Positions 1 through 64,000 of a DNA stretch of 64,000 nucleotides are shown here, in pieces (the stretch's first letter is position 1; every line of letters starts with the position of its first letter). The notes under the pieces are model-generated. The model was given only the letters and a program-made list of their open reading frames with translations. It was not told the origin of the DNA and searched no databases. The stretch is from positions 64,001 through 128,000 of IMG/VR virus record IMGVR_UViG_3300021375_000007, one strand, 5' to 3'. A program made the translations under genes and the position numbers. The stretch comes from a virus.

Positions 1-1084
1 CTTTGATACTCGATTCAATAGAATCTTCGGCACCTAAGAAATTTAAAAATTTATATCCTACTTGCTGAGCTACATTATTAATATATGATTTCCATTTATT
101 ATATGCAGGCTTACCTTTTAATTCTTTGAAATAATTTGTTCCTGAATCTACTGCACCGTCAATACCTACCGGAAAGAATGATACCGCCGGTACAGGTCCG
201 CCTGGAAATTTAGTATCATATTTTGGTAGTTCTTTGTTTCCGTTAAGATAATTTATAACGGTATATCCTAACCTTTTTGCAATTTTTGCTGTACTAGCTT
301 CATATGATTTATTATTACCATAAAAATATCTCGGACCATCATCCACATCTTGATCGGCTGGTGCTGTAGATGATGCTTCGTTTAATATTGATTTGATATC
401 ATATGACTCTATAAAACGTTCTATTTGCTCGGCTTGGGATGCATCTGATGCAAGTACCTTCTGGACCATCCCGTAGACCTTAGGATCACTTATACCGGTT
501 ATATCCTTGAAGCTTTTTTCATCTGCTGTCGCAAGCACTTGTCGCAATGCAGTACCACTCATCTCTCCATCATATCCAGGAATATCAATTTCAACATGAG
601 GAGCTACGATTACATATCCATGCGTCGCCAATCCTTTCATTTCTTCGCCTTTCTTGTAAGGTTGGAAATATCCAGGGCTACCATCTTTTTTGGTATATGA
701 TAATCTACCAGCATCCTTTTTACCATACATGATAAGTAATGCTGTAGTATCAGGATCAAATTGGTCCGTGATTTCAACTGGTCTATATGGATTAGTTTTT
801 ACTACTTGCCCTGCAGGTACTCCCATGGCTGATATAATTGATTTTTTTTGATCAAATGTAAATGGTGATTTATCTTTTAGCTTACCTTTACTATCCATGT
901 TATCAGCTGTTGCAATAAAAGTATTTTCTTTGCCAAATTGCTTTGCTAACCAATCATATGCTTCTTTATGATGCTTACCGAAAGGTTGGAACCTTCCGGG
1001 GTAGATTGCAATTACTTTATCAATACCATTATCTTCAGTGATAATGCGTTCTGCTAACCAAGTACCTAAATCCATCTTATCCAT
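1..1084 (-). CDS. Cytidylyltransferase/nucleotidyltransferase (HIGH superfamily) domain protein, truncated by the left edge of the window
   Basis: Not in track. Manual translation from ATG at 1084: MDKMDLGTWLAERIITEDNGIDKVIAIYPGRFQPFGKHH...SPFTFDQK...MSGTALR. GRFQP-x-H and SGT-x-R motifs; frame open to position 2. Confidence 0.7.
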   Translation of the reverse strand, partial: MDKMDLGTWLAERIITEDNGIDKVIAIYPGRFQPFGKHHKEAYDWLAKQFGKENTFIATADNMDSKGKLKDKSPFTFDQKKSIISAMGVPAGQVVKTNPYRPVEITDQFDPDTTALLIMYGKKDAGRLSYTKKDGSPGYFQPYKKGEEMKGLATHGYVIVAPHVEIDIPGYDGEMSGTALRQVLATADEKSFKDITGISDPKVYGMVQKVLASDASQAEQIERFIESYDIKSILNEASSTAPADQDVDDGPRYFYGNNKSYEASTAKIAKRLGYTVINYLNGNKELPKYDTKFPGGPVPAVSFFPVGIDGAVDSGTNYFKELKGKPAYNKWKSYINNVAQQVGYKFLNFLGAEDSIESSIK

Positions 1085-1096
1085 TTATTATATATA

Positions 1097-1639
1097 TTAT
1101 GAGAATCCGCTATTAGATAATATTACATATCCCGGATCATTCACATTACTATTAATTACCGAGAGGAATGCATATTGAGCAGTTGCTGACTTAGATATAG
1201 CACCGTCAATTTTACGTACCGAATTTGCACCTTCTACGGTAACTGTGCCAGTCGACGTTATCTTTTTTATATAATAAATACGTCCATAATTACTAGCGAC
1301 GGCATTAGGTGGTAACTTAATTGTAACCGTACCACTAGTGGCATCTATTAATAGTAACGTAGAAACATCAAAATCACTATCCGACAATGTACTAGTACCA
1401 CCGCTATAGGTATATACATTTGGTATATGTACGTTTCCAGACATTACGGTATCACTAGCTATTGTAACCGCACCGTCTAGAATAATATTACCATCTTGTC
1501 TTATTGAACCTGTAATTTCAACATCATTTCTAAAATGATTAGTATCTTCAGCTCCATCGGTTGATTCTATAATAATCGGAACTCCATTTACCTTTGCAAA
1601 TGTATATCGTTCGTTTTCACTTAAGCTTATATTACTCAT
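1097..1639 (-). CDS. Putative virion/fibre-associated protein
   Basis: DATSGTVTIKLP...GRIYYIKKI...IDG motif typical of phage fibre C-terminal domains; Ser/Thr/Gly rich. Confidence 0.45.
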   Translation of the reverse strand: MSNISLSENERYTFAKVNGVPIIIESTDGAEDTNHFRNDVEITGSIRQDGNIILDGAVTIASDTVMSGNVHIPNVYTYSGGTSTLSDSDFDVSTLLLIDATSGTVTIKLPPNAVASNYGRIYYIKKITSTGTVTVEGANSVRKIDGAISKSATAQYAFLSVINSNVNDPGYVILSNSGFS

Positions 1640-1647
1640 ATATACCC

Positions 1648-4005
1648 CTAAATTGGTGAATCATTATTATATGCAGCTGCGATGCTACCAAATACACTAT
1701 CATTATCAAATGTAACATTTGTTATGCTGGAACTTATAAATACATTGACTTCACAAGATCTTCCTACATTACTATTTGGTATTAATACATTTGTAATAGG
1801 TCCTACGGCGGCTGAACTATTATTGTATGGAGCTGTCTTAAGTTCCATATTTAATGTTACTGAACCTGTATATCCTGGTTTCTGCCCACCGGTACCATCA
1901 AACACCAACATAACACCACCCGCTTCATCGGGATCATCTCTAAAATATGATGCACTATTCGACTGCCCTACTTTAATAAGTGTTTCTGCAAAATTTGTCG
2001 CGGTTACTAATCCCTGATTACTTAGATGAAAATTAGAAGATGATATTTCCAATTTACCGCCTGATCCTGATATAAACTGATTATTGGCATTTCCTAAAAA
2101 GAATTTATCGGTAACTACTTCCAATCCTGCATTAGGACCGGCCGTACGGAATCGGAAATAACTTCCGGAATCTTGTACTAGCTCTAATCCTACTCCACCA
2201 TCTACGTAATCATTTGTTTCATTTGGTATTACCGATCCAGAGAACATCATCCATCCAGATCCTGATCCTGCAGATGCAGATGTAAATCCATTATATCCAA
2301 TTGATCGTATAAATCCCGAGTTCTGTCCTGACTGCTGAATACCTTCACCAACTCCCGAACCTATATATTGGGATCCCGTAATTAAATTACTATTTCCTTG
2401 TATATAAAGATTTTCTCCGGAGAATACTGCTCCATATATAAATGAAGTTAATGCGGCTGGCGTGCCTTGATAATCTAAATATTCAAATCTAAACGTTAGC
2501 GGTGTATTTAAATGCTGAGATGGTATTCGAATATCCATTCTTGCAAAATTAGGACTAAACCCAGTTTCAACGTTAGTTCTTAACGATATATCTGCAATTG
2601 TCCAACTTCCGCCACGCACTATAAAATATATAGTAGCTCTTTTAGTTTCATTCGATTCGAATTCAAATGTAGTATCTTGATATGCCTGGGCAGGTGTCAC
2701 TGTTAATGGTGCATTTGGACTAGTTGATATTGACCCTATTAACGTACCATATATTCCGCCAGACTGGTAATCCGTACTTTCAATTGAAGTAGGTACATAA
2801 TCCATATCAGGTATTACCTGTGAGCCGCTTATATATACATCTAATCGCATTGAATCGGTATTACCAAATGAATCAGTAATATTAGCTGGGCCAGGAAATA
2901 CCGCGGTACTATAATGGCCAAATTCTAAAATATATTTAGTTCGCTTTTTTAATTCTGGCATATGGCCCGCGTCTGATAGCAGATTGAATGCAATAGCCTC
3001 TCCATTTGAATATGCCCCGGCCGGGGTTAATTCAGCACCACCCATTATATTGCTAGGTTCATATGCTACTGATGGACTGGCCATTCCACCAACACCACTT
3101 GCAGACCAATTATCAGTTATGTCTGGCAAATTAACAAATAATCCTGTTGATGGATCTGATGCACCAAATATTGGATTAACTGAGCTAGGTAATGAACCTG
3201 TAGTTAATTGTTCTTGCTGCTCTAATACCGTTAATCCTAAATCTATAAAGTTACCATATGAACCACCTGGCTTATAAGATGTTCTAATTGCATATACATC
3301 ACCTGTCGCAGGATCTAAATCCGATATTACAATTTGCGCAAAGCTCTGCGATTGTTGCGTATATACTGTTGCTTGAGGTAATATAAAACTTGATGTGAAA
3401 TTTGTCGTAGGTACAGGCGATTGGCCGGTCGGTCCGAAAGATGTAAATGAGTATGGAGCAAATTGCGCGGTAGGATCTACTGGCGTCAAATCAATTCCAT
3501 AAAATACAAATCCAGCGCTGGTATTAGTTAGTATGGCATTGCAAGTAGTACTATTAGTAATGCTTGTTATTTGAAACTGAAACGAACCGCTTAATTGAGT
3601 TTGGCCGGTTGTAGCTAATTCACCAGTGGCCACTGTCATTGGAATAGTTAGCTCAGCTATATTAAAAATTTTGTTAGTACCGTCATCATGTACTACCATG
3701 CCAGCTGGGGCTTCTACATAAGGATCTACAACGGTAACGGTACCTCCGACCATTGATGCTGATAATGCAAATCCTGTAAATGTTAATATACTACTATATG
3801 GCGCACTAATATTGCCTTCTTCGCCACTTGCATTTAACTGAACATTATTAGGATTATTTTGTGAATTATTTGAATTACCACCGCCGCTATTTCCAGGAGA
3901 ATTATTTCGCTCGCCAATAAATACAGTTCCACCGCCACCGCCGCCTTCTTCTATCGGACCTTGTGGTGGCAGGAGATTACGAAATAACAGAGGATCATTT
4001 GGCAT
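1648..4005 (-). CDS. Large putative virion structural protein
   Basis: 785 aa, repeated TGS/SGS motifs shared with neighbouring baseplate proteins; AAAGGA just upstream of ATG. Confidence 0.5.
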   Translation of the reverse strand: MPNDPLLFRNLLPPQGPIEEGGGGGGTVFIGERNNSPGNSGGGNSNNSQNNPNNVQLNASGEEGNISAPYSSILTFTGFALSASMVGGTVTVVDPYVEAPAGMVVHDDGTNKIFNIAELTIPMTVATGELATTGQTQLSGSFQFQITSITNSTTCNAILTNTSAGFVFYGIDLTPVDPTAQFAPYSFTSFGPTGQSPVPTTNFTSSFILPQATVYTQQSQSFAQIVISDLDPATGDVYAIRTSYKPGGSYGNFIDLGLTVLEQQEQLTTGSLPSSVNPIFGASDPSTGLFVNLPDITDNWSASGVGGMASPSVAYEPSNIMGGAELTPAGAYSNGEAIAFNLLSDAGHMPELKKRTKYILEFGHYSTAVFPGPANITDSFGNTDSMRLDVYISGSQVIPDMDYVPTSIESTDYQSGGIYGTLIGSISTSPNAPLTVTPAQAYQDTTFEFESNETKRATIYFIVRGGSWTIADISLRTNVETGFSPNFARMDIRIPSQHLNTPLTFRFEYLDYQGTPAALTSFIYGAVFSGENLYIQGNSNLITGSQYIGSGVGEGIQQSGQNSGFIRSIGYNGFTSASAGSGSGWMMFSGSVIPNETNDYVDGGVGLELVQDSGSYFRFRTAGPNAGLEVVTDKFFLGNANNQFISGSGGKLEISSSNFHLSNQGLVTATNFAETLIKVGQSNSASYFRDDPDEAGGVMLVFDGTGGQKPGYTGSVTLNMELKTAPYNNSSAAVGPITNVLIPNSNVGRSCEVNVFISSSITNVTFDNDSVFGSIAAAYNNDSPI

Positions 4006-4093
4006 TACAGTTCCTTTGAGGTTGTATCACATATTTCGAAAACTTCTGAAGTGATTGTGTATTAAATATATTAGGGATATATAGCATTGTTAA

Positions 4094-4753
4094 TCATCTC
4101 TCTTCTATCAAGCCCGTGAATAGTTCAAACCCTGGCATTGATATCGGTGGTGCTGTTGTCACTGGTGTACATGTAACAGATGCGCCGCCCGATCCGGTTA
4201 CTGTTGTTTGCACATTAAATACATCTACCGGCTGCAAGTATGGCTGGACTACTTCTTGTATTGCTATAGTAGGTTGGCGCGTATATATAATTTCATTATT
4301 ATTACGTGCTAGCGGTTGTACTGTAATTGGTCTCTGCCATAATAAATTTGGAATCTGTTTGAAATTAGGACTCTCACCATCCGATGAAAATGGATATTGT
4401 TCTCCTGTTTCTGGATTAACTCGTGCACGGCTAGCTAAATATACTATAGCAGGGCCTGGCGAGGTATTAGGATAAATATATACTGATACTACACGAGTAC
4501 CATCAGCCTCACGATATTTTAATGGCTCATAATATATAGGAGTTCCATTATAATCTAATATTTCTATGTATATTTCAGCTCCATCAGCAAAATTTCTAGG
4601 ATGTGCTCGTAATTTAAATAAATTTTTACCAGCTTGAAAATTATCTGGAAAATCTACTATTCTAAAAAAGTCTAAAGATAATGGATCTGTATCCACTAAA
4701 TCGTAAGGTAAATCTTTTAATCCAACATATGAAACTTTTTTACGTAATGACAT
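4094..4753 (-). CDS. Putative structural protein (start reassigned to MSLRKK)
   Basis: ATG at 4753 follows late motif ATATTTAT (4767-4774); the track start overlaps the upstream gene. Confidence 0.45.
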   Translation of the reverse strand: MSLRKKVSYVGLKDLPYDLVDTDPLSLDFFRIVDFPDNFQAGKNLFKLRAHPRNFADGAEIYIEILDYNGTPIYYEPLKYREADGTRVVSVYIYPNTSPGPAIVYLASRARVNPETGEQYPFSSDGESPNFKQIPNLLWQRPITVQPLARNNNEIIYTRQPTIAIQEVVQPYLQPVDVFNVQTTVTGSGGASVTCTPVTTAPPISMPGFELFTGLIEER

Positions 4754-4773
4754 GGCTACCTTTAAAATAAATA

Positions 4774-7700
4774 TCAATCATATGATATTTTCGAGTATCC
4801 AGACTCCTTCTTGATTTCTATTAAACTATCAACGATATCTCTCATTGCATCAATATGGGATATACTTAAAATAAATCCAAATTGTGATTTTAAGTAATCA
4901 AATAGCATATACATTGAATTGAGATTATCTGAATCTAAATTACCAAATCCTTCATCTATTGCTATAAAGTTGGGACGAGGTAAACTAGATATATGAATTA
5001 ATGATGCTCGTATCGCAAGACTTGATATAAATTTTTCCATGCCAGATGTCAATTCCAATGGCCAATAATTATCAGTATCATATACAATATAAGCATTTAT
5101 ATTTTTGCCATCTGTATTAAGTAGGATCGTAAATTCAACTATTTGAGTTAATATATTATTTACCTCAGCTTCAATTTGTGGCAATGCCTTAGTAATTAAA
5201 TCATATGGTACTCCATCACGCTTAACAGCTTTAAGATAATATTCATATCCAGTATATGATTGCTCTAACTCAATTAATCGGTCAATTGATTTTTCAACGT
5301 CTGTTTTAGTTTTTTGGGCTATAATTAATCTAGGTCGTAATTTTGATAGTGTACTTTCAATTTCATTAATCTCGGATTCAGTATCACTTAATTCAGATTC
5401 AATTATTACTATTTGCTCATTTAACTCTTTATTAGCTTTAACTATTTCTTTTTGCTCTTCAGCCTTAGCGAGAAGATCTATATATTTATCTAAATTCCAT
5501 TTAACTGCTTGGTATTCAGAATTAATCTTACTTAATTCATATTTAATTGATGATTCTTTTTTAATTGCATCACCTAAATCAGATTCAGCCGTACCTAATT
5601 CAGATACCAATGTATTATATGAATTCTTATTATATATACTACTTGAATATGTAATTTTATTAGTTAAATCATCAATCTTACTAGTAATATCCGGAATTGA
5701 TTCTGATTCTATAATTGCCGTTTGCACTATTGGATTTGAAGTGCAATATGTACAATTTGGATCATATTCATGTGATTCCAATTGAGATGCCAGTGACTCT
5801 TTATGTGATAATATATCTTGCTGTACCTTAAGATTACCATGCAGTGATTTGATATAATATATTGCAGTTTCACATTCTTCTATTTTCTCAGGTAACCTAT
5901 CTGCAATTAAAATATCATATGCAGCACGTGTAGTCTTTATTAACTCTTCTGTTTCCTTTAAATTTATATCCCAGTCATGAATCGTACCTTCAAGAATAAC
6001 AGCAGATTGAGTGAAATGTGAATATTGCCCCTGCAGGTATTTTATATCCGTCAGCTCAGAATCTACCGGCTTTAAATCTTTAGTAGTATTTAATAACTCG
6101 GTTGATAATGCAGTACGTATTTCAATTAGGCTATTCCGCTCTTTATCATATTCTTGTAATGAGGCTGAAACTGAATTTATGGTTGTAATTGCATCGGATA
6201 GTTCCGTAGAATAATCCGTACGCTTATGTTCCTTTATAGCTGCAGCTGTTTCTTTTATTTCTTCATTTGCAATTTGGTATTGCTGATCAAATATATCAAT
6301 ATCTAAAAACTGAGATAATAAATCTTTTCGCTCTCGCTGAGATTTATCAATAAATCCAGTATTGTTATTTTGCAATGATAATGCCGTTAAAATAAAGTCA
6401 TCATATGTACCTAAATACGTACGTATAATTTTATTAGTAGAATCACGTTGGTCTCCGTTAAGTAGAACTTTATTGCCTTCCTCATCTATAGACCAAAAAT
6501 TAACTAATACTCTCACATGGCCATGATTATTTTTAACGCCACTTCGTTCTATATAATATGGCCGGCCTTCTAATTCAAATTCAAACTTTGATTGAAAGGA
6601 TGATTTTTTATTATTTAATACATGGCGAGCCTTTGATGTCCTAGAACATTTATCAAAGCAACAAAATGATAATGCATCCAACAATGTCGATTTGCCACTG
6701 GCGTTTGGTGCGAATAATCCATATGTACCAGTCATATTAGTAAAATCAATTTTATTGGAATCTCCATAACTAAACATATTAGAAAACTCAAACACTTTAG
6801 GGATCCATGTTACATTCCGGTTTGCAACTAGTTCTGGTATCTTACTATGGACTTTTCGATTAATGTGTCTAATAGCATCTAGAACCGGCTCTGATATAAC
6901 ATAATTATCAGTTAAATATTCGCTTATAATTTTATTCTGAGATTCAACTTCTCTATAATCAGCAAAATTAATTTTTCGTGTTACCGCGCTTTGATTAAGA
7001 TTATTAATCCGTTGAATGCTTAATTCCTTAACCTTATATTTTTGTTTAAGCTCAGTTACAATTAATTTCAAGGCACTAGTATCCGTATCCGTTACTTTAA
7101 GGCGCAGTCTTGGCTTGGGTGGTACATTATTAGATGCATTAACGATCTTGCCATTTTTAACCTCAAACGTATAATAACCATAATCATTTTTAATTGGTAC
7201 GAATTCAGATTCTCTTTGAGCTACATCCCATACCATAATACCATGTACTAAAGCCTCCCCATGCGATTGCTGTATTAATGAACCTGGATATGCTATAGTT
7301 TTTTCATTGTTAAGATATTGTGTTTTATGAATATCACCTAACAAGACTAAATCATGGCCAGCAAATAAATCATTAGTAACATGAGTATTTGATAACGATA
7401 TACCTAAATCAGTCGTGGCATTATGTACTGCGCCGTGGTGTAATGCAATCTTGTTTGTGCCTTCGAACTCAGCACCACGAATAAAATCAGCCGGCTTATC
7501 AAATACCGACATTACATTGAATTGGCAATCGCCTAACTCATATATATCAGTATCCTTAAGATAATATACCGATGGATGATTAATAGCATTAACAATTGGA
7601 GTAATGGCATCTAACCGATAACTATTATTTAAATTGCAATCATGATTACCAGCAATTATAATGGTAGGAGCGATTTCAGCACATTTGGTAAAGAATTCAC

Positions 7701-7929
7701 TTACAAGATCAACCGATTCCGGTGATAAGTCTGTTTTAGAATGTACAATATCACCTGCAATATAAATTACACTATTAGGTGTTTTTGTACTTTTAATATA
7801 AGTATATAATCTATTAAATACAATTCGGTATTCTTTATGACGTTTTAAATTACGTACATGCACATCTGCAATGTGGTATATTCGGTCTATTTTAGATATT
7901 CCTATATCTATTTTCTTTATAGCATGCAT
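4774..7929 (-). CDS. Fused Mre11/SbcD nuclease plus Rad50/SbcC ATPase (gp47-gp46-like)
   Basis: N-terminal ADVH, AGD, GNHD, GDIH phosphoesterase motifs; Walker A APNASGKS, coiled coil with CTYC zinc hook, signature TSGME, Walker B IAIDEGFGNLD, ISH. Confidence 0.9.
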   Translation of the reverse strand: MHAIKKIDIGISKIDRIYHIADVHVRNLKRHKEYRIVFNRLYTYIKSTKTPNSVIYIAGDIVHSKTDLSPESVDLVSEFFTKCAEIAPTIIIAGNHDCNLNNSYRLDAITPIVNAINHPSVYYLKDTDIYELGDCQFNVMSVFDKPADFIRGAEFEGTNKIALHHGAVHNATTDLGISLSNTHVTNDLFAGHDLVLLGDIHKTQYLNNEKTIAYPGSLIQQSHGEALVHGIMVWDVAQRESEFVPIKNDYGYYTFEVKNGKIVNASNNVPPKPRLRLKVTDTDTSALKLIVTELKQKYKVKELSIQRINNLNQSAVTRKINFADYREVESQNKIISEYLTDNYVISEPVLDAIRHINRKVHSKIPELVANRNVTWIPKVFEFSNMFSYGDSNKIDFTNMTGTYGLFAPNASGKSTLLDALSFCCFDKCSRTSKARHVLNNKKSSFQSKFEFELEGRPYYIERSGVKNNHGHVRVLVNFWSIDEEGNKVLLNGDQRDSTNKIIRTYLGTYDDFILTALSLQNNNTGFIDKSQRERKDLLSQFLDIDIFDQQYQIANEEIKETAAAIKEHKRTDYSTELSDAITTINSVSASLQEYDKERNSLIEIRTALSTELLNTTKDLKPVDSELTDIKYLQGQYSHFTQSAVILEGTIHDWDINLKETEELIKTTRAAYDILIADRLPEKIEECETAIYYIKSLHGNLKVQQDILSHKESLASQLESHEYDPNCTYCTSNPIVQTAIIESESIPDITSKIDDLTNKITYSSSIYNKNSYNTLVSELGTAESDLGDAIKKESSIKYELSKINSEYQAVKWNLDKYIDLLAKAEEQKEIVKANKELNEQIVIIESELSDTESEINEIESTLSKLRPRLIIAQKTKTDVEKSIDRLIELEQSYTGYEYYLKAVKRDGVPYDLITKALPQIEAEVNNILTQIVEFTILLNTDGKNINAYIVYDTDNYWPLELTSGMEKFISSLAIRASLIHISSLPRPNFIAIDEGFGNLDSDNLNSMYMLFDYLKSQFGFILSISHIDAMRDIVDSLIEIKKESGYSKISYD

Positions 7930-8840
7930 AAAATCTTCTCTTCCATTAATCGTTCCTCAGTGAGCCTATGAGTATTATCAATATAAGAAATAATATTCTG
8001 AAATCCTATTTCCGACGGATCTTTATCCTGAATATCAACAAAGTAAACTTCAATACCATTGCCCATGAAATATTCAGCCGTTTCAAATGCTTGCTTCCGT
8101 GCATCTTTATCTAAACACACATATATTGATGTTACTTGTTTTTCTACAATCCTCATTTTAAGTGTATTGCTAATCGTTTTACCAAATAACGGTATCGCAT
8201 TACGCTTTACGGCTATAGCATCAAATGCACCTTCGACTAGTATAATTGGCAAGTCCCAATTGATAAATAATTCAAACCCTATAATATCTTTAGATACCGG
8301 TGGATTATTATATTTAAAATTATCTGACTCATAATATGCTCGGGATACAAAATAATTCAACGAACCATTCGCGTCATAGCTAGGTATAATAATTTTGCCA
8401 CCATACTTGCCAGACTCACAGTAACCAATTCTATATTTCAATATATCAGCAATGCCTATAGCACGCGTTCTTAAATATGCAACTGCATTTCTATATTCTG
8501 GGTTTTTAGCATCTAATTCCCATAATGGTTTGAATTCTGCAGGTAATTCGACAACCGGTGTTTCTGTAGTAGTAACTTTATGTTTATATTCAGTTTCATC
8601 TAGCAATGTAAATAGATTTGAAATGCGTATTCTATCTACCTTAAGCTTTTTAAATAGCGTTACTAATTTTCTACCAGCTGCGTTACACGTCCAACAATGC
8701 CATGACTGATTAACATGGCTTACTTCAAGTTTACGTTTATGATGATGACAGAAAGGACAGAAATATGCAACATTACCTTTGTTAGTTGCACGCCCTTTAC
8801 CTAATACCGATTCGATTAGTCCGTCTAGTTTATAACCCAT
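7917..8840 (-). CDS. DNA primase (Zn finger plus Toprim)
   Basis: CPFC...WHCWTC zinc-binding domain, VEGAFDA and CLDKDA Toprim motifs. Confidence 0.9.
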   Translation of the reverse strand: MGYKLDGLIESVLGKGRATNKGNVAYFCPFCHHHKRKLEVSHVNQSWHCWTCNAAGRKLVTLFKKLKVDRIRISNLFTLLDETEYKHKVTTTETPVVELPAEFKPLWELDAKNPEYRNAVAYLRTRAIGIADILKYRIGYCESGKYGGKIIIPSYDANGSLNYFVSRAYYESDNFKYNNPPVSKDIIGFELFINWDLPIILVEGAFDAIAVKRNAIPLFGKTISNTLKMRIVEKQVTSIYVCLDKDARKQAFETAEYFMGNGIEVYFVDIQDKDPSEIGFQNIISYIDNTHRLTEERLMEEKILCML

Positions 8841-8948
8841 ATATTATATATTAGCGAGATCATTGATAAACCAACAATCTCGTTTCGTCTTTGATTTTCA
8901 TTCATTGCATTCTGAAAACAAAAACAAAAAATTATTATTATTTTCTTT

Positions 8949-8976
8949 AATATAAGAAAAAAATCCAAAAGGTCAA
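8949..8976 (-). promoter_or_regulatory. Putative host-RNAP promoter upstream of primase
   Basis: TTG-N19-TATATT on the minus strand. Confidence 0.45.
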
Positions 8977-8980
8977 GAGC

Positions 8981-9400
8981 TCAAAAGAACTTTTTTTCAT
9001 TTATCCATGATTCTGGTATTTGTTTCTCAGCCCATTGGATACCATGTTTGTCACAATAATCAGCATAAGTTGTCTTGGACCCCTTACTTATTTTTGATTT
9101 AGCCGACTGGAATACTAACCTAATATCTAATTCAGGTTGCTGTTTTTTAATTAGTAAATGCTTCTTTCTATCAGCAGCTACCCATCTACCTTTAGTTTCT
9201 ACTAATATGCCATTTGGCAATGTAAAGTCAACAGTATACTTACTCTTTCTTTCCGGTATTGTATATTCTATTACAGTATCCTCATATCCAAACTCAATCT
9301 TTTGTTCAGTTAATTGCTCTGATACTTTATGTTCGAATCCCGATCGATAGCCATGCTTTAACGCGGCTCTCCGGGCACGTGAATTAGATCCCCATCCCAT
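8981..9400 (-). CDS. T7 endonuclease I-like Holliday junction resolvase
   Basis: YRSGFE...YTVDFTLPNGILVETKG...DRKKHLLIKKQQPELDIRLVF...TTYADYC, matching the T7 gp3 family pattern. Confidence 0.85.
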   Translation of the reverse strand: MGWGSNSRARRAALKHGYRSGFEHKVSEQLTEQKIEFGYEDTVIEYTIPERKSKYTVDFTLPNGILVETKGRWVAADRKKHLLIKKQQPELDIRLVFQSAKSKISKGSKTTYADYCDKHGIQWAEKQIPESWINEKKFF

Positions 9401-9415
9401 AACTTTTTCCTTAAA

Positions 9416-11155
9416 TTAATAATCCCATCTAACAATGAAATTTAAATCAACATCATTTCTTTTTTGTATCGCCTGAGCCAATTTACCAACCGCTAGCAAT
9501 TCGCAGTTATCATTATATAATCCAATCTCAGTTACATATGGTAATAGAGATCCGGTAGTCATTCCATCTATTCGCAATGAATCATATCCTTGCTTGACTG
9601 CTGATGGGTTAACTGATACATTCATCGTATCTTTAGGTATATTGCATAATACCGTATTTTCATATACTGTATGAGTGCCTTTATAATTAGCTGTAAATGC
9701 ACCTTGCAATGTATCGTGATATTTCGGCAATGGTGATGATACTACCATATGGCCGTTACGATAAAACACGTTTCCTGCGACATTTGTTTGATATAATGAA
9801 CCTGATATATAATGTGCGTTAGCTAAAGATTGTATCTCGGAATCCGTACAAGCATAATCATAAAATCTGATTTCTGCTAAACTACCGGAAAAATATCCAT
9901 ATGTTCTAGTAGTAGTATCTGCATTGCCAAATATCAATTGTGTATTAGTTTCAGTATAACCAATATTAGATGTATTAGCTGAAATAGTAAATGAACCAGT
10001 GGCACCATTGAAATATGGTTGTAATACATTATTTCGATGTACCAACGCTACATGATTCCAGGAACCAGTAACCGGATATGATAATTTACTAGCATCTATC
10101 ATAGCAGTTGCAACACCATTATCACCACCAATTGAAAATTGCATATCTCCTCGTCTCGTATCGCCAGTATTTCGAGTAGCTAATGATTCAATATGCATGG
10201 GAAATCTTTTAGATACCGTACGATCGGATTCTGATAATAGTAGCTCACTGTAATCATTAGCAATTGAACTTGTTACATATGATTCCAATAATCCTGTTAC
10301 CTGATTATATCGAGTTAATTCTTTTTCATACCTTTTAGATATAATAGGTCTCCATTGATCGGTAGGATATCCATTATGGTCAGATTTAATCCAAAATGAT
10401 ATTGACCAATCTTTTGTAGGATAGAAATTAAAATCTTTAATATGTTGTGTTGCAATATTATTATTGTTAACAAACTTTCCTGACAGGCCACTAGCACTAA
10501 TAGCACTAGTAGCAACGCCATTCTCTAAAACAACATTATTAATAGTAGACCCAAATTCTGGAGTAAAGGTTCGGCTATCAAACGGCATTGAACCATTTAA
10601 AGTTCCGGTTTGGTTTTGAAACTTACGGAACTCGTTATTGAAAGACCAATATGCAATTAATTTTTTACGGTTAGCAAACGAAGCAGAATTAATTAATGCA
10701 TCTCGTAAATTACCATTACCATCATCCTGTAAAGTGAAATTAGGAGTTTCAATTGAAACACTATTTGCCTTAATCCGCTCTCCCATTTCGAAATAAGGAA
10801 CGGATAATAATGATGCAGAATAAAACAAAAACTTATCTGTTTTTCGTCTATCAGTTAATTCTGCTGCCTTAGCAGGATCGTATGGATGGCGATAATATCG
10901 ATGGTCTATAGCATTCCAGGCTATATGCTGATTAATACCATTTGTATTGGTAGGATCATTCGCCGCAGAACTTGCACTAATGGATGGAGTTCTTTTTGCA
11001 TGAATTGCATGTAATAATTCATAACCAGCTGGTACGCCGGATGGCTCTCCACTATCATTGGTGGTTTGAGCGATGGCATAATTCTTGTAAGTCTGAAAAG
11101 GCGTAAACTGCTTATCGCTAGGTCGTAATGCTCGAAATACTGACGGTTGTGGCAT
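9416..11155 (-). CDS. Baseplate/tail protein with LamG domain and tail-collar-type C-terminus
   Basis: SISFWIK, WNHVALV, FSGSLAEIRFYD (LamG); C-terminal PYVTEIGLYND..ELLAVGKL. Confidence 0.65.
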   Translation of the reverse strand: MPQPSVFRALRPSDKQFTPFQTYKNYAIAQTTNDSGEPSGVPAGYELLHAIHAKRTPSISASSAANDPTNTNGINQHIAWNAIDHRYYRHPYDPAKAAELTDRRKTDKFLFYSASLLSVPYFEMGERIKANSVSIETPNFTLQDDGNGNLRDALINSASFANRKKLIAYWSFNNEFRKFQNQTGTLNGSMPFDSRTFTPEFGSTINNVVLENGVATSAISASGLSGKFVNNNNIATQHIKDFNFYPTKDWSISFWIKSDHNGYPTDQWRPIISKRYEKELTRYNQVTGLLESYVTSSIANDYSELLLSESDRTVSKRFPMHIESLATRNTGDTRRGDMQFSIGGDNGVATAMIDASKLSYPVTGSWNHVALVHRNNVLQPYFNGATGSFTISANTSNIGYTETNTQLIFGNADTTTRTYGYFSGSLAEIRFYDYACTDSEIQSLANAHYISGSLYQTNVAGNVFYRNGHMVVSSPLPKYHDTLQGAFTANYKGTHTVYENTVLCNIPKDTMNVSVNPSAVKQGYDSLRIDGMTTGSLLPYVTEIGLYNDNCELLAVGKLAQAIQKRNDVDLNFIVRWDY

Positions 11156-11171
11156 ATCGTGACATTATTTG

Positions 11172-12449
11172 TTAAAAGTCTAATTTAACTTTGATAAGTG
11201 CTTCTCTTGTAAAGGCTTTCAATACTGGCTTGCTTAATTTAGCAACAGCAAGCATTTCTTTTCTATCATTATATAATCCAACCGTTGTAAGATATACTTG
11301 AGGATCATTAACAAAAGTACTAAATGCTAACTGACCTAATGATCCGGTTACAAATGAAGGATTGTTTGAATAATTATATTCTCCATTCTTAACACGTACA
11401 TAATAATAAGTAGATTTTACTTGTTCCGATGATCTTGCTTGAATACCAAATTCATCGGATCCTTGAGTGATAGTAGCGGCTCCTGATATAGCAGTGAATA
11501 ATTTCATTGCATTATCACCTTGAACCTGGGATCCTGTTACTGTTTCGAAAGATGCATCTGCATCTAATGTATCAGCATTAAAAATTGCATATCCATGCTG
11601 AGGATAAAGGAGTCCATAATAAGTCGGAGTAGCTGGAGTATTAATACCATCTACAATTGAACCGGATACTAAGTTATAAACTAATCCAGCCTCAGATACA
11701 TCTCCTAAAGAAGCTCCGGAATCATCAATAACTCTTAATACTCTATTAGTACCATCTAATTGAACATTCGATCCAGTCATACCAGCATTAGACGATTCCC
11801 CACCTGCAACCGCTTGAGAACCTGATAAAAATGCAATATTGAATTCTACGTTACCTGGATCTAATTTTTCACGGAATCTAGCTCGATTAAAATTAACTAT
11901 ATAAATTCTATCGGTATCAACTCCATTAATAGTAAATTTAGTATCATTAGGCTCTAATACCAATTGAGCATATTGTTTATAAATAGCTCGAGTAGGAGTA
12001 TCATTATTTAAGTTACCTGTTAAATCAACAGAGCCAGATCCTAATCTATCGCCAAATGCAATAGATAATTGTGATGAACCTGTCCCTAATGGATTGCCAT
12101 TAAATACGTTTTGAAAATAAGTTTTCTGAGTTGCCGTAGCAGTCGAAGAAGTAAAGTAAGTTAAAAGGTTACCGACATTGTTTGAAAATAAAGCTTTTGT
12201 AACAGTTTCCTGTTGATTAGGAATAACATCTTCTGCGGGATCGAAGGTAGTAAATACTCTACCTAATCTAGCCGTTCTAGCAGCGACCTCTCTTTCTCGT
12301 ATAATCTGATTAGCCAATTGACTAGCTAATGATTGTATTTGCTGAGTAGTTGATGTGTTTGATGTTTCACCTGCAGGGGAAGCTGGCGTTCTTACTAAGG
12401 CTCTCCTGGTTTCTGCTGTACGTCTGACTGGTCTATTATTAAATGCCAT
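11172..12449 (-). CDS. Baseplate/tail-collar-type structural protein
   Basis: C-terminal VYLTTVGLYNDRKEMLAVAKLSKP, paralogous to the 9416-11155 C-terminus. Confidence 0.6.
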   Translation of the reverse strand: MAFNNRPVRRTAETRRALVRTPASPAGETSNTSTTQQIQSLASQLANQIIREREVAARTARLGRVFTTFDPAEDVIPNQQETVTKALFSNNVGNLLTYFTSSTATATQKTYFQNVFNGNPLGTGSSQLSIAFGDRLGSGSVDLTGNLNNDTPTRAIYKQYAQLVLEPNDTKFTINGVDTDRIYIVNFNRARFREKLDPGNVEFNIAFLSGSQAVAGGESSNAGMTGSNVQLDGTNRVLRVIDDSGASLGDVSEAGLVYNLVSGSIVDGINTPATPTYYGLLYPQHGYAIFNADTLDADASFETVTGSQVQGDNAMKLFTAISGAATITQGSDEFGIQARSSEQVKSTYYYVRVKNGEYNYSNNPSFVTGSLGQLAFSTFVNDPQVYLTTVGLYNDRKEMLAVAKLSKPVLKAFTREALIKVKLDF

Positions 12450-12462
12450 TTTCTTTTACCTT

Positions 12463-13134
12463 TTATGATTGCGATGTCGGTGCACCCGCCGTAGTAGCAA
12501 CTTCCAATCTACGCACAGTTAAGTTAATAGTAGCACGACCACCTGTCTCATTTCCTATAATTAATATAGTAGCTGATTTATCTGATAATAATTGCTCTTT
12601 TGCGGTTATTTCAAATTCAATGCCGGATACTGTTACAGATTGGGCGGCTTCATTATCACCAACGAATTGCGGTACTGTTGCACCGGAACTATTTGGAGCT
12701 GATCTTACAACTCTAACTTCAGCCACATCTGAATCAGAAAGAATAACTGTATATCCAAAGGATTGATTACCATTCTGGAAATTAACCGTTTGTGGATTAA
12801 TTCTTGTCTGCTCGCCTGATTCTAAATTAATAGTGTTTTGAGCTACTCTTACAACTGGTATCCTTGCAGTACCTTTTGGTAGTGTTACTAATTTATATTT
12901 CATCATCTGCGTTTCATCTGTCAACGCTTCAACAATTGGCAAATTCTCGATAGCCGCACCATAATATGCAGTACCTAATGGATGTGCCGGATTATATAAA
13001 TCGTAATCAATTTCAGAATCAGCTAAAGCAAATTGCGTGATTTGAAATTCATCTCTACCACGTGCTAATAATTCTCTACCTTTTTTTGTGAGAATTGCGT
13101 CTACTGTAATAGAACTATTGTTTAAGTATCCCAT
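12463..13134 (-). CDS. Baseplate/tail-collar-type structural protein
   Basis: ILTKKGRELLA...ITQFALAD resembles the N-terminus of P2 gpH-type fibre anchor domains; late motif upstream. Confidence 0.55.
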   Translation of the reverse strand: MGYLNNSSITVDAILTKKGRELLARGRDEFQITQFALADSEIDYDLYNPAHPLGTAYYGAAIENLPIVEALTDETQMMKYKLVTLPKGTARIPVVRVAQNTINLESGEQTRINPQTVNFQNGNQSFGYTVILSDSDVAEVRVVRSAPNSSGATVPQFVGDNEAAQSVTVSGIEFEITAKEQLLSDKSATILIIGNETGGRATINLTVRRLEVATTAGAPTSQS

Positions 13135-13175
13135 AGTTTTACTTCCTTTTTAATAAATATACGCATGCTCGATAA

Positions 13176-16100
13176 TTACCTGATTCTCAAATTACCGTTA
13201 CGTGCATTCTGTGAATATATGATTTGATTTGGATTAGTTTCAAATACCGTTACTACAGCGCTATTGTCTGGTGTCTGTGTTGTCGGTACGTTTATATCTG
13301 CAGATGTTATACGACATCCATTATAATATAGATTATCTGTCTGAGTGAAGAAATCATCGTTATATGCAGCTGTTTCTAACGATCGGCTCACTACAATATC
13401 TAGATTGATATTCGAAGCTTGTATACGTGCATGCGGATCTCTAATAATTCGGTGATGTGGATATTGCCATAATCGTTCTACTTCAGATTGTGATAGCCGT
13501 ATACCATCATAAATTTGAACTTGTCCTATTAATCCCGCAAATCCATACGTACCACCATTTGCACCATCGGCACGCATACCAGAACCAATGCACCCAAATA
13601 TAGACTGCTTAGCTATCCAATCTATATAAAAATCAGCACCGCCATAAGCTATACCATTAATCCATAATTGGATATTAGTAGCATTGCCACTATCACCGCC
13701 ATCATATACTAATACAAAATGGTTTAAATCTTCTCTATTAAAATCGTTACCTACATACCATTCGGCGTATGGATATTCATTTGGAGAAATAAAGTGATAT
13801 TGTGGACTAAATCCAATTCCATTATGGTTACGAAATGATATAAATGGATTATTAGTATTATCAGCACCAAACATTACACGCAACGATCCGGTATGTCCAA
13901 CGTCTTCTTGAGCTAACCAAGATAAACTCCAGGAACCGCTAGGGCCACTACTAGGTATTCTTATATCATTAATATCAACAAACTCTCGACCATTATATCT
14001 TGCCTCTGATGATGATACAGATGCACTTACTCGAGTTAAGTTACCAGAATAAAAATTAAAATCAACAGGCTCGGTTGGAAATGGATCTACTTGAACATCT
14101 GATAATGAAATTTGGTTTAATGCAATACCCGTCGGTGTTGCCGAGGATGACTGTGCGTTAAATGCAAGATATAATTTTTGTGTCTGGTTAAACCCTGTCA
14201 GATCAAAACTAAATCGCGAGCCAGATCTACTAACCCCTACTCCTAAGGCCGATGGTGCAACACCACCTATTAATAGTGGTGCAAAATTATCGGCATAGGT
14301 TAATCCAGGTACTGAGCCTGTTATTGATGCGGAAAAATGAAATTGGTATGATGCATTACTAATACGATTAGTTAATTCAGCTGAAGATGTAGCATATATA
14401 AGTTTGAAGTCATATGTCTCTGTATTTAGACCATTCAATGGCTTGATATCATCTATATGAATTTTAGTCCGGCCATTATCCGTAAAATATCCAGAGCCGG
14501 AATATGGCCGGGTTGTGCCGTTATAATCATATGGTCCATATGGTCCTTGAGCATTAAACTCAACCTGCAGCCAACTAGTTGGATTAGCTGTCGCCTGGAT
14601 TATTGCGTTATCTAATACATATCCTGCAATTAAATCCGGAGCTCCTAAAATCCATGACCATGGACGGAAATTATTCGTAGGATGATTTGAAGAAGTTACT
14701 AATAAGAATTTACCAAAATTACCAGCTGTTATATCCAATTGGTTTGCAGTAGACCCGGTAGTGTCATTAAGTACTCTTTTATTACCTGTAGAACGTTCTG
14801 TATTTAAACTTAAATCATGAGCCCTACCATTAATATAGTTATTTAATGGATAGTGTCTAAAAGACTGGTTAGGATTATAATCACGCTCTACCTGCCGAAA
14901 TATTTCCGATTCTCTAGGATTTCTAATAACACTGCAAGTTGCCGGTATTTCAATATCATTATTATAATATCCAGTACTGGATGCAGTATATAATGCTTCT
15001 GTTATCGTATAGCTCATAGGAGCAAATGGATCTGAACCTGAGAATTCTGCTGTAAACGTGCCTGGCGTATTATCATAACCACTTGCACTTATATGGAATA
15101 CCGTACTTGCTTTTAGCAAATCTGCTACCGGCTGAATAGATCCTGAATACAATATATAGTCAGCTGATGAGGTTGGCTCTTTATCATCTATTAGAGCGGA
15201 ATAAGCAGGCTGTTCTACCGTCGGCTTATCATTTAATAAAACTTTAGAACGCTCTAATACGTTAGGTTCGACTAGCAATCCAACACTAGGTATAACACGT
15301 GCCGGTAACATTTGTTTTATCTGCTCGAATAAGCTAAAATCATATAAACTAAATACGCGAATATAATCATTTATATCATTTCTATCCGTATACTTTTTCC
15401 AATACTGCTGAGCAAATTTAGTTAGGTCTGGATAGCTCATTTCAAACTGATCATTCGGATCACCGATGTAATCATCCAATTCTACCGGTCCGATATGATT
15501 GAAAATTTCTTTGTTATATTGATCGGCAGCACTATAAAATAATCCTAATCGTTCTGAATCGATAGGTGCATTTTCAAATTTACTTCTTTGTGCTGTATTT
15601 TCTGGTGATAACACATTAACCAATCGATTATTATCTAATCTAATTTTTTGGCTACGGAAATTATTACCTCCTAAGGAAGGAGCGTCAACATAATATGTTT
15701 CTATATTATTATCATAATTAGTTTCATTTGCAAATCCACTAGCTGTTGCAAAAGTAGTCATTCCAGCACCAAAAGATAATTTGCTTTGATCTGGATGTGA
15801 ACTAGTAATGCTTGTAATTACAGAATGATTAAAAGTATGTTGATCGGTACCGAACACATAATGACGAGTTAATGTATCAAATGACGATGTTTCATTGTTA
15901 CCTACATATGAAGTAGGATTAAAAGTATGCAAATCAAAAGTAGCATCATTAATCTTTTCAATATATTCACGATATTCTTGAATAGATCCACTTAACCCTT
16001 GAGTAATACCAACAGCAGAATTTGCAATACCTCCTACGTAATGCAAATCAGGCGTACGCCAGGCTTCATTATAACTTGCACTATTAGCCCCAGCCATTTG

Positions 16101-18344
16101 AGGATGAGTTTCTAGAGATACACTAGAAGATATTCTATGCGTTATACGGCCAATTGCATGATCGGCGGCTTTTTGACAAGTTATACCCCAGGCCTGGTTA
16201 TTAATAGCACTATCGCTTGTCGGTCGAAGTGGATTACTGTTATTCGATGGTATTACATTGGTCTGGACTCTTAAATTCCAATAATCGCCATCGAATATAG
16301 GAGCATATGGAGTCGATGAGGATACATATCCATTAGATCCAGATATATAGAAATTAACTCTACCATATTCCGCTGACCCTGACATAGATCCGGTAGATTC
16401 TATAGATACTGCCCATTTATCTGATAATGCTAGCACAGACTGTTCCGAGCTAGTATATTGAGATTTAAATCGCACTTCCTGAGTCCATGGAACTGCACTA
16501 TATCCAGATACATTTGATAGCGATACGTCTCTCCAATTGGAAATTACATTACTACCTGTTAATTCTAATCCAAATACTCTACGGTCTTCAATTAATGCTG
16601 GGGTATCATTTGCGACCTTAGGTCCGCCATACTCTCTAATTGATAATAACGTTTGCGGAACACCATATGCATTCATTAAAGCTTTAATGCCTCGAGTGGT
16701 ACCTTTTGTCTTAAGCAGGTATGGTAAGTTATTAACTATTCTTCTCCATACTTCATGCGTAATTGACTCGCCTGACTTACTAAATAACGATCCGGTAGAC
16801 TGATAAGAACCCGATTGAGTTAATCCTAATTTATATTGCCATAATTGCTCGGCTTGCTTACCATTGGTTAATTGCCACCCCATTGATTCTGCCATTGGTT
16901 TTAGCAGATCGGCTGACATACCTAATTTAGGATGCTCCTCACGGGTGTATAAATTGGTAGCAAGTGCATTTACGTAGGTCCATAATATATCAAAATGCTG
17001 ACCAATCATATTAACGAACAGATCGTATTGATCGTTATTCGCATCATTACGAATGTGTTCTGGTATGGTCTTAGTTAATGAATCATCATTCGACAAATCA
17101 TATAGCGAGGCTGTAGATGAAAATCCTGTATACCAACTAGTACCTAAGGATGATGTTGTATGATGATTAACATAAACACCATTCGATAAATATTTTGGCC
17201 ATGGCTGTAAAGTATAGGTTTCAGCAAATATTGTAGAACCACTGACACCATGTGTCGTTAAGCTTGAAGTTGGTTCATTATATAACCATCGTTCAAATAG
17301 ATCAAATGAGCCAACTACATTATCCTTACGTTGTCGATTAACTCCTATGTTACCAACAATAGAACCTGAATCAGATCCGCTAGCAGCTGATAATGTACCA
17401 ATTTGAGTATCATAATGTTCTATAAGCTGTAATTTATATCGGAAATTTAATAATCTTTCTGTTGCCGATGAATAATGTACAAAGTTTTCAAAATTAGTAA
17501 AATCAATATTTAAATCAGCTCCTTGCAAGGAACCTGAGAAATATCTATCGATGACTTGCTGGCTTGTTGATAAATTAGTATCTAATAAATCATTCCAGCT
17601 TTTGAAATCAGTTTCGGTAACTGTACCATACCCGGTTTCAATATCCCAATTTGGTCCGCGTAATGTATTAAACGCATCATCCGTGGCAGGTGGTAAGATA
17701 TTAACATTATCAATGTATGGTTGTATTAATTCTTCGACTAAATATACACGTTGCTTTTCTTCAACGGTTGTCTCATCAAAGGTACCATAAATTTTTAAGT
17801 ATAAATCATTCTCATCACCTTTCGCGTTAATAATGCGGTATAATTCATTTTCGCCAAAATTAACAGAATAGCGTTTATTGATATTATTTATTTGAGCAAT
17901 TAACTCATCAGTAAATATAGGTGTTGGTTGATCTTGATACTCTACAAACCGTAAATGAATTTCATCGCGGTCAGGTGCAACTTCAACTATATATAAATCG
18001 CGATTATAATAATCACCAATATGATTACGTAGATAATTAAATGCAACTTTAAATTGCCCTCTACGAATATCAAGCTCTTCAAAGGCTTTAACTAACCCAA
18101 TATCTAATGATGTATCGTCATCAAGTATATCACGTACATCATAAACTCCACCAACATATTGAGTTCCAGGAGGAGGTGCATATACATGCATTTCCAGCTT
18201 AACATCTTCAAGGCCTTTTGGGAGATCTACATTATCAATATCATAAATAAGCAGATCTAAATCTAAATTACTAAACACCTGACCGCGTTCCGGGGAAGTG
18301 GACTCTTTAATCTCCTCAAAATTTTCGTATTGATCTAACGGCAT
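13176..18344 (-). CDS. Large baseplate wedge protein with LamG-like C-terminus
   Basis: LLKTKGTTRGIKALMNAYG (P2 gpI/T4 gp7-type motif); NHFVLVYDG...FAGLIGQVQIYD. Confidence 0.65.
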   Translation of the reverse strand: MPLDQYENFEEIKESTSPERGQVFSNLDLDLLIYDIDNVDLPKGLEDVKLEMHVYAPPPGTQYVGGVYDVRDILDDDTSLDIGLVKAFEELDIRRGQFKVAFNYLRNHIGDYYNRDLYIVEVAPDRDEIHLRFVEYQDQPTPIFTDELIAQINNINKRYSVNFGENELYRIINAKGDENDLYLKIYGTFDETTVEEKQRVYLVEELIQPYIDNVNILPPATDDAFNTLRGPNWDIETGYGTVTETDFKSWNDLLDTNLSTSQQVIDRYFSGSLQGADLNIDFTNFENFVHYSSATERLLNFRYKLQLIEHYDTQIGTLSAASGSDSGSIVGNIGVNRQRKDNVVGSFDLFERWLYNEPTSSLTTHGVSGSTIFAETYTLQPWPKYLSNGVYVNHHTTSSLGTSWYTGFSSTASLYDLSNDDSLTKTIPEHIRNDANNDQYDLFVNMIGQHFDILWTYVNALATNLYTREEHPKLGMSADLLKPMAESMGWQLTNGKQAEQLWQYKLGLTQSGSYQSTGSLFSKSGESITHEVWRRIVNNLPYLLKTKGTTRGIKALMNAYGVPQTLLSIREYGGPKVANDTPALIEDRRVFGLELTGSNVISNWRDVSLSNVSGYSAVPWTQEVRFKSQYTSSEQSVLALSDKWAVSIESTGSMSGSAEYGRVNFYISGSNGYVSSSTPYAPIFDGDYWNLRVQTNVIPSNNSNPLRPTSDSAINNQAWGITCQKAADHAIGRITHRISSSVSLETHPQMAGANSASYNEAWRTPDLHYVGGIANSAVGITQGLSGSIQEYREYIEKINDATFDLHTFNPTSYVGNNETSSFDTLTRHYVFGTDQHTFNHSVITSITSSHPDQSKLSFGAGMTTFATASGFANETNYDNNIETYYVDAPSLGGNNFRSQKIRLDNNRLVNVLSPENTAQRSKFENAPIDSERLGLFYSAADQYNKEIFNHIGPVELDDYIGDPNDQFEMSYPDLTKFAQQYWKKYTDRNDINDYIRVFSLYDFSLFEQIKQMLPARVIPSVGLLVEPNVLERSKVLLNDKPTVEQPAYSALIDDKEPTSSADYILYSGSIQPVADLLKASTVFHISASGYDNTPGTFTAEFSGSDPFAPMSYTITEALYTASSTGYYNNDIEIPATCSVIRNPRESEIFRQVERDYNPNQSFRHYPLNNYINGRAHDLSLNTERSTGNKRVLNDTTGSTANQLDITAGNFGKFLLVTSSNHPTNNFRPWSWILGAPDLIAGYVLDNAIIQATANPTSWLQVEFNAQGPYGPYDYNGTTRPYSGSGYFTDNGRTKIHIDDIKPLNGLNTETYDFKLIYATSSAELTNRISNASYQFHFSASITGSVPGLTYADNFAPLLIGGVAPSALGVGVSRSGSRFSFDLTGFNQTQKLYLAFNAQSSSATPTGIALNQISLSDVQVDPFPTEPVDFNFYSGNLTRVSASVSSSEARYNGREFVDINDIRIPSSGPSGSWSLSWLAQEDVGHTGSLRVMFGADNTNNPFISFRNHNGIGFSPQYHFISPNEYPYAEWYVGNDFNREDLNHFVLVYDGGDSGNATNIQLWINGIAYGGADFYIDWIAKQSIFGCIGSGMRADGANGGTYGFAGLIGQVQIYDGIRLSQSEVERLWQYPHHRIIRDPHARIQASNINLDIVVSRSLETAAYNDDFFTQTDNLYYNGCRITSADINVPTTQTPDNSAVVTVFETNPNQIIYSQNARNGNLRIR

Positions 18345-18376
18345 CTAGGAACCTTTTAAATAAATATCGGCTGCTG

Positions 18377-20704
18377 TTAAATTAGGTTGTTTATAATATT
18401 CTCATCTAGGTCAACGGTGGTTGCCAATGAATCACGGAAATTTTGTATTGATACTCTCATATCCATAATACTTAACCCGTCATTGGCCTGGCCGATTTCT
18501 CTATTCAATATACCTAAGAAGTGAGTATATGCATCTATAGAATTAGTACGTACTGATCGCATCTGCGAAATATTAGCGTCAATTGTAGCAATCATTCCTT
18601 CGGCATCTATATCATTAATCCGTGCTTGGTAATTATCAAACGCGGTTACAAACGAATCAGCATTTATTTCATTTCTAATTGATTCTAATCGATCGATTTT
18701 TAATTCAGCAACTTGCCGTAAGCCTGTAGATGCTGATAATAACTGGTCATATTCAGTTGATAGGGTGTTAATCTTATCTTTATATAAACGTTCCTGGGGA
18801 TTGCCGAATTCAAATTGATCGGCAGCTCTGGCATATGCAGCTGTCCCTAACCCCTGGGCTGCTACAGCAGCTGAAGCTAATCCAAATGTGAAGAAATTCG
18901 CAAAAGATGCAACCGCTGTTCCAATTCCTGATCCGATTGCAGCACCTTCAAAATAATTATCTAACGATCGAGCACCCGTTCCACGTTTCAATACATTAAC
19001 GGAATTTGAAACAACATATTTAAATCGATTATTCTCACCATCGACAATATCATCTGCAACGCGTTTCCAATCAATTAAATCATTTATCTGTACTTGCAAT
19101 GCATTGATTAAACCAACTGAATCAGATATACCAGCCGTAAGCTGAATTATCTCGGCTTGTATTTGTTCATTTAATGTAACCTTTAACGACTCAGGTGCAC
19201 TTGAATTACCATCAACTAGCCGGTTACCTGGAAATAATTCAGAGCCTCTTGCTCCATTTCTAATAGGATCATAATATTTTACAGATCCTCGAGGCTCATA
19301 TGGCGCTAAATACTCAACATCAAATACGTCAGTTAATTTAAGATAGTTTTTATATTCGGCTACTTCCAATGGCCTTAAGGCATGCGGAAATGAATTCCAA
19401 ATCGGTGAATTAATACCATCATCATTTAATATTATAATTACACCAGAATCAACTAATTTACGTAATGCAGCACGCAATAAATTAAACCGAGCTTCCTGCG
19501 CCGAATTAAAAGCATCTTCTTCCTCCTCTGAAGCACCAATTGGCAATGATTGGTTAAACCCAGACTGTCCACCACTTCCATTATCGACTTGGAAGCTAAT
19601 ATCTCCACCGGTTTCTGTTCCATATAATGTAAGTATATCTAAACTAAAGACAGGCCGCCATCTTCCATAAAATAACATGCGACATCCCTCGAGGTCATCT
19701 GCATCCTGTGATCCGCGGTTCGACAGCAGATTGGATTCGTTTAATGATTTAAATAATACAATTCGGCCTTCATATTTATCTCGGAGTTTTTCTAATGATG
19801 TTGCCTTATCAAAATTAGTAGGTAAATCCATTCCAGCCGATTGCCCTATATAATCCACGGGGTCTCGTTTGAATGGAGAATCCGGCCTATACCCAGAATT
19901 AAACCGTGTTTGTATAGACCAATTATCTAGCTGTGATACTTCTACTGGTAGCTCTTTAACATACATATTTAATCGCTGGTCTGGAGTTAATGAATTATTT
20001 TCCGTTGCAGCAGTAATAGCATTGTTTACGGCATTTAAACTTTCAATTGATATAGTATCATTTAATGTACGCCGTATTAATTTATTGAAAATTTCTACTT
20101 CAATTACCTGGATGGCATTATATCGTTGCTCGCGCGCTACTAACATTACCTCGAGAGTTTTATAATCAGGAATGCGATATAATATAGGTATGCCGTTTAT
20201 TTTTTTTCCATAAAAGACTTGCAAGTATTCTAAATTTGGAAAGATATCGCCTAGCATATAATACAAATGAATATCAGACGTCGGGCCATTCATAGTCGGT
20301 ATACTTTTCTTCGGCATAATAATAAATTTACCTGCGATATCTGGTAAGTCATCAATACCTATATCTTCTACATCAATAAAATAATGGTAATCAGTATCAA
20401 TTATTTCATTGTAATTATCACTATCAACAAATGTTAATTTTTGTAAAGGAATATTTAATGACTTAGTATCATCATCACCATCAATTTGTATAACGCCATT
20501 TTCACTTCTATCTAACGGTATTAGTTCAGGATAATGATTTATTGCACCCGCAGTTTCATATACCGGAGTAACGGTTCTAGCAACATATTCAGCTTCAGCT
20601 GCAGATGGTAATTGTGTTAAGCCTGGAAACTGCTCCTGTAATACACTTAATACTATTTGGTTTGAATTAACACCTTCGATATATTCAGTACTGTTAGTTT
20701 CCAT
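18377..20704 (-). CDS. Hypothetical protein in baseplate module
   Basis: 775 aa, coiled-coil C-terminal half with an Ala/Gly hydrophobic segment. Confidence 0.45.
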   Translation of the reverse strand: METNSTEYIEGVNSNQIVLSVLQEQFPGLTQLPSAAEAEYVARTVTPVYETAGAINHYPELIPLDRSENGVIQIDGDDDTKSLNIPLQKLTFVDSDNYNEIIDTDYHYFIDVEDIGIDDLPDIAGKFIIMPKKSIPTMNGPTSDIHLYYMLGDIFPNLEYLQVFYGKKINGIPILYRIPDYKTLEVMLVAREQRYNAIQVIEVEIFNKLIRRTLNDTISIESLNAVNNAITAATENNSLTPDQRLNMYVKELPVEVSQLDNWSIQTRFNSGYRPDSPFKRDPVDYIGQSAGMDLPTNFDKATSLEKLRDKYEGRIVLFKSLNESNLLSNRGSQDADDLEGCRMLFYGRWRPVFSLDILTLYGTETGGDISFQVDNGSGGQSGFNQSLPIGASEEEEDAFNSAQEARFNLLRAALRKLVDSGVIIILNDDGINSPIWNSFPHALRPLEVAEYKNYLKLTDVFDVEYLAPYEPRGSVKYYDPIRNGARGSELFPGNRLVDGNSSAPESLKVTLNEQIQAEIIQLTAGISDSVGLINALQVQINDLIDWKRVADDIVDGENNRFKYVVSNSVNVLKRGTGARSLDNYFEGAAIGSGIGTAVASFANFFTFGLASAAVAAQGLGTAAYARAADQFEFGNPQERLYKDKINTLSTEYDQLLSASTGLRQVAELKIDRLESIRNEINADSFVTAFDNYQARINDIDAEGMIATIDANISQMRSVRTNSIDAYTHFLGILNREIGQANDGLSIMDMRVSIQNFRDSLATTVDLDENIINNLI

Positions 20705-21825
20705 TATCTAGTAACCTTAAAATAAAATCCATCATCATGTATCTGCACATCATCCCCACCATCCTTTTCTATTTTGAGTACAAATTTATAATACCGTTCC
20801 GGTTGGAATGTATTTAATCGCAAATCAATATAATTGCCATTTGCATCGCAACTAATACGCGTAGCAGATGTATCAAATGGTATAATCGTTTCATTTGTAA
20901 CAGTATCTTTTACTGAATAGAATGATGAAGTTGGTAAACGGTTATCTGTTAAATAAAATGAACTAGTAACATAAGACTTGCTCGGAAATTCTGGTCTAAC
21001 CGCAATTCTGAATTTAGCACGACCATCTGCAAAATATTCCTTACGTATATTTTTAAAATTTAATACATATGAATCTGAACTAATTTCGGTATATGAACCG
21101 GTACCGGATAAGTTTGAATTATCCCATGCGGCTTCTAATCGAGGAACATATATTGTATGAGTATCTTTGCCAAAGAATTTCAAGCTACCTAATGGCTCAC
21201 CTGATTGTTCTTCTGATTCAGATCGTTTAATGACAAATCCATTATTCACAAATGAACCGGATACCCATTCTCTAACAATATCTGTTACATTCATTCTGAT
21301 ATCAGGTGACTGATAATTAAATGTCTGAGATGCACCAGAACCTGTATACCAGGTACCGCCACCTGCAGTTGATACCCCATTCGAGCCTGTCGAGCCATTT
21401 GCATATCCTGCAGTCAACCATTCGGTGCCTACTGCTTCTGAAGTTCGATATTGCCATGACGCTCCATTTGTAGTAATAGGAATATCAGCTTCATTACCAG
21501 TACCATTAACCCATGATTGAGATACGGCATATGCTTCAAGTGTATATTCTATAGGAAGATCTTCCGAATCGGTAGCTCTAAGATTTAAATAAAATTGAGC
21601 ATCGGCTCCTATATCACCACTTGCTATTGAAGATGAAATTGTTGTTATCTCAGGACCAAAATCCATTAAGATTCTAGTATTGAAAGTATTTAATGCAACA
21701 TTACCATCCAATGGCGATCCAGAGGCAATCTTAGTTAATTCCAATATTGGGTCTATACCAGTATTTTTTGTTTCATACCTTTCATATAATGTTGCATCAC
21801 GCTTTGGATAAAATAATTGATACAT
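20704..21825 (-). CDS. Structural protein with DNRLRE-like domain
   Basis: DATLYE, RILMDF, VSQSW, MNVTDIVREW, NNGFVIK, PRLEAAW pattern. Confidence 0.55.
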   Translation of the reverse strand: MYQLFYPKRDATLYERYETKNTGIDPILELTKIASGSPLDGNVALNTFNTRILMDFGPEITTISSSIASGDIGADAQFYLNLRATDSEDLPIEYTLEAYAVSQSWVNGTGNEADIPITTNGASWQYRTSEAVGTEWLTAGYANGSTGSNGVSTAGGGTWYTGSGASQTFNYQSPDIRMNVTDIVREWVSGSFVNNGFVIKRSESEEQSGEPLGSLKFFGKDTHTIYVPRLEAAWDNSNLSGTGSYTEISSDSYVLNFKNIRKEYFADGRAKFRIAVRPEFPSKSYVTSSFYLTDNRLPTSSFYSVKDTVTNETIIPFDTSATRISCDANGNYIDLRLNTFQPERYYKFVLKIEKDGGDDVQIHDDGFYFKVTR

Positions 21826-21838
21826 TTGCTATCTTCCT

Positions 21839-23722
21839 TTATAATTTAACAACTCTTCCTTTGATATCTGTATTCGGATATTTAACTTCGAATATAGATG
21901 GATCTAAAGAAGGATATATTATATTGTTACGTGTCGCGGCCTTGATATCATAAACATTACCACTATAACCCGCATTTGTATCAAATACATTTTTTACTTC
22001 AAATTCAACGACTGACTGTACACCTTCGACCTTATCTAAATCTGTCATGCAGTTACTAATACTAATCGGACCATTAACTTGATTGCGATCATTGCTAAAT
22101 TTTTCACGCAATACAGATAAACATCTTAATAATACTTCATTTGAATTATAATCAGGTCTTGTTATAATTTCAAACTCAATTTGAACATTAATAATAAATG
22201 CATCTTTAATACTTAATGCATCTGTTAATATTCGGTAATTAGATAAATAAGTTCGTAAATTTTCTTTTACAACATTATTAACTGGTACTAAATTTTTATT
22301 TGCATCAAATCCTAATAGGTAAACATCCAATCCTAATTGATTGGCAATTACATCTCTTGGATATTCTCTATCTGCCGTATTTAACTGACTATCCGGTGCT
22401 ATATACGCCTTTTCAACGCTACCATATTTAGCAGGCATTGCATATATACGCATTATATAATCTTCTTTTGTTACTGATCTATATTGAGAAGCAAAATTAC
22501 CTATAATATTTTGACGTAATGTTTCTACTGGTGGTAGATTAGAACCACCCGTGGCTGGTGTAGGATTATTAACCGCGATGCTATCTTTAGCATTTTGTAA
22601 CAATGTAGCATCTACTTCATCAACCGTAGTTAAATAAGTAACAGAGTCTACATTGGTAATTTCATTTGCACCTACATTATCATCTATACCTTTACCTACT
22701 GTATAAGTAACGGTTAATGTAATATTGTTAGGTGCTAACCCATAGGTATCAGTATATAAGAAATTGGATGGATCTAAAGCGGCATCGGTAGTACGTGATA
22801 TGACTGGTAATGATAACCCGACATTAGTTGGATTTGGTATAATAGCTTCATTAATACCACTACTAATACCAGCACCAAATTGGATCTCAACTCTACCATC
22901 ATCTCTCAACCGGCTAACAAACCGATGAGGAGTACGTGTTAATTTAAGTATATATGGAGCGGTAGATCGATTTGCTGATAATACCGGATCATTGTAAGAT
23001 ATATTACGAATGCTTTCGAATATTGTATCCTGGCCTAAGAATGGTACTTCTCTCCATCGGTTACCAGAATCATCAGTCATACTAACAATTTCAATAATAT
23101 TATTATCTGGCAATGCTATCTTATCATATATTTTTGGATCGCCGAAAGTAAAGGTTACGGTTTTTTGTGTACCGGAAATAACATCTACTTTCTTCTTAAG
23201 AAGATAGAAATCAACATTACCTGAGCCGTCAACACTATACACAGAAACATCTAATTCAGAATTACTACCAGATTGATGAAAGTCAACAACATCTAATGTA
23301 CGAAATTTTGTAGCACCATTGGTACTAACAATCATATTCTCATCCATTTCCAATGCATACCGGTAATCTGGTCTAGCAGCGGTACCGGTTCCAATTGCTG
23401 GTACGGTCTGGAAAACATCTAATTTAGCAACTGATGAAGCTACATTACGTGTCTGTACACCATAGAACTGAGATAACCGTAACATGTTTTCGGTTTCCTG
23501 AGCATATGGTAATAATGTTTCCTTTAAGGAATAATCAGTGTAATATGAAAGAACATCTCCTACATATGAAGCCATTTCCAAAAACATCATTCCTGGCGAT
23601 GATTCGTTAAAATCATTATAAGTATTAGGAAAATAGTTTTTAGTAAAGTTAATCAGGTTAGCTCTAAACTGCCCAAAATCTTTATTTAAATACTTAACGT
23701 CCTTTTCTACATATTCCGGCAT
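21839..23722 (-). CDS. Baseplate wedge subunit, T4 gp6-like
   Basis: KDFGQFRANL, YNDFNESSPGMMFLEMASYVGDVLSYY, IQFGAG, ATGG, RSVTKEDY. Confidence 0.85.
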   Translation of the reverse strand: MPEYVEKDVKYLNKDFGQFRANLINFTKNYFPNTYNDFNESSPGMMFLEMASYVGDVLSYYTDYSLKETLLPYAQETENMLRLSQFYGVQTRNVASSVAKLDVFQTVPAIGTGTAARPDYRYALEMDENMIVSTNGATKFRTLDVVDFHQSGSNSELDVSVYSVDGSGNVDFYLLKKKVDVISGTQKTVTFTFGDPKIYDKIALPDNNIIEIVSMTDDSGNRWREVPFLGQDTIFESIRNISYNDPVLSANRSTAPYILKLTRTPHRFVSRLRDDGRVEIQFGAGISSGINEAIIPNPTNVGLSLPVISRTTDAALDPSNFLYTDTYGLAPNNITLTVTYTVGKGIDDNVGANEITNVDSVTYLTTVDEVDATLLQNAKDSIAVNNPTPATGGSNLPPVETLRQNIIGNFASQYRSVTKEDYIMRIYAMPAKYGSVEKAYIAPDSQLNTADREYPRDVIANQLGLDVYLLGFDANKNLVPVNNVVKENLRTYLSNYRILTDALSIKDAFIINVQIEFEIITRPDYNSNEVLLRCLSVLREKFSNDRNQVNGPISISNCMTDLDKVEGVQSVVEFEVKNVFDTNAGYSGNVYDIKAATRNNIIYPSLDPSIFEVKYPNTDIKGRVVKL

Positions 23723-23724
23723 TT

Positions 23725-24234
23725 TTATTCCTCTATAATATCAGCTGCTGTATCAGACTGAAATAATACTATTCTTCTATTAGCACCTCGTTCGGTTACT
23801 CGGAATACTATACTTATACGCACCGTATTCTCATCCGGATATACTTCTGCCGTAACTTCATCTAATATAATATAAGGTAGCCAGAAATTAATTACTTCTG
23901 TCAAATCACCTTCGATATCAGAAACTTCGTCCGGTGTAATTGCAATGCCACCTCCTGCCGTAATATTACCAAATATATAATCCGGTACCGGACTACCAAA
24001 GGTTGGTAACATAATTCTTTCACCTCGACGAGTTAACAATAAGTTCTTTAAGTTTGAAATTGCTTGAGCTTCTGTTGTATATGTTATAGAGAAAACAGAC
24101 CCACCACCAGTATTAGCATTATATGCCTGTGTCGCGGTTCTTCCGCCAGCAGCATTATTAAATGGTAATGCAACCCCTATGCCTATATCTGGCTCGAGGT
24201 CTAATGGTTGGTATGTAAATGTTTCTCTAGCCAC
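23725..24234 (-). CDS. Baseplate protein, gp25-like
   Basis: NLKNLLLTRRGERIMLPTFGS...INFWLPYI. Confidence 0.85.
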   Translation of the reverse strand: MARETFTYQPLDLEPDIGIGVALPFNNAAGGRTATQAYNANTGGGSVFSITYTTEAQAISNLKNLLLTRRGERIMLPTFGSPVPDYIFGNITAGGGIAITPDEVSDIEGDLTEVINFWLPYIILDEVTAEVYPDENTVRISIVFRVTERGANRRIVLFQSDTAADIIEE

Positions 24235-24237
24235 TTA

Positions 24238-24717
24238 TCAAACACCTTTCTTTTTATTAATTGCTGACATCAATGCAGAATAATCTTTTGTAATATTATC
24301 AACTACTGCCGCCACTTTTACATTTGATGTATCAACTGGATTATTATTAATATCCGTTACGGGTTGCTGAGCATGTTGTCGCATCATGCCAAATCCTTGA
24401 GCGTCATTGCTACCAAAAGATAATGTATCCTGTGATACCATCGGTTGATCGCCATACATTTCTTTAGGATTCATTGTTAATGCTGTTTCATTTAATAGAT
24501 CATTTAAAATAGAATCTTTAGTAAAGGATGTATCTCTTTTTCTAGCCACTGGCTTTGGTGTACGTGTTTCTTGGTACATATCCATGCCATGTTTCATACT
24601 TTTTCTGTGATCCGTTTTTTGTTCTTTAAGAAGTGTACGCATTTCAGCCCTTACGGCTTTTCGTACTTCTTCACTAATTAGTTTTCGCATAACTTTAACA
24701 AATGATTTGCTATCCAT
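24238..24717 (-). CDS. Hypothetical late protein
   Basis: Late motif and AAGGA upstream; N-terminal LISEEV..LLKE. Confidence 0.5.
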   Translation of the reverse strand: MDSKSFVKVMRKLISEEVRKAVRAEMRTLLKEQKTDHRKSMKHGMDMYQETRTPKPVARKRDTSFTKDSILNDLLNETALTMNPKEMYGDQPMVSQDTLSFGSNDAQGFGMMRQHAQQPVTDINNNPVDTSNVKVAAVVDNITKDYSALMSAINKKKGV

Positions 24718-24731
24718 GAGTCTTCCTTTTT

Positions 24732-24740
24732 TATAAATAT
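24732..24740 (-). promoter_or_regulatory. Late-type motif ATATTTATA (representative copy)
   Basis: ATATTTAT recurs upstream of at least 15 starts. Confidence 0.6.
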
Positions 24741-24754
24741 ATGTATAGTGTAGT

Positions 24755-25450
24755 TTAGGTGATTCCAGACCAGGTGATAATATTTATCGGTAATGTACTG
24801 CCTGGAGGCATAAATCCTATATAAATGCCAAATAGCGTAGATAAATGGTTACGGAATGCTTGTGCTAATAATTGTGCAGATTGTTCGTGAGTATTGCCTG
24901 GTGTAAATGCTAGCATGAGTTCAGCTTCTAATTGTTGCGGTACGCCTGGAAATAATACTATAGGACTAGGTATTGCAACAAGCGGGTCACCTACAATCGG
25001 ACCGTCGGTAATTGCATTTCGCAGCTCATTTTCTGCTATCGGTACAGTGCTATCAGCCATTGCCTGATCCATAATGTCGTTAAATTGTATATTTGGAATA
25101 AAGAACCCTGCTACTACTGGAGCTATTGTTGGTGGTGCTGCTGGAAATGGATTAAGAATGACCCCACCAGGACTCCAATACTTTATTATACCATTAGCTA
25201 ATCCTGAATATGAGCTAGGGGAAGTCGACTCTGCAGATTTTTCATTAGCACTAAATACCCCCTCGAAGGCATCTATTAGAATATCAATTTTAGGTACTAG
25301 TGTGGTTTGGCCGAATTGTGTCTGTGCTGGAGCTGTTGCGATTAAGTATTGAGCGGCTAGAAATTTTGCAGCTTCCTTGGCTCCCGTGGCAGGTGCCGTT
25401 CTAAAATATGTTGCAACGGATTGTTCAAATATATTCCACTGTGCTGGCAT
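24755..25450 (-). CDS. Hypothetical baseplate-region protein
   Basis: Coupled to the gp5-like gene. Confidence 0.45.
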   Translation of the reverse strand: MPAQWNIFEQSVATYFRTAPATGAKEAAKFLAAQYLIATAPAQTQFGQTTLVPKIDILIDAFEGVFSANEKSAESTSPSSYSGLANGIIKYWSPGGVILNPFPAAPPTIAPVVAGFFIPNIQFNDIMDQAMADSTVPIAENELRNAITDGPIVGDPLVAIPSPIVLFPGVPQQLEAELMLAFTPGNTHEQSAQLLAQAFRNHLSTLFGIYIGFMPPGSTLPINIITWSGIT

Positions 25451-26493
25451 TATTGACGCATTGCTTTAAGTTGGCCTAATAATAGTGTCAACTCAGGAAC
25501 TGCACCCGGAGCGCCTACCGTAGGACCGGTACCTGTTAAATATTGATATTGGGGGCTAGCAGATGCTTGTTCCTGGAGTAATGATATTAAATCTTCTAAT
25601 ACAGTAAACAATGAATCTAAATCCATTGCCCAATTCGGAGTTGCAACAGTTACTGTTTTCTTAGCTGATAATATAACCTCATCTTTCTTGCTATTGAATA
25701 CCAATCGATCCGATGTAATTATTACCTGTGCTCCAGAATATGTTGAACTAGGCTGTACTCCGGCCACGACGCCTAAGTTAGATTGAGCTGATTTGAATTT
25801 TGGTAACTTTTGATCGCTAGTTAATACTATTAAACTTTTTGTAGCATCAAAATCTTCGTTAACGGTTTTATTATCGCCATCCTTTTTCCATCCATTGGAT
25901 AATATCGTAATTGGCGATTTGTTACCTCCTTGAAATATACCACATGGTTTATTTGAATATTCGGTACGACCTTTAGTCCAACTAGTAGAAAATCTTAATC
26001 CAGACCCAAATCGGCTACTAAATATTATATCACCTTCATATGGTTGTAAGGACGATACACGGTCTTCTTCCTCCCATGATGGCGAGGACTTACTCTTACC
26101 TACGTTCCAATCGAACTGTTCTGTACGGCTGTCATTTGCCGCCTTAAACCAATATGTGCCTGGCGTAGGATTAATATTTTGATTATTGAATATATTAACC
26201 GTATTAAGATAATAATATTGGGTATCATATACAAGCGTATCCGTCTCTTCACCTGGTCCAGTACATACTAATACTATCTCACCTATTATAGGTACAGTGA
26301 ATCCATATTTGTTAAATGGCCGGATGCCATTAATGATGCTTGAGTTTCTTGAACTTAAAGGCCGTACGGATATTAGGTTGTTGATTTCAGGAGCCTGTTC
26401 TGGTACCGGTACCGGATTATCTGGACCTTTGAATCGAGTACCAAAATCATCGGGAGTCTCAACTACTTCAGCATAGAAGAAATTTGCATTCAC
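25450..26493 (-). CDS. Putative baseplate hub/spike protein (gp5-like)
   Basis: VPIIGEIVLV OB-like segment, YEGDIIFSSRFG, beta-rich C-terminus ending TGTGPT; position next to gp25/gp6. Confidence 0.55.
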   Translation of the reverse strand: MNANFFYAEVVETPDDFGTRFKGPDNPVPVPEQAPEINNLISVRPLSSRNSSIINGIRPFNKYGFTVPIIGEIVLVCTGPGEETDTLVYDTQYYYLNTVNIFNNQNINPTPGTYWFKAANDSRTEQFDWNVGKSKSSPSWEEEDRVSSLQPYEGDIIFSSRFGSGLRFSTSWTKGRTEYSNKPCGIFQGGNKSPITILSNGWKKDGDNKTVNEDFDATKSLIVLTSDQKLPKFKSAQSNLGVVAGVQPSSTYSGAQVIITSDRLVFNSKKDEVILSAKKTVTVATPNWAMDLDSLFTVLEDLISLLQEQASASPQYQYLTGTGPTVGAPGAVPELTLLLGQLKAMRQ

Positions 26494-26852
26494 TCTTCAT
26501 TCTCCTTTTGAATTTGAGCTAATTCTTCTTCCGCGGCTTGCATTAGCCTTTCACGTTCAAGTTCGGTCATTCCAAAATCATCACCTACATCCGAGGTTTT
26601 ACTGGACGCTGATACTAGTCGTTGAACGATTGCGGCTAACTTAATTAAATGATCATCGTTTTTAACTTGAACATCTAAATACTCTTTCATTATAGGAGCT
26701 ATTATAGTAGCATCTCCTATATTCTTAATAAGAGGTCTTAATTCTTGTATTAAGGTGGTTATTTGACGGTCTTTCTTCTTGGAATTATGATAGATATCCT
26801 TCATGAGATCCGAGAACGTAGTACCGTTAAAAAGTTCAAATTCTGAATTCAT
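26490..26852 (-). CDS. Hypothetical protein
   Basis: Late motif at 26866-26874. Confidence 0.5.
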   Translation of the reverse strand: MNSEFELFNGTTFSDLMKDIYHNSKKKDRQITTLIQELRPLIKNIGDATIIAPIMKEYLDVQVKNDDHLIKLAAIVQRLVSASSKTSDVGDDFGMTELERERLMQAAEEELAQIQKENEE

Positions 26853-26876
26853 ACTAACCCTTTATTATAAATATGG

Positions 26877-27578
26877 TTAGATTGTATTCTGATGCAGCCA
26901 CCCCGTTTGTTGGTAATTAAGAAACATACGCTTGAAGTCTGACTTCATTACATTAATAACTCGAGTTATGTTTTGAGTTTTAAATCCGGTTCTTTCTCGA
27001 ATAAGAATATACAATGCTTTCTTATTGAAATTTTCGATGTTATCGCGTATACGGAATAATTCTAATACCGAATCTGCTACGGCGATATCTTTACGGTTGG
27101 TAAATACTTTATTCATGTTCTCATCATACCATTCAATGTATAAATTAATAAAGTCTTTCAATTGCTCTTGATAATCAGTATACCCCATTTCTGAAGTCAG
27201 ATTACGTTGCTCATCAACCTCAACCAATTCAGCCTTACGTTTCATACGCTTGTAATTGGTATTATTATTAATAATTAGATAATTCTTTGCAATAATTGAG
27301 AAGTATGAAAAGGCTTTACCTTTACCTTCTTTAAATTTATGTATCTTTTCATTTAAAAATGCAACAACTTCGTGCTGAACATCTTCAGATGGTACATCAA
27401 AATAATAAAATTTAAAAGTATGTATGATATTTTCTGATAGCTTATCAAATGGATACTTGATATGTTCCTTATATATTTTTGAACGTTGTATAGGATCTTC
27501 TGTCTTATTATATAAGATAATAGCATCCTCTGTTTCTTGTGTGAAATAAAAATTCTTAGTTTTCTTCCGCCCCATCAA
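26877..27578 (-). CDS. Late-transcription sigma factor, T4 gp55-like
   Basis: EDVQHEVVAFLNEKIHKF...KAFSYFSIIAKNYLI resembles sigma region 2 of gp55-type factors. Confidence 0.65.
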   Translation of the reverse strand: MMGRKKTKNFYFTQETEDAIILYNKTEDPIQRSKIYKEHIKYPFDKLSENIIHTFKFYYFDVPSEDVQHEVVAFLNEKIHKFKEGKGKAFSYFSIIAKNYLIINNNTNYKRMKRKAELVEVDEQRNLTSEMGYTDYQEQLKDFINLYIEWYDENMNKVFTNRKDIAVADSVLELFRIRDNIENFNKKALYILIRERTGFKTQNITRVINVMKSDFKRMFLNYQQTGWLHQNTI

Positions 27579-27858
27579 ATTCTTTGTTTAATTCTTCTAC
27601 AATATCTTTAAGTGTATTAAAGATTACCCCGGTCTCATCATCTGCTTCAAAAGAACCTATGCGATCCAATTGACGTATATATGAATAATTATTATTTGAT
27701 TTTTTACGTACTGATTCAAAAAATGCATTATATCTAGAATTAGATGATTCTAATTGTTCAACATACTCTTCCACATTTTCTAATTTACGTAATAGATTAA
27801 TTATAACCGGAATCAATATAATTAATATTACCGATACTATACCTAATGCCCATTCCAT
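27556..27858 (-). CDS. Membrane-anchored coiled-coil protein
   Basis: N-terminal hydrophobic helix. Confidence 0.5.
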   Translation of the reverse strand: MEWALGIVSVILIILIPVIINLLRKLENVEEYVEQLESSNSRYNAFFESVRKKSNNNYSYIRQLDRIGSFEADDETGVIFNTLKDIVEELNKEFDGAEEN

Positions 27859-28607
27859 TATTCAAATAATCCTTTAAAGATATCATCAACTTTATTATCG
27901 GATGATGATATTGATTTAGCATTTACTTTTTTAACTGGTGCCTTTTTAGGTGCATTGTTACTACCCGTCTTCCATCTTTCATATTCTATAACGGACGCCA
28001 TATGGTCTGCATGATGCAATACGATTGGCAAGCTAACTCTTAATCTGGAATCTGGGAATCTAGATATATAATATGGTTTATTCGATTCGTCATATAATCC
28101 ATCATGGATACGAATAGCCTGGTATTCATTCCAAGATACTTTTACATTATATTGTTGTAACATCCATAAACCTAAATCAGGTACCATTGCAAATGGATTC
28201 TCTGGGTTTACTTTATAGATGCGTCCTTGGTTCTTACGATGCCATTCGGAATCATTTGGAATATATATTTCACCATTCTTGCCTGGCCAACCTACTTTAC
28301 CGAGATCATGATGAATGGCAGCAAACTTAAGTTCGTTCATATCATATCCAGACATATCTGATCCCATTGCTTCCCATGAATTATAAACCGTGGCAGCGCA
28401 ATCATATACGCGTAATATATGGTCTACATAACCACCTGGAAATGCATTATGGAAATGTTCCATACTCGAAGCTGGCATTAACATAATGCGTTCTTCAAAT
28501 TCATCGTATATAACGTTTAGAGCTTCTGCTCTATCTGGAAACTCTTCGTTTATAATAGTTCTTAAACGGTTCCAATTCTCTTGTATTTGTTCAGCTGTTA
28601 GTTTCAT
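27858..28607 (-). CDS. HD-domain phosphohydrolase
   Basis: FHNAFPGGYVDH, AIHHDLGKVG, IRIHDG, LHHADH. Confidence 0.8.
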   Translation of the reverse strand: MKLTAEQIQENWNRLRTIINEEFPDRAEALNVIYDEFEERIMLMPASSMEHFHNAFPGGYVDHILRVYDCAATVYNSWEAMGSDMSGYDMNELKFAAIHHDLGKVGWPGKNGEIYIPNDSEWHRKNQGRIYKVNPENPFAMVPDLGLWMLQQYNVKVSWNEYQAIRIHDGLYDESNKPYYISRFPDSRLRVSLPIVLHHADHMASVIEYERWKTGSNNAPKKAPVKKVNAKSISSSDNKVDDIFKGLFE

Positions 28608-28644
28608 ATATCTTTATTTAATAAAACAATATAATAAAATAATA

Positions 28645-28833
28645 TTAAAGTTCCAAATGCTTTGTAACGCAAGTAGAACATAATACCGCCACTACATCAT
28701 CCATGGCCCTAACATACTTATCACATAATGAATACCGATAGTATTTATCTTCTTTATCAGATCCACGACATATCATATGACGATCGCCATTGATAGTTTT
28801 TGTTTTGAAATTATACTTTAATTTTTTTGCCAT
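28645..28833 (-). CDS. Small Cys-containing hypothetical protein
   Basis: C..C..CSTC, possible zinc ribbon. Confidence 0.4.
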   Translation of the reverse strand: MAKKLKYNFKTKTINGDRHMICRGSDKEDKYYRYSLCDKYVRAMDDVVAVLCSTCVTKHLEL

Positions 28834-28847
28834 AACTTTTTATTAAT

Positions 28848-29828
28848 TTAGTAACTAGATACGCTTTTTGTTTTGGTCGGTACTACTGGGTTAACTTCTT
28901 TTTCTTCAATTACATTTTCTTCAATGAGAGGCGCCTCCCCATTGATATCTTCGACCATGCTATTTAAGACCTGATCTAAAGCATCATCCTCATCGAATTC
29001 TGTCGGCGTAATTTTTTCTTCTAACATATCTTCTTTTTTAGTGTTATAAAATATAGTATTAGCAGCAATTACTAATGCCACTGCTAATGGATCAAATACT
29101 AGCATTAATGCAATTATAAACCAATTCACTACCTGGTCTATTGTTTTATCTGTTAATTTAGCAATATACTTTAATGGACCGATTTCAGCTGCTATATCAG
29201 AATCGGTTTCTATATCTAATTTAATTATATCAATTCGAGTTATAGAATCTACTAAGGCCTCTTCAGTCGATGATAATTTATCTCGCTGTGCCTTTGAATC
29301 ATTTAATTGCCGCTCCAACACCTTACGCGTTGCACTTGATGTTGTTGTGATAATATTACCATCTTCATCTTTATATTGTATTACGTTATTAGATAATCCT
29401 TTAGATAATTCCTTAATACTTTCTGCTAGTGAATTCCGTTCAGTTCGTATATCCTCTAATTGCACCGAAAATCTATCTCTTTTTAATTCATATACGGCTA
29501 TATTTTTATCTATTACTTCAAGTTTATTAGAGGTCTCGGAATATGCACTACTTAAATAACCATAGATACCACCTGAGGTAATAATCATCAATATACCAAC
29601 GGCAATGGTTAAATATACCTTTAATAACGCATTTAACCTAGACCAATATTGATAAAGTAGTGATGCTATAACTAATTTTGCAATTTCTAAACTACCAGCC
29701 ATAATTGCTACTTGAATAGAAGCGCCGGCAAACATTTTACTTAATCCTATAACTGAATAAAAAGCTGCAGACAGTGATACTGATAGCGCGGATAATGCCA
29801 CCAGATAAGGTAATACTTTACGTTCCAT
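28848..29828 (-). CDS. Multi-pass membrane protein with coiled-coil domain
   Basis: Three N-terminal TM helices, coiled coil, IGPLKYIA, C-terminal TM VFDPLAV. Confidence 0.6.
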   Translation of the reverse strand: MERKVLPYLVALSALSVSLSAAFYSVIGLSKMFAGASIQVAIMAGSLEIAKLVIASLLYQYWSRLNALLKVYLTIAVGILMIITSGGIYGYLSSAYSETSNKLEVIDKNIAVYELKRDRFSVQLEDIRTERNSLAESIKELSKGLSNNVIQYKDEDGNIITTTSSATRKVLERQLNDSKAQRDKLSSTEEALVDSITRIDIIKLDIETDSDIAAEIGPLKYIAKLTDKTIDQVVNWFIIALMLVFDPLAVALVIAANTIFYNTKKEDMLEEKITPTEFDEDDALDQVLNSMVEDINGEAPLIEENVIEEKEVNPVVPTKTKSVSSY

Positions 29829-29878
29829 TTATTTTTGGGTAACTATTAAGGATCCAATATCCTATTATAGTTATTTTA

Positions 29879-30196
29879 TTATACTAGTTTACGACTCCAT
29901 GGTAATCCACTAGCGGTTTGTCTGGCGCTTCGGGCAGCGATTTTAGCATCTAAAATAGATTGAACTTCTGCCTCGATAGCGGCTACATCAACTTCTGACT
30001 TAACCCAGGCTACTACATCAATTTCTTTTAGATCTTGGTAACCAATAAAATCAGGGGATGATGGATCACCTGTTAGGTTAACAACTCCTCGTTTATCTGA
30101 TACTAGTTCTTTATCGTTTGCTATTACGCGATAATTTATTTTAATTATCAAACCATCGCTTATCTGGCGTTGCATTTTTTCAATTTTCCACTTCAT
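29879..30196 (-). CDS. Putative tail fibre chaperone/adaptor
   Basis: FIGYQDLKEIDVVAWVK...GLPW pattern; follows fibre gene. Confidence 0.5.
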   Translation of the reverse strand: MKWKIEKMQRQISDGLIIKINYRVIANDKELVSDKRGVVNLTGDPSSPDFIGYQDLKEIDVVAWVKSEVDVAAIEAEVQSILDAKIAARSARQTASGLPWSRKLV

Positions 30197-30238
30197 TTTG
30201 CTATGCTTTTTTAGATCCGTATTAATTTTTATATCTGC

Positions 30239-31156
30239 TTATGTCATTCTTATTCTTAATGCCCCTGCATTATTATATATACCTCCTACTGGTACTCCTC
30301 CGGCTGCGGCAGCTATATCATTTGCATAGTCAAGATTGGTTATTTGCGCTGATACGACTTGTTCTTGAAAGAACTGCATCACTGCAGTCCCAGTCACGTT
30401 GCTAATCTCAAGAAGAGAAGCGGATGTATCGGATATAGTGGTGCTTAATTGAAACCCCGAGGTTCCTAATTCTAATATTAGATCTTCTCCATTATCCAAT
30501 ACCTGCCCTATATCCCATTTTGCATCTTCACCTTCAACAGTGAAAGCTGTACTGATATCAACATGCGTACCATCATCAGCTGTAAAAAGCAGACCATCGT
30601 TTATCTGCCCGGCAGGAGTTCCGCCCATGGCAGTTAGGTCATACCCCCTTAGAGTTCTAGATAGAATCGAGCCAGAATTTTGCGAACCAGAATAATGTGG
30701 TACATTCAATGTTTGGGCTGAGACTTGAGTTGGAAATGAACCCATTCCTGGAATAATGGTATCCCCATCACCTACATAATTTCTTAGTACATAACTACTA
30801 CTAGCTGGGGCGTAACTGCCCGTGACTATAGAAGCAAACACGCTACCTGAAAATGCAAGATCTGTAATAGTCCCACCTTGATTAAGTTGGTATGATCTTA
30901 AGAATAGAGCATCCTCATCTGTTATAAAACTAACTGCATCTGTGAAGTCAACATTAAGGGTTCCACTTATATCCGCGGATCCGGTAAATGGGAAAGCAGC
31001 TCCTCCACCACCTCCGCCTGTGCCGTATACGGTTACGGCTCCTGATGATTCTTTAGTAAATAATTCACCTGATTCATTTACTGAGATTAAAGTATTTCCA
31101 GATCCTGGTGCTGTCACCGATCCTGAATTTACTTGTTTTTGGTATATTCCGCTCAT
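30239..31156 (-). CDS. Putative tail fibre/receptor-binding protein
   Basis: N-terminus paralogous to 31596-33374; C-terminal YANDIAAAAGGVPVGGIY motif. Confidence 0.55.
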   Translation of the reverse strand: MSGIYQKQVNSGSVTAPGSGNTLISVNESGELFTKESSGAVTVYGTGGGGGGAAFPFTGSADISGTLNVDFTDAVSFITDEDALFLRSYQLNQGGTITDLAFSGSVFASIVTGSYAPASSSYVLRNYVGDGDTIIPGMGSFPTQVSAQTLNVPHYSGSQNSGSILSRTLRGYDLTAMGGTPAGQINDGLLFTADDGTHVDISTAFTVEGEDAKWDIGQVLDNGEDLILELGTSGFQLSTTISDTSASLLEISNVTGTAVMQFFQEQVVSAQITNLDYANDIAAAAGGVPVGGIYNNAGALRIRMT

Positions 31157-31168
31157 TTTTGTGTTCCT

Positions 31169-31561
31169 TTAAGGTTTTTTAGGATATGTAACTAAGTTAG
31201 GATTGATAGTTTCCATTAGGCCATCTTTAATAGCTGTTATTGCAGCAACATATTCATTCCATTGGGATTGGGTGCCACTAGGAACATCAGCTAATAGATC
31301 ATCACATTCCTTAACAACTTTAGCTTTAGCTTTTACTGTTTCCCATAGTTCGGTCCATGTTCCGGCATCATAAGAATATAATTTGGTTACCAGACTGGTA
31401 GGTAAAGTAACATCTTCTACTATATCACTATTAGAAGCGGTAACACCCCAAAGTAATAAATCAGATCCAATACTTGTTTTATCTCCATCTTGAGATATAA
31501 CAATATCATCTTCACATTTTGTTAATACTACTTTACTATTTTTATCTACTAATATTTTCAT
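31169..31561 (-). CDS. Putative tail fibre assembly protein
   Basis: C-terminal WNEYVAAIT...VTYPKKP resembles Tfa-type chaperones. Confidence 0.5.
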   Translation of the reverse strand: MKILVDKNSKVVLTKCEDDIVISQDGDKTSIGSDLLLWGVTASNSDIVEDVTLPTSLVTKLYSYDAGTWTELWETVKAKAKVVKECDDLLADVPSGTQSQWNEYVAAITAIKDGLMETINPNLVTYPKKP

Positions 31562-31595
31562 GGTTATATTTTATTTTCAATTAGTTTTTAACGTA

Positions 31596-33374
31596 TTACC
31601 CACCAGTAACGGAATAGTATGGATGGAATATTATTTCTGTTGAGCTAATAGCAGTTCCTATTTGTATTCCTGATTCCATCCTACCATCTTCGTATGCTTC
31701 AAGAGTACCATCGCCTTGCAATAGATATATATTCCCTGGTGTGAGGCCTGTCTGTGAAGAATTAACACCTGATATAGTAACACTTACATTAGATCCACTA
31801 GTACCTGCTGCAGCTGCTAACCCTACTAATCCAGACTGATTCTGAGTACCTTGAACTGCAAATCCGTTATCTGAATTGGTAGCAATTGCACCTGCAAACT
31901 TTCGCGTACTTGGGTTATAATTAACAATGGCAAAAGATGCATCGCTAAACGGTGAGGATGTGTTTATGTCGATATCAGGCAGACTGACCATATTGGCTAG
32001 CCCTAATATACTATCACTTGTAGTAGTCGATGTTTCATTGGCAACTCTACTTCCACCGCCTACAGGACTGATAGTATAAATATTAGCATCTTCACCAACA
32101 GCTACAACCTCCGGAGTACCATCGTCTTGGGCTATAGCTTGTATTACACGTACTACCCCATCTCCTTCGTTTACATTATGATTAAACGTATTACTATCTG
32201 AATAATTAAATACATCTACTGTCTGACTACCTGATAATGAACTTGATATCCCTAGTAATCCTAACTGTGATATGCTGGACATCTGGTTTTGAAGATAAAA
32301 AATACCATACCTACCAGCGGATGATGAAACAGCACTTACTTGTAAATTTACAATACCATTTATCGGATCATAAGTATCACCTAAGGTTGCATAACTTTGA
32401 GAATATGCATTTACTACCGAAGCCGATACCTCAAGAGTTTGTATATTAACTTTATAATATGAAGGTGATTGAGATTTGTCTTGTCTTACTAATCCTGCTA
32501 TTGCCTTATTGGTATCATATTTAGCCATATTAAATGTACCTATAGGGTTTAATGCACTGCTACCTGATTGGGGTAAAGAAGAAATTGTTCCGTAGGCACC
32601 GGCCGGGGTAATTACATCGCTATTATCAACACTTATCACTGTTGCACCGGCACCCATTGCACCAGCATCTAAACCTAAGAAAATAAATTCATTATCATTA
32701 ACTGCTTGCAATCCACTACCTGCGAATGAACCTGAGATTAGTTGGCGTGATGATGTTGTAATTGTATTACTCCTATCAACATTCAAAACCATAAATGAAG
32801 CTGTGGCAGGCATCATAGCACCCCCGGCAACATGAGCGGTATCATAATATTGCAATAAAGCTTTATCTGATTGGTGAGAGGATATATTGAAATAATAATG
32901 TGCATCAGTACCACTTCCCCCTGATCCTAGATAAATATCTCCTATCCCTAGTCTTGATCCCGTAGTAACTGTGGCACCATCTACTGTATAGGCTTCAGCC
33001 CATAAACTATTACTCTGGGTGTCATAAAATGCTATAATATGTTTGTTATCACCTATAGAAGTAGCGTCAATTGATGAGGCTCCTGTGCTTCCTAGTTCAG
33101 TTGCCAATACATATTCTGCTGCTTGTACTATAGTATTACTAACAGCACCATTGGAATCTACGGAAACAGCACGACCATTATCTATACTTTCGGCAGCCGG
33201 AAATGATTTTGTTACGCTATCAGTAGATCCACCTCCACTACCATATACGGTTACATTACCTTCTGAATCTTTGGTAAATAATCCATTTGATTCATTTACT
33301 GAAATTAAAGTCCGGCCTGCACTAGGATTGGCTACTGTTCCTGAATTAACTTGTTTTTGGTATATTCCGCTCAT
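31596..33374 (-). CDS. Putative fibre/decoration protein with beta-rich insert
   Basis: Shared MSGIYQKQVNSG anchor; AAESIDNGRAV and GLTPGNIY...IGTAISSTEI flank a repeated beta region. Confidence 0.55.
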   Translation of the reverse strand: MSGIYQKQVNSGTVANPSAGRTLISVNESNGLFTKDSEGNVTVYGSGGGSTDSVTKSFPAAESIDNGRAVSVDSNGAVSNTIVQAAEYVLATELGSTGASSIDATSIGDNKHIIAFYDTQSNSLWAEAYTVDGATVTTGSRLGIGDIYLGSGGSGTDAHYYFNISSHQSDKALLQYYDTAHVAGGAMMPATASFMVLNVDRSNTITTSSRQLISGSFAGSGLQAVNDNEFIFLGLDAGAMGAGATVISVDNSDVITPAGAYGTISSLPQSGSSALNPIGTFNMAKYDTNKAIAGLVRQDKSQSPSYYKVNIQTLEVSASVVNAYSQSYATLGDTYDPINGIVNLQVSAVSSSAGRYGIFYLQNQMSSISQLGLLGISSSLSGSQTVDVFNYSDSNTFNHNVNEGDGVVRVIQAIAQDDGTPEVVAVGEDANIYTISPVGGGSRVANETSTTTSDSILGLANMVSLPDIDINTSSPFSDASFAIVNYNPSTRKFAGAIATNSDNGFAVQGTQNQSGLVGLAAAAGTSGSNVSVTISGVNSSQTGLTPGNIYLLQGDGTLEAYEDGRMESGIQIGTAISSTEIIFHPYYSVTGG

Positions 33375-33396
33375 TAATGGTCCTTTTTTATATATA

Positions 33397-33750
33397 TCAT
33401 GGGATGAAAACTATCTCGCCGCCGTTGTTCACAATATTTTGATTATTAATAATAGATCCACCGGATATTATAAGAATAGATCCTGGCTGTAATGTTAATA
33501 TTGCATCTAAAGTTAAATTGCCAGAAACTGTTGCAGTCTGGCCGGCTTCGATAGTTACTGGTGATGTTATGACATTTGGTATTGTGCTAACACCACTATC
33601 ACCGCCACCATGAACAAACATACGTGAATAATATTCTAACCGCTCGAGATATCGCTGTTCCTCTAATCGGTATAATCTTGTCTGTTCATTCATCGGTAAC
33701 CGCGCTATATGCGGTTGTCTACTAAATGATCGCCAGGTAAGTTGAAACAT
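33397..33750 (-). CDS. Putative virion protein
   Basis: Late motif upstream; N-terminal motif shared with 36528-38246; GGG linker. Confidence 0.45.
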   Translation of the reverse strand: MFQLTWRSFSRQPHIARLPMNEQTRLYRLEEQRYLERLEYYSRMFVHGGGDSGVSTIPNVITSPVTIEAGQTATVSGNLTLDAILTLQPGSILIISGGSIINNQNIVNNGGEIVFIP

Positions 33751-33779
33751 ATATATCCTTTCAAATAAATATGCGGTTG

Positions 33780-33959
33780 TTATTGAATACTAATGCGTTC
33801 CATTGCAAATTGAATTCTACGTCTAATTTCATTTAACCGCCGTACTGCCTCAGCCGTATCAATAGCTTTTTTATTTGCTAAATCAACGATCATTTGTGAC
33901 ATATTATCTGCCTCATCTAACCGTCGTAAAATTTCGTCTTTATCTCTTACTTGTCCCAT
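33780..33959 (-). CDS. Small hypothetical protein (59 aa, not in track)
   Basis: MGQVRDKDEILRRLDEADNMSQMIVDLANKKAIDTAEAVRRLNEIRRRIQFAMERISIQ; AAGGAG and late motif upstream. Confidence 0.55.
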   Translation of the reverse strand: MGQVRDKDEILRRLDEADNMSQMIVDLANKKAIDTAEAVRRLNEIRRRIQFAMERISIQ

Positions 33960-33960
33960 G

Positions 33961-35013
33961 TTAAAACTCCTTTTCTAAAATTAACTCCCTATCGGGATTA
34001 CTATTATAAATATCGCGATACCTAAGAATCGCTTGCTCTTTGGCCTTGGCCTCGACTACAATATCGATATCTAATCCATATGGATCGATCTGGTCGATAA
34101 TATAATCAGAATGGGCTTGCACTTTGGTCTTGTTAAAGCTAATTGCAATCTCATTGAAGGATGGCCATTTCTCTAATTCATCTAACGGAATATTGTGCTT
34201 AGCACATGCATCTTCTAACAAACGTCTATACTCATCACGCCTAGATTCAGAATAATGAGTACACTGACGAACATCAGCTGGCCAGGTCGTTGAAGCTAAC
34301 TTAAGCGCTTGCTCTTCGCTAAGGTCACTCGAATGAAACTTATGATGGTGGTAATCGAACGTAATAGGAACCCCTAACTCGCTATAGATCAAATCATATA
34401 GCATCTGAGTAGAATACAAACTAGCCTTATCATCATTCTCCACGACTAATCGAGCTCGACATCGATCGGATAACCTAAGCCAATTCTTACGCCATCTAGC
34501 AGCTGCAATTTCAGGCTCACCATACGCGCCACCGATATGAATATTGATCTTGTTCTCAAAGGAAGGCTCATAGCCCATAAGATCCCAAGTCTCGGAATGA
34601 CGCTCAAGACCTATAAGAGACTTAGCAACAACATCTTCTCGAGCTGAAGCAAGGCAATGGTAAGGTCCAGGATGCGTAGTTAATCGATGACCATGCGCAC
34701 GAGCATAATCGCCGGCCTCTCGGAGCACATCTCGAATCTCGTTATACTGAGGCAGGTCATGGAGCTCATACTGGTCATGCCAAGGAAAGAGCTCAGACCC
34801 TACACGGAACAGCTTAATATTATGCTCTTCGTTCCATTCTAAATATTCTAACAAATCAATAGCGTTAAGAAGAGCCAAGTCTCCTAAATAGCTAATACCT
34901 TTGGCTTGCCAGGTCGCCTTACGTGCGGTCCGGGAGGTAGTTACTCTATCTCGGCCGGAACCACGTTTCGGGTTAGTCAGAGCCATATTCATACATGCAT
35001 ATCCTAATCTCAT
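33961..35013 (-). CDS. uvsE: UV damage endonuclease UvsE/UvdE
   Basis: MRLGYAC, LFRVGSELFP, RLTTHPG, NIHIGG, LVVENDD, ITFDYHHH, HYSES, AHSDY, VEAKAKE. Confidence 0.93.
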   Translation of the reverse strand: MRLGYACMNMALTNPKRGSGRDRVTTSRTARKATWQAKGISYLGDLALLNAIDLLEYLEWNEEHNIKLFRVGSELFPWHDQYELHDLPQYNEIRDVLREAGDYARAHGHRLTTHPGPYHCLASAREDVVAKSLIGLERHSETWDLMGYEPSFENKINIHIGGAYGEPEIAAARWRKNWLRLSDRCRARLVVENDDKASLYSTQMLYDLIYSELGVPITFDYHHHKFHSSDLSEEQALKLASTTWPADVRQCTHYSESRRDEYRRLLEDACAKHNIPLDELEKWPSFNEIAISFNKTKVQAHSDYIIDQIDPYGLDIDIVVEAKAKEQAILRYRDIYNSNPDRELILEKEF

Positions 35014-35051
35014 ACTATAAAAATAAGTAAATAATTAATAAAATCCTAATT

Positions 35052-35528
35052 TCAAAATAATGTATTATGCTTCTGGTCATACAGCCATTCGTCACATTCA
35101 TAATCAAGGAACTCCATTTCATCCTCGGTTAACTCTCTAACCGTTTCAATCTTCTTTCCTTGATGATCCGTTACGGAAGTAAGGTATCCGGTTTGGAAAT
35201 AAGCATCGGTAAAATTTGGATAATCAGAACCACTTACATTTTGCAAATCATCCATCTGAATGCGCTTTTCACTAATCGCTTCTAACAGGTGAAGATTGCT
35301 AACAAGCTGCTTAATACGGTTTAGGTTATTGCTCTTATTCTTGGCGCTAGCTACGATAAGCTGAATCTGCACTCCTGGGTCAAGGTCATTACCACCATGG
35401 CTCTTTGTCCATTCGGGGTTGGCAACTGCCTTATCAGCAATCTCTGCAATTGCACTCATTTCTGGTGACTGGTTGTCACTCTTTGCCATTTTGGCTACTC
35501 TCTTAAAATACTCTATCATATCATTCAT
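35052..35528 (-). CDS. Hypothetical early protein
   Basis: Own early promoter and leader. Confidence 0.55.
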   Translation of the reverse strand: MNDMIEYFKRVAKMAKSDNQSPEMSAIAEIADKAVANPEWTKSHGGNDLDPGVQIQLIVASAKNKSNNLNRIKQLVSNLHLLEAISEKRIQMDDLQNVSGSDYPNFTDAYFQTGYLTSVTDHQGKKIETVRELTEDEMEFLDYECDEWLYDQKHNTLF

Positions 35529-35545
35529 TCTTTAAAGGTTATATC

Positions 35546-35577
35546 TAAAGATAGGGAATTGAATCCAAAGTACCAAA
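35546..35577 (-). promoter_or_regulatory. Early promoter, Bacteroidota-type
   Basis: TTTG-N20-TATCTTTA, then ATAACCTTTAAAGAATG. Confidence 0.7.
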
Positions 35578-36018
35578 TTATTTGGTATCTTTTTTCTCGA
35601 TTTTAATACTAAATTCACTACGACTATTAAACAAGGCACGTTCATGAACACTTAAAGAGAACAGCCATTTAGCGAGAGCCTTCGTACCATATGTTTTATG
35701 ATTTAAAATTTTCTCTAATTCACCTAACATACGAGTTACATCATGCTCAACATGCTCATCATGCCAAGCCTGCAGATCTTCCGGCATTGAAATTCCATCT
35801 AACGCTAATATATTAGTAGCAGTACATAATAATTTAGTCGCTCTGTTTTGCCCTTTGGCAAATTCCGCGGCCTTTGATTCTAATTCTGCTAAACGCTTGC
35901 CATCCCCCAGGCTTTCAAGCTCGTCAATTCTTTTCTCCAAGGAAGATATATCCTTCATCATTCCTTGGGTTCTATGATCATCTAAATAATTCATAGCACT
36001 AACATCACTACAAGGCAT
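35578..36018 (-). CDS. Hypothetical protein
   Basis: MPC start, LC...WHDEH..HD motif. Confidence 0.55.
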   Translation of the reverse strand: MPCSDVSAMNYLDDHRTQGMMKDISSLEKRIDELESLGDGKRLAELESKAAEFAKGQNRATKLLCTATNILALDGISMPEDLQAWHDEHVEHDVTRMLGELEKILNHKTYGTKALAKWLFSLSVHERALFNSRSEFSIKIEKKDTK

Positions 36019-36043
36019 ATTCTATAAAATTTAAGATTAATAA

Positions 36044-36451
36044 TTAATAATTAACTGGCATCAATTCCCGCTGGCGCTTAATCTCTGCGATTATCTCGGC
36101 ACCTTCCTCGGTATAGGTATCATACTCAAGAAACTCAGTGCATTGGTCATTCCAAGTCACATTGCAAATAAAGTCCCCATTTGGCTTAGGTGATTCAACA
36201 TTTACAAAAGCCTCAGGCTTAGCAATTCTAAGCGATTCTGCCATCTCACATGCTTGGCGCATGGTAACATTCTCAAGCTTGATCACGGTCTTGGCCGCTC
36301 TCATTGCTTTCATAAAAGGTTCATACCATAGATCATCATGGACAGCTTTATTGAAAGCTTCAATTTTACCACGAACAACGTCATCAACGCCAATCGTAAT
36401 ATTTAACTCATCATGCACTCGGGTCATAAAATCTTGATTCATCTTACTCAT
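36044..36451 (-). CDS. Hypothetical early protein
   Basis: Own early promoter and leader. Confidence 0.55.
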   Translation of the reverse strand: MSKMNQDFMTRVHDELNITIGVDDVVRGKIEAFNKAVHDDLWYEPFMKAMRAAKTVIKLENVTMRQACEMAESLRIAKPEAFVNVESPKPNGDFICNVTWNDQCTEFLEYDTYTEEGAEIIAEIKRQRELMPVNY

Positions 36452-36469
36452 TCTTTAAAGGTTTATATC

Positions 36470-36501
36470 TAAAGATGGCGAAAAGATCAACGCGAACCAA
36501 A
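36470..36501 (-). promoter_or_regulatory. Early promoter
   Basis: TTTG GTTCGCGT..(N20) CATCTTTA. Confidence 0.7.
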
Positions 36502-36527
36502 TAAAAGTTGAAAAAAGTTAAAAAAAG

Positions 36528-38246
36528 TTAGCGTATATTGATTCTAAAGTCAGGTTCTCGTGAATCAACCTTATCCCAGGTAGCATCGCTCCGGAAAATG
36601 CTAATATAATATTTTGTTTCCATCCTACCACCGCTGCTATTACTATATTCATACCGACTATTATCAGTGCTATATATAATTCTATGCGAGGTACCATCTG
36701 TAGAATCTGCACTAACGTTGGTATCAGTCGTATTAGTGACGCGTAAGCTCGGAGCGCTCCGGTCAGGTAAATTATTCCATCCACCTCTAAAAACCAATTG
36801 CAATGTATACCGGCCGCGCGGTAAATAATTTGCTGCTGGTGGATCTACCTCGCGAGTGCTAAGTATTCTATATTCCGGGTTACTTAATGTTATCTGGGTA
36901 ACCTTATCATTTATAATTGTAGTTGTAGTGCCGATAATTTCCTTACTTCTTTTCTGGTAATTAGTAGCGCCGGCAAACCGTATTGAATCTTTATTAATGT
37001 TTAAGTACTGGCCTATTTCAAGTCTAGTAATTACTTCAACCGTACCAGTAACAGCATCACCAGATAATGTATATGATTGGCCGTTTGCTTCTTGCGTAAA
37101 TGTCATACCACCTAAGCTCTGCCAGGAAACTGTATTTTTTATGGCAGATGTTTTATCTGTATCATTTTCCTTTCCAGATTCGAGTTTGGCAATACTGCCG
37201 GTAGATTGATTTTTTAAATTATTAATAGTTTTAAATGTAGCCGATCTACCTCTTCCTAACTTATTTGTCTCCTCGATATACTCATGCTTAACTCCACGGT
37301 TTACAGCTTGAATTTGTGTTGTAAGATAATTAGCAGATAATGCTTCTGACTGTGCCAGACTGGCTAATTCAGTACGTACATTATCAACTTGAGTGTTTAT
37401 AGTATCTCGTGCCGTAGTATTTAAACTACCGGTAGAGGTCCATGCATTACCATTAGGTAGTGTAACATCATCAAATAATGTTGTAGTATCAATAGCATTT
37501 AATGATCCCGTTGTTCCTTGAATCTGCCTGGCGATAGACCGGTATGCTTCAATTTTAGCTGCGTCATCTGTAAAATTAGAACCATCGGCGCCGTATACTG
37601 CACTACCAACCATCTCCGTAACACTTTCTAGATATGTTGCAATTGATTGAGCTGCGATTGCCGGCTGTCGCTTATTTAAAATTGCCTCGCCTACGTAATC
37701 TTTATTAAGCATTACATCCTTATCAGCTAAATCCAATTGAATGCCAAATAATGTACTTGAACTTACAAATAATAAATTTATAGCTGAATCAGGTGTTAGT
37801 GACGCATCTACTTCTTTAAGATGGTATGCTAATGTAGTTAATGGTGATATTGTTTTGTATTCTGGAAAGCCAACCAATCTACCTGTATATGGAATTCCTG
37901 TAACAGAATCAGTACCACCGGTTACTATTATTTCTCCGGTAGGAGTATCATCAAACGTAAATATACCAGTTGCATTGCTAATCGTACTACCTAAATTACA
38001 AGTAACAGTAGCACCATTTAATGGCCCATCAGAAGCTTGCCCTGTATATGTATTACCGGCTGCACCAGCTCCTAACCAACTACTATTATTAAATTTATAA
38101 TGTAGCGATTCCTCTTTAACAAATTTATGTCGACGTTCTTCCGTTGTCAAAGGTCTATTATCTTCGCGTATACAGAACTGCTGCCAGGTACCTGGATGGG
38201 GATAAGGCGATTGCCAATTTAATTTAATTCTAGGATCTCTATTCAT
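36528..38246 (-). CDS. Putative virion surface protein
   Basis: Late motif at 38251-38259; ASDGPLNGATV...GGTDSVTG...ISPLTTL resembles a bacterial surface-protein domain. Confidence 0.5.
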   Translation of the reverse strand: MNRDPRIKLNWQSPYPHPGTWQQFCIREDNRPLTTEERRHKFVKEESLHYKFNNSSWLGAGAAGNTYTGQASDGPLNGATVTCNLGSTISNATGIFTFDDTPTGEIIVTGGTDSVTGIPYTGRLVGFPEYKTISPLTTLAYHLKEVDASLTPDSAINLLFVSSSTLFGIQLDLADKDVMLNKDYVGEAILNKRQPAIAAQSIATYLESVTEMVGSAVYGADGSNFTDDAAKIEAYRSIARQIQGTTGSLNAIDTTTLFDDVTLPNGNAWTSTGSLNTTARDTINTQVDNVRTELASLAQSEALSANYLTTQIQAVNRGVKHEYIEETNKLGRGRSATFKTINNLKNQSTGSIAKLESGKENDTDKTSAIKNTVSWQSLGGMTFTQEANGQSYTLSGDAVTGTVEVITRLEIGQYLNINKDSIRFAGATNYQKRSKEIIGTTTTIINDKVTQITLSNPEYRILSTREVDPPAANYLPRGRYTLQLVFRGGWNNLPDRSAPSLRVTNTTDTNVSADSTDGTSHRIIYSTDNSRYEYSNSSGGRMETKYYISIFRSDATWDKVDSREPDFRINIR

Positions 38247-38269
38247 CGATTATAAATATGCCAAGCATA

Positions 38270-38455
38270 TTAATCAATTATTTCTGCTTCTGGTACTTGA
38301 ATGCAGAACCATAGCTTACCATCGCGCCGCAGGACGGTATCAACTCCTAGGTGCTCTTTCCATGCATTAATAATAGGCTGGTGAGACTCCCATATAGTTC
38401 GTTTAACGATATATAAGTTATCGTTATAATTGATTATATGATCGGATGGACTCAT
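38270..38455 (-). CDS. Hypothetical protein
   Basis: Fits gene packing. Confidence 0.5.
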   Translation of the reverse strand: MSPSDHIINYNDNLYIVKRTIWESHQPIINAWKEHLGVDTVLRRDGKLWFCIQVPEAEIID

Positions 38456-38484
38456 GTCGTATATAAACGTATTTGAGGTAATAA

Positions 38485-38985
38485 ACTGATAAGCAGGTCG
38501 GTCTAGTTAATTACTTAATTGTAACTGATTGAGGTTTGTTTTCCTCTGATTGCGGAATGCTAAGCTGTAGTAATCCGTTTTGGAGTTTAGCGTCTAGACC
38601 ACTTAGGTCGAACTTTCTACTAATTCTCCAGCCCATATTAAAAGCTCGTTTTGCGATATTACGTTGAATATATTCTACAGGATCATCGATCTTGTTTTTT
38701 TTGTATTCAACGCGTAAGATATCTCCTTCGATAGTAATATCAATATCTTTCTTTGTTAGACCAACACATGCAATATCAATATTCAATGAATCATTTGACT
38801 CATGAATATCTACTGGATGCTTAAATCTGATTTGGTTGAATGGAGCGAATTCCCCATCTGCAATAAAAAAATCCTTAAAAAGGATGTCGAATGGCGATGT
38901 GCCAAAGTGTGTTAAATTTCCCATGATAAATCTCCTTAGATGATTTGTTAATTAATAAAAAGTGACCGACCTGCTAAGTATCAGT
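38485..38985. repeat. Inverted repeat pair flanking hsp20
   Basis: actgataagcaggtcggtc (38485-38503) vs gaccgacctgct-aag-tatcagt (38964-38985). Confidence 0.85.
38511..38924 (-). CDS. Small heat shock protein Hsp20/IbpA family
   Basis: PVDIHE, IDITIEGDILRV, RNIAKRAF, AKLQNGLLQLSIP. Confidence 0.92.
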   Translation of the reverse strand: MGNLTHFGTSPFDILFKDFFIADGEFAPFNQIRFKHPVDIHESNDSLNIDIACVGLTKKDIDITIEGDILRVEYKKNKIDDPVEYIQRNIAKRAFNMGWRISRKFDLSGLDAKLQNGLLQLSIPQSEENKPQSVTIK

Positions 38986-38999
38986 CTATAATAAATATA

Positions 39000-39449
39000 T
39001 TAGTTAGGACAAATTGGATTAGCTCGTCCTATAATGGTATAACATTTAAAATAACGATAAATGTCTTGGTCTGATTTTTTGACATCTTTTATCTGCTTTA
39101 ATACAATGCCGTCATTCATAACCATTTTAAATATCCAGGCACGTAATAATTTAAGACTAGTACAATTAACATGCAGCCTACCATTATACACAGATAATAC
39201 TAGCCTAGATTTAGTAGTGAAATCATAATATTCTTCATATGCAACCATATGATTATGATCTGTTAGTGATTGTGAATCTTCTTCAAGATCTATTTCAATC
39301 TCTTCCTCCATCTCCTCAAGGCCAGAAGTTAATGAATATTCTTTATGCATGAACTGGCAATCCCATAAGAATTCAATCTTCTCATACGACTCGAGTTCTC
39401 TTAAGAATTCAAAATCATCTCTTGTTATGTGAAGATCGTCTAAGTTCAT
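39000..39449 (-). CDS. Hypothetical protein
   Basis: Acidic ORF, operon packing. Confidence 0.5.
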   Translation of the reverse strand: MNLDDLHITRDDFEFLRELESYEKIEFLWDCQFMHKEYSLTSGLEEMEEEIEIDLEEDSQSLTDHNHMVAYEEYYDFTTKSRLVLSVYNGRLHVNCTSLKLLRAWIFKMVMNDGIVLKQIKDVKKSDQDIYRYFKCYTIIGRANPICPN

Positions 39450-39609
39450 TTATATATATTTGAGTTGCGACACGCGTATAATCAGTGCCATGGGTTTCAA
39501 AGTGAGCTTTAAATCCTGACAGGAATTGCTTTAAATTTAACAACCGCCGTTCCAAATCTTTAATTTCTAGAATCTCGGTAATCACTATTTCCATTTGTTC
39601 TGAAATCAT
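39415..39609 (-). CDS. Hypothetical protein
   Basis: Late motif at 39626-39634. Confidence 0.5.
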   Translation of the reverse strand: MISEQMEIVITEILEIKDLERRLLNLKQFLSGFKAHFETHGTDYTRVATQIYINELRRSSHNKR

Positions 39610-39653
39610 CTAAGCCTTATTTTTATATAAATATGTTACGCAGGCAGTAACCC

Positions 39654-39673
39654 GGGCAGGTATTACCCTGCCC
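39654..39673. terminator. GC-rich hairpin, possible terminator
   Basis: gggcagg-tattac-cctgccc just downstream of 39683-39952; no U-tract. Confidence 0.4.
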
Positions 39674-39682
39674 TACGCTACT

Positions 39683-39952
39683 TTACCGACCTGATAATCC
39701 TAAAGAATATCCTTTATTAACCGCTTCTTTGGCCTCACGAACTGTTTGCTCGATAAGATTAAGCTCTGAAAAGGTTAATGGAAATCGCTTATTACCAATT
39801 TCAAATGTACCTACTACCGGCTTATTTGGATTATCTCTAAATTCATCCACACTATAATCTGATTTAATTTCGAAATCAATTGAATTATAAAATTTACCTA
39901 ATTTTTCCGTGCGTTTTGTATCAAATCCAAAACTGTTATTAATTCTACCCAT
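39683..39952 (-). CDS. Hypothetical protein
   Basis: Operon packing. Confidence 0.5.
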   Translation of the reverse strand: MGRINNSFGFDTKRTEKLGKFYNSIDFEIKSDYSVDEFRDNPNKPVVGTFEIGNKRFPLTFSELNLIEQTVREAKEAVNKGYSLGLSGR

Positions 39953-39953
39953 C

Positions 39954-40694
39954 TTACTTATAAATAATTAAACTAAACATACCATCCGCAAAGGAATGAT
40001 CTAAAGCCACATACCCATTTTTGTCTGCAACTAATTTTAAAACTCTATTTAGAGTATCACCGGCATTAAATACCGATATAGCTTCCACATCATCATTGAT
40101 GAGGTCACTTGCAAGTAAAAGAATAACTCCTTTCTCACATTTATCAAACATTGTTAATACTGTCTTATCAAAATATTCCATATCAGATGTAACAGTATCA
40201 GCATCATATCTCATATTAAGAGATCCAACGTTTATACACCAATCAGCCATATCATATTGAGCGGTATCATTCCAATCACCACAAATAATTTGCGCGTTAG
40301 GATATACCTTAAGGCCTGCATTGATAAGAGGTTCACTTAAATCAATACCTCGGTAATTTGGTTCTTTGTTATATGTCTGCGTATACCAGGCATAAAAGTC
40401 TCCACGACCACAGCCAAAGTCCATAATAGTATCATCCTCTCCGAAGTAAGGTGCAATTGTAGAATAAATACCAAACTGCTGTTCTCTGTTACCATAACCA
40501 ACAGCTTCAGGTGCATATTCTAAATAATCGGCAGGCAATGCCGGATTATCCATTTCTGGTAATTCTGTCGCATTTACATCTTCCGGTGGAAAGTTTTCAT
40601 TATAAGCTTCCACCTGCAGATCTTCTTCCTGGATATCAATTTCTTTTGCGAAATCCGGATCGATCATTTTCTTAATTAAGCTCTTAACTCCCAT
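39954..40694 (-). CDS. Class I SAM-dependent methyltransferase
   Basis: IMDFGCGRGD motif I, YRGIDLS motif II; start reassigned to MGVKSL. Confidence 0.8.
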   Translation of the reverse strand: MGVKSLIKKMIDPDFAKEIDIQEEDLQVEAYNENFPPEDVNATELPEMDNPALPADYLEYAPEAVGYGNREQQFGIYSTIAPYFGEDDTIMDFGCGRGDFYAWYTQTYNKEPNYRGIDLSEPLINAGLKVYPNAQIICGDWNDTAQYDMADWCINVGSLNMRYDADTVTSDMEYFDKTVLTMFDKCEKGVILLLASDLINDDVEAISVFNAGDTLNRVLKLVADKNGYVALDHSFADGMFSLIIYK

Positions 40695-40971
40695 TGGTCC
40701 TCCCTTTATTTCTACGTCTACTATAACGTGATTTTTTTCTTTCATCCGAACTCAGCCCCATTCGGTTAGGATGCGTTCTATCAAAATGCTGTTTAGTGCG
40801 CATTGATAAAGCTGCATACTCCCATGCTGATGAAGGATCGCTTGTAGCAGGCATTAAGAATTCATCATTTAGATTTAATTCCCCTACCTGTACAAAACAT
40901 TCTCCATTCATCCCATGGTGTAGTTTTGCGTCCGGATATTTAAGCAGGACTTTTTTCTGTTCCTTCGTCAT
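40684..40971 (-). CDS. Hypothetical protein
   Basis: Operon packing. Confidence 0.5.
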   Translation of the reverse strand: MTKEQKKVLLKYPDAKLHHGMNGECFVQVGELNLNDEFLMPATSDPSSAWEYAALSMRTKQHFDRTHPNRMGLSSDERKKSRYSRRRNKGRTNGS

Positions 40972-41302
40972 CTAGCATCGTTGTCATGTTATTAAATAGG
41001 TTAGGCTCATCACCATTTAACCAGAAAGCAGAAGGTTGTGTACCATCGGCATAGTTACCAATCCATCCTACTTTAAGATTGGTAGTAATTTCACCACTAC
41101 CGATTAACTTGTTAGTTAGAACGGAATCGATATATTGATTTAGTTTCGGCTTATCTACAGCGCTATAGCTATACATCGTACCTTTTTCGGACATTACATC
41201 ATAAGTATCCCCAGTGTTTTTATTATGGTGGATATCTACTACTTGTCCAACTTGATTTGAATCATAATACTTGATTATGACATTTTCTCCAATACTATAC
41301 AT
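40940..41302 (-). CDS. Hypothetical protein (SH3/KOW-like N-terminus)
   Basis: YSIGENV...GQVV...YDV. Confidence 0.45.
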   Translation of the reverse strand: MYSIGENVIIKYYDSNQVGQVVDIHHNKNTGDTYDVMSEKGTMYSYSAVDKPKLNQYIDSVLTNKLIGSGEITTNLKVGWIGNYADGTQPSAFWLNGDEPNLFNNMTTMLDDEGTEKSPA

Positions 41303-41323
41303 TTAAAATTGTTTAGAGGGTTA

Positions 41324-41518
41324 TTAAATAACTTTACAAATTCTGGATTGAGAAACTCCTTTCACTTCAAATTCAACTCCATCATTTTTGAAGTCTTCAT
41401 TTACTTTGGTTTCTGCATGTGTCACTGATACGGCATCAACAAGATAGGATTCCGTAACCCACTTAACACCCTTTGGGGTATCAGTGGCAATTTTTACTTT
41501 TGCTACATAAAATGGCAT
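41324..41518 (-). CDS. DUF4494-like protein
   Basis: VTESYLVDAVSVTHAETKV motif of the Bacteroidota DUF4494 family. Confidence 0.7.
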   Translation of the reverse strand: MPFYVAKVKIATDTPKGVKWVTESYLVDAVSVTHAETKVNEDFKNDGVEFEVKGVSQSRICKVI

Positions 41519-41586
41519 AACTGATTGTTTAAAATTAATAATTAAGAATAATATAAGTAATTGGTTTCAATAAACCAAATTAAATC

Positions 41587-42153
41587 TTAAAATTGTTTTG
41601 GGATTGGTATATCGCGACGACCACCTCGCTTACGCATATTCTCTAATTGGTCAGCAACATCTAATTCAGCATTTACCATATAATATAATGCTGACATTTC
41701 ACCTAAGATACCACGAAGATTGCGATACATTGTATGTGACATTGGTCCACCGGAAGATGCTTTCTTAGCTGTATCCGCGGCCGCTTCGAGTCTCGTCGCT
41801 ATTCCATCACGTAATTGAGTCCGGCTATAAGTACCAAATCCCTTTACATTGATTTCTGGATCGATTGGGTCGAAATCTTTTGGATCTGCTAAAGTGCCAT
41901 ACGTCTTATCTTGGTTCATTGCCTCAGTTAAAGATTCTTCAATTTCATCTTCAGGAATTAGTTTAGTTATCCAACCTGTCTTTTTAGCTGCAAGCTTAAG
42001 TGCAAGTTTCCTAGGCATCTGGTCTTGGATAATTTTACCAGATTTACGATCTACAACTCTTGACCAACCTGTCTTATCTTGTTTCATTTCGTCTAAAGAT
42101 TCTTTGATAACACCAGCAACTTCTTCTTTTAACTTTTTACGTATATCTTTCAT
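41587..42153 (-). CDS. Putative head-packaged protein
   Basis: KLKEE..VIKES, LTEA motifs; in late-motif operon. Confidence 0.45.
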   Translation of the reverse strand: MKDIRKKLKEEVAGVIKESLDEMKQDKTGWSRVVDRKSGKIIQDQMPRKLALKLAAKKTGWITKLIPEDEIEESLTEAMNQDKTYGTLADPKDFDPIDPEINVKGFGTYSRTQLRDGIATRLEAAADTAKKASSGGPMSHTMYRNLRGILGEMSALYYMVNAELDVADQLENMRKRGGRRDIPIPKQF

Positions 42154-42347
42154 TAGATAATTTTTTTTGTTTCATTCAATGATTGCTTACGGTAATCAGT
42201 AATCAATTTTTTCATTTCACTAATCGCCTTTCTAGACTTAACAGCTGCTGTCTTAAATCCATTGGAAGCAAATCGGGTATGCTCTGATTCAAAGGTATCC
42301 CATAGCTCTTTCATGGACTCATATAATTCATGTGACGTTTTACTCAT
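42153..42347 (-). CDS. Histone H1-like (Hc1-type) small protein
   Basis: NGFKTAAVKSRKAISEMKKLITDYRKQS matches the Bacteroidota Hc1-like GNKAAG.RARK pattern. Confidence 0.65.
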   Translation of the reverse strand: MSKTSHELYESMKELWDTFESEHTRFASNGFKTAAVKSRKAISEMKKLITDYRKQSLNETKKII

Positions 42348-42370
42348 TGTATAATCCTTTCAAATAAATA

Positions 42371-42586
42371 TTAAGCATATTCAAATTCAGAGCCCATATC
42401 CAATTCGCACCAAGACTGATAAAAATTTAATCGCAATAATCTTTCATTAGCAATATCCATGTCTTGGTATATTAATTCTCCATCTAGATATACCTCGCCA
42501 ATCATGGTTTCATCATCCACAAAGAATTCTAGCTCCTCACCATCCAGCGCTGTACCAGTATTTAAATTTTCTAATGTAATCATCAT
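42371..42586 (-). CDS. Hypothetical acidic protein
   Basis: Late motif at 42599-42607. Confidence 0.45.
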   Translation of the reverse strand: MMITLENLNTGTALDGEELEFFVDDETMIGEVYLDGELIYQDMDIANERLLRLNFYQSWCELDMGSEFEYA

Positions 42587-42622
42587 AACTTCCTTTAATA
42601 TAAATATCGATGACAGAGCACA

Positions 42623-42820
42623 TCACTTGGCTTTTATACGCTTAATTTCATTGCTTTTGAACCCACCCATTTCAAGACGTTTATACAATTCTTGTTTGGC
42701 TAAACGATGCATTGGATCATTATAATCACAATACATTATATATGGTATCCAATCTAATACTCCATTCTTATGTATAAGAACATTATAGGTATGTCGGTGT
42801 GGATAAGGCTTAGATATCAT
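42623..42820 (-). CDS. Hypothetical protein
   Basis: Operon packing. Confidence 0.4.
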   Translation of the reverse strand: MISKPYPHRHTYNVLIHKNGVLDWIPYIMYCDYNDPMHRLAKQELYKRLEMGGFKSNEIKRIKAK

Positions 42821-43106
42821 GGTTCAAAAAATCTCGTTGTTTATCTATTGCATCCTTTAGATCTGAAGATACCGATTTTTTAGACTCTTTAACAGCTTTT
42901 GTTTTACCAGTCTTATCCAGGATAAACCAAGCCGGCGGTTTCTTCTCATCTTTAATATACTTGAAGAATTTAGCCTTAGGGTATTTGGTCTTAGTGGAAT
43001 GGTCCTGGACGGTATATGAATTATCATCATTTACCTTTATAATAGTACCTTCCTTAGGATATCCTAGGAATCGATATTTAACTACATCTCCTAATTTAGC
43101 TTTCAT
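42810..43106 (-). CDS. Hypothetical protein (SH3-like)
   Basis: KLGDVVKY...GTIIKV. Confidence 0.45.
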   Translation of the reverse strand: MKAKLGDVVKYRFLGYPKEGTIIKVNDDNSYTVQDHSTKTKYPKAKFFKYIKDEKKPPAWFILDKTGKTKAVKESKKSVSSDLKDAIDKQRDFLNHDI

Positions 43107-43193
43107 TTTATTTGTTTTTATCTGGGTATTTGTTATTTAAATATTGCATTATGCTACCTAATACAAAAAATGCACCTAAGGCAAGTAATTCTA

Positions 43194-43757
43194 TCATGTT
43201 ATTTGTTTTAAGCACTGTGCACGCATTCCAGGATCACCATCCTTCATTGCTTGAAGCAATACTGCCTTTTCCTTAAGGTATACTTTAGAAAAATTAGGGT
43301 CATGTTCAGTAATGCTAAGCGTGTTATCAAATAGGTCACAGTATTTAACCGTTTGAGCATCGGCACTAGCTCGAGAAAGTCGATCGGCTTCTTTCGCCTT
43401 TCGGGTCTTTCGGTTTAGGTCTGGATATTTAACCTTTTCAAATTCATCGGTAAGGTCAATGACCATATCTAAAATATCTTCTGCTGAATCTTTTACAGCA
43501 ACTGTACAAAAAAGAAACTGGCCAAGCTCGTCGACACTTACATCTGTATCTTCAAGTACATCATGCAGATAAGCTGCTGCTTGCATTTCCATGCTACCAC
43601 CAATTTCAGCAACTTTAGCCGAAACTGCTATTGGATGCACTATATAAGGCTCTCCGGTATACTTTCGTTTTTGTCCTTGATGCGCAATCGCAGCGAAATG
43701 CAGTATTTCATTTAACTCTTTTTGTATCATTGGAATATTGGCTTTTGACGTGGACAT
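43194..43757 (-). CDS. RelA/SpoT-type HD hydrolase (Mesh1/small alarmone hydrolase-like)
   Basis: AHQGQKRKYTGEPYIVHP, YLHDVLEDT, VKYCDLFDN; true start may be 43730. Confidence 0.85.
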   Translation of the reverse strand: MSTSKANIPMIQKELNEILHFAAIAHQGQKRKYTGEPYIVHPIAVSAKVAEIGGSMEMQAAAYLHDVLEDTDVSVDELGQFLFCTVAVKDSAEDILDMVIDLTDEFEKVKYPDLNRKTRKAKEADRLSRASADAQTVKYCDLFDNTLSITEHDPNFSKVYLKEKAVLLQAMKDGDPGMRAQCLKQIT

Positions 43758-43954
43758 TCTTTAATGGTTTTTGAATCAACTGGCCATAATGGACAACGAT
43801 CGACTGTAACTTGAAACTGGTTATGCAGATTGGTATTAACACCAATGAAGTCTGCAATGCCAATCATTCGTCGACCTTTGAAAATAAACTCGACTCGCGT
43901 ACCTAACAGGTGACGGAAGTCTGGATGGCTCATATTGAATAACTGTTCTTTCAT
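43727..43954 (-). CDS. Hypothetical early protein
   Basis: Early promoter upstream. Confidence 0.5.
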   Translation of the reverse strand: MKEQLFNMSHPDFRHLLGTRVEFIFKGRRMIGIADFIGVNTNLHNQFQVTVDRCPLWPVDSKTIKECPRQKPIFQ

Positions 43955-43972
43955 CTCTCAATCTCTTATATC

Positions 43973-44003
43973 TAAAGATAGCGAAATGAGCGACGCGAAC
44001 CAA
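43973..44003 (-). promoter_or_regulatory. Early promoter
   Basis: TTG GTTCGCGT..(N20) TATCTTTA with upstream A-tracts. Confidence 0.7.
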
Positions 44004-44021
44004 CCTTTTTAGAAACTTTTT

Positions 44022-44630
44022 TTAGAAACTTGCGTTTGGTATTACATATGCTACTACAACATTACCATTAGATAACTCACCGACGAATTTACCGACGTTG
44101 TAAGTTTGAAATTTGATTGGGTTAATTTTATTTGCCTTAGCGACCGAATTCGCCATCTGCCAGGCACCTGATTCTGTACTACCGACTGTTCGTATTATTG
44201 TAAAGCTAGCTGTTTTTTTATTGTTCATCCATGCCTTCATGAAGGTTCGTCCTGGCGCGCCGTCCCAATTTTCTTCCTTAGCCATTTTAACTAAGTCTTT
44301 ATATGAAACATCTTTTTGTATTTGCTTCATTGTTTCAGCTTGCATTTCTGTATTAGCAATTTGGGTAATATCTTTTACTTGCTCAGGATTCAATCCTAAT
44401 GCCGGTCCTGTTAATTTAGCTAATATAGTAGCTGTCAATACACCTTTCCTGGCATATCTTTTTACTTTGCTTAATATATCTTTAAAATCAACTTCAGCCT
44501 CGGTTAATCCTTCGCCAATGATATCATCAAATATCTTCTGTTCATCAGATGACAATTCTACTTCTTCCCTTTCACGCAATACAGCTTTGATTTCTTCTTT
44601 AATAATATTTCTTAGTTCTGATCGTTTCAT
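44022..44630 (-). CDS. Putative head-packaged protein
   Basis: MKRSELRNIIKEEIKAVLRE leader; late motif at 44652-44660. Confidence 0.5.
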   Translation of the reverse strand: MKRSELRNIIKEEIKAVLREREEVELSSDEQKIFDDIIGEGLTEAEVDFKDILSKVKRYARKGVLTATILAKLTGPALGLNPEQVKDITQIANTEMQAETMKQIQKDVSYKDLVKMAKEENWDGAPGRTFMKAWMNNKKTASFTIIRTVGSTESGAWQMANSVAKANKINPIKFQTYNVGKFVGELSNGNVVVAYVIPNASF

Positions 44631-44659
44631 GATATTCCTTTAAAGGTTTAATATAAATA

Positions 44660-45199
44660 TTAGAATCCGGTCGTATTAACACCTTTACCACCATTTATAT
44701 TTCCAACGTATAAGTAATGGCAATTATAGCATAATAGCCTTAGGTTGTCTTTAAGGTGGTTTGTACGGTCTCCATCCTTCCAATCTAATAGCAGTGGTAC
44801 TGAATAATCAACTACTCTACGCTCTTCAAATCCACACTCATCGCATTTCTCTTCGAATATTGCATACTTAAGCAAACGCTTCTTTAAATTACCTTTACTC
44901 TTTAGTTCTGGACATTTACCGTTAAGGATTCTATCCAATGAATACTTACCCGTTGTTAAGGCACTTTTACGGTTGCCTTTCTTCATCCCCTTACCACCAG
45001 TATTCTTATGCAATTCAAAAAGGCTTTTACCTGTAGCCTCATCCTTATACATTTTTGCATACTTTTTAAAGGTATCAAATGATACCCGCAAAAATCTAGC
45101 TGCACCAGAACATGATTTGGTATTGGTCATTGCATACCGAATTTCAGTTTCGGTAATATTCATCGGTTGCCGGCCGAGACCGTAGATATATGAACTCAT
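44660..45199 (-). CDS. HNH endonuclease-like protein with N-terminal HTH
   Basis: CDECG...LDWKDGDRTNHLKDNLRLLCYNCH; catalytic His position appears to be W. Confidence 0.7.
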   Translation of the reverse strand: MSSYIYGLGRQPMNITETEIRYAMTNTKSCSGAARFLRVSFDTFKKYAKMYKDEATGKSLFELHKNTGGKGMKKGNRKSALTTGKYSLDRILNGKCPELKSKGNLKKRLLKYAIFEEKCDECGFEERRVVDYSVPLLLDWKDGDRTNHLKDNLRLLCYNCHYLYVGNINGGKGVNTTGF

Positions 45200-45285
45200 T
45201 GTATAACTCCTATTTAGGATAAATATACTATGACATCTTTTTTCTTACCGCTAGCGGTATTAACTAATCTACGTGTTATGGAATA

Positions 45286-45831
45286 TTAAGATGGATCGAA
45301 TGCATCATCATAATCAGCTGTAATGCCACGATCTGCTAATGCTTTAACAATTTTATCTAATTGGTCGATATCGTAATTATTTGGCAACTCTAACTGCTTG
45401 CCACTAGATCGGTAATTATATGCATTCTTTTTTATGAAATACTTAGCCTTTTCACCGCCTAATTTTTTGTAATGCCTAGATTTCTTGTCAGGATCGGTAT
45501 ATAAATATAATCCATAAAATCGGCCGCCATCGGTATATGTAATTTGAGCACCTTTAACAACTACTAACTTACCACCATCGAAATCCGTATGGTATCCTAA
45601 TCCATCGAGGAAGCTCTTTAGCTCATACGTGAAATCAGATGATCCAAATCCTTCACCTTCCGGCCAATCGGCACTAGTTTCTTCTGCTACTTCTGTAGCC
45701 ACATTTAATGTTGCACGTTCCCTGGCTTCTTCTTTCGAAATAAATCCACTCTGGAGTGCACGGTCGATTAATCGCTGTGGATCGTATATTAATCTACTAG
45801 CTTCTGATAATAATGATTTAAGTTTGATCAT
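45286..45831 (-). CDS. Putative head-packaged protein
   Basis: MIKLKSLLSEA leader; late motif at 45852-45859. Confidence 0.5.
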   Translation of the reverse strand: MIKLKSLLSEASRLIYDPQRLIDRALQSGFISKEEARERATLNVATEVAEETSADWPEGEGFGSSDFTYELKSFLDGLGYHTDFDGGKLVVVKGAQITYTDGGRFYGLYLYTDPDKKSRHYKKLGGEKAKYFIKKNAYNYRSSGKQLELPNNYDIDQLDKIVKALADRGITADYDDAFDPS

Positions 45832-45870
45832 GATGGTTACCTAATTTTTAAATAAATATGCATTAAATGC

Positions 45871-45898
45871 AAAACCCCGAGGATATAATACCCCGGGG
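45871..45898 (-). terminator. Rho-independent terminator
   Basis: CCCCGGGG-TATTATAT-CCTCGGGG-TTTT on the minus strand. Confidence 0.7.
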
Positions 45899-45923
45899 CC
45901 TGCGACCTTTAAAGAACAGCGGA

Positions 45924-46403
45924 TTATTTACTAGCCGCCTCTAGTATAGGCATATTAGCTTCAGTTGGGATATAGATCTTCTCACCATCCATTTTATCGA
46001 TATTCCTTACCCATAGATAATGAATATATTGATCTGAAAGCTTTCCATCTTCAATTTCAATTGCTTCTGCCATACCTTTCGCTCGCTCTACTTCTGCTTC
46101 CGCATTAAGTTTCTGAGCATCTAGATTGGCCTGAGCTTCTTCTACAAGAATCTTTCTGTTCTGTTCCGCTTGCGCCATTTCAGCACGTCCGGACATTTCG
46201 GCTCGCCATACATTATATGTCGGCCATCCGGCAAACATTCCTACGAGTACTAACACAATAATAATCGGCCATACTATCATTTTTACTATTGCCAGGTTTT
46301 TCTTATGCCGCTGAACTTCATACTTCTCAGCATTATTAAACATTGCTTTTCGTGCTTGATAGTTCATATTATCAAACTGGTCTTGCATATCTGCGTTTGT
46401 CAT
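45924..46403 (-). CDS. Membrane protein with SPFH/band-7-like coiled coil
   Basis: TM helix, PTYNVW...AEVERAKG...YIPTEANMPILEA. Confidence 0.65.
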   Translation of the reverse strand: MTNADMQDQFDNMNYQARKAMFNNAEKYEVQRHKKNLAIVKMIVWPIIIVLVLVGMFAGWPTYNVWRAEMSGRAEMAQAEQNRKILVEEAQANLDAQKLNAEAEVERAKGMAEAIEIEDGKLSDQYIHYLWVRNIDKMDGEKIYIPTEANMPILEAASK

Positions 46404-46447
46404 TTTAATTATTTATTAATGGTTATTACTTAATTATCTTAACACTA

Positions 46448-46478
46448 TAAATATGGGAAATAAATCAACGCGATCCTA
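46448..46478 (-). promoter_or_regulatory. Early promoter (duplicate of 60667-60697)
   Basis: TAG GATCGCGT..(N20) CATATTTA. Confidence 0.7.
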
Positions 46479-46485
46479 ATAAAAG

Positions 46486-46764
46486 TTAAAAATTATTTTC
46501 CTGCTCGCGTTTAGCTACTAAGTCTTCATATTTAGTAACCGCAGGTGCTTCTTTGGTAAGGTCTGAATACATACCAGCCAATGTACCACCTTGCGTTACA
46601 CTGTTCTTAAACACGTCGATAGCTTTATCAAATCGATCTGGCGTAAGTTCGTCTAAAGATTCAATAACAAAATTACCCGTAGATGGAGTATAAACCATCC
46701 AGGTATCATTTGGAGCCGTCCGAAGACTGAATCCATCTTTGATATATTGAGTTAGTTTTTTCAT
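46486..46764 (-). CDS. Hypothetical protein
   Basis: Packing. Confidence 0.45.
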   Translation of the reverse strand: MKKLTQYIKDGFSLRTAPNDTWMVYTPSTGNFVIESLDELTPDRFDKAIDVFKNSVTQGGTLAGMYSDLTKEAPAVTKYEDLVAKREQENNF

Positions 46765-46770
46765 CGCCCC

Positions 46771-47028
46771 CTAGGTTGTTTTTAATTGAAGCACGTCTGG
46801 TTGTTGGACTATAAAATAATAATCTAAAAATGCTTTAGGATAAAGCATAACCTTACCAGCATATTTTGAATTTGTAATTGTACGTGAATCCATTGGTACT
46901 TTATTTTCTTTGGCATACTTGTATACATCACGTCCAAGTTGCTTACCTACACCTTTACCAAAGTAATCATATAATGACATTAGAACGGATTGTTTATTTA
47001 CTGTGCTGTTTTTCATTTTAGTTTTCAT
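46771..47028 (-). CDS. Hypothetical protein
   Basis: SLYDYFG...GKVMLYPKAFLD; directly after tRNA-Leu. Confidence 0.55.
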   Translation of the reverse strand: MKTKMKNSTVNKQSVLMSLYDYFGKGVGKQLGRDVYKYAKENKVPMDSRTITNSKYAGKVMLYPKAFLDYYFIVQQPDVLQLKTT

Positions 47029-47036
47029 TTTGTATT

Positions 47037-47124
47037 TGGTACTCGGAGCCGGGGTCGAACCGGCACGGCCTCAACGGCCACAGGATTTTAAGTCCTGCGT
47101 GTCTACCAATTCCACCATCCGAGC
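47037..47124 (-). tRNA. tRNA-Leu (UAA)
   Basis: GCTCGGA/TCCGAGT acceptor, CAGGA-CTTAAAA-TCCTG anticodon arm, long variable arm, TTCGACC loop, encoded CCA. Confidence 0.95.
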
Positions 47125-47167
47125 ATGATATTAATATAAGAAAATAAGTTTAAATGTCCTAAGGAAT

Positions 47168-47854
47168 TTATGCAAATACTCTGTCAGGTATTTCAGCCGC
47201 CTGCTTCTTCCCGGCCTTTGTCATATCTAAAAATTGTTCGGCTTCTTTACGGCCAATGACTTTAATAATACGTCGCAATATAACTGCTCGCTCTTGTGGT
47301 GAAGAATTTTTATACCGCATAAATAGCTTAACGAATTGTTCTTCTTTCTCTCTACCTAACCGCATCTTGTAATCTATTATATCGGCAAAGTCCATAAACC
47401 AATGCCCATCAATCAAATCAGCACGTGAAAGGATATCTGATGTCGATGCAACATTGTAATCCAGAGCCTGGTCGGCACCTAGTCTAGGATCCCATGAACT
47501 AAATACTGATAATTCTTTACCTTCTACTTCAAACTCCCAACCTTTATTATAAAGGTCTTCTTTACCGGCATTTTTCCAATATTTTTTATCAGGAATTACT
47601 ATATCAATATCACCTATCGTACGATCTATTTTAACTGTCTTTATTAGTTCTGGATATAAGAATATGCGTGCACTGCCAGCAATGAAATATGCTTGCTCTT
47701 TTGGATCGATGTCCATAGGCTCGAATATATGCTTATCTGCCAGATCTAATAGGGTTTGTAGTTTAGATGAAACCTCTGTTAGCAAATCTGATTTTGCAGA
47801 CTGCCAGAGTTCCTCATGTAAGGATTCAATATATAGTGGTGCTAGCTTGTACAT
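47168..47854 (-). CDS. Nucleotidyltransferase-like protein (Pol beta superfamily)
   Basis: FIAGSA...GDIDIV motif; N-terminal LHEE/LLTE. Confidence 0.6.
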   Translation of the reverse strand: MYKLAPLYIESLHEELWQSAKSDLLTEVSSKLQTLLDLADKHIFEPMDIDPKEQAYFIAGSARIFLYPELIKTVKIDRTIGDIDIVIPDKKYWKNAGKEDLYNKGWEFEVEGKELSVFSSWDPRLGADQALDYNVASTSDILSRADLIDGHWFMDFADIIDYKMRLGREKEEQFVKLFMRYKNSSPQERAVILRRIIKVIGRKEAEQFLDMTKAGKKQAAEIPDRVFA

Positions 47855-47865
47855 TAATTGTTAAA

Positions 47866-48162
47866 CTAGAAGTCAATATCACTCGGAGTGGTTCCTTTAA
47901 ACATAGAATCCAGGCCTGACTGTTTTGGTCCTGACTGTCCTTCCATATACTCACCAGTCTCGATATATTCAGTCATACCTTGGAATACATAAGCTAAGCT
48001 CTTAACTAGATCTTCACCGCCGGCTGCATAGGCCTCATCAACAAAATTAACTAGGTCTTTTTCAACCGTATCAGCATCCGTCCATTTAGTCATGATATCT
48101 GATTTGATTTCAGATTCTGTTAAATTTTTACGTCTCCATTTATGTATATCGAATTGTGCCAT
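47866..48162 (-). CDS. Putative head-packaged protein
   Basis: MAQFDIHKWRRKNLTES leader; late-like motif and AAGGA upstream. Confidence 0.45.
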   Translation of the reverse strand: MAQFDIHKWRRKNLTESEIKSDIMTKWTDADTVEKDLVNFVDEAYAAGGEDLVKSLAYVFQGMTEYIETGEYMEGQSGPKQSGLDSMFKGTTPSDIDF

Positions 48163-48190
48163 TGGTATCCTTTATATTAAATATGCAATA

Positions 48191-48550
48191 TTAATGATTA
48201 TAGCCTATAAATTTAACGTCTAAGGCAGGTACTCCTAATTGCTCTACCATATGCTCATATTCCTCATTAAGCTGCCAATTAGCCATATCAGCTAATCCTT
48301 GAATCAACTCCTGGTATGTTTCTTGAAGATCATAGCTGCCTATATCTAACCGGCACCAGCAAATATATTTAGTTAATTCATTTAGTCTAACTAGGTCACC
48401 ATCGGCAAATCGAGTCTCTATCACTTCTAGAAGATTGAATTTTATTTTTTCCGCGACTAGATCATTATGATCATACATCTCTCGAGACCATGGTTTTGTG
48501 ATTTCAATTCCATATTCAACTTTTTTTCTTTTTACGCTCATTTCATTCAT
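48191..48550 (-). CDS. Hypothetical early protein
   Basis: Early promoter and leader. Confidence 0.55.
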   Translation of the reverse strand: MNEMSVKRKKVEYGIEITKPWSREMYDHNDLVAEKIKFNLLEVIETRFADGDLVRLNELTKYICWCRLDIGSYDLQETYQELIQGLADMANWQLNEEYEHMVEQLGVPALDVKFIGYNH

Positions 48551-48567
48551 TCTTTAAAGGTTATATC

Positions 48568-48598
48568 TAAAGATGGCAAAAAAATCAACGCGATCCTA
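48568..48598 (-). promoter_or_regulatory. Early promoter
   Basis: TAG GATCGCGT..(N20) CATCTTTA. Confidence 0.7.
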
Positions 48599-48785
48599 AT
48601 TTTTGTTTAACTATTTTAGCACATTTCTCATAGTCTTCAATAGACTCATAATACCGTAATACCACCTCTGGATCTTCATGGTTGGCAGGAAGATAGAACA
48701 CCTCCTGCGCAGCAAGCTTGTCGTAGTCTGTAGTGCCAATTAATAGGCGGTAGGCGTTGTGGTAGGACTCTTCGATTTCAGTCAT
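48585..48785 (-). CDS. Small protein with UVR-like EDYEKCA motif
   Basis: YYESIEDYEKCAKI; start reassigned to MTEIEE. Confidence 0.55.
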   Translation of the reverse strand: MTEIEESYHNAYRLLIGTTDYDKLAAQEVFYLPANHEDPEVVLRYYESIEDYEKCAKIVKQKLGSR

Positions 48786-48870
48786 GTTTTTGGTTTCTAT
48801 CATATTCCTTCTTATATCTATACAGCGGATATGCAATTATTATTAAGAGTATCAGTGCTATTACCATCAT
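48778..48870 (-). CDS. Small membrane peptide (30 aa, not in track)
   Basis: MMVIALILLIIIAYPLYRYKKEYDRNQKHD; starts directly after junction repeat. Confidence 0.45.
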   Translation of the reverse strand: MMVIALILLIIIAYPLYRYKKEYDRNQKHD

Positions 48871-48882
48871 CTTTGTTTTGGT

Positions 48883-49116
48883 TTAATATCCATAATTTAC
48901 TTTAATAGCCATTGCTTGATGTTCGCCAGCCTTACCAAAATCTTTCATCACCTCAATAGCAATATCTGTATCTAATTGGCAGATGATGTTGGAAAAATAT
49001 CCTAACATACTTTCCTTATCAGTTTCATATTGTGGAGGAAACTCTAACATAAATCCTTCTATCTCTGATGTAATGGTATTTACTTTACCTTGTGTTTTTT
49101 TATCTAACTTACTCAT
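48883..49116 (-). CDS. Hypothetical protein
   Basis: In junction-repeat array. Confidence 0.55.
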   Translation of the reverse strand: MSKLDKKTQGKVNTITSEIEGFMLEFPPQYETDKESMLGYFSNIICQLDTDIAIEVMKDFGKAGEHQAMAIKVNYGY

Positions 49117-49117
49117 C

Positions 49118-49909
49118 TTATATGTATTTTACAATTGTTGTATGTCCTATTTTAAATTCACCATCTGCATCGATAAGATATTGTCCACTAGGTAAAGTGT
49201 CAATATAATAATACTTACCACTAGTTGCTTTACCTTCGATATCAATTCGGTCTTGATGTGTATGACCTACAATCTGAATATAATTTTTCTTTAAATCGGT
49301 ATTCTTATTTGAACGTTGAAGTGAACGTGGTCTAATCCAAATTGGAGATTGCCAATCATCATCGCCATATCCATTTGGGCTGATGCCTGTATTGTTTCTA
49401 TCATAACCTGCATTGAAGGTAAATTCGTTTGGCTTATAAAGAAATAAATCATTTAGGAAATCTGATATCATTGATTCATCTACGTTATCTTGCTTCCAAA
49501 AACCTACATCTTTTAAGAATCGAGAACTAACACCAGCATGAGTACATAATCTATTACCGATTAGTACAGATAGTTGAAAGCACTTTTCATTTTCTCTAAA
49601 GAATTGTTCGTATTGAAATGACATAGTTGATTGAAAGCCTGATGTACTACCTCGATCTTTAATACCTGGCCAATAGTGAATATCATGATTTCCTATCAAA
49701 AGGTATACTTTCTTGGTAGGATCTAATTCTTGTTTCTTTTTGAACTCAACTATCTTCTTAATATTATCTAATTGAATTACTGCCGGAATGTCAAATGAAT
49801 CGAAATAATCTCCAATGAAAACAATGTTATCAGCATCTTCGTGTTCGGTAACAATATCTTTCCATACATCTCTACCATGTATATCTCCTATGTATATTGT
49901 TTCATTCAT
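49118..49909 (-). CDS. Calcineurin-like metallophosphoesterase
   Basis: IGDIHG, IGDYFD, IGNHD, THAG, VGHT. Confidence 0.9.
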   Translation of the reverse strand: MNETIYIGDIHGRDVWKDIVTEHEDADNIVFIGDYFDSFDIPAVIQLDNIKKIVEFKKKQELDPTKKVYLLIGNHDIHYWPGIKDRGSTSGFQSTMSFQYEQFFRENEKCFQLSVLIGNRLCTHAGVSSRFLKDVGFWKQDNVDESMISDFLNDLFLYKPNEFTFNAGYDRNNTGISPNGYGDDDWQSPIWIRPRSLQRSNKNTDLKKNYIQIVGHTHQDRIDIEGKATSGKYYYIDTLPSGQYLIDADGEFKIGHTTIVKYI

Positions 49910-50033
49910 TCTTCTCGTTTAATTTTCTAATTTCTTCCAATAATGCCATAGCAACTCTTACATCAGAATCAAACATTTGGGTCAAATGCCTCTCATAATT
50001 TATAAGGTCGTTTAGTGTTTTTATCTTATCCAT
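49902..50033 (-). CDS. Small hypothetical protein (43 aa, not in track)
   Basis: MDKIKTLNDLINYERHLTQMFDSDVRVAMALLEEIRKLNEKNE; starts after junction repeat. Confidence 0.5.
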   Translation of the reverse strand: MDKIKTLNDLINYERHLTQMFDSDVRVAMALLEEIRKLNEKNE

Positions 50034-50063
50034 CTTCTTTGTTTTGGTTTACTCACAATGTTG

Positions 50064-50116
50064 TTACAACTTCACCTAAGACACATTAAAACGATGTCTT
50101 AGCCAATAGTTGTATG
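50064..50116 (+). mobile_element. attC-like integron recombination site 1
   Basis: TACAAC-5nt-CTAAGACA...TGTCTTAG-6nt-GTTGTA. Confidence 0.6.
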
Positions 50117-50129
50117 CAATTAAAAAAGA

Positions 50130-50259
50130 CATACAACAATAAATATAAGTAATGCGGAGTATAGTCTTTCTTTATTCCAGTGGTTACTTCGTCAAGATGG
50201 GTGGCTTACTATACCATCATACCAACAAGTTACCGCACTACCCATATTCTTTGTTTTGG
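50130..50259 (+). mobile_element. attC-like site 2 (long, degenerate)
   Basis: CATACAAC-5nt-ATATAAGTAATGCGG...CCGCACTACCCATAT-5nt-GTT. Confidence 0.5.
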
Positions 50260-50264
50260 GTTAA

Positions 50265-50723
50265 TTAAAGTTCCTTAACAACTTTCATCTTTTGAGCTAA
50301 CACCCAAGTTCCACCTTGAGATTCGGGTCTATTGTAAAATTCATAATCCTCCACTTCTACTTCCACCCAAACCCTACCCTTCTCAGATAGATGTGGTGCA
50401 TTTTTTTCAAGAGTACAATGCCAGCCTTTTCTTTCGGCAAATCCTTTCTTTGAGTGGAACTCTGCATCCATCCATACACCCATGGGTATTCTACTTTTTT
50501 GATTTATGAATAATGGAGATAAACTACCATCTTTCATTTTTCGTATTAACTTATATGCTTTCAGGTTCTTTGTTTTTACTTCAATCATATCAGGATTCAT
50601 ATAAATGTGCATTAATGTGTTAGCTTTATCACATTCAATGTATTCTAAGTCATGGATATACTCTGATTCTTTTAATAACTTATCCTTAAGTTCTTGACTA
50701 TTTACAATTATCTTAATACTCAT
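50265..50723 (-). CDS. Hypothetical protein, probable fusion of two small genes
   Basis: Degenerate junction repeat at 50567-50576 inside the ORF. Confidence 0.55.
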   Translation of the reverse strand: MSIKIIVNSQELKDKLLKESEYIHDLEYIECDKANTLMHIYMNPDMIEVKTKNLKAYKLIRKMKDGSLSPLFINQKSRIPMGVWMDAEFHSKKGFAERKGWHCTLEKNAPHLSEKGRVWVEVEVEDYEFYNRPESQGGTWVLAQKMKVVKEL

Positions 50724-50735
50724 CTTTGTTTTGGT

Positions 50736-50963
50736 TTAATTTATTAATTCATCTACATTAATACTATGCACATCTAACAAATCACCCAATGCTTTTCTGT
50801 ATGTTTCTAAGTTAAAATCAGTTTCATCATGTTTCCATTCCTTCCAAAAATTATGTTGTAGTTCCCAGATAAACATGGCCATGTCTGATGACTTAAGAGC
50901 TCTTCGCATTGCCATTTCTTCATCTCTGTTTGCTAAATCGTATTCTAATATTCCTTTACTCAT
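50736..50963 (-). CDS. Hypothetical protein
   Basis: Early promoter upstream; ends at junction repeat. Confidence 0.55.
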   Translation of the reverse strand: MSKGILEYDLANRDEEMAMRRALKSSDMAMFIWELQHNFWKEWKHDETDFNLETYRKALGDLLDVHSINVDELIN

Positions 50964-50990
50964 CTTTCTTATTCTTTAAAGGTTTATACT

Positions 50991-51021
50991 TAAAGATAGG
51001 GAATTAAATTCAAAGTACTAA
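50991..51021 (-). promoter_or_regulatory. Early promoter
   Basis: TAG-N19-TATCTTTA, then ACCTTTAAAGA. Confidence 0.6.
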
Positions 51022-51318
51022 ATCTTCGTCTTTTTCGTCTTTTTCTTCCATATAGCGATGCATCCTATCATCCCACATCGGGTCAAGTATTACCCAAAAA
51101 AAGCCAATTGCCCCAGCTGGCGCTGGAACCAACATCACGACCCAATATGCAATTACTTGAAGTGGATATGCCATCTCTATATTGCATGGAGGTATGCCAT
51201 TCTCGATTTGCCAGGCTCGGGTAGTAGCGGCTACCATATACGTCATTATGAATACGGCAGTTGAGAATATTGCAAATGGTAACCAGATTTTTACTCTTAT
51301 CCAATCGATCTTTTTCAT
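51010..51318 (-). CDS. Membrane protein
   Basis: Two hydrophobic segments. Confidence 0.5.
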   Translation of the reverse strand: MKKIDWIRVKIWLPFAIFSTAVFIMTYMVAATTRAWQIENGIPPCNIEMAYPLQVIAYWVVMLVPAPAGAIGFFWVILDPMWDDRMHRYMEEKDEKDEDLVL

Positions 51319-51330
51319 TTTCTTTTTGAT

Positions 51331-51429
51331 TTATATAAAATAAAAACATATTACTATACCTGATAGCATTCCAAACCCTAAACCTAAAACATAACCACCT
51401 AGGAATGCATTCTGTTGTTCTTTACTCAT
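51331..51429 (-). CDS. Small membrane peptide (32 aa, not in track)
   Basis: MSKEQQNAFLGGYVLGLGFGMLSGIVICFYFI; GATGAGTAA overlap with upstream stop. Confidence 0.4.
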   Translation of the reverse strand: MSKEQQNAFLGGYVLGLGFGMLSGIVICFYFI

Positions 51430-51601
51430 CTTCTAAAAATTCTTTAATGTCAGAAATTGCTATCCTTAATCCCCGTTTTACACCTTCATCATATGCATTT
51501 TCTAAAGGAGGATTTGTATTTATCTTCTCTTCCGATTCCCAAAAACTAAATCGAATATCCAGTTTTTTGTTGAGGTGTTTTATTAGTTTTTCTTTACTCA
51601 T
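51422..51601 (-). CDS. Hypothetical protein (start reassigned, MSKEKL)
   Basis: The track ORF's 5' part overlaps tRNA-Tyr; ATG follows junction repeat. Confidence 0.55.
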   Translation of the reverse strand: MSKEKLIKHLNKKLDIRFSFWESEEKINTNPPLENAYDEGVKRGLRIAISDIKEFLEDE

Positions 51602-51612
51602 CTTCTTTGTTT

Positions 51613-51698
51613 TGGTTGGGGAGGAGGGATTCGAACCCCCATGCCTCGCGAGGAACAGATTTACAGTCTGTCGAGCCAGCCAATTGCTCAACTCCCCA
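51613..51698 (-). tRNA. tRNA-Tyr (GUA)
   Basis: TGGGGAG/CTCCCCA acceptor, ACAGA-CTGTAAA-TCTGT, long variable arm, TTCGAAT loop, encoded CCA. Confidence 0.93.
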
Positions 51699-51859
51699 AT
51701 ATATTACTTACACTTGATTGTTAATGGATTTGCCGACCATATGGTACCATCGTCTTCTCTCAGGCATTCGATCATCGACCAAGCAAACCAATAAGGTATG
51801 CTAATGGGAAATAATACAATCGAACCTAATACTACTATTGCCATCTTAATCATCATACA

Positions 51860-51890
51860 TAAATATAAGGAATTAGATCCACGATACCAA
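51860..51890 (-). promoter_or_regulatory. Early promoter upstream of tRNA-Tyr and array
   Basis: TTG GTATCGTG..(N20) TATATTTA. Confidence 0.6.
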
Positions 51891-52004
51891 ATAATATTCA
51901 GGATATTATAAAATTTGTTTTAGGGGGAGCGGGCAAGTACGTTGTGTACGTTGTGAACCACTTGCGTGGTTGTTTAACTAAATTATATTGTGACTATCCA
52001 TACG

Positions 52005-52244
52005 CTATAACGTGCTCCAATCGCGTAAATCAGAAAGTACCTTCCATTTTCCATTACCTATAAGTTCATTAACGTGTTTTACTTGGTATGGTACTGCTCG
52101 ATAATGAGGACGATTTCGCCGATCGGCCCATGTTACCATTATAGTATCTGGTTCTTTGCCTTTATAATCCTCTATTGTATATACAATATCCGAGGCGCCT
52201 TCGTCACGGGTAAATTTAATTCCTATTAATTTGTCTTTTTCCAT
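52005..52244 (-). CDS. Hypothetical protein
   Basis: Promoter-like sequence upstream. Confidence 0.45.
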   Translation of the reverse strand: MEKDKLIGIKFTRDEGASDIVYTIEDYKGKEPDTIMVTWADRRNRPHYRAVPYQVKHVNELIGNGKWKVLSDLRDWSTL

Positions 52245-52272
52245 ATATCTTAAGATAAGGAATTAAACGCAA

Positions 52273-52716
52273 TTAAACAAATTCAAGGGCGCGAAATACA
52301 CGCGGCGGTAAATGCTGCTGCAGCCAGTCCCGATAATACTCGGTAGCCGCTATTTCCATTGTAGCCGAACCCGAAAGCCGATCTTGTATATCCCGGATAT
52401 CTCCGGAAGTGGTGATCCATTCTTGTTCATCGCTATAATCTTCTCCCGGTGCACCATGAAACGTGAATGGCCGGAGTGGGGGGAGACTATCCGAATCGAA
52501 AGCTAAGCGTACGCCTATTTCCTGGTCGCTGTCCGGATGCTCCTGGAATGCCCATAACTCTGGATCGCTGGTAAAAGATATCTGATTGAAAGAGGGATGC
52601 GCCTTAAGGCGATCCGATTTCCATATCTTGGCAAATGATTCTGGTGTCGTGAAATGATATACTACCGCGGGTGGCGTGGTCCGGGATTCCGTGAGTAAGT
52701 CGATTAGCTTTATCAT
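52273..52716 (-). CDS. Putative ADP-ribosyltransferase-fold protein with head-targeting leader
   Basis: YHFT...ISFT...EQEW motifs; MIKLIDLLTES leader. Confidence 0.5.
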   Translation of the reverse strand: MIKLIDLLTESRTTPPAVVYHFTTPESFAKIWKSDRLKAHPSFNQISFTSDPELWAFQEHPDSDQEIGVRLAFDSDSLPPLRPFTFHGAPGEDYSDEQEWITTSGDIRDIQDRLSGSATMEIAATEYYRDWLQQHLPPRVFRALEFV

Positions 52717-53144
52717 TATTTAATAATAACCGAGGCTATCAATGAATCGGCACTGTATACAGTGTCACCCTGCCGCAGGCTGGTTTTGATTTTGGGCTTG
52801 TTAAGAGTATGGGTGAATCGGAAAGAGGTTTTGTTTTCCTGGTTAAATTCATCAATTGCTTGTTGGAGTAGTTTTAATTTCTTCGCGACAACCTGCTGAT
52901 CATTCTTAAGGTCCTTTTCAACTTCTGCTCTGGAGTGTTTACCATGACCGCCTTCGTCGTTTATATTCGCTTTGAAAACTCCATTGTTGATAAAGCTATT
53001 ATTGAATATCCAATAGTAGCCTTTTGGTTCATTGGTTAAAGTGGTCCTTGAGAACTTTACCAAATCCGACTGGGTGGAGCTATCTTCTCGCAACACGCGG
53101 AAGACTTCTTCTTTAATTATTTTTTCGAGCTCTGATCGTTTCAT
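52716..53144 (-). CDS. Putative head-packaged protein
   Basis: MKRSELEKIIKEEVFRVLRE leader. Confidence 0.5.
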   Translation of the reverse strand: MKRSELEKIIKEEVFRVLREDSSTQSDLVKFSRTTLTNEPKGYYWIFNNSFINNGVFKANINDEGGHGKHSRAEVEKDLKNDQQVVAKKLKLLQQAIDEFNQENKTSFRFTHTLNKPKIKTSLRQGDTVYSADSLIASVIIK

Positions 53145-53160
53145 GTTATTCCGTTATCAT

Positions 53161-53418
53161 TTATTCTGGTCGAATCGATGGGGATTGATATCTACCCCGA
53201 TCGCCGTCTAGTTCATCTAGCATCAATTCAACAAATTCATCTAGCCCATCCCAATCCTGTAACCATTGGTGCAATTCTTCGATTACATATTTGCCATGCT
53301 TTGGGTCAGCTAGTAACTGCTTTAAGAGCTCGGTGTTCTCTCGCGCGCTTCGGTAATCTTCACGTATTGCACTTTTACCACCGATTCGCAGGAAAGTTTC
53401 TAATAATGGTCGTTTCAT
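53161..53418 (-). CDS. Putative head-packaged protein (start reassigned, MKRPLLE)
   Basis: LLE/IRE motifs; late-like ATATATATAA upstream. Confidence 0.45.
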   Translation of the reverse strand: MKRPLLETFLRIGGKSAIREDYRSARENTELLKQLLADPKHGKYVIEELHQWLQDWDGLDEFVELMLDELDGDRGRYQSPSIRPE

Positions 53419-53537
53419 GGATATGCCTTTATTATATATATTGCTCTTTTTAAAAGAGGGTGGCCTATTAGGCCAAATACATAAACCGGGGTCTATAGGT
53501 AGAAAATATATGTGCGCGATGTGTCTAGGTATAAGCA

Positions 53538-53655
53538 CCCCCTAAAACCATATCCCCCTGGTATGTTAACGAAAACCCCCTATTCCCCCCCTATTTCCCC
53601 GGGTATGCCGAAGTATACCCCTATTCCCCCTGGTTTGCCGGGTTTACCTGGTATT
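53538..53655. repeat. C-tract/G-tract low-complexity repeat
   Basis: ccccctattcccccccta, cccctattccccc and cctggt repeats in a non-coding stretch. Confidence 0.7.
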
Positions 53656-53990
53656 TGCTATATAATGCATTGCTCGGGCTATATATGGGATTCGCGTTCG
53701 TATATAGTATATGCTCTACCATTGTCTTCTTTTTATTATAGCTACCGATACGATTGTTGTGTATATAGTGTGAGAAAGCCGAACCCCTACTTGCTGTTCA
53801 GGATTCGGCTTATCACGGATGGCCTGGCCTACCAGGCTTGAAGTTGGAGATTCTTTATTTAATTGTTGTCATAGTGTATCGATCGGCCGATCATTTGTTT
53901 AGTTGATAATAATTGTAACGGTTCTCTATTATATACAAAGGCCGAGTGCAAACCAACACCCGACCTAAGACTCCCATCCAATTAATTATC

Positions 53991-54203
53991 TTAGAATTGA
54001 TGCTTAGCAATTAAGCTAGATAACTGCGCCTTCTTGAAGTCTTGGATTACTCCACGCATCATTGCTTCTGGTAGGTCATGGAAGTTAACCCACATGCTAC
54101 CTATTAGGACCTTAAGGCGATCTGGATACGTGGTACATCTTTTAGCTTCCGGCAATTCATTGTTATCAATAAACCACTCATTGAATTCGGTTTGGTCTAG
54201 CAT
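53991..54203 (-). CDS. Hypothetical early protein
   Basis: Early promoter and leader. Confidence 0.5.
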   Translation of the reverse strand: MLDQTEFNEWFIDNNELPEAKRCTTYPDRLKVLIGSMWVNFHDLPEAMMRGVIQDFKKAQLSSLIAKHQF

Positions 54204-54228
54204 TATTTCTTTCTTTAAAGGTTCATTC

Positions 54229-54259
54229 TAAATATAAGGATTACGCTAACACGATCCTA
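54229..54259 (-). promoter_or_regulatory. Early promoter
   Basis: TAG GATCGTGT..(N20) TATATTTA. Confidence 0.7.
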
Positions 54260-54268
54260 AATCTTTCA

Positions 54269-54484
54269 TCAGACGGTAGGTAGTAACAGATCTATAGCAT
54301 TGCCGATATACATGCTTCTGAGTGCTGGTTTAGTTTTCGTGAGCGGAAGCACTTTATCCATTCTGTGATTAGACAGTGCCGCAGCCGTTTTCGAATTCGG
54401 CTTATTATTGAAATTTGATTCCAACACTTTCAGCTTACTATTCCAAGCAGCTATATCCTTTTGATTTTGTTCAATGGTTGTCAT
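54269..54484 (-). CDS. Hypothetical protein
   Basis: Packing. Confidence 0.45.
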   Translation of the reverse strand: MTTIEQNQKDIAAWNSKLKVLESNFNNKPNSKTAAALSNHRMDKVLPLTKTKPALRSMYIGNAIDLLLPTV

Positions 54485-54514
54485 GATGATTATCCTAATT
54501 TTTATTTAAGGTTA

Positions 54515-54913
54515 TTAATCAAATACAAAATTCAATACGGTCTCACCTGCCTTATATAGGTCTGGATGAATACCCATTCTCTCACACGCCTCAACCTCCA
54601 ATCGCGAACCTAAGATATAATCCTTACGTCTCTGGATCATGCGAACAAACATCCAAACGTCAAAGTACTTCTGGCTCAGGTTCTCTTCGAAGCTATATGT
54701 CTTACCAGTTGCAACCTTATACTCATAACGCAAGGCTGGTACCTCTCTATCCGCATGGTCCAATCCTGTCACAATGCTCAGGACCTGGTTCTCCTCATCT
54801 ATCAACCCAGCCTCATTCAGCACTGCATATGCAGCATGGAACATCTGGTTGGCGAATGGTCGGCGCGCTCCGTAACGTGGATGCGGTTTAGAATACTTTT
54901 TGGCTCTCTTCAT
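54515..54913 (-). CDS. Hypothetical early protein
   Basis: Early promoter and leader. Confidence 0.55.
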   Translation of the reverse strand: MKRAKKYSKPHPRYGARRPFANQMFHAAYAVLNEAGLIDEENQVLSIVTGLDHADREVPALRYEYKVATGKTYSFEENLSQKYFDVWMFVRMIQRRKDYILGSRLEVEACERMGIHPDLYKAGETVLNFVFD

Positions 54914-54938
54914 TATCTCTTTCTTTAAAGGTTCATTC

Positions 54939-54969
54939 TAAATATAAGGATAATATCCACGCGATCCTA
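54939..54969 (-). promoter_or_regulatory. Early promoter
   Basis: TAG GATCGCGT..(N20) TATATTTA. Confidence 0.7.
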
Positions 54970-55241
54970 ATAAAATGTTACGCGCAATACCTACTGCAGC
55001 GAATCATACGTAACGATATCGGCGCATGGTGGGTCTATATAAAAAGAATTTGGAAGGACGCGATATATATCTAACCACTCTCCCACAATATTCTTTAACG
55101 AGATCATCTCCGGATATACTCTTGTGTCTGGTAATCCTTATAACCCTGCAAATAAAACTCTTAAGGCCTCTATACGATTCGTATACCACTGAACTCCATA
55201 CTACTAAATACATATACCATTCTGGTTACCCTGTTCGTATA

Positions 55242-55439
55242 TCAACGCAATACACGCTCTATGGCATATATCACTATCCCTAGGGGCCAAAAGCATAATG
55301 CAGCCACTATTTGCAATGGGTTCCAATACATAGGGGGATTGGATAAATGCTGTCTTATATATATCCATATTAATCCTGCTATGCTATATGCTATTATTAT
55401 TGCTATTGCTATGCTTATGCTATAGAACATGCTTATCAT
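55242..55439 (-). CDS. Small membrane protein
   Basis: Two hydrophobic segments. Confidence 0.4.
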   Translation of the reverse strand: MISMFYSISIAIAIIIAYSIAGLIWIYIRQHLSNPPMYWNPLQIVAALCFWPLGIVIYAIERVLR

Positions 55440-55916
55440 CTGCTTTCTTCTTTTTCTTTTAGCTACCGATACTGGTTAAGGCCTATAGGCTGAGCAAAGT
55501 GCATACCTGCAAGCAATTGAGCCTCTGGCAGAAGTCTGGCTTAGGCACGTGCCATTGCTTACCATACACCGTAATAGCATGTTGCTTTATATAAAGCTTC
55601 TCATGTATACCTAATTCTGAACGCTCTGGTAATAGTTTTGTCATACCTATATTATTGCTCTTCGCGATTATTTCTTAATGTGATTATGCACCAACCTATC
55701 CAATACATTATCCATATGATGCTTACTATCAATGCTATATCTTCGATCATGCTTCTTTTTCTTTTTGCTTCCGTAACCGATCCACATCCTCTTGCAATTC
55801 CACTTCATCTTCCTTCCGCATTGCACATGACACGCAACACATTGAAGATTGCACTTGACCTGAGAATAGCACTGTGATTGTGCTCAATAGGGTCATCATT
55901 ATCATTCTTGCTCTTT

Positions 55917-56141
55917 TCATTCTTCGATCCGTTTAGTTTCAACCTTTGCTGTTTCACAATAATCTAATTCCCATTGGTCTCTGTGACTTGGGAGTATGCT
56001 TTCCGTTCGCTTATATCCTTTGCCCTCGAGGTATTGTTCTGCTCGGTCTCGTGACGTGAAGTATAAGGTCTCCTTTGTGTCTGACCACTTACCATTATAA
56101 CTCTCTAATCGAACCATGGCTATCTCTTTCATGATTCCCAA
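55917..56141 (-). CDS. Hypothetical protein
   Basis: Packing. Confidence 0.45.
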   Translation of the reverse strand: MGIMKEIAMVRLESYNGKWSDTKETLYFTSRDRAEQYLEGKGYKRTESILPSHRDQWELDYCETAKVETKRIEE

Positions 56142-56452
56142 TGATTGTTAGCAGTGGTTTCTTCTTGTAAGCCGACGACCTCGTCTAGAGGGAGTTGGCG
56201 TATGTAATCGTCCACGGCGTACGCCACCGTACTCATTATCGACTCCCCTTCGCTGAATGACTTATACGTCATGCAAAGTGCTACTTTTGTATGCTGGATC
56301 AACACTCCTCTATTGGTCATCTCCCATACAGTGTTACGTTCTCTTGTTAATTTCTTTAACGCTTGCATGATGATACCCCACGATGGGTATAATGGATATT
56401 CTACTTCACCTGTATAGTCATACAATGCATCTGGTTTATTTTCTTCTTTCAT
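56129..56452 (-). CDS. Hypothetical protein
   Basis: Packing. Confidence 0.45.
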   Translation of the reverse strand: MKEENKPDALYDYTGEVEYPLYPSWGIIMQALKKLTRERNTVWEMTNRGVLIQHTKVALCMTYKSFSEGESIMSTVAYAVDDYIRQLPLDEVVGLQEETTANNHWES

Positions 56453-56732
56453 TTTGTATTTTGATTTTAGATAATAGGTCTATTGATAATTCATATTCAG
56501 CAAATGTTTCATCCTCTTCTTGCTCTGGATATACTATATGCAATAACTCATGCACTATACTATGTTCACATAATTCAATATCGTGATAGATAGTTGCTTC
56601 TTTTTCTTTGAAGTCCCGTTCAATGGCTATGAAATAATCCTCACCATTGTAATCAATTTGATCAATATGGACTCCGGAGGTCTTGATATTCCAACTCCGG
56701 AGTCCTAATATGCCTTGCCATTTTTCTATCAT
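56436..56732 (-). CDS. Small HExxH protein
   Basis: IVHELLH. Confidence 0.55.
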   Translation of the reverse strand: MIEKWQGILGLRSWNIKTSGVHIDQIDYNGEDYFIAIERDFKEKEATIYHDIELCEHSIVHELLHIVYPEQEEDETFAEYELSIDLLSKIKIQNERRK

Positions 56733-58819
56733 CCTTTTGGAACTAGGAATTTGGCATTCATTGTATTGGCTATATCTGCTACAGATTCTACATTAACAAA
56801 TCTAGCATCAGCACCATACATAAACTTGAAAGCTGCTACTGTACTCTCACACTTGTAATCACTCTCACTTACATAATATGATAGCACATGCAAGCCGTTC
56901 TTCTTCATCATATTTACCTGGTCTCTGGTATGCTGTCTAGCTGCCTGGCCATCGTAATTGTTAGCTCCTGGCATACCATCACTTAAGTTAAGGAAGTAAC
57001 CTTCTTTACCTTTCTTCATTGCAATTAATTGATTTTGAATAGCTTCAAAACAAAGGCCTTCCGGAGTACATCCCTGAGGTCTAATTTGGGTCATCACCTT
57101 ACGGAATCTGGCAATGTTATCCTTAGTGGAATCATATGTTACCATTATGATAGGACGCTCGCCTGACGTATTTCCTATCCAATCAGAAGCTCTAACAGAT
57201 ATCACTACATCTAATCCTTCTATCATACTAGCGGCCTTTGCGATAGCGGATGCCATTGTAACGCTTTGAGACCAATTCTTACCTCTCATTGATGAACTAG
57301 CATCAATTGAAATATGAATAGCAGCATCATCGTATAGCATGGTCTCTACTTTCTGGAAGACCGTACCGGTACCAAATCCTAAGTTTGAAATACGTCTCTT
57401 ATCAATCGAACCTGATCGAAGTCTATTATACTTAAGAGATTTATCTTCATTTCTGGCCTTAAGCTTTTTACCTAATCTCTGCCCCATTATGAATCCTTTT
57501 GCAATTGATTCTAAATTATTTTTCGCACCACGACTTTCAATACCCCATTTACCAGTCATTATCATTCCAATATCCAATGCATTACTCTCTAGCATTTCAT
57601 TGGTCACTCTAGGCAATACCATTACTCTATGCTTATTAGCAGCGCCCCAATTACTTTTAGTTTCAAGATCAACAATCTTAGCATCGGCCTCTTGAGCAGC
57701 TTTAATTGCTTTAGCATCCTGCTTAGAAACCTTTTTCTTACGAGTCACACCATCCTGGAACTCCTTCTGCTTCTTAATAGCATTCTCCAACATCACCTTC
57801 TGGCGATCACTTAGTTCAGGATGATCAGAATCGGATTCAGATTCATTACCACTACCAGCATTCATCCCACCTTCATTTCCTACTTCTGCTTCAGATCCAT
57901 CGGCGGCCTCTCCATCATCATCATCTCCAACTGTTCCTTCACCATCTCCTATTCCGGCATCTTTAGTATTACCAGATCTAACCTGATCATCTCCTTCTTG
58001 GCCTTCACCATCACCATCATCTCCTCCTTGCCCTTCTCCTTCCTGACCTTGGCCACTCTCATCCTCTTTCTTTTGCTCCTTCTCTGCTACATCTAAATGG
58101 CTACGAACGATATCATATATATTAAATGCAACATCCAAAGCATCTTCGGTACTCTTAAGACGATCTATAGCACGTAGATCTAATTCTGACCAAATAGCTC
58201 TAAGGCCTTTCAAAGCATCTAAATCTCTATTCGGATTAGTTATGTTACAAATACGAAAGAAATAAGACTCCCATGTCTCGTCTCGGTATTCTGAAGACTC
58301 TAATCCTTTATTGATAATACTGGTATTGAAATACTTGGCATATAATGCATGGTAATACCCTTGGTAACCAGGAGCGGTAGATATCACCCATTTATCAATC
58401 CTGCGGTCCTCAACGATATTCAATAGGTCCTTTACAATACCGGCCTCCTTATGATCATGAACGCCATATTTGTTTTGGTATGTAAGCCTAATATTTCTAA
58501 CAAGATCAAAATTGCTCTTAACAACATGCGAACCTTCATGCAAGGCTAACCCAACTGCATGATCAAACTCCTTATCGGATAGCTTAGCACTAATAACAAC
58601 GCTCTTACCATCTGTATAAGAATCACCTGCGGTATTAAACTTAACAGGTACATTCTGCTGAGTAACAATTCTAACAAAGTTTGCAATTGAATTTCGATAT
58701 GCTGCCAATGCAACAACATCATTACTACTACGCTTCTGGCCGGTGATTACATCGACTTCATCATCGAAGAAGCTCTCACCTGCCCAAAAACTGGATTTCT
58801 GATTAACTAATTTTCTCAT
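56729..58819 (-). CDS. VWA-domain protein with N-terminal HExxH (CobT-like partner of AAA ATPase)
   Basis: ALHEGSH, NIVEDRRI, acidic linker, MIDAS IDASSSM...TPEG...LSDGMP. Confidence 0.85.
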   Translation of the reverse strand: MRKLVNQKSSFWAGESFFDDEVDVITGQKRSSNDVVALAAYRNSIANFVRIVTQQNVPVKFNTAGDSYTDGKSVVISAKLSDKEFDHAVGLALHEGSHVVKSNFDLVRNIRLTYQNKYGVHDHKEAGIVKDLLNIVEDRRIDKWVISTAPGYQGYYHALYAKYFNTSIINKGLESSEYRDETWESYFFRICNITNPNRDLDALKGLRAIWSELDLRAIDRLKSTEDALDVAFNIYDIVRSHLDVAEKEQKKEDESGQGQEGEGQGGDDGDGEGQEGDDQVRSGNTKDAGIGDGEGTVGDDDDGEAADGSEAEVGNEGGMNAGSGNESESDSDHPELSDRQKVMLENAIKKQKEFQDGVTRKKKVSKQDAKAIKAAQEADAKIVDLETKSNWGAANKHRVMVLPRVTNEMLESNALDIGMIMTGKWGIESRGAKNNLESIAKGFIMGQRLGKKLKARNEDKSLKYNRLRSGSIDKRRISNLGFGTGTVFQKVETMLYDDAAIHISIDASSSMRGKNWSQSVTMASAIAKAASMIEGLDVVISVRASDWIGNTSGERPIIMVTYDSTKDNIARFRKVMTQIRPQGCTPEGLCFEAIQNQLIAMKKGKEGYFLNLSDGMPGANNYDGQAARQHTRDQVNMMKKNGLHVLSYYVSESDYKCESTVAAFKFMYGADARFVNVESVADIANTMNAKFLVPKG

Positions 58820-58843
58820 CTCTCTATCTTTAAAGGTTATATC

Positions 58844-58874
58844 TAAAGATGGCGAAAATTTCGACGCGATCCAA
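58844..58874 (-). promoter_or_regulatory. Early promoter
   Basis: TTG GATCGCGT..(N20) CATCTTTA. Confidence 0.7.
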
Positions 58875-58896
58875 CCTTTTTGGAAACTTTTTTGAA

Positions 58897-59343
58897 TTAT
58901 TTTATCATCGTATTCAATACCGGCAATTCCTTTCTGACCTTCTTGAATTCTTTGAGTAATGCTTCTTCCAGGCCAGCTGTATAGGATGTCTTCACTTCAT
59001 ACCCTAACACTGTTGATTGAAACTTAGGCATTGTATATACATATACCAGTATTTCTTCTTTACCTCGTATATGTTCTCTAATACGGTCATTAGTAGCATT
59101 AACAGTAGATTTATACTGACTATAGAATCTATCTCGCACATTATAGGTCTGACCTACTTTAAGTACTTCACCATCCTTATTAGCTAATACATACACGGCT
59201 GGCATACTTTCGAACTGCCGGCCTTTGTTATTATGTACATCATCATCATGATATTTGATATCAATGCCTTGCATATATTTGGTAGATGGCATCATTGTAC
59301 AATGCGGCTTAAAGCCTTTCTCTTCGTAATATTTGATATTCAT
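58897..59343 (-). CDS. GIY-YIG-like nuclease
   Basis: AVYVL...LKVGQT...RF, LEEALL, PVLN. Confidence 0.55.
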   Translation of the reverse strand: MNIKYYEEKGFKPHCTMMPSTKYMQGIDIKYHDDDVHNNKGRQFESMPAVYVLANKDGEVLKVGQTYNVRDRFYSQYKSTVNATNDRIREHIRGKEEILVYVYTMPKFQSTVLGYEVKTSYTAGLEEALLKEFKKVRKELPVLNTMIK

Positions 59344-59369
59344 TTTATTAGATTGGTTAACGTATATAT

Positions 59370-59407
59370 ATGTGAGGAGAGAGCCCGTAGGCTCAATCCC
59401 ATCACAT
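59370..59407. terminator. Hairpin downstream of AAA gene
   Basis: atgtga.gga.gagcc-cgta-ggctc.tcc.tcacat. Confidence 0.45.
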
Positions 59408-59451
59408 GAAATTCATAATAATTAAAATGGCATCCCTGGATTATCATCCAT

Positions 59452-60624
59452 TCATGCATCAATGGCCTGCGCCTGAGCACTCAGCTCGGCACTTAATCCA
59501 AATAGATCTGCCTCTTCAGCCTCACCTGCATACTTCTGAACAATCTGCTTAACAAAGACTCTTTCAGAATCCATACCTCCATCGGCATCAAAGAAAGGAT
59601 AGACACAAACCTCAGCTGATTCAGTAATGGTAAATCCATCAACTAACAATCCTGCCATCTCAACACATAACCTGGTTGATATTGAATTGCTTAGCCTGGC
59701 TGCTTCAGAGGCTTTCTCTGTTCTGGTCGCTTCTGCAATGCTACTAATGTTACGAGCATCATCAATTGATATGCCAGGATGAAGCTTTCTTAATAATGCA
59801 ATCTCATCTTCAACCTTAAGAGAATCCATCTCCATAATAACAAATCGATCAACTAACGCACGGTCCATTGACCTGGTTGCGGTATATTCATTACCAATGT
59901 TCGCGGTTGCAATAAAGGTAACACCATCGGCTACTTTCACAATAGGCGAATCCGGATGCTCATCCAACCTTAGGTATCTCTGACCGTAATCTAACACGCT
60001 CATCAATATATTCCAGGCCTCTGGATGCGCTCGGCTAATCTCATCAAGCAAGATAACGGCATTCTCCGTCTGGATGGCCTTTACAAAGGTTGATTGCTGG
60101 AACACTGTCCCGGTCTCCTTTTCAAAGTGCGTATTACCAACCAACGTCCCCCTAGGGTCTTGAGTTGCACCAAGATTGAAATAAAACTCTGGCCTATCTA
60201 ATGCAACAACTAATTGCTGAGCGGCAAAGGTCTTACCACAACCAGAATCACCGGTCATCATAATATTCTTACCACGCATTGCCGATCGAACTAGATACTT
60301 CCATTTCAAATCGGTCATCACCAACGTCCCAGGCTTGATACTGGCACTATTATTAATGAATGCCAATACCGGGTCATTCATATCAACTTTAGTGGCCTTA
60401 GGCTTTTCAACTTCAACCGGTGCACTATCAAAACCTGCATCTACTAGGGGTACTCTCCTAACTTTACCGGTAGCGATATGTAATGACATTGCCATGCCCG
60501 AGGCATATGCTGATGCTATCATCGCAGACCGGATGGCACCGTTATCTTTATTGCCATCGGCATCAATGGCGATTAATGCTCCGTTCCTTTCAACTGCCTG
60601 GTAATACTTATACTCTCTTTTCAT
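59452..60624 (-). CDS. MoxR/CbbQ/CobS-type AAA+ ATPase
   Basis: GDSGCGKT, ILLDEISR, IATAN, DRALVDRF, ISTR. Confidence 0.9.
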   Translation of the reverse strand: MKREYKYYQAVERNGALIAIDADGNKDNGAIRSAMIASAYASGMAMSLHIATGKVRRVPLVDAGFDSAPVEVEKPKATKVDMNDPVLAFINNSASIKPGTLVMTDLKWKYLVRSAMRGKNIMMTGDSGCGKTFAAQQLVVALDRPEFYFNLGATQDPRGTLVGNTHFEKETGTVFQQSTFVKAIQTENAVILLDEISRAHPEAWNILMSVLDYGQRYLRLDEHPDSPIVKVADGVTFIATANIGNEYTATRSMDRALVDRFVIMEMDSLKVEDEIALLRKLHPGISIDDARNISSIAEATRTEKASEAARLSNSISTRLCVEMAGLLVDGFTITESAEVCVYPFFDADGGMDSERVFVKQIVQKYAGEAEEADLFGLSAELSAQAQAIDA

Positions 60625-60666
60625 GTGATATAATTTAATGGTTATTACTTAATTATCTTAACACTA

Positions 60667-60697
60667 TAAATATGGCAAATAAATCAACGCGATCCAA
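60667..60697 (-). promoter_or_regulatory. Early promoter
   Basis: TTG GATCGCGT..(N20) CATATTTA. Confidence 0.7.
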
Positions 60698-60959
60698 CCT
60701 TTTCGAAAACTTTTTTTGAAATTTGTTTAGGCGCGGTCTGATATTGATATACAGACTGGATGTGATTGACATATATTTTAACGCTCTGCTTATTAACCCC
60801 AGGCCGGCTGAAGACTCTAATAAACTCCGCATTAACCTCTTTGGCCGGCCCCATCATGGACCACCATGATTGACTACCAGATCCGGCACCGAAATTGCTA
60901 ACACAATTAAATTCATATGTCTGGCCAACTCGGACCTTTGAAAGTGGAACTTTTTTCAT
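60684..60959 (-). CDS. Hypothetical early protein
   Basis: Early promoter upstream. Confidence 0.5.
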   Translation of the reverse strand: MKKVPLSKVRVGQTYEFNCVSNFGAGSGSQSWWSMMGPAKEVNAEFIRVFSRPGVNKQSVKIYVNHIQSVYQYQTAPKQISKKVFEKVGSR

Positions 60960-60984
60960 TCTCTTATTTTTTAAAGGTTATATC

Positions 60985-61014
60985 TAAAGATAAGAAAAAA
61001 TCTTACGAGTCCAA
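60985..61014 (-). promoter_or_regulatory. Early promoter
   Basis: TTG-N19-TATCTTTA. Confidence 0.65.
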
Positions 61015-61253
61015 CCGTTTTGAAAAAAAAGTTTCGCCCAACACATTTCTATGCTGTCCCAACGCTTATTGCAGCAGCTGCCGATTTATCTCTCCCATCC
61101 GTCGACTGGTTAGGGCTTGTACTTTACCTTGCTACTGGTATGGCGTACATAACCATACTCACTTAGATTCAATTGTGAGCCAAAGTCCCTGTGTTGCTAC
61201 ATCACTTCTCATCATGCGGGAGCACATTAGCCAATGGCATTGGCACGTATCTT

Positions 61254-61472
61254 CTAGAAAGGCAAATCATTATCCTTTTCTAATGTCTTTTCATAATCTC
61301 TCATATTTACAAACCAATCACATGTCACTGATATGCAGATAGCGTTTCTTTCTGCTGCCCAACTATTACCAATAGCCTGACCGCCTTGACGCCACCAGGT
61401 GGATGGATACTGACCTCGTACGATTGTTTGGAGGCCTTCCTCTGTCACCCATATTTGTATTACTGGCTTCAT
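61254..61472 (-). CDS. Hypothetical protein
   Basis: Ends DNDLPF. Confidence 0.45.
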   Translation of the reverse strand: MKPVIQIWVTEEGLQTIVRGQYPSTWWRQGGQAIGNSWAAERNAICISVTCDWFVNMRDYEKTLEKDNDLPF

Positions 61473-61843
61473 CGTTTAGATAGCCAATGGTTAATCCAAT
61501 ATACAGCTGTACCAACTATTGCTACCATTGATAGGCCTGCCACTGAAATCAATGGTGTATTCTGCATTACACTCCATATACCCGGAGCAACAACTCCTAC
61601 AAGTACAATAGCGAATAAAATAGGCGTTTCCATCTTCATCTTTTTGGATACTTTAGATACTTTATCTACTCTCTCATTCCATATGAGTCGACTAATAGCA
61701 TCTTGCATATCTTTACCATATGCAGGCTGGGTATAAGTACTACCATCAGTTTCCTGGATAACTACTTCATATTTAAAATAGCCTGGATTTGAATTACTAG
61801 GCCTTACTAGTTTACAATCTACTGCTTTACGCTTATTCGTCAT
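61469..61843 (-). CDS. Membrane protein
   Basis: PAYGKDMQDA domain plus two C-terminal TM helices. Confidence 0.55.
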   Translation of the reverse strand: MTNKRKAVDCKLVRPSNSNPGYFKYEVVIQETDGSTYTQPAYGKDMQDAISRLIWNERVDKVSKVSKKMKMETPILFAIVLVGVVAPGIWSVMQNTPLISVAGLSMVAIVGTAVYWINHWLSKR

Positions 61844-62045
61844 TTGTTCTAGTTATATTGGTTAATGGTTTTGGATTACCTTCCTGTTGCCACATCCGGT
61901 GGATTTTTGAACTGCTCCGTACTATACCAATGGCAGGACTACTAGGCCAATGCCATTTAATTAATTTCTCATGATCAGCTGATGCAAGTGATCTCCACCA
62001 GGCTAATGCTAATTGCCTATTTCTATTCGTCATCGTCATCTCCAA
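61833..62045 (-). CDS. Hypothetical protein
   Basis: ALAWWRSL. Confidence 0.45.
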   Translation of the reverse strand: MEMTMTNRNRQLALAWWRSLASADHEKLIKWHWPSSPAIGIVRSSSKIHRMWQQEGNPKPLTNITRTNDE

Positions 62046-62406
62046 AATTAACTACGGTAAATCCAGGATGTCCTGCTTCAAACTCAGAATTCTTAGGATA
62101 TCCTAGCATTTCTTCCAATGCATTAACCATTTCATCAATAGTGGCTAATTGATTTGGAATCTGGTCTTCGTAAAAGCCATCTATATCATTATCATATTCA
62201 GACCGCATATCGGAATCAGCCTCTAATAGATATTCATATAGATACATAACATCGTTACCATATACTTCCAAAGCTTGCATCAATGCCAGCATTACATAAT
62301 AGTCATGCTCTTCATCCCCATTTAGCTTGTTATTAGCATTCTGGATGGTTGCGATTTGTTCATCGCTTAATATTACTTTTGACGGTTCAATTGAGTATTC
62401 AATCAT
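62023..62406 (-). CDS. Acidic hypothetical protein
   Basis: Asp/Glu rich; promoter-like sequence upstream. Confidence 0.5.
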   Translation of the reverse strand: MIEYSIEPSKVILSDEQIATIQNANNKLNGDEEHDYYVMLALMQALEVYGNDVMYLYEYLLEADSDMRSEYDNDIDGFYEDQIPNQLATIDEMVNALEEMLGYPKNSEFEAGHPGFTVVNFGDDDDE

Positions 62407-62493
62407 ATCTAATTATTTAAGGTTATAGTTTTAAAGGTAAGTAAATAATTTCAAAGTTCCAACTACTAATAGTAGCTTGACCTTTTTCTTTTT

Positions 62494-62691
62494 TTATGCC
62501 TGCTTAGTTTCGACATAGCTCTTAACTCTGTCACAGGTTGCTCTGAACTTCTCCATTGCGGTTAACGATCCAACTGCCTTTGCATGAATGGTTTCCCCAT
62601 TCTCTCTCACTCGCAACAGCGAACCTGTCAATTCAACTTCGAAGTTACCATACTCTTTCAAATACTTACTACTAATGCTATTCTCACTCAT
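62494..62691 (-). CDS. Hypothetical early protein
   Basis: Early promoter upstream. Confidence 0.5.
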   Translation of the reverse strand: MSENSISSKYLKEYGNFEVELTGSLLRVRENGETIHAKAVGSLTAMEKFRATCDRVKSYVETKQA

Positions 62692-62727
62692 TTCTTAAAG
62701 GTTTAAATGGTTTAATTATCTAACACT

Positions 62728-62758
62728 TAAATATAAGAATCATATGAACGCGATCCAA
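62728..62758 (-). promoter_or_regulatory. Early promoter
   Basis: TTG GATCGCGT..(N20) TATATTTA. Confidence 0.7.
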
Positions 62759-62763
62759 CCTTT

Positions 62764-62943
62764 TTAGTAACTTTTTTTATTTAAAGCCTTACCGACGGCA
62801 ATTAGCACCCAAATTCCATATACGCCTCTCATCCAGATTGGCCATTCCATAATTAAGGGGTTCCATGCTATAAATGCACAAATGCCATATATTCCTACTG
62901 GGATAAGTATGGCTAATATAATACTGATAATTGCTTGTTTCAT
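62764..62943 (-). CDS. Small membrane protein (59 aa, not in track)
   Basis: MKQAIISIILAILIPVGIYGICAFIAWNPL... Confidence 0.5.
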   Translation of the reverse strand: MKQAIISIILAILIPVGIYGICAFIAWNPLIMEWPIWMRGVYGIWVLIAVGKALNKKSY

Positions 62944-63306
62944 TTAGTCCTTTGGGTTATATTGTGTATACGTTAATAAAATTTCTTCGCCTTCCTTGAT
63001 ATCATTCAAAGTATGTAACTGCCATTCTACTGGGGTTACTGTTATGTCTTGAAGCAATCTGCAGTTAGGTGTTTCATTATGATTTATGAATCCACCCAAT
63101 GGCGTACGTACTATTTTATGACTACCACCGGACATATCAGGCACAGACTCGAAATCTAAATAATAATGCGTAACACCTAAACATACACCTTCTGATATAT
63201 CTTGTGTAGCAAATACTCCTAATTCTCTTCTACCTGTTTTAGATGATAAGCTGGAATCTTTAATAGTAAGGCTACTGGGTAATGGTCTGTAATGTTCTTT
63301 GCTCAT
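62944..63306 (-). CDS. SET-domain protein
   Basis: LGVFATQDI, FINHNETPNC, DIKEGEEILLTY; start reassigned to MSKEHY. Confidence 0.85.
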   Translation of the reverse strand: MSKEHYRPLPSSLTIKDSSLSSKTGRRELGVFATQDISEGVCLGVTHYYLDFESVPDMSGGSHKIVRTPLGGFINHNETPNCRLLQDITVTPVEWQLHTLNDIKEGEEILLTYTQYNPKD

Positions 63307-63307
63307 T

Positions 63308-63724
63308 TTATTTGTTTTTGGTACACCATTTAATATATGAAAGTAAACACGTATTACCAAATTTGCGATACGCTTTTTTATCTAACTCTAATCCTAACTG
63401 CTCTGCCAATTTCTCACCTTCATCCCAGGCATTGAATTCTTCACGAACTGTATCAACTCGGTAATTGTTATATCCGGATGCGTTCTCTGATACCAATGCG
63501 GCTGTTATGCCCGGATACCGGCACATAAAGGTAGCTGGATTAGATCGTATAATCATATGGCCACATTCATGTAGTAATGTCCAATATAATTTCTTACCAC
63601 GTGTTTGGTAATTGATATTGATACATTTTGAAAAATGATCGGCTTCATTGCGTCTAGAATTAAGATTTACCATCCATCCAGATTCATATATGTAATCGAT
63701 TATTCTTGCGATTCGTTCTTTCAT
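63308..63724 (-). CDS. HExxH zincin-like protein
   Basis: TLLHECGH...EEFNAW. Confidence 0.6.
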   Translation of the reverse strand: MKERIARIIDYIYESGWMVNLNSRRNEADHFSKCININYQTRGKKLYWTLLHECGHMIIRSNPATFMCRYPGITAALVSENASGYNNYRVDTVREEFNAWDEGEKLAEQLGLELDKKAYRKFGNTCLLSYIKWCTKNK

Positions 63725-63749
63725 AACTGTTGTTTAATACCTCTTACCA

Positions 63750-63968
63750 CCCGAGGCTTTTACGACATGGCCTCTTTTTACCGTTAGCTCAGGGTGCCTA
63801 TTAGGCAGCCATTGCTAGTTCAACTTGTTCGCCAGTTGTGCGTATGATCTCCCAATGCTCCTTTCTTGCTGTCAAAACCAGGCACCCCCATATTATTAAT
63901 ACTCTAGTGGAGGTGGAGGGAATCGAACCCTCGTCCAAACAAGCGGCTGACATTAGTCAGACGATCAA
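63750..63968 (-). ncRNA. ssrA: Circularly permuted (two-piece) tmRNA; outer ends approximate
   Basis: T-arm and acceptor 3' strand (63936-63908) precede the 5' strand GGGGGTG (63889); G3-U70 pair; tag ORF GEQVELAMAA* at 63833-63801. Confidence 0.88.
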
Positions 63969-63969
63969 T

Positions 63970-63978
63970 TATAAATAT
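63970..63978 (-). promoter_or_regulatory. Late-type motif ATATTTATA upstream of tmRNA
   Basis: Same motif as upstream of structural genes. Confidence 0.6.
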
Positions 63979-64000
63979 ACTTCTCCACCGTTCTCATCAT

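Follow-up and report, generated by a model that had tools for sequence, protein, structure and literature searches.

Little is understood of the ways in which large lytic phages acquire and exchange their many small accessory genes. Two described systems come close to the repeat reported here, which we will refer to as the junction. Like the junction, PeSLs (promoter-early stem-loops) occur in T4-superfamily phages as short conserved regulatory direct repeats amid the small non-essential ORFs of hyperplastic regions, the end points of insertions, deletions and replacements lie within the repeats, and homologous recombination proceeds without a dedicated recombinase, as we propose for the junction also (Arbiol et al. 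2010, PMC2839356; Comeau et al. 2014, PMC4122927). Mini-circles have been shown for PeSLs (PMC2839356, PMC4122927). The start-associated sequences (SAS) of Cluster K mycobacteriophages and the junction are both short asymmetric repeats of one orientation that precede the ATG of numerous unrelated genes (non-structural ones in the case of SAS) by a few nucleotides, and the upstream stop sometimes falls within the repeat; host genomes lack both, and gene families occur with or without them. The function of SAS is unknown, although a role in translation initiation is suspected (Pope et al. 2011, PMC3203893).

The window analysed here is a stretch of 64,000 nucleotides from the 153,457-bp genome of an uncultured T4-like phage (IMG/VR record IMGVR_UViG_3300021375_000007, positions 64,001 to 128,000). 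At a probability of roughly two in three, we favour the reading that the junction is a portable stop-start adaptor within arrays of small accessory genes, its functions in translation and in recombination being suggested by its position and by comparison between phages.

The junction block and the array

As the preliminary description of this DNA had reported, the exact 11-mer CCAAAACAAAG occurs on the minus strand at 51605, 50724, 50249, 50037 and 48871, at distances of 3, 0, 3, 3 and 0 nt from an ATG respectively. Its observation that the window holds no further exact copy extends to the whole genome, where the 11-mer is confined to these five sites, all inside 2.8 kb. Allowing one mismatch gives 8 matches against 1.55 expected, a count reached in 0 of 100 shuffles, and GATGAGTAA has 4 copies genome-wide, every one within the array stretch. 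The 11-mer belongs to a larger block with sharp edges, TAAACCAAAACAAAG(0/3 nt)ATGA(GTAAA), which reads in codon-like steps as TAA-ACC-AAA-ACA-AAG-(0 or 3 nt)-ATG-A(GT-AAA). It is 19–25 nt long, consists almost entirely of A and C, includes only one G ahead of the ATG and contains no Shine-Dalgarno core or purine core. Because the block spans positions -16 to +9 relative to the start codon, a promoter within it could not serve the gene that it precedes.

The extended consensus proposed earlier equals the logo of 306 copies in other phages, in which conservation stops at the block edges and no inverted repeat, stem-loop or folding potential was found. Among 95 copies not chosen by the query, T at -15 stands at 0.85, A at -14 to -12 at 0.97 and A at +3 at 0.94. 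The spacing across other phages is 0 nt in 222 copies and 3 nt in 32, and never 1 or 2. The array comprises the following features.

51613..51698, minus: tRNA-Tyr (GTA), by ARAGORN and Rfam RF00005
51593..51617, minus: junction copy 1 (AACCAAAACAAAG-AAG-ATGAGTAAA), spacing 3, at the start of ORF1
51422..51601, minus: ORF1, 59 aa, no family
51331..51429, minus: ORF2, 32 aa, hydrophobic, half-junction (AGAAGATGAGTAAAG) at its start
51010..51318, minus: ORF3, 102 aa, no family, without a junction
about 50972..51000, minus: copy of a second, promoter-like repeat family (..ATCTTTAAGTATAAACCTTTAAAGAA..)
50736..50963, minus: ORF4, 75 aa, half-junction at its start
50715..50739, minus: junction copy 2 (TTAAACCAAAACAAAGATGAGTATT), spacing 0, its TAA being the ORF4 stop
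50265..50723, minus: ORF5, 152 aa, phrog_12224 (function unknown) over residues 53–152
50565..50579, minus: decayed junction inside ORF5, read in frame (GTAAAAACAAAGAAC = VKTKN)
50243..50264, minus: junction copy 3 (TTAACCCAAAACAAAG-AAT-ATG), followed by a structured element instead of a real gene
about 50050..50245, minus: non-coding stretch with structure, separating copies 3 and 4
50025..50051, minus: junction copy 4 (TAAACCAAAACAAAG-AAG-ATGGAT), spacing 3, at the start of ORF6
49902..50033, minus: ORF6, 43 aa
49118..49909, minus: ORF7, 263 aa, calcineurin-like metallophosphoesterase (PF00149, E 3e-11)
48883..49116, minus: ORF8, 77 aa, family F31, half-junction at its start
48862..48886, minus: junction copy 5 (TTAAACCAAAACAAAGATGATGGTA), spacing 0, its TAA being the ORF8 stop
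48778..48870, minus: ORF9, 30 aa, hydrophobic

No family could be assigned to the array ORFs apart from ORF7 and ORF5, in agreement with the earlier description of unrelated small ORFs plus a metallophosphoesterase. The tail of the consensus, said to recur at starts 51429, 50963 and 49116, is real, and three copies do lie close to the preceding stop: the TAA of the block is itself the stop of ORF4 and of ORF8, and the ORF5 stop lies 5 nt ahead of the block. The ORF1 stop is the TAA inside ATGAGTAA of the next start. Copy 1 was correctly described as using the CCA of tRNA-Tyr, since the ARAGORN span makes this CCA the first 3 nt of the copy; the 3' AACCA of the tRNA forms the first bases of the junction, and Rfam puts the end of the tRNA body at 51616.

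The idea that promoterless genes have simply accumulated behind the tRNA fits poorly with two elements inside the array. The promoter-like repeat belongs to a family with 9 copies in the genome. The structured stretch has a minimum free energy of -59 kcal/mol (z -3.6), and contains a conserved hairpin block of 45 nt (50109-50153) and another hairpin near 50076-50102; these hairpins are an element separate from the junction, present once per locus and mostly without junctions. Rfam gave no match over 50050-50250, and placement of the conserved hairpin block between tRNA-type genes was not upheld by ARAGORN. A scan of the array for sigma-70 promoters and terminators gave no more than the shuffle level, and the Bacteroidota-type promoter consensus, compared by eye, fits neither the junction nor the hairpin block.

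Stops and starts at the junction

The junction holds a stop in all three frames around its ATG, and all three are used by upstream genes: of 257 junctions, 84 have the end of the upstream ORF at +5, 63 have it at +1 and 41 at -15/-18. All three frames are closed at 67% of junction starts versus 33% of other starts, and tight coupling is seen at 82% versus 51%. The junction has A at -3, -6, -12 and -13, the same positions at which A was measured to be a positive determinant of Shine-Dalgarno-less initiation in F. johnsoniae (Flavobacterium; PMC6847099). The exact Cs at -5, -10 and -11 would not be needed by a merely optimal leader, and hint at specific recognition or constant homogenisation.

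At the level of the mRNA, the block would give ribosomes that do without Shine-Dalgarno pairing a region for initiation that is free of structure and made of A and C only, and termination of the upstream gene would be coupled to initiation of the next, so that a cassette could be expressed at any landing site and in any upstream frame. Two other origins of the repeat were ruled out. The genome-wide start context in this phage is only A-rich, and the confinement of the 11-mer to five copies shows that the block is not this general start context, which the preliminary description had named as a possible refutation. Nor is it the conserved 5' end of one gene family, because about 196 families take part.

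Cassette exchange among distant phages

Among the matches listed, the exact junction 20-mer occurs in at least 120 IMG/VR viral contigs, and in 596 Gb of prokaryote genomes an 18-mer gave 49 scattered matches, which is about the chance level. Relatives with a gp23-type (T4-superfamily) capsid, of 125–380 kb, carry arrays of 9–19 copies on one strand only, and the reversed-pattern control gave 0; the capsid family PF07068 is present in all five genomes tested, and capsid identity between junction-bearing phages ranges from 53% down to 29%. The 269 junction-preceded ORFs fall into 100 singletons and 96 families, 69 of which are mixed, with the junction on some members only; the median length of array ORFs is 65 aa. 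About 200 unrelated small genes have the junction at their start codon; its orientation invariably follows the coding strand, and its copies are clustered in arrays.

The phages that use the junction form a broad set within the T4 superfamily and probably have Bacteroidota hosts, an indirect host assignment based on bS21, the nearest cultured relatives of the capsid and the A-rich, Shine-Dalgarno-less start context. The distribution within the clade is patchy: Flavobacterium phage immuto and Microcystis phage Mel-JY01, the nearest cultured relatives, lack the junction, which is therefore not required for translation in such hosts. Two further facts are to be set against the host assignment: the best capsid hit was deposited under the name of a Microcystis phage, and the tmRNA has the permuted form. 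Comparison of 6 kb of locus DNA with GenBank phages returned tRNA-Leu look-alikes only, neither F31 nor a 592-aa protein of the window had a match in protein searches of GenBank phages, and no relatives were found by way of a 696-aa flanking protein. Our literature search found no paper describing the junction; text searches returned unrelated primers only for the 11-mer and nothing for a 16-mer, and the bS21-phage paper does not mention the motif.

In comparisons drawn entirely from metagenome assemblies, where a short repeat could yield some chimeric joins, the junction accounts for 107 of 253 homology breakpoints, where 8.6 ± 2.8 would be expected. The alignments show that homology between phages begins and ends there, and that gene order among relatives is not fixed; breakpoints elsewhere and a fixed order were the outcomes that the preliminary description held to count against it. 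The rate is 0.49 per junction boundary versus 0.08 per other boundary, although selection after random recombination would also leave breakpoints at gene boundaries and, as the junction is the entire gene boundary in the arrays, cause and marker are not fully separable.

Genome comparisons show that junction-bounded single-gene cassettes are replaced, permuted and common to very distant phages. Loci L087 and L112 are 98–99.8% identical save for one cassette swapped between two junctions. Genomes G004 (380 kb) and G006 (156 kb), with 29% capsid identity and no similarity of core DNA, have five cassettes in common at 96–98% nucleotide identity, arranged in two different orders, a-b-c-d-e and d-c-e-a-b. 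The F31 family, to which ORF8 belongs, gave a sample independent of the motif: 23 copies in metagenome contigs, with a gene body 91% identical, lie in 15 upstream and 14 downstream contexts, with a junction at the 5' end in 15 of 22 and at the 3' end in 20 of 23, and four arrangements were seen again in independent contigs.

Orthologues of ORF2 (in L109 and L073) have a full junction, as does that of ORF4 (L108) on either side; ORF6 has different neighbours in L094, L038 and L124; ORF7 is 80% identical in nucleotides to L082, where a full junction comes after the gene; and the ORF9 orthologue in L094 lacks an exact junction. Homology of ORF5 to its L234 orthologue stops at the decayed junction. 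ORF5 is probably two fused cassettes, an instance of junction decay welding two cassettes into one gene.

Mechanism and alternative explanations

The preliminary description regarded the junction as both an initiation signal and a recombination site. Its position on the translation start and its use as a cassette exchange point are borne out, but a site-specific mechanism is unsupported. An integron-like array, in which a site-specific recombinase moves promoterless cassettes at the junction and the whole is anchored behind a tRNA gene, would suit single-ORF cassettes with one conserved site that vary in order and are shared horizontally, and copy 1 does adjoin the tRNA-Tyr CCA. This anchoring is not general, however, as a tRNA lies next to the array in 0 of 40 other loci and the tRNA-Tyr end appears in no other viral contig. 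Tyrosine recombinases (PF00589) number 0 in the junction-bearing genomes G000, G001, G002, G004 (100% complete) and G005, whereas control genomes matched in 14 of 14; serine recombinases (PF00239) are likewise 0 in five such genomes, and a search of junction-bearing genomes for RecT found none. The short A/C-rich site lacks inverted repeats of the attC kind, the array contains a promoter-like repeat and a structured element, and the hybrid and half junctions resemble joins made by homology. We consider site-specific capture very improbable. Still less credible is that nothing special has happened, and that an A-rich word has clustered by chance, that the usual initiation context of the host recurs, or that assembly has created the repeat. 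The A-richness before starts in this genome and the chance-level 18-mer matches scattered over many prokaryotes would suit this view, but it is refuted by the clustering of all five genomic copies, by a motif count that shuffling does not reach, by the many viral contigs with the 20-mer and by the empty reversed-pattern controls; nor would the same arrangements be expected to recur in independent assemblies.

A more serious, though still unlikely, alternative is that the block is mainly an operator for a trans-acting factor (an RNA-binding protein of phage or host, a small RNA or an endoribonuclease), by which translation or stability of array mRNAs is switched jointly, shuffling being a by-product of repeats at gene boundaries. 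T4 RegA and RegB switch early genes in this way. Such an operator would account for non-A positions that are exact over more than 300 copies in phages with such divergent capsids, for a block that spans the ribosome-binding window including the AUG and first codons, for grouping in accessory-gene arrays, and for a patchy distribution, as if tied to a factor encoded by some phages only. Against it, no candidate factor gene was identified, RegA (PF01818) had no match in 5 genomes, where the control was silent as control genomes likewise gave none, members of the same mixed families function with or without the junction, and the three-frame stops and 0-or-3 spacing rule are left unexplained.

The lack of recombinases and of RecT, together with a tRNA-Tyr link unique to this genome, argues for PeSL-like, homology-driven shuffling of a portable adaptor rather than an integron. 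At the level of the DNA, the direct repeats would offer short homology to the general recombination and replication machinery of the phage, and exchange between them may delete or replace cassettes and possibly release circles able to enter again wherever a co-infecting phage has a junction, with no part for a dedicated recombinase. We take the contact between junction copy 1 and the tRNA-Tyr CCA to be, most plausibly, a join of this kind through the common AACCA. A RecA/UvsX-like gene is encoded, although 19–25 nt of homology is little for exchange of the RecA/UvsX type.

A wider reading, which we put somewhat short of an even chance, is that the junction supports a recombinase-free exchange network across very distant T4-superfamily phages. 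A cassette between two junctions would leave, perhaps as a circle, re-enter a junction of any co-infecting phage and, as the block both stops translation in three frames and restarts it, be expressed at once, decay later giving rise to multi-domain genes. If so, the sequence would be exact because it is the common connector standard for pooled accessory genes, an exactness that local translation alone would not demand.

The array genes are likely to be host-takeover and anti-defence genes, and the junction would offer them a concrete, testable route from one phage family to another in aquatic systems of the Bacteroidota type. It would also constitute a natural strong Shine-Dalgarno-independent start signal for work in Flavobacteria and a simple tag with which to locate accessory-gene arrays in metagenomes, and its decay makes visible a path from cassette to fused multi-domain gene.

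The differences from known systems are as follows. PeSLs, a mechanism for close T4 relatives, combine a sigma-70-like early promoter with a terminator stem-loop over tens of bases, whereas the junction has neither and is a much shorter, translational stop-start block that overlaps the coding ends of both neighbours and is common, nearly letter for letter, to phages at 29% capsid identity. The SAS, GGGATAGGAGCCC, contains a Shine-Dalgarno core able to pair with 16S rRNA, whereas the junction fits Shine-Dalgarno-independent initiation, and SAS have not been reported as recombination breakpoints or as common to distant phages (PMC3203893). Integrons (IntI, attI, attC) resemble the junction arrays in their single-ORF cassettes, conserved site, variable order and horizontal exchange, but the arrays have no integrase and no structured attC, their exchange site is a translation start, and they lie in lytic-type myovirus genomes. 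Overlapping stop and start codons (ATGA, TAATG) are familiar from translational coupling, in which a gene begins on or next to the stop of the gene before it; in contrast to such ordinary overlaps, the junction is one fixed block of 19–25 nt that brings three-frame stops and a start to hundreds of unrelated gene pairs.

Copies and bounds of the junction

A motif scan of the window recovers the exact 11-mer CCAAAACAAAG of the stop-start junction on the minus strand at 51605, 50724, 50249, 50037 and 48871 (copies 1 to 5), the positions given in the preliminary description, and its remark that exact copies were not spotted elsewhere in the window holds for the whole 153,457-bp virus record of which the window is part, as these five array copies are the only ones. 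Allowing one mismatch yields 8 matches against 1.55 expected, a number reached in none of 100 shuffles, and GATGAGTAA occurs four times in the genome, always inside the same 2.5 kb. The distances from junction to ATG are 3, 0, 3, 3 and 0 nt for copies 1 to 5. As had been noted, three of the copies lie close to preceding stops, the TAA of the upstream gene being part of copies 2 and 5 and copy 3 lying 5 nt past a stop, and copy 1 does overlap the CCA of tRNA-Tyr. The small ORFs and metallophosphoesterase described between the copies are likewise present: the 263-aa ORF is of the calcineurin type and ORF5 matches phrog_12224 (function unknown), while no family assignment was found for the remaining array ORFs.

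At least 120 IMG/VR contigs contain the exact 20-mer AACCAAAACAAAGATGAGTA, among the matches listed often as 2–7 copies within a few kb. By comparison, searching 596 Gb of prokaryote genomes with an 18-mer that includes the ATG yields 49 dispersed hits, about the chance level, the exception being a handful of contigs in which two copies lie close together and which resemble phage DNA assigned to the wrong bin. Two nearby copies each are seen in L149, L159, L163 and L147/L151, loci binned as Campylobacteraceae, Chlamydiales, Aenigmatarchaeota and Promethearchaeia, and these are probably phage contigs wrongly placed in MAGs. In a logo of 306 core copies, conservation runs from T-16 to about +9 and is not seen outside these bounds; among copies not selected by the query (n = 95, zero spacing) the frequencies are 0.85 for T-15, 0.97 for A-14 to A-12 and 0.94 for A+3. 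Spacing to the ATG in other phages is 0 in 222 copies and 3 in 32, and never 1 or 2. Five large relatives carry 9–19 copies of a 13-mer per genome, in one to three tight arrays and on the coding strand only, compared with 0 for a reversed-pattern control. Arrays are frequently situated at contig ends (G001, 1-5414; G002, 1-833; G004, 375022-380231; and many loci), a position that would follow if assembly tends to fail in hypervariable or repeated DNA.

Exchange of single genes between phages

At other loci, homologues of the window array genes stand beside different neighbours, and the DNA matches are single-gene blocks. Considering all loci and the internal ends of matches that are at least 90% identical and at least 120 nt long, 107 of 253 ends fall at a junction against 8.6 ± 2.8 at random, in keeping with the earlier suggestion of a recombination or insertion site; gene starts with the motif have 0.49 such ends each, and starts without it 0.08. 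Loci L087 and L112 differ in one cassette of ~140 nt, with identities of 99.8% and 98.2% on its two sides; the divergence starts directly past ..CAAAGATGA and ends at the following junction. Capsid identity is 29% between the phage genomes G004 (380 kb, complete) and G006 (156 kb, 96% complete), whose DNA shows hardly any similarity over a 20-kb stretch of the core; even so, the two have five cassettes of 141–310 nt in common at 96–98% identity, every match beginning within 7 nt of a junction. Gene order is thus not fixed: one genome has a-b-c-d-e, the other d-c-e-a-b.

A motif-independent sample was drawn with an exact 27-mer inside ORF8 (48883..49116, minus strand; family F31), giving 23 metagenome contigs. 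The gene bodies are 91% identical, whereas the 90-nt flanks fall into 15 unrelated classes before the gene and 14 after it; the junction core, with at most one mismatch, adjoins the 5' end in 15/22 and the 3' end in 20/23. Four of the arrangements are seen again in independent contigs, which speaks against assembly chimeras. At locus L234 a copy of F31 that is 98.7% identical lies between an ORF6-like gene (before) and an ORF5-like gene (after), lacks the metallophosphoesterase nearby and stands in a gene order unlike that of the window. Across all loci the 269 motif-preceded ORFs fall into 96 families, besides 100 singletons; 69 of those families are mixed, the motif being present in part of their members, and neighbour conservation is 0.23 as against 0.47 for other small genes. 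Junctions of orthologues may be full, hybrid or decayed at either end; by this comparison the three GATGAGTA tails reported at further starts of the window are real and are half-junctions. As far as sequence comparison goes, the junction is a place of gene exchange.

Reading frames, translation start and a probable fused gene

Taking the A of the ATG as 0, the block contains stops at -15 (TAA, frame 0), +1 (TGA) and +5 (TAA). In a set of 257 junctions, counting upstream genes of at least 30 codons, 84 have the upstream stop at +5, 63 at +1 and 41 at -15/-18. Between -21 and +8 all three frames are closed at 67% of motif starts and 33% of other starts, and an upstream gene ends within -18..+8 at 82% and 51% respectively; a spacing of 3 preserves the three-frame property, which spacings of 1 or 2 lose. 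Because upstream genes end inside the block, unrelated proteins share the C-termini ..LNQNKDE (48 cases) or ..KPKQR (xxKPKQR), a likeness that is not due to common protein descent. With zero spacing, A occupies positions -3, -6, -12 and -13 of the block, and in Flavobacterium johnsoniae, whose ribosomes ignore Shine-Dalgarno sequences, adenine at these positions raises translation (PMC6847099). From the frame stops, the tight upstream ends and the A positions we infer that the block would act as an initiation and coupling signal.

Over residues 1-49 ORF5 resembles its L234 relative, and the likeness ends at a decayed junction:

50565-50579, minus strand: decayed junction within ORF5, read through in frame

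It translates as VKTKN in the window (TKTKM in junction frame 0) and as VNQKEDE in L234 (LNQNKDE in frame 2), and the PHROG match of ORF5 runs from residue 53 onward. This one case suggests that cassettes may fuse into longer genes.

Mechanism, neighbouring repeats and carriers

Were the junction a general initiation context, the word should recur at other starts, but the 205 predicted starts of the genome show A-richness alone, peaking at -13..-10, and lack it, so that this option fails. The integron-like, site-specific capture proposed in the preliminary description does not fit either: a search of five junction-bearing genomes found no tyrosine recombinase, serine recombinase or RecT, and the block has no inverted repeat. 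Together with a RecA/UvsX-like gene in the window genome (weaker matches in two others), this points to exchange via short homology, which the general recombination and replication machinery would carry out. Nor does anchoring at a tRNA hold beyond this array, as none of 40 other motif loci has a tRNA beside an array and the tRNA-Tyr end is in no other viral contig; the AACCA common to tRNA-Tyr and copy 1 most likely reflects a local join. The genes had also been described as promoterless, but a repeat resembling a promoter (about 50972-51000, belonging to the second repeat family listed below, with 9 genome copies) and a structured non-coding stretch of 190 nt after copy 3 (z -3.6) lie inside the array, which is therefore not a single promoterless string. 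All evidence for the role of the junction is comparative and comes from metagenome assemblies, and we consider it unlikely that the junction is above all an operator for a trans-acting factor.

Further elements lie on the minus strand of the window:

50109-50153, minus strand: conserved 45-nt hairpin block, ATTACTTATATTTA plus a hairpin with 8-bp stem and 13-nt loop
about 50076-50102, minus strand: second hairpin
35540, 36463, 43965, 48562, 50984, 54223, 54933, 58838 and 60977, minus strand: second repeat family, ..ATCTTTAGATATAACCTTTAAAGAA..

Exact matches to a 31-mer of the hairpin block occur in 50 other viral contigs, as a rule one to a locus, and 4 of the 50 loci also have the junction. 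The block is intergenic, 10–190 nt upstream of the next ORF, is often followed by a hairpin of variable stem and conserved loop TCGTTTTAATG, and may be a promoter/operator or a terminator-promoter module. Members of the second family lie 3–10 nt before an ATG, often after a gene ending GGATCGCGTTGA, and fit the pattern AACCTTTAA-N12-ATG; a 20-mer of it is in 14 other viral contigs. The window genome thus seems to carry two junction types.

Motif loci encode relatives of the replication and structural proteins of the window phage (40–85% identity). A T4 gp23-type capsid protein is encoded by all five junction genomes tested and bS21 by three, the latter likewise present in lake phages predicted to infect Bacteroidetes (PMC9723584); the host assignment of the junction phages is one that we infer. 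The window also has a phage tmRNA of the permuted two-piece type (63801-63967, minus strand; Rfam RF04321, 70 bits), with the tag GEQVELAMAA by ARAGORN. The nearest cultured capsids are those of Microcystis phage Mel-JY01 (58%) and Flavobacterium phage immuto (55%), and junction arrays are absent from both and from one 484-kb uncultured relative. As the junction is common to phages with capsids just 29% identical, yet missing from nearer ones, its distribution is patchy. A 16-mer of the junction was found in no paper in the literature searched. The nearest described systems are the PeSLs, for which short-homology exchange by general recombination and replication machinery has been proposed (PMC2839356, PMC4122927), and the start-associated sequences of Cluster K mycobacteriophages.

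What the first reader, a model, noticed from the sequence alone, without database searches (positions are those of the whole stretch)
63750..63968. Phage-encoded circularly permuted, minimised two-piece tmRNA with a Bacteroidota-type tag
Seen (minus strand): GGAC-GAGGG-TTCGATT-CCCTC-CACCTCC-A (T-arm plus acceptor 3' strand, 63936-63908) comes first, then an 18-nt AT-rich spacer, then GGGGGTG-CCTGGTTTTGAC-AGCAAG (5' strand, G1 at 63889). The acceptor stem pairs 7/7 with the G3-U70 alanine determinant; CCA is not encoded (CTA). The pieces can also pair through AGCAAG/CTTGTT and TGATC/GATCA. The resume context ACAACT|GGC opens GEQVELAMAA-TAA-TAG, with a TGCCTA-A-TAGGCA inverted repeat over the stop. 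Only 56 nt separate G1 from the resume codon, so pk1 appears absent. Known: permuted ssrA occurs in alphaproteobacteria, marine picocyanobacteria and some betaproteobacteria; Bacteroidota ssrA is one-piece with GE..YALAA-type tags. Inference: an independent permutation in a phage lineage, expressed late (ATATTTATA immediately upstream). It may keep ribosome rescue running when host RNAs are cut by anti-phage nucleases.
Basis: partly seen in the sequence, partly recalled or inferred. Interest (0 to 1): 0.88.

Follow-up and report, generated by a model that had tools for sequence, protein, structure and literature searches.

The report
Minimal two-piece tmRNA in marine phage
This uncultured T4-like phage carries a real, back-to-front (two-piece) gene for tmRNA, the RNA that frees stalled ribosomes. 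It belongs to a large, strongly conserved phage family that is unusually small, lacks the first pseudoknot and carries a Bacteroidia-style degradation tag, so it is a new variant of a known thing rather than a new kind.

Summary
ARAGORN calls a permuted tmRNA (tag GEQVELAMAA) and Rfam's generic permuted model RF04321 matches full length (70.3 bits, cut-off 47).

It is not an artefact. The same gene sits on 81 IMG/VR phage contigs (62 distinct sequences). An unbiased alignment of 57 of them shows compensatory changes in 28 of 47 pairs, covering every helix and a pseudoknot 3' of the tag.

Only 9-15 nt separate the end of helix 2 from the resume codon, so no family member has room for PK1. None of the sampled members reaches the alpha, beta or cyano clade models, whereas other phage two-piece tmRNAs do.

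The G-E tag start, the UAACU|GGC resume context and the flanks of the tRNA-like domain resemble one-piece Bacteroidia tmRNAs. A conserved ATATTTATA promoter-like motif sits just upstream.

Novelty is limited:
- Phage two-piece tmRNAs are published (Melnitz, pelagimyophages, cyanophages).
- G-tagged permuted tmRNAs are already auto-annotated in Chryseobacterium phage MA9V-3 and in crAss-like phages.
- This scan has reported the same family on other DNA.

An independent origin of the permutation, late expression and the anti-nuclease role remain unproven. The host is inferred, not shown.

The parts
63970..63978 (-). ATATTTATA promoter-like motif, ending 2 nt before the first helix of the acceptor piece
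   Evidence: All 12 copies in the window are on the coding strand, and 9 of the other 11 lie 4-45 nt before an ORF start. In the whole record the strand split is 27:2. ATATTTAT lies 41-44 nt before the T-arm, mostly 41-42, in 46 of 57 family sequences.
63908..63967 (-). Acceptor piece. Outer helix 5' strand UGAUC 63967-63963. P2b 5' strand CUAAUGU 63956-63950. CC 63946-63945. P2a 5' strand CUUGUUUG 63943-63936. T-arm GAGGG/UUCGAUU/CCCUC 63932-63916. Acceptor 3' strand CACCUCC 63915-63909. Discriminator A 63908.
   Evidence: Rfam RF04321 alignment, RNAalifold on A1 and pair counts on A2. T-arm pairs are GC/CG/AU and AU/CG/UA/GC. The discriminator A is invariant.
63890..63907 (-). Intervening segment, 18 nt and A/T-rich, removed on maturation. 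It begins CUA where CCA would be.
   Evidence: Sequence. In the family the three bases after A73 are CUA 37, CAA 15, CCA 6, other 3. The segment's length and content vary, and L175 holds a tRNA-Ala there.
63834..63889 (-). 5' part of the coding piece. Acceptor 5' strand GGGGGUG 63889-63883. D-loop analogue 63882-63872. P2a 3' strand CAGCAAG 63871-63865. GG 63861-63860. P2b 3' strand GCAUUGG 63858-63852. Outer helix 3' strand GAUCA 63849-63845. 11-nt single-stranded linker UACGCACAACU 63844-63834. No PK1.
   Evidence: Acceptor pair 5:68 covaries (CG 30, UA 22, GC 3) and G3-U70 is kept in 56/56. P2 helices pair in 84-100% of cells with compensatory changes. G1-to-resume is 56-61 nt in the family, against 80-88 nt in most of the other phage two-piece forms.
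63798..63833 (-). Tag reading frame: GGC resume codon, GEQVELAMAA, then UAA UAG
   Evidence: ARAGORN. The same or a near-identical tag (GEQVE[L/M]AMAA, GESVE..) occurs on 81 contigs. The last two Ala codons, which lie outside the search pattern, vary only at third positions.
63795..63807 (-). Helix-5-like hairpin UGCC/GGCA with the stop codon in its loop
   Evidence: 96.8% of cells pair. The closing pair is CG 32, UA 15, GC 3.
63747..63784 (-). H-type pseudoknot 3' of the tag. Stem 1 is ACGGU 63784-63780 with GUCGU 63766-63762. Stem 2 is GAGGC 63774-63770 with GCCUC 63757-63753. The conserved GGNGG tail follows. The 3' end of the coding piece is not defined.
   Evidence: Stem 1 pairs in 98.6-100% of cells, and its fifth pair is CG 28, UG 18, UA 9. 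All five pairs of stem 2 show compensatory changes. No terminator follows in the window, whereas some relatives have one.

Best explanation
This is a working two-piece tmRNA gene carried by a T4-like phage. One precursor is most likely transcribed from the phage promoter-like motif ATATTTATA.

Proposed maturation (inferred):
1. The precursor folds so that the acceptor stem closes over the 18-nt spacer.
2. Host RNase P cuts 5' of G1.
3. The 3' end of the acceptor piece is trimmed back.
4. The host CCA-adding enzyme completes the end.

The roughly 60-nt acceptor piece and the roughly 140-nt coding piece stay together through the 7-bp acceptor stem and about 21 bp of helix 2.

Proposed action (inferred):
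1. Host AlaRS charges the RNA, using G3-U70 and A73.
2. Host SmpB and EF-Tu bring it to stalled ribosomes.
3. Translation resumes at GGC in the context UAACU|GGC, adds GEQVELAMAA and stops at the UAA held in the helix-5 loop.
4. The ribosome is released and the tagged protein goes to host proteases.

The RNA does this without PK1. A long helix 2 runs almost to the resume codon, and the only pseudoknot lies 3' of the tag.

Shown: the gene, its conservation, its structure and the coding constraint on the tag. Inferred: transcription start, processing, charging, tagging, timing and host.
For: Detection:
- ARAGORN and Rfam both call a permuted tmRNA.
- 81 phage contigs with 62 distinct sequences carry the same gene in the same permuted order.

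Structure:
- Every helix is supported by covariation on an unfitted alignment: 94.3% paired, 28/47 pairs with double changes, 0/500 shuffles as good.
- The alanine identity pair G3-U70 is invariant. So is A73.

Coding constraint:
- The tag frame is always open, ends in A[L/M]AA, and varies at third positions in the two terminal Ala codons.
- The stop codon always lies in the hairpin loop.

Host-like features:
- The resume context UAACU|GGCGAA is the same as in sampled one-piece Bacteroidia tmRNAs (L340, L349).
- The phage has no SmpB. This fits use of the host's protein, as in other phage tmRNAs.

Promoter motif.

Background on PK1:
- PK1 can be replaced by a hairpin in E. coli (Tanner 2006, as reviewed in PMC3968760).
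Against: - There are no expression, processing, charging or tagging data.
- PK1 is present in nearly all tag-encoding tmRNAs (PMC1168896), and two-piece forms are described as keeping PK1 and PK2 (PMC3985003). Function without PK1 is therefore an extrapolation.
- CCA is not encoded here, although both tRNA genes of the same phage encode it.
- The 3' end of the coding piece is undefined, because no terminator follows in this window.
- The single-sequence fold is no better than shuffles (z 0.17).
- The host is not established. The nearest isolate by capsid and SbcC proteins is reported on Microcystis.
Confidence: 0.8

Rival explanations
1. Decoy rather than rescuer. The RNA binds host SmpB, AlaRS or stalled ribosomes but does not support tagging. 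It would thereby shut down or redirect host trans-translation, as proposed for the TLD-only tmRNA of mycobacteriophage DS6A.
For: - PK1 is missing and the molecule is very small.
- The phage has no SmpB of its own.
- A TLD-only molecule has been reported to inhibit tmRNA strongly (Mao 2009, cited in PMC4131195 and PMC11915505).
Against: - The tag frame, its alanine-rich hydrophobic C-terminus, the resume context and the stop-in-loop hairpin are all conserved. Variation in the terminal codons is synonymous. A decoy would not need any of these.
- Sister lineages keep different but equally degron-like tags (GKVINL..RLAA, GNVIDINKYVAKLEVAA).
Confidence: 0.1
2. Origin rival A. The permutation arose independently in phages of Bacteroidota, from a captured one-piece Bacteroidia ssrA. 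That would make it a fourth bacterial-type origin of two-piece tmRNA.
For: - All five sampled family members (L190, L178, L077, L176, L175), and the window itself, miss the alpha, beta and cyano clade models, whereas other phage two-piece tmRNAs meet them.
- G-E tag starts were found only in Bacteroidota one-piece tmRNAs among those sampled.
- The resume context is identical to Bacteroidia tmRNAs.
- For 25 of 40 family members, the nearest non-family neighbour in the unselected TLD flanks is a G-tag tmRNA. G-tag tmRNAs make up only 15 of 163 comparison sequences.
- 97 of 101 sampled Bacteroidota genomes have a one-piece tmRNA.
Against: - The comparison rests on about 35 informative bases, and best-hit identities are nearly equal across groups.
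- The tag/pseudoknot part has no detectable relative anywhere.
- G-start tags also occur on phage tmRNAs that do meet the alpha model (L005) or the beta model (L037). Tags and TLD details may therefore simply adapt to the host after transfer.
Confidence: 0.45
3. Origin rival B. The family descends from an older permuted tmRNA that moves between aquatic T4-like phages. It then lost PK1 and adapted its tag and tRNA-like domain to Bacteroidota hosts.
For: - Two-piece tmRNAs are common in aquatic myophages and appear to cross host classes (PMC9004378).
- At least 164 IMG/VR contigs share the same T-arm/acceptor layout, with many tag types and a graded series of G1-to-resume distances from 56 to 114 nt.
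- Intermediates with G-tags and alpha- or beta-type bodies exist.
- The gene sits among small, freely shuffled genes.
Against: No clade model reaches its cut-off: beta_tmRNA scores 49.2 bits against 84 and matches the TLD only. The TLD flanks lean towards Bacteroidia forms.
Confidence: 0.45
4. Assembly rearrangement, a pseudogene, or an attachment-site fragment of host ssrA.
For: Fragments of ssrA are common in temperate phages that integrate there (PMC9004378).
Against: - The same order of parts is found on 81 independent contigs from many samples.
- All parts are complete and covary.
- The genome is a T4-like lytic-type genome with a Gp23 capsid.
Confidence: 0.02

Closest known systems
Phage-encoded two-piece tmRNAs of aquatic T4-like myophages (OM43 phage Melnitz, pelagimyophages, cyanophages; PMC9004378)
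   Same: A circularly permuted ssrA carried by a large aquatic myophage, with no phage SmpB, sitting behind a phage promoter among small genes.
   Different: - Those are attributed to the alphaproteobacterial or cyanobacterial lineages.
- Their tags start with Ala, not Gly-Glu.
- Their G1-to-resume distance is 63-88 nt, against 56-61 nt here.
- No glutamine riboswitch was detected here.
[quoted passage not shown]
   Same: Full-length match to RF04321 above its cut-off (70.3 against 47 bits). The tRNA-like domain and helix-2 layout are the same.
   Different: [quoted passage not shown] The clade models are not met: the best is beta_tmRNA at 49.2 bits against 84, covering model positions 81-162 of 331 only.
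One-piece tmRNA of Bacteroidia (tags GENNYALAA, GEYNYALAA, GEENSFALAA)
   Same: - A GGC-GAA start of the tag and the UAACU|GGC resume context.
- The UUUGACAGC and UGUUUGGAC junctions of the tRNA-like domain.
- An identical T-arm/acceptor 29-mer in some Bacteroidota.
   Different: - Those are one piece of 350-415 nt.
- Their resume codon lies at position 90-98, against 57 here.
- The middle of the tag differs (QVEL against NNY).
Permuted tmRNAs auto-annotated as 'tmRNA, SsrA' in Chryseobacterium phage MA9V-3 (PV245944) and crAss-like phages cr50_1, cr60_1, cr53_1
   Same: Permuted order, G-start tags, a match to RF04321 only (cr60_1 does not reach it and rests on ARAGORN alone), and phages of Bacteroidota. 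MA9V-3 has a cultured host, and crAss-like phages are predicted to infect Bacteroidales.
   Different: - The tags differ (GNVIDINKYVAKLEVAA, GNNFVTDYTAIGA, GNTSYVMDYTRLAA).
- The spacers are longer.
- There is no sequence similarity outside the T-arm.
- The MA9V-3 paper does not mention the permutation (PMC13120357). A literature search on crAss-like phages and tmRNA turned up no paper about it.
Engineered E. coli tmRNAs with PK1 replaced or removed (Tanner et al. 2006; Wower et al. 2009, as reviewed or listed in PMC3968760)
   Same: A tag-encoding tmRNA with no pseudoknot between helix 2 and the resume codon.
   Different: Those are laboratory constructs in a one-piece RNA. This is a natural, widespread form in which helix 2 itself is extended up to 9-15 nt from the resume codon.

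Membership tests
tmRNA (any form) | tRNA-like domain: a 7-bp acceptor stem with G3-U70 and discriminator A, a T-arm with a GUUCGANNC-type loop, and no anticodon arm | tested here: met
   Sequence. G3-U70 is kept in 56/56 and acceptor pair 5:68 covaries. A73 is invariant. ARAGORN and Rfam agree.
tmRNA (any form) | An internal tag reading frame with no start codon, ending in a hydrophobic Ala-rich C-terminus, with the stop codon in the loop of helix 5 | tested here: met
   The tag is GEQVELAMAA followed by UAA UAG. The hairpin UGCC/GGCA holds UAA and covaries.
tmRNA (any form) | Pseudoknot PK1 between helix 2 and the resume codon | tested here: not met
   Only 11 nt (9-15 nt in relatives) lie between the covarying outer helix and GGC. 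PK1 is typical but not universal (PMC1168896) and can be replaced in E. coli (PMC3968760).
tmRNA (any form) | Alanylation, SmpB binding and tagging activity | not testable with these tools
   No SmpB gene is present in the 153-kb record. Activity needs experiments.
Two-piece (circularly permuted) tmRNA, Rfam RF04321 | Gene order of acceptor piece, spacer, then coding piece, with a score at or above 47 bits | tested here: met
   70.3 bits, model positions 1-213 of 213. ARAGORN flags it as tmRNA*.
Two-piece (circularly permuted) tmRNA, Rfam RF04321 | Mature RNA actually consisting of two pieces | not testable with these tools
   Inferred from the gene order. The variable spacer, which in L175 contains a whole tRNA-Ala gene, argues that the spacer is removed.
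[quoted passage not shown] | A full-length match at the family's gathering score (50 / 84 / 70 bits) | tested here: not met
   The best match is beta_tmRNA at 49.2 bits, covering the tRNA-like domain only. Five family members also gave only RF04321, whereas control phage tmRNAs reached alpha (L005), beta (L016, L042, L009, L037) or cyano (L027, L057).
Bacteroidia-type tmRNA tag | Resume codon GGN (Gly), Glu second, and a C-terminus of A-L/M-A-A | tested here: met
   Among 64 one-piece tmRNAs called in bacteria sharing the T-arm 29-mer, only three Bacteroidota ones start with G. More G-E tags appeared in the Bacteroidota sample. Not every member of the phylum has this tag: Chlorobia-like ones read ADDYSYAMAA.

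The most novel reading that the evidence does not exclude
This family is a fourth, phage-born origin of two-piece tmRNA. It was made by permuting a captured one-piece Bacteroidia ssrA. At about 200 nt, it is also the smallest natural tag-encoding tmRNA. Its function without PK1 would show that an extended helix 2 alone can position the resume codon on the ribosome.
Probability: 0.35. Interest if true: 0.7.

Novelty: new variant of a known kind. Interest (0 to 1): 0.5.

Why it matters
tmRNA structure-function work treats PK1 as the one pseudoknot that matters. A natural, abundant and strongly selected tmRNA without it gives a ready-made minimal scaffold for asking what PK1 really does.

The family also shows that phages of Bacteroidota, from marine T4-like phages to gut crAss-like phages, carry two-piece tmRNAs, although 97 of 101 sampled Bacteroidota genomes have a one-piece form. 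That bears on how often the permutation arose and on why phages bring their own ribosome-rescue RNA.

There is a practical point as well. Contigs of this family can be mis-binned: one sits in an archaeal MAG. That could produce spurious 'archaeal' or 'Bacteroidota permuted' tmRNA records of the kind listed in PMC11915505.

Tried and rejected
- **Clade membership.** The alpha, beta and cyano Rfam models were tried at permissive thresholds. Only a partial beta match to the tRNA-like domain appeared, so clade membership is rejected.
- **Host from the T-arm/acceptor 29-mer.** The same 29-mer occurs in Acidimicrobiia, Chlamydiae, Rokubacteria and others, so it is not informative alone.
- **Ancestry from the tag/pseudoknot part.** An nhmmer profile found no relative among 228 other tmRNAs.
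- **Nearest cultured phages by capsid.** Microcystis phage Mel-JY01 and Flavobacterium phage immuto carry no permuted tmRNA.
- **Cellulophaga phage Calle.** Its tmRNA is one-piece.
- **T9SS sorting-domain search as a host marker.** Nothing was found, and the controls were silent too, so it is uninformative.
- **Link to the nearby ClpS-like gene.** It is present in only 3 of 80 family loci, so it is not a conserved partnership.
- **Single-sequence folding.** It is not better than shuffles and was not used.
- **Local hairpin CUGAC/GUCAG in the window's leader.** Relatives do not keep it (alignment). It was also the only 'terminator' that the scan called.
- **'Late' label for the motif.** Eight of the ORFs that follow the motif were searched against PHROGs, and only two had matches, an AAA ATPase and a protease. 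'Late' is therefore not established. The genome-wide copies cluster in the 36-50 kb stretch that holds the capsid gene, which is only suggestive.
- **Two older papers on two-piece tmRNA** (PMC516066, PMC113835) are not held in the library.

Full report

Yes.
- The T-arm, acceptor 3' strand and discriminator lie at 63936-63908.
- An 18-nt A/T-rich spacer lies at 63907-63890.
- G1 is at 63889.
- The resume codon GGC is at 63833, 56 nt after G1.
- The frame GEQVELAMAA-UAA-UAG follows.
- ATATTTATA lies at 63978-63970.

ARAGORN calls a permuted tmRNA with that tag. Rfam's tmRNA_permuted model (RF04321) matches over its full length at 70.3 bits, against a cut-off of 47 (E 1.8e-11).

The window is bases 64001-128000 of a 153-kb IMG/VR virus record that CheckV estimates to be 87% complete. 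The record has a T4-type Gp23 capsid gene, baseplate wedge genes and an SbcC-like nuclease.

**2. Is it a selected gene or an accident?**

Scans of IMG/VR for the T-arm/acceptor layout found at least 164 contigs with permuted tmRNAs of many tag types.

A scan with the tag sequence found 81 contigs carrying this particular gene, giving 62 distinct 290-nt sequences at about 75% identity to the window.

Among 185,579 species genomes the only hit is a contig binned into a Nitrosopelagicus MAG. That is almost certainly a mis-binned phage contig.

RNAalifold on an unfitted MAFFT alignment recovered five elements, all with compensatory changes:
- the acceptor stem;
- the T-arm;
- helix 2a;
- a long helix 2b and an outer helix (UGAUC/GAUCA);
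- the hairpin holding the stop codon.

On 57 sequences (alignment A2), my full structure, including a pseudoknot 3' of the tag, gave these counts:

| Measure | Value |
|---|---|
| Cells that form a standard pair | 94.3% |
| Same, after column shuffles | 84.6% |
| Same, with partners slid by 1-3 columns | 40-50% |
| Pairs with changes on both sides | 28 of 47 |
| Shuffles as good as observed | 0 of 500 |

G3-U70 is kept in all 56 distinct rows. Acceptor pair 5:68 switches among C-G, U-A and G-C. Assembly artefact and pseudogene are therefore excluded.

**3. Anatomy**

- **Acceptor piece, about 63967-63908.** It holds the 5' strands of the outer helix, helix 2b and helix 2a, then the T-arm, the acceptor 3' strand and A73.
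- **Spacer, 63907-63890.**
- **Coding piece, from G1 (63889).** It holds, in order:
  - the acceptor 5' strand;
  - the D-loop analogue;
  - the 3' strands of helix 2a, 2b and the outer helix, ending at 63845;
  - an 11-nt single-stranded linker;
  - the tag frame (63833-63798);
  - a helix-5-like hairpin with UAA in its loop;
  - an H-type pseudoknot. Stem 1 is ACGGU/GUCGU and stem 2 is GAGGC/GCCUC (63784-63753).

No relative has more than 15 nt between the outer helix and the resume codon, so PK1 is absent from the whole family.

The G1-to-resume distance is 56-61 nt here. It is 63-70 nt in cyano-type phage forms and 80-88 nt in most of the other phage forms.

The mature RNA would total roughly 200 nt. 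The shortest complete tmRNA in a 2005 survey was 250 nt (PMC1168896).

CCA is not encoded. In the family the three bases after A73 are CUA 37, CAA 15 and CCA 6. Both tRNA genes of this phage do encode CCA.

No terminator follows in the window, and the next ORF starts at 63724. Some relatives have an intrinsic terminator after the pseudoknot. A sister lineage (L092, L112; tag GKVINL..RLAA) has a terminator hairpin in place of the pseudoknot.

**4. Promoter motif**

ATATTTATA occurs 12 times in the window, always on the coding strand. Nine of the other 11 copies lie 4-45 nt upstream of an ORF start. In the whole record the strand split is 27 to 2.

In 46 of 57 family sequences ATATTTAT lies at a near-fixed 41-44 nt, mostly 41-42, before the T-arm. 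That places it a few bases before the first helix.

This supports a phage promoter whose transcript would begin about where the acceptor piece begins. Timing is not shown. Eight of the ORFs that follow the motif were searched, and only two had matches, an ATPase and a protease. Many copies do lie in the 36-50 kb stretch that holds the capsid gene.

**5. What it is not**

At permissive thresholds, the only clade-model match is beta_tmRNA at 49.2 bits, against a cut-off of 84, and it covers the tRNA-like domain only.

A panel of 20 contigs gave this split:
- Other phage two-piece tmRNAs reached alpha (L005), beta (L016, L042, L009, L037) or cyano (L027, L057).
- The five members of this family, its sister lineage and four other short forms (L026, L135, L155, L145) reached only the generic model. 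L021 and L078, which are not short (G1-to-resume 81-82 nt), also reached only the generic model.

RF04321 was built to cover only the tRNA-like domain (PMC11915505). Its full-length match therefore shows 'permuted tmRNA', not membership of a described clade.

**6. Host and affinities**

- 97 of 101 sampled Bacteroidota genomes have a one-piece tmRNA.
- Among 64 one-piece tmRNAs called in bacteria that share the window's 29-nt T-arm/acceptor, only three Bacteroidota ones (Porphyromonadaceae, Cytophagaceae, Rikenellaceae) start their tag with Gly.
- G-E tags recur in the Bacteroidota sample, with the same UAACU|GGCGAA resume context as the phage. Chlorobia-like members read ADDYSYAMAA.
- In the part of the tRNA-like domain that was not used for selection, the nearest non-family neighbour is a G-tag tmRNA for 25 of 40 family members. 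Such sequences are only 15 of 163 comparators. Best-hit identities are close across groups, so this is suggestive only.
- The capsid's nearest isolates are Microcystis phage Mel-JY01 (60.6%), Flavobacterium phage immuto (57.3%) and Rhodothermus phage RM378 (37.6%). Mel-JY01 and immuto, the two that were searched, carry no permuted tmRNA.
- Permuted tmRNAs with G-start tags are present, and already annotated simply as tmRNA/SsrA, in cultured Chryseobacterium phage MA9V-3. They are also in crAss-like phages cr50_1 and cr60_1, and are detectable in cr53_1.

A Bacteroidota host is therefore likely but not shown.

**7. Origin**

The tag/pseudoknot part has no detectable relative among 228 other tmRNAs. 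G-tags also occur on phage tmRNAs with alpha-type (L005) or beta-type (L037) bodies.

I cannot decide between two origins and give them about equal weight:
- an independent permutation of a Bacteroidia ssrA;
- descent from an older phage-borne permuted gene, followed by host adaptation and loss of PK1.

**8. Function**

The conserved alanine identity elements, the open tag frame with a degron-like end, the synonymous variation in the terminal Ala codons, the stop-in-loop hairpin and the host-like resume context all argue for real trans-translation. It would use host SmpB, because the phage has none.

A decoy role, as proposed for the TLD-only RNA of phage DS6A (PMC4131195, PMC11915505), would not need the tag features.

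Published work shows that E. coli tmRNA still tags with PK1 replaced by a hairpin (Tanner 2006, reviewed in PMC3968760). The same review lists a 2009 paper by Wower et al. whose title reports tagging by tmRNA lacking PK1. A PK1-less natural form is therefore plausible.

**9. What is known already**

- Phage two-piece tmRNAs are published. Melnitz and relatives are described, and 53 of 133 unique phage tmRNAs in isolate genomes were two-piece by ARAGORN (PMC9004378).
- The 2025 tmRNA database lists 48 permuted instances in Bacteroidota genomes and 79 phage sequences, without discussing a Bacteroidota-phage lineage (PMC11915505).
- The MA9V-3 paper does not mention the permutation.
- I found no paper describing this family or a natural PK1-less two-piece tmRNA.
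- This scan has reported the same family on other DNA several times. I tested one of those notes' leads, the crAss-like phages, and it held.

**10. Verdict**

The finding is real and well supported, but it is a new variant of a known kind. Interest is moderate.

Noticed in passing
L175:3480-3844 (-): In one family member the spacer between the acceptor and coding pieces contains a complete tRNA-Ala(UGC) gene (3674-3748). One precursor would therefore yield three RNAs.
   Followed up: partly
L176, L213, L214, L226 (tmRNA spacers): Four relatives have a spacer about 70-80 nt longer, made of A/T-rich inverted repeats (TATATTCA..TAGATATAAT). It looks like a small palindromic insert in the discarded segment.
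   Followed up: no
L092:461-742, L112:2327-2606: A sister lineage has the same tRNA-like domain and long helix 2. Its tag is GKVINL(FS/SQ)APVRLAA, and an intrinsic-terminator hairpin directly after the tag replaces the pseudoknot. This makes it even smaller. In L112 the hairpin also scores as Rfam DUF805b.
   Followed up: partly
L239 (CALBOT010000027.1): The only species-genome hit for this phage tmRNA is a 15-kb contig binned into a Candidatus Nitrosopelagicus (archaeal) MAG. It is probably a mis-binned phage contig. This is the kind of mis-binning artefact that PMC11915505 raises as a possible explanation for its 'archaeal' tmRNA calls.
   Followed up: partly
about 1 kb beyond the window end (G000:C1:128966-129118, minus strand; L001:2585-2833): An 82-aa ClpS-like Clp-protease adaptor (Pfam ClpS, 30.9 bits) lies about 1 kb upstream of the tmRNA. 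The linkage is seen in only 3 of 80 related loci.
   Followed up: partly
window 62944-63360 (-) and 63308-63724 (-): Directly downstream of the tmRNA lie two ORFs. One is a 138-aa ORF containing HECGH, with only a sub-threshold Transglut_core match and no relative in 80 related loci. The other is a 138-aa ORF with a SET domain (Pfam 32.8 bits).
   Followed up: partly
window, 12 sites (for example 60665-60673, 46446-46454, 38251-38259, 24732-24740), and 29 sites in the whole record: ATATTTATA is a strand-specific motif (27:2) lying mostly 4-45 nt before ORF starts, so it is a candidate phage promoter. Two copies (60673 and 46454) share a further 35-40 nt of near-identical downstream leader.
   Followed up: partly
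L382 (cr50_1), L383 (cr60_1), L384 (cr53_1): Human-gut crAss-like phages (Suoliviridae) carry permuted tmRNAs with G-start tags (GNNFVTDYTAIGA, GNTSYVMDYTRLAA). In cr53_1 the gene is not annotated. In cr60_1 a RAGATH-20 RNA (122 bits) lies about 200 nt upstream of the tmRNA.
   Followed up: partly
L005, L025, L037, L061: Some phage two-piece tmRNAs meet the alpha or beta clade models and keep a PK1-length spacer, yet ARAGORN calls them with Gly-start tags (GNDYELQMAA, GTYNAPLALAA). They may be intermediates or host-adapted transfers.
   Followed up: no
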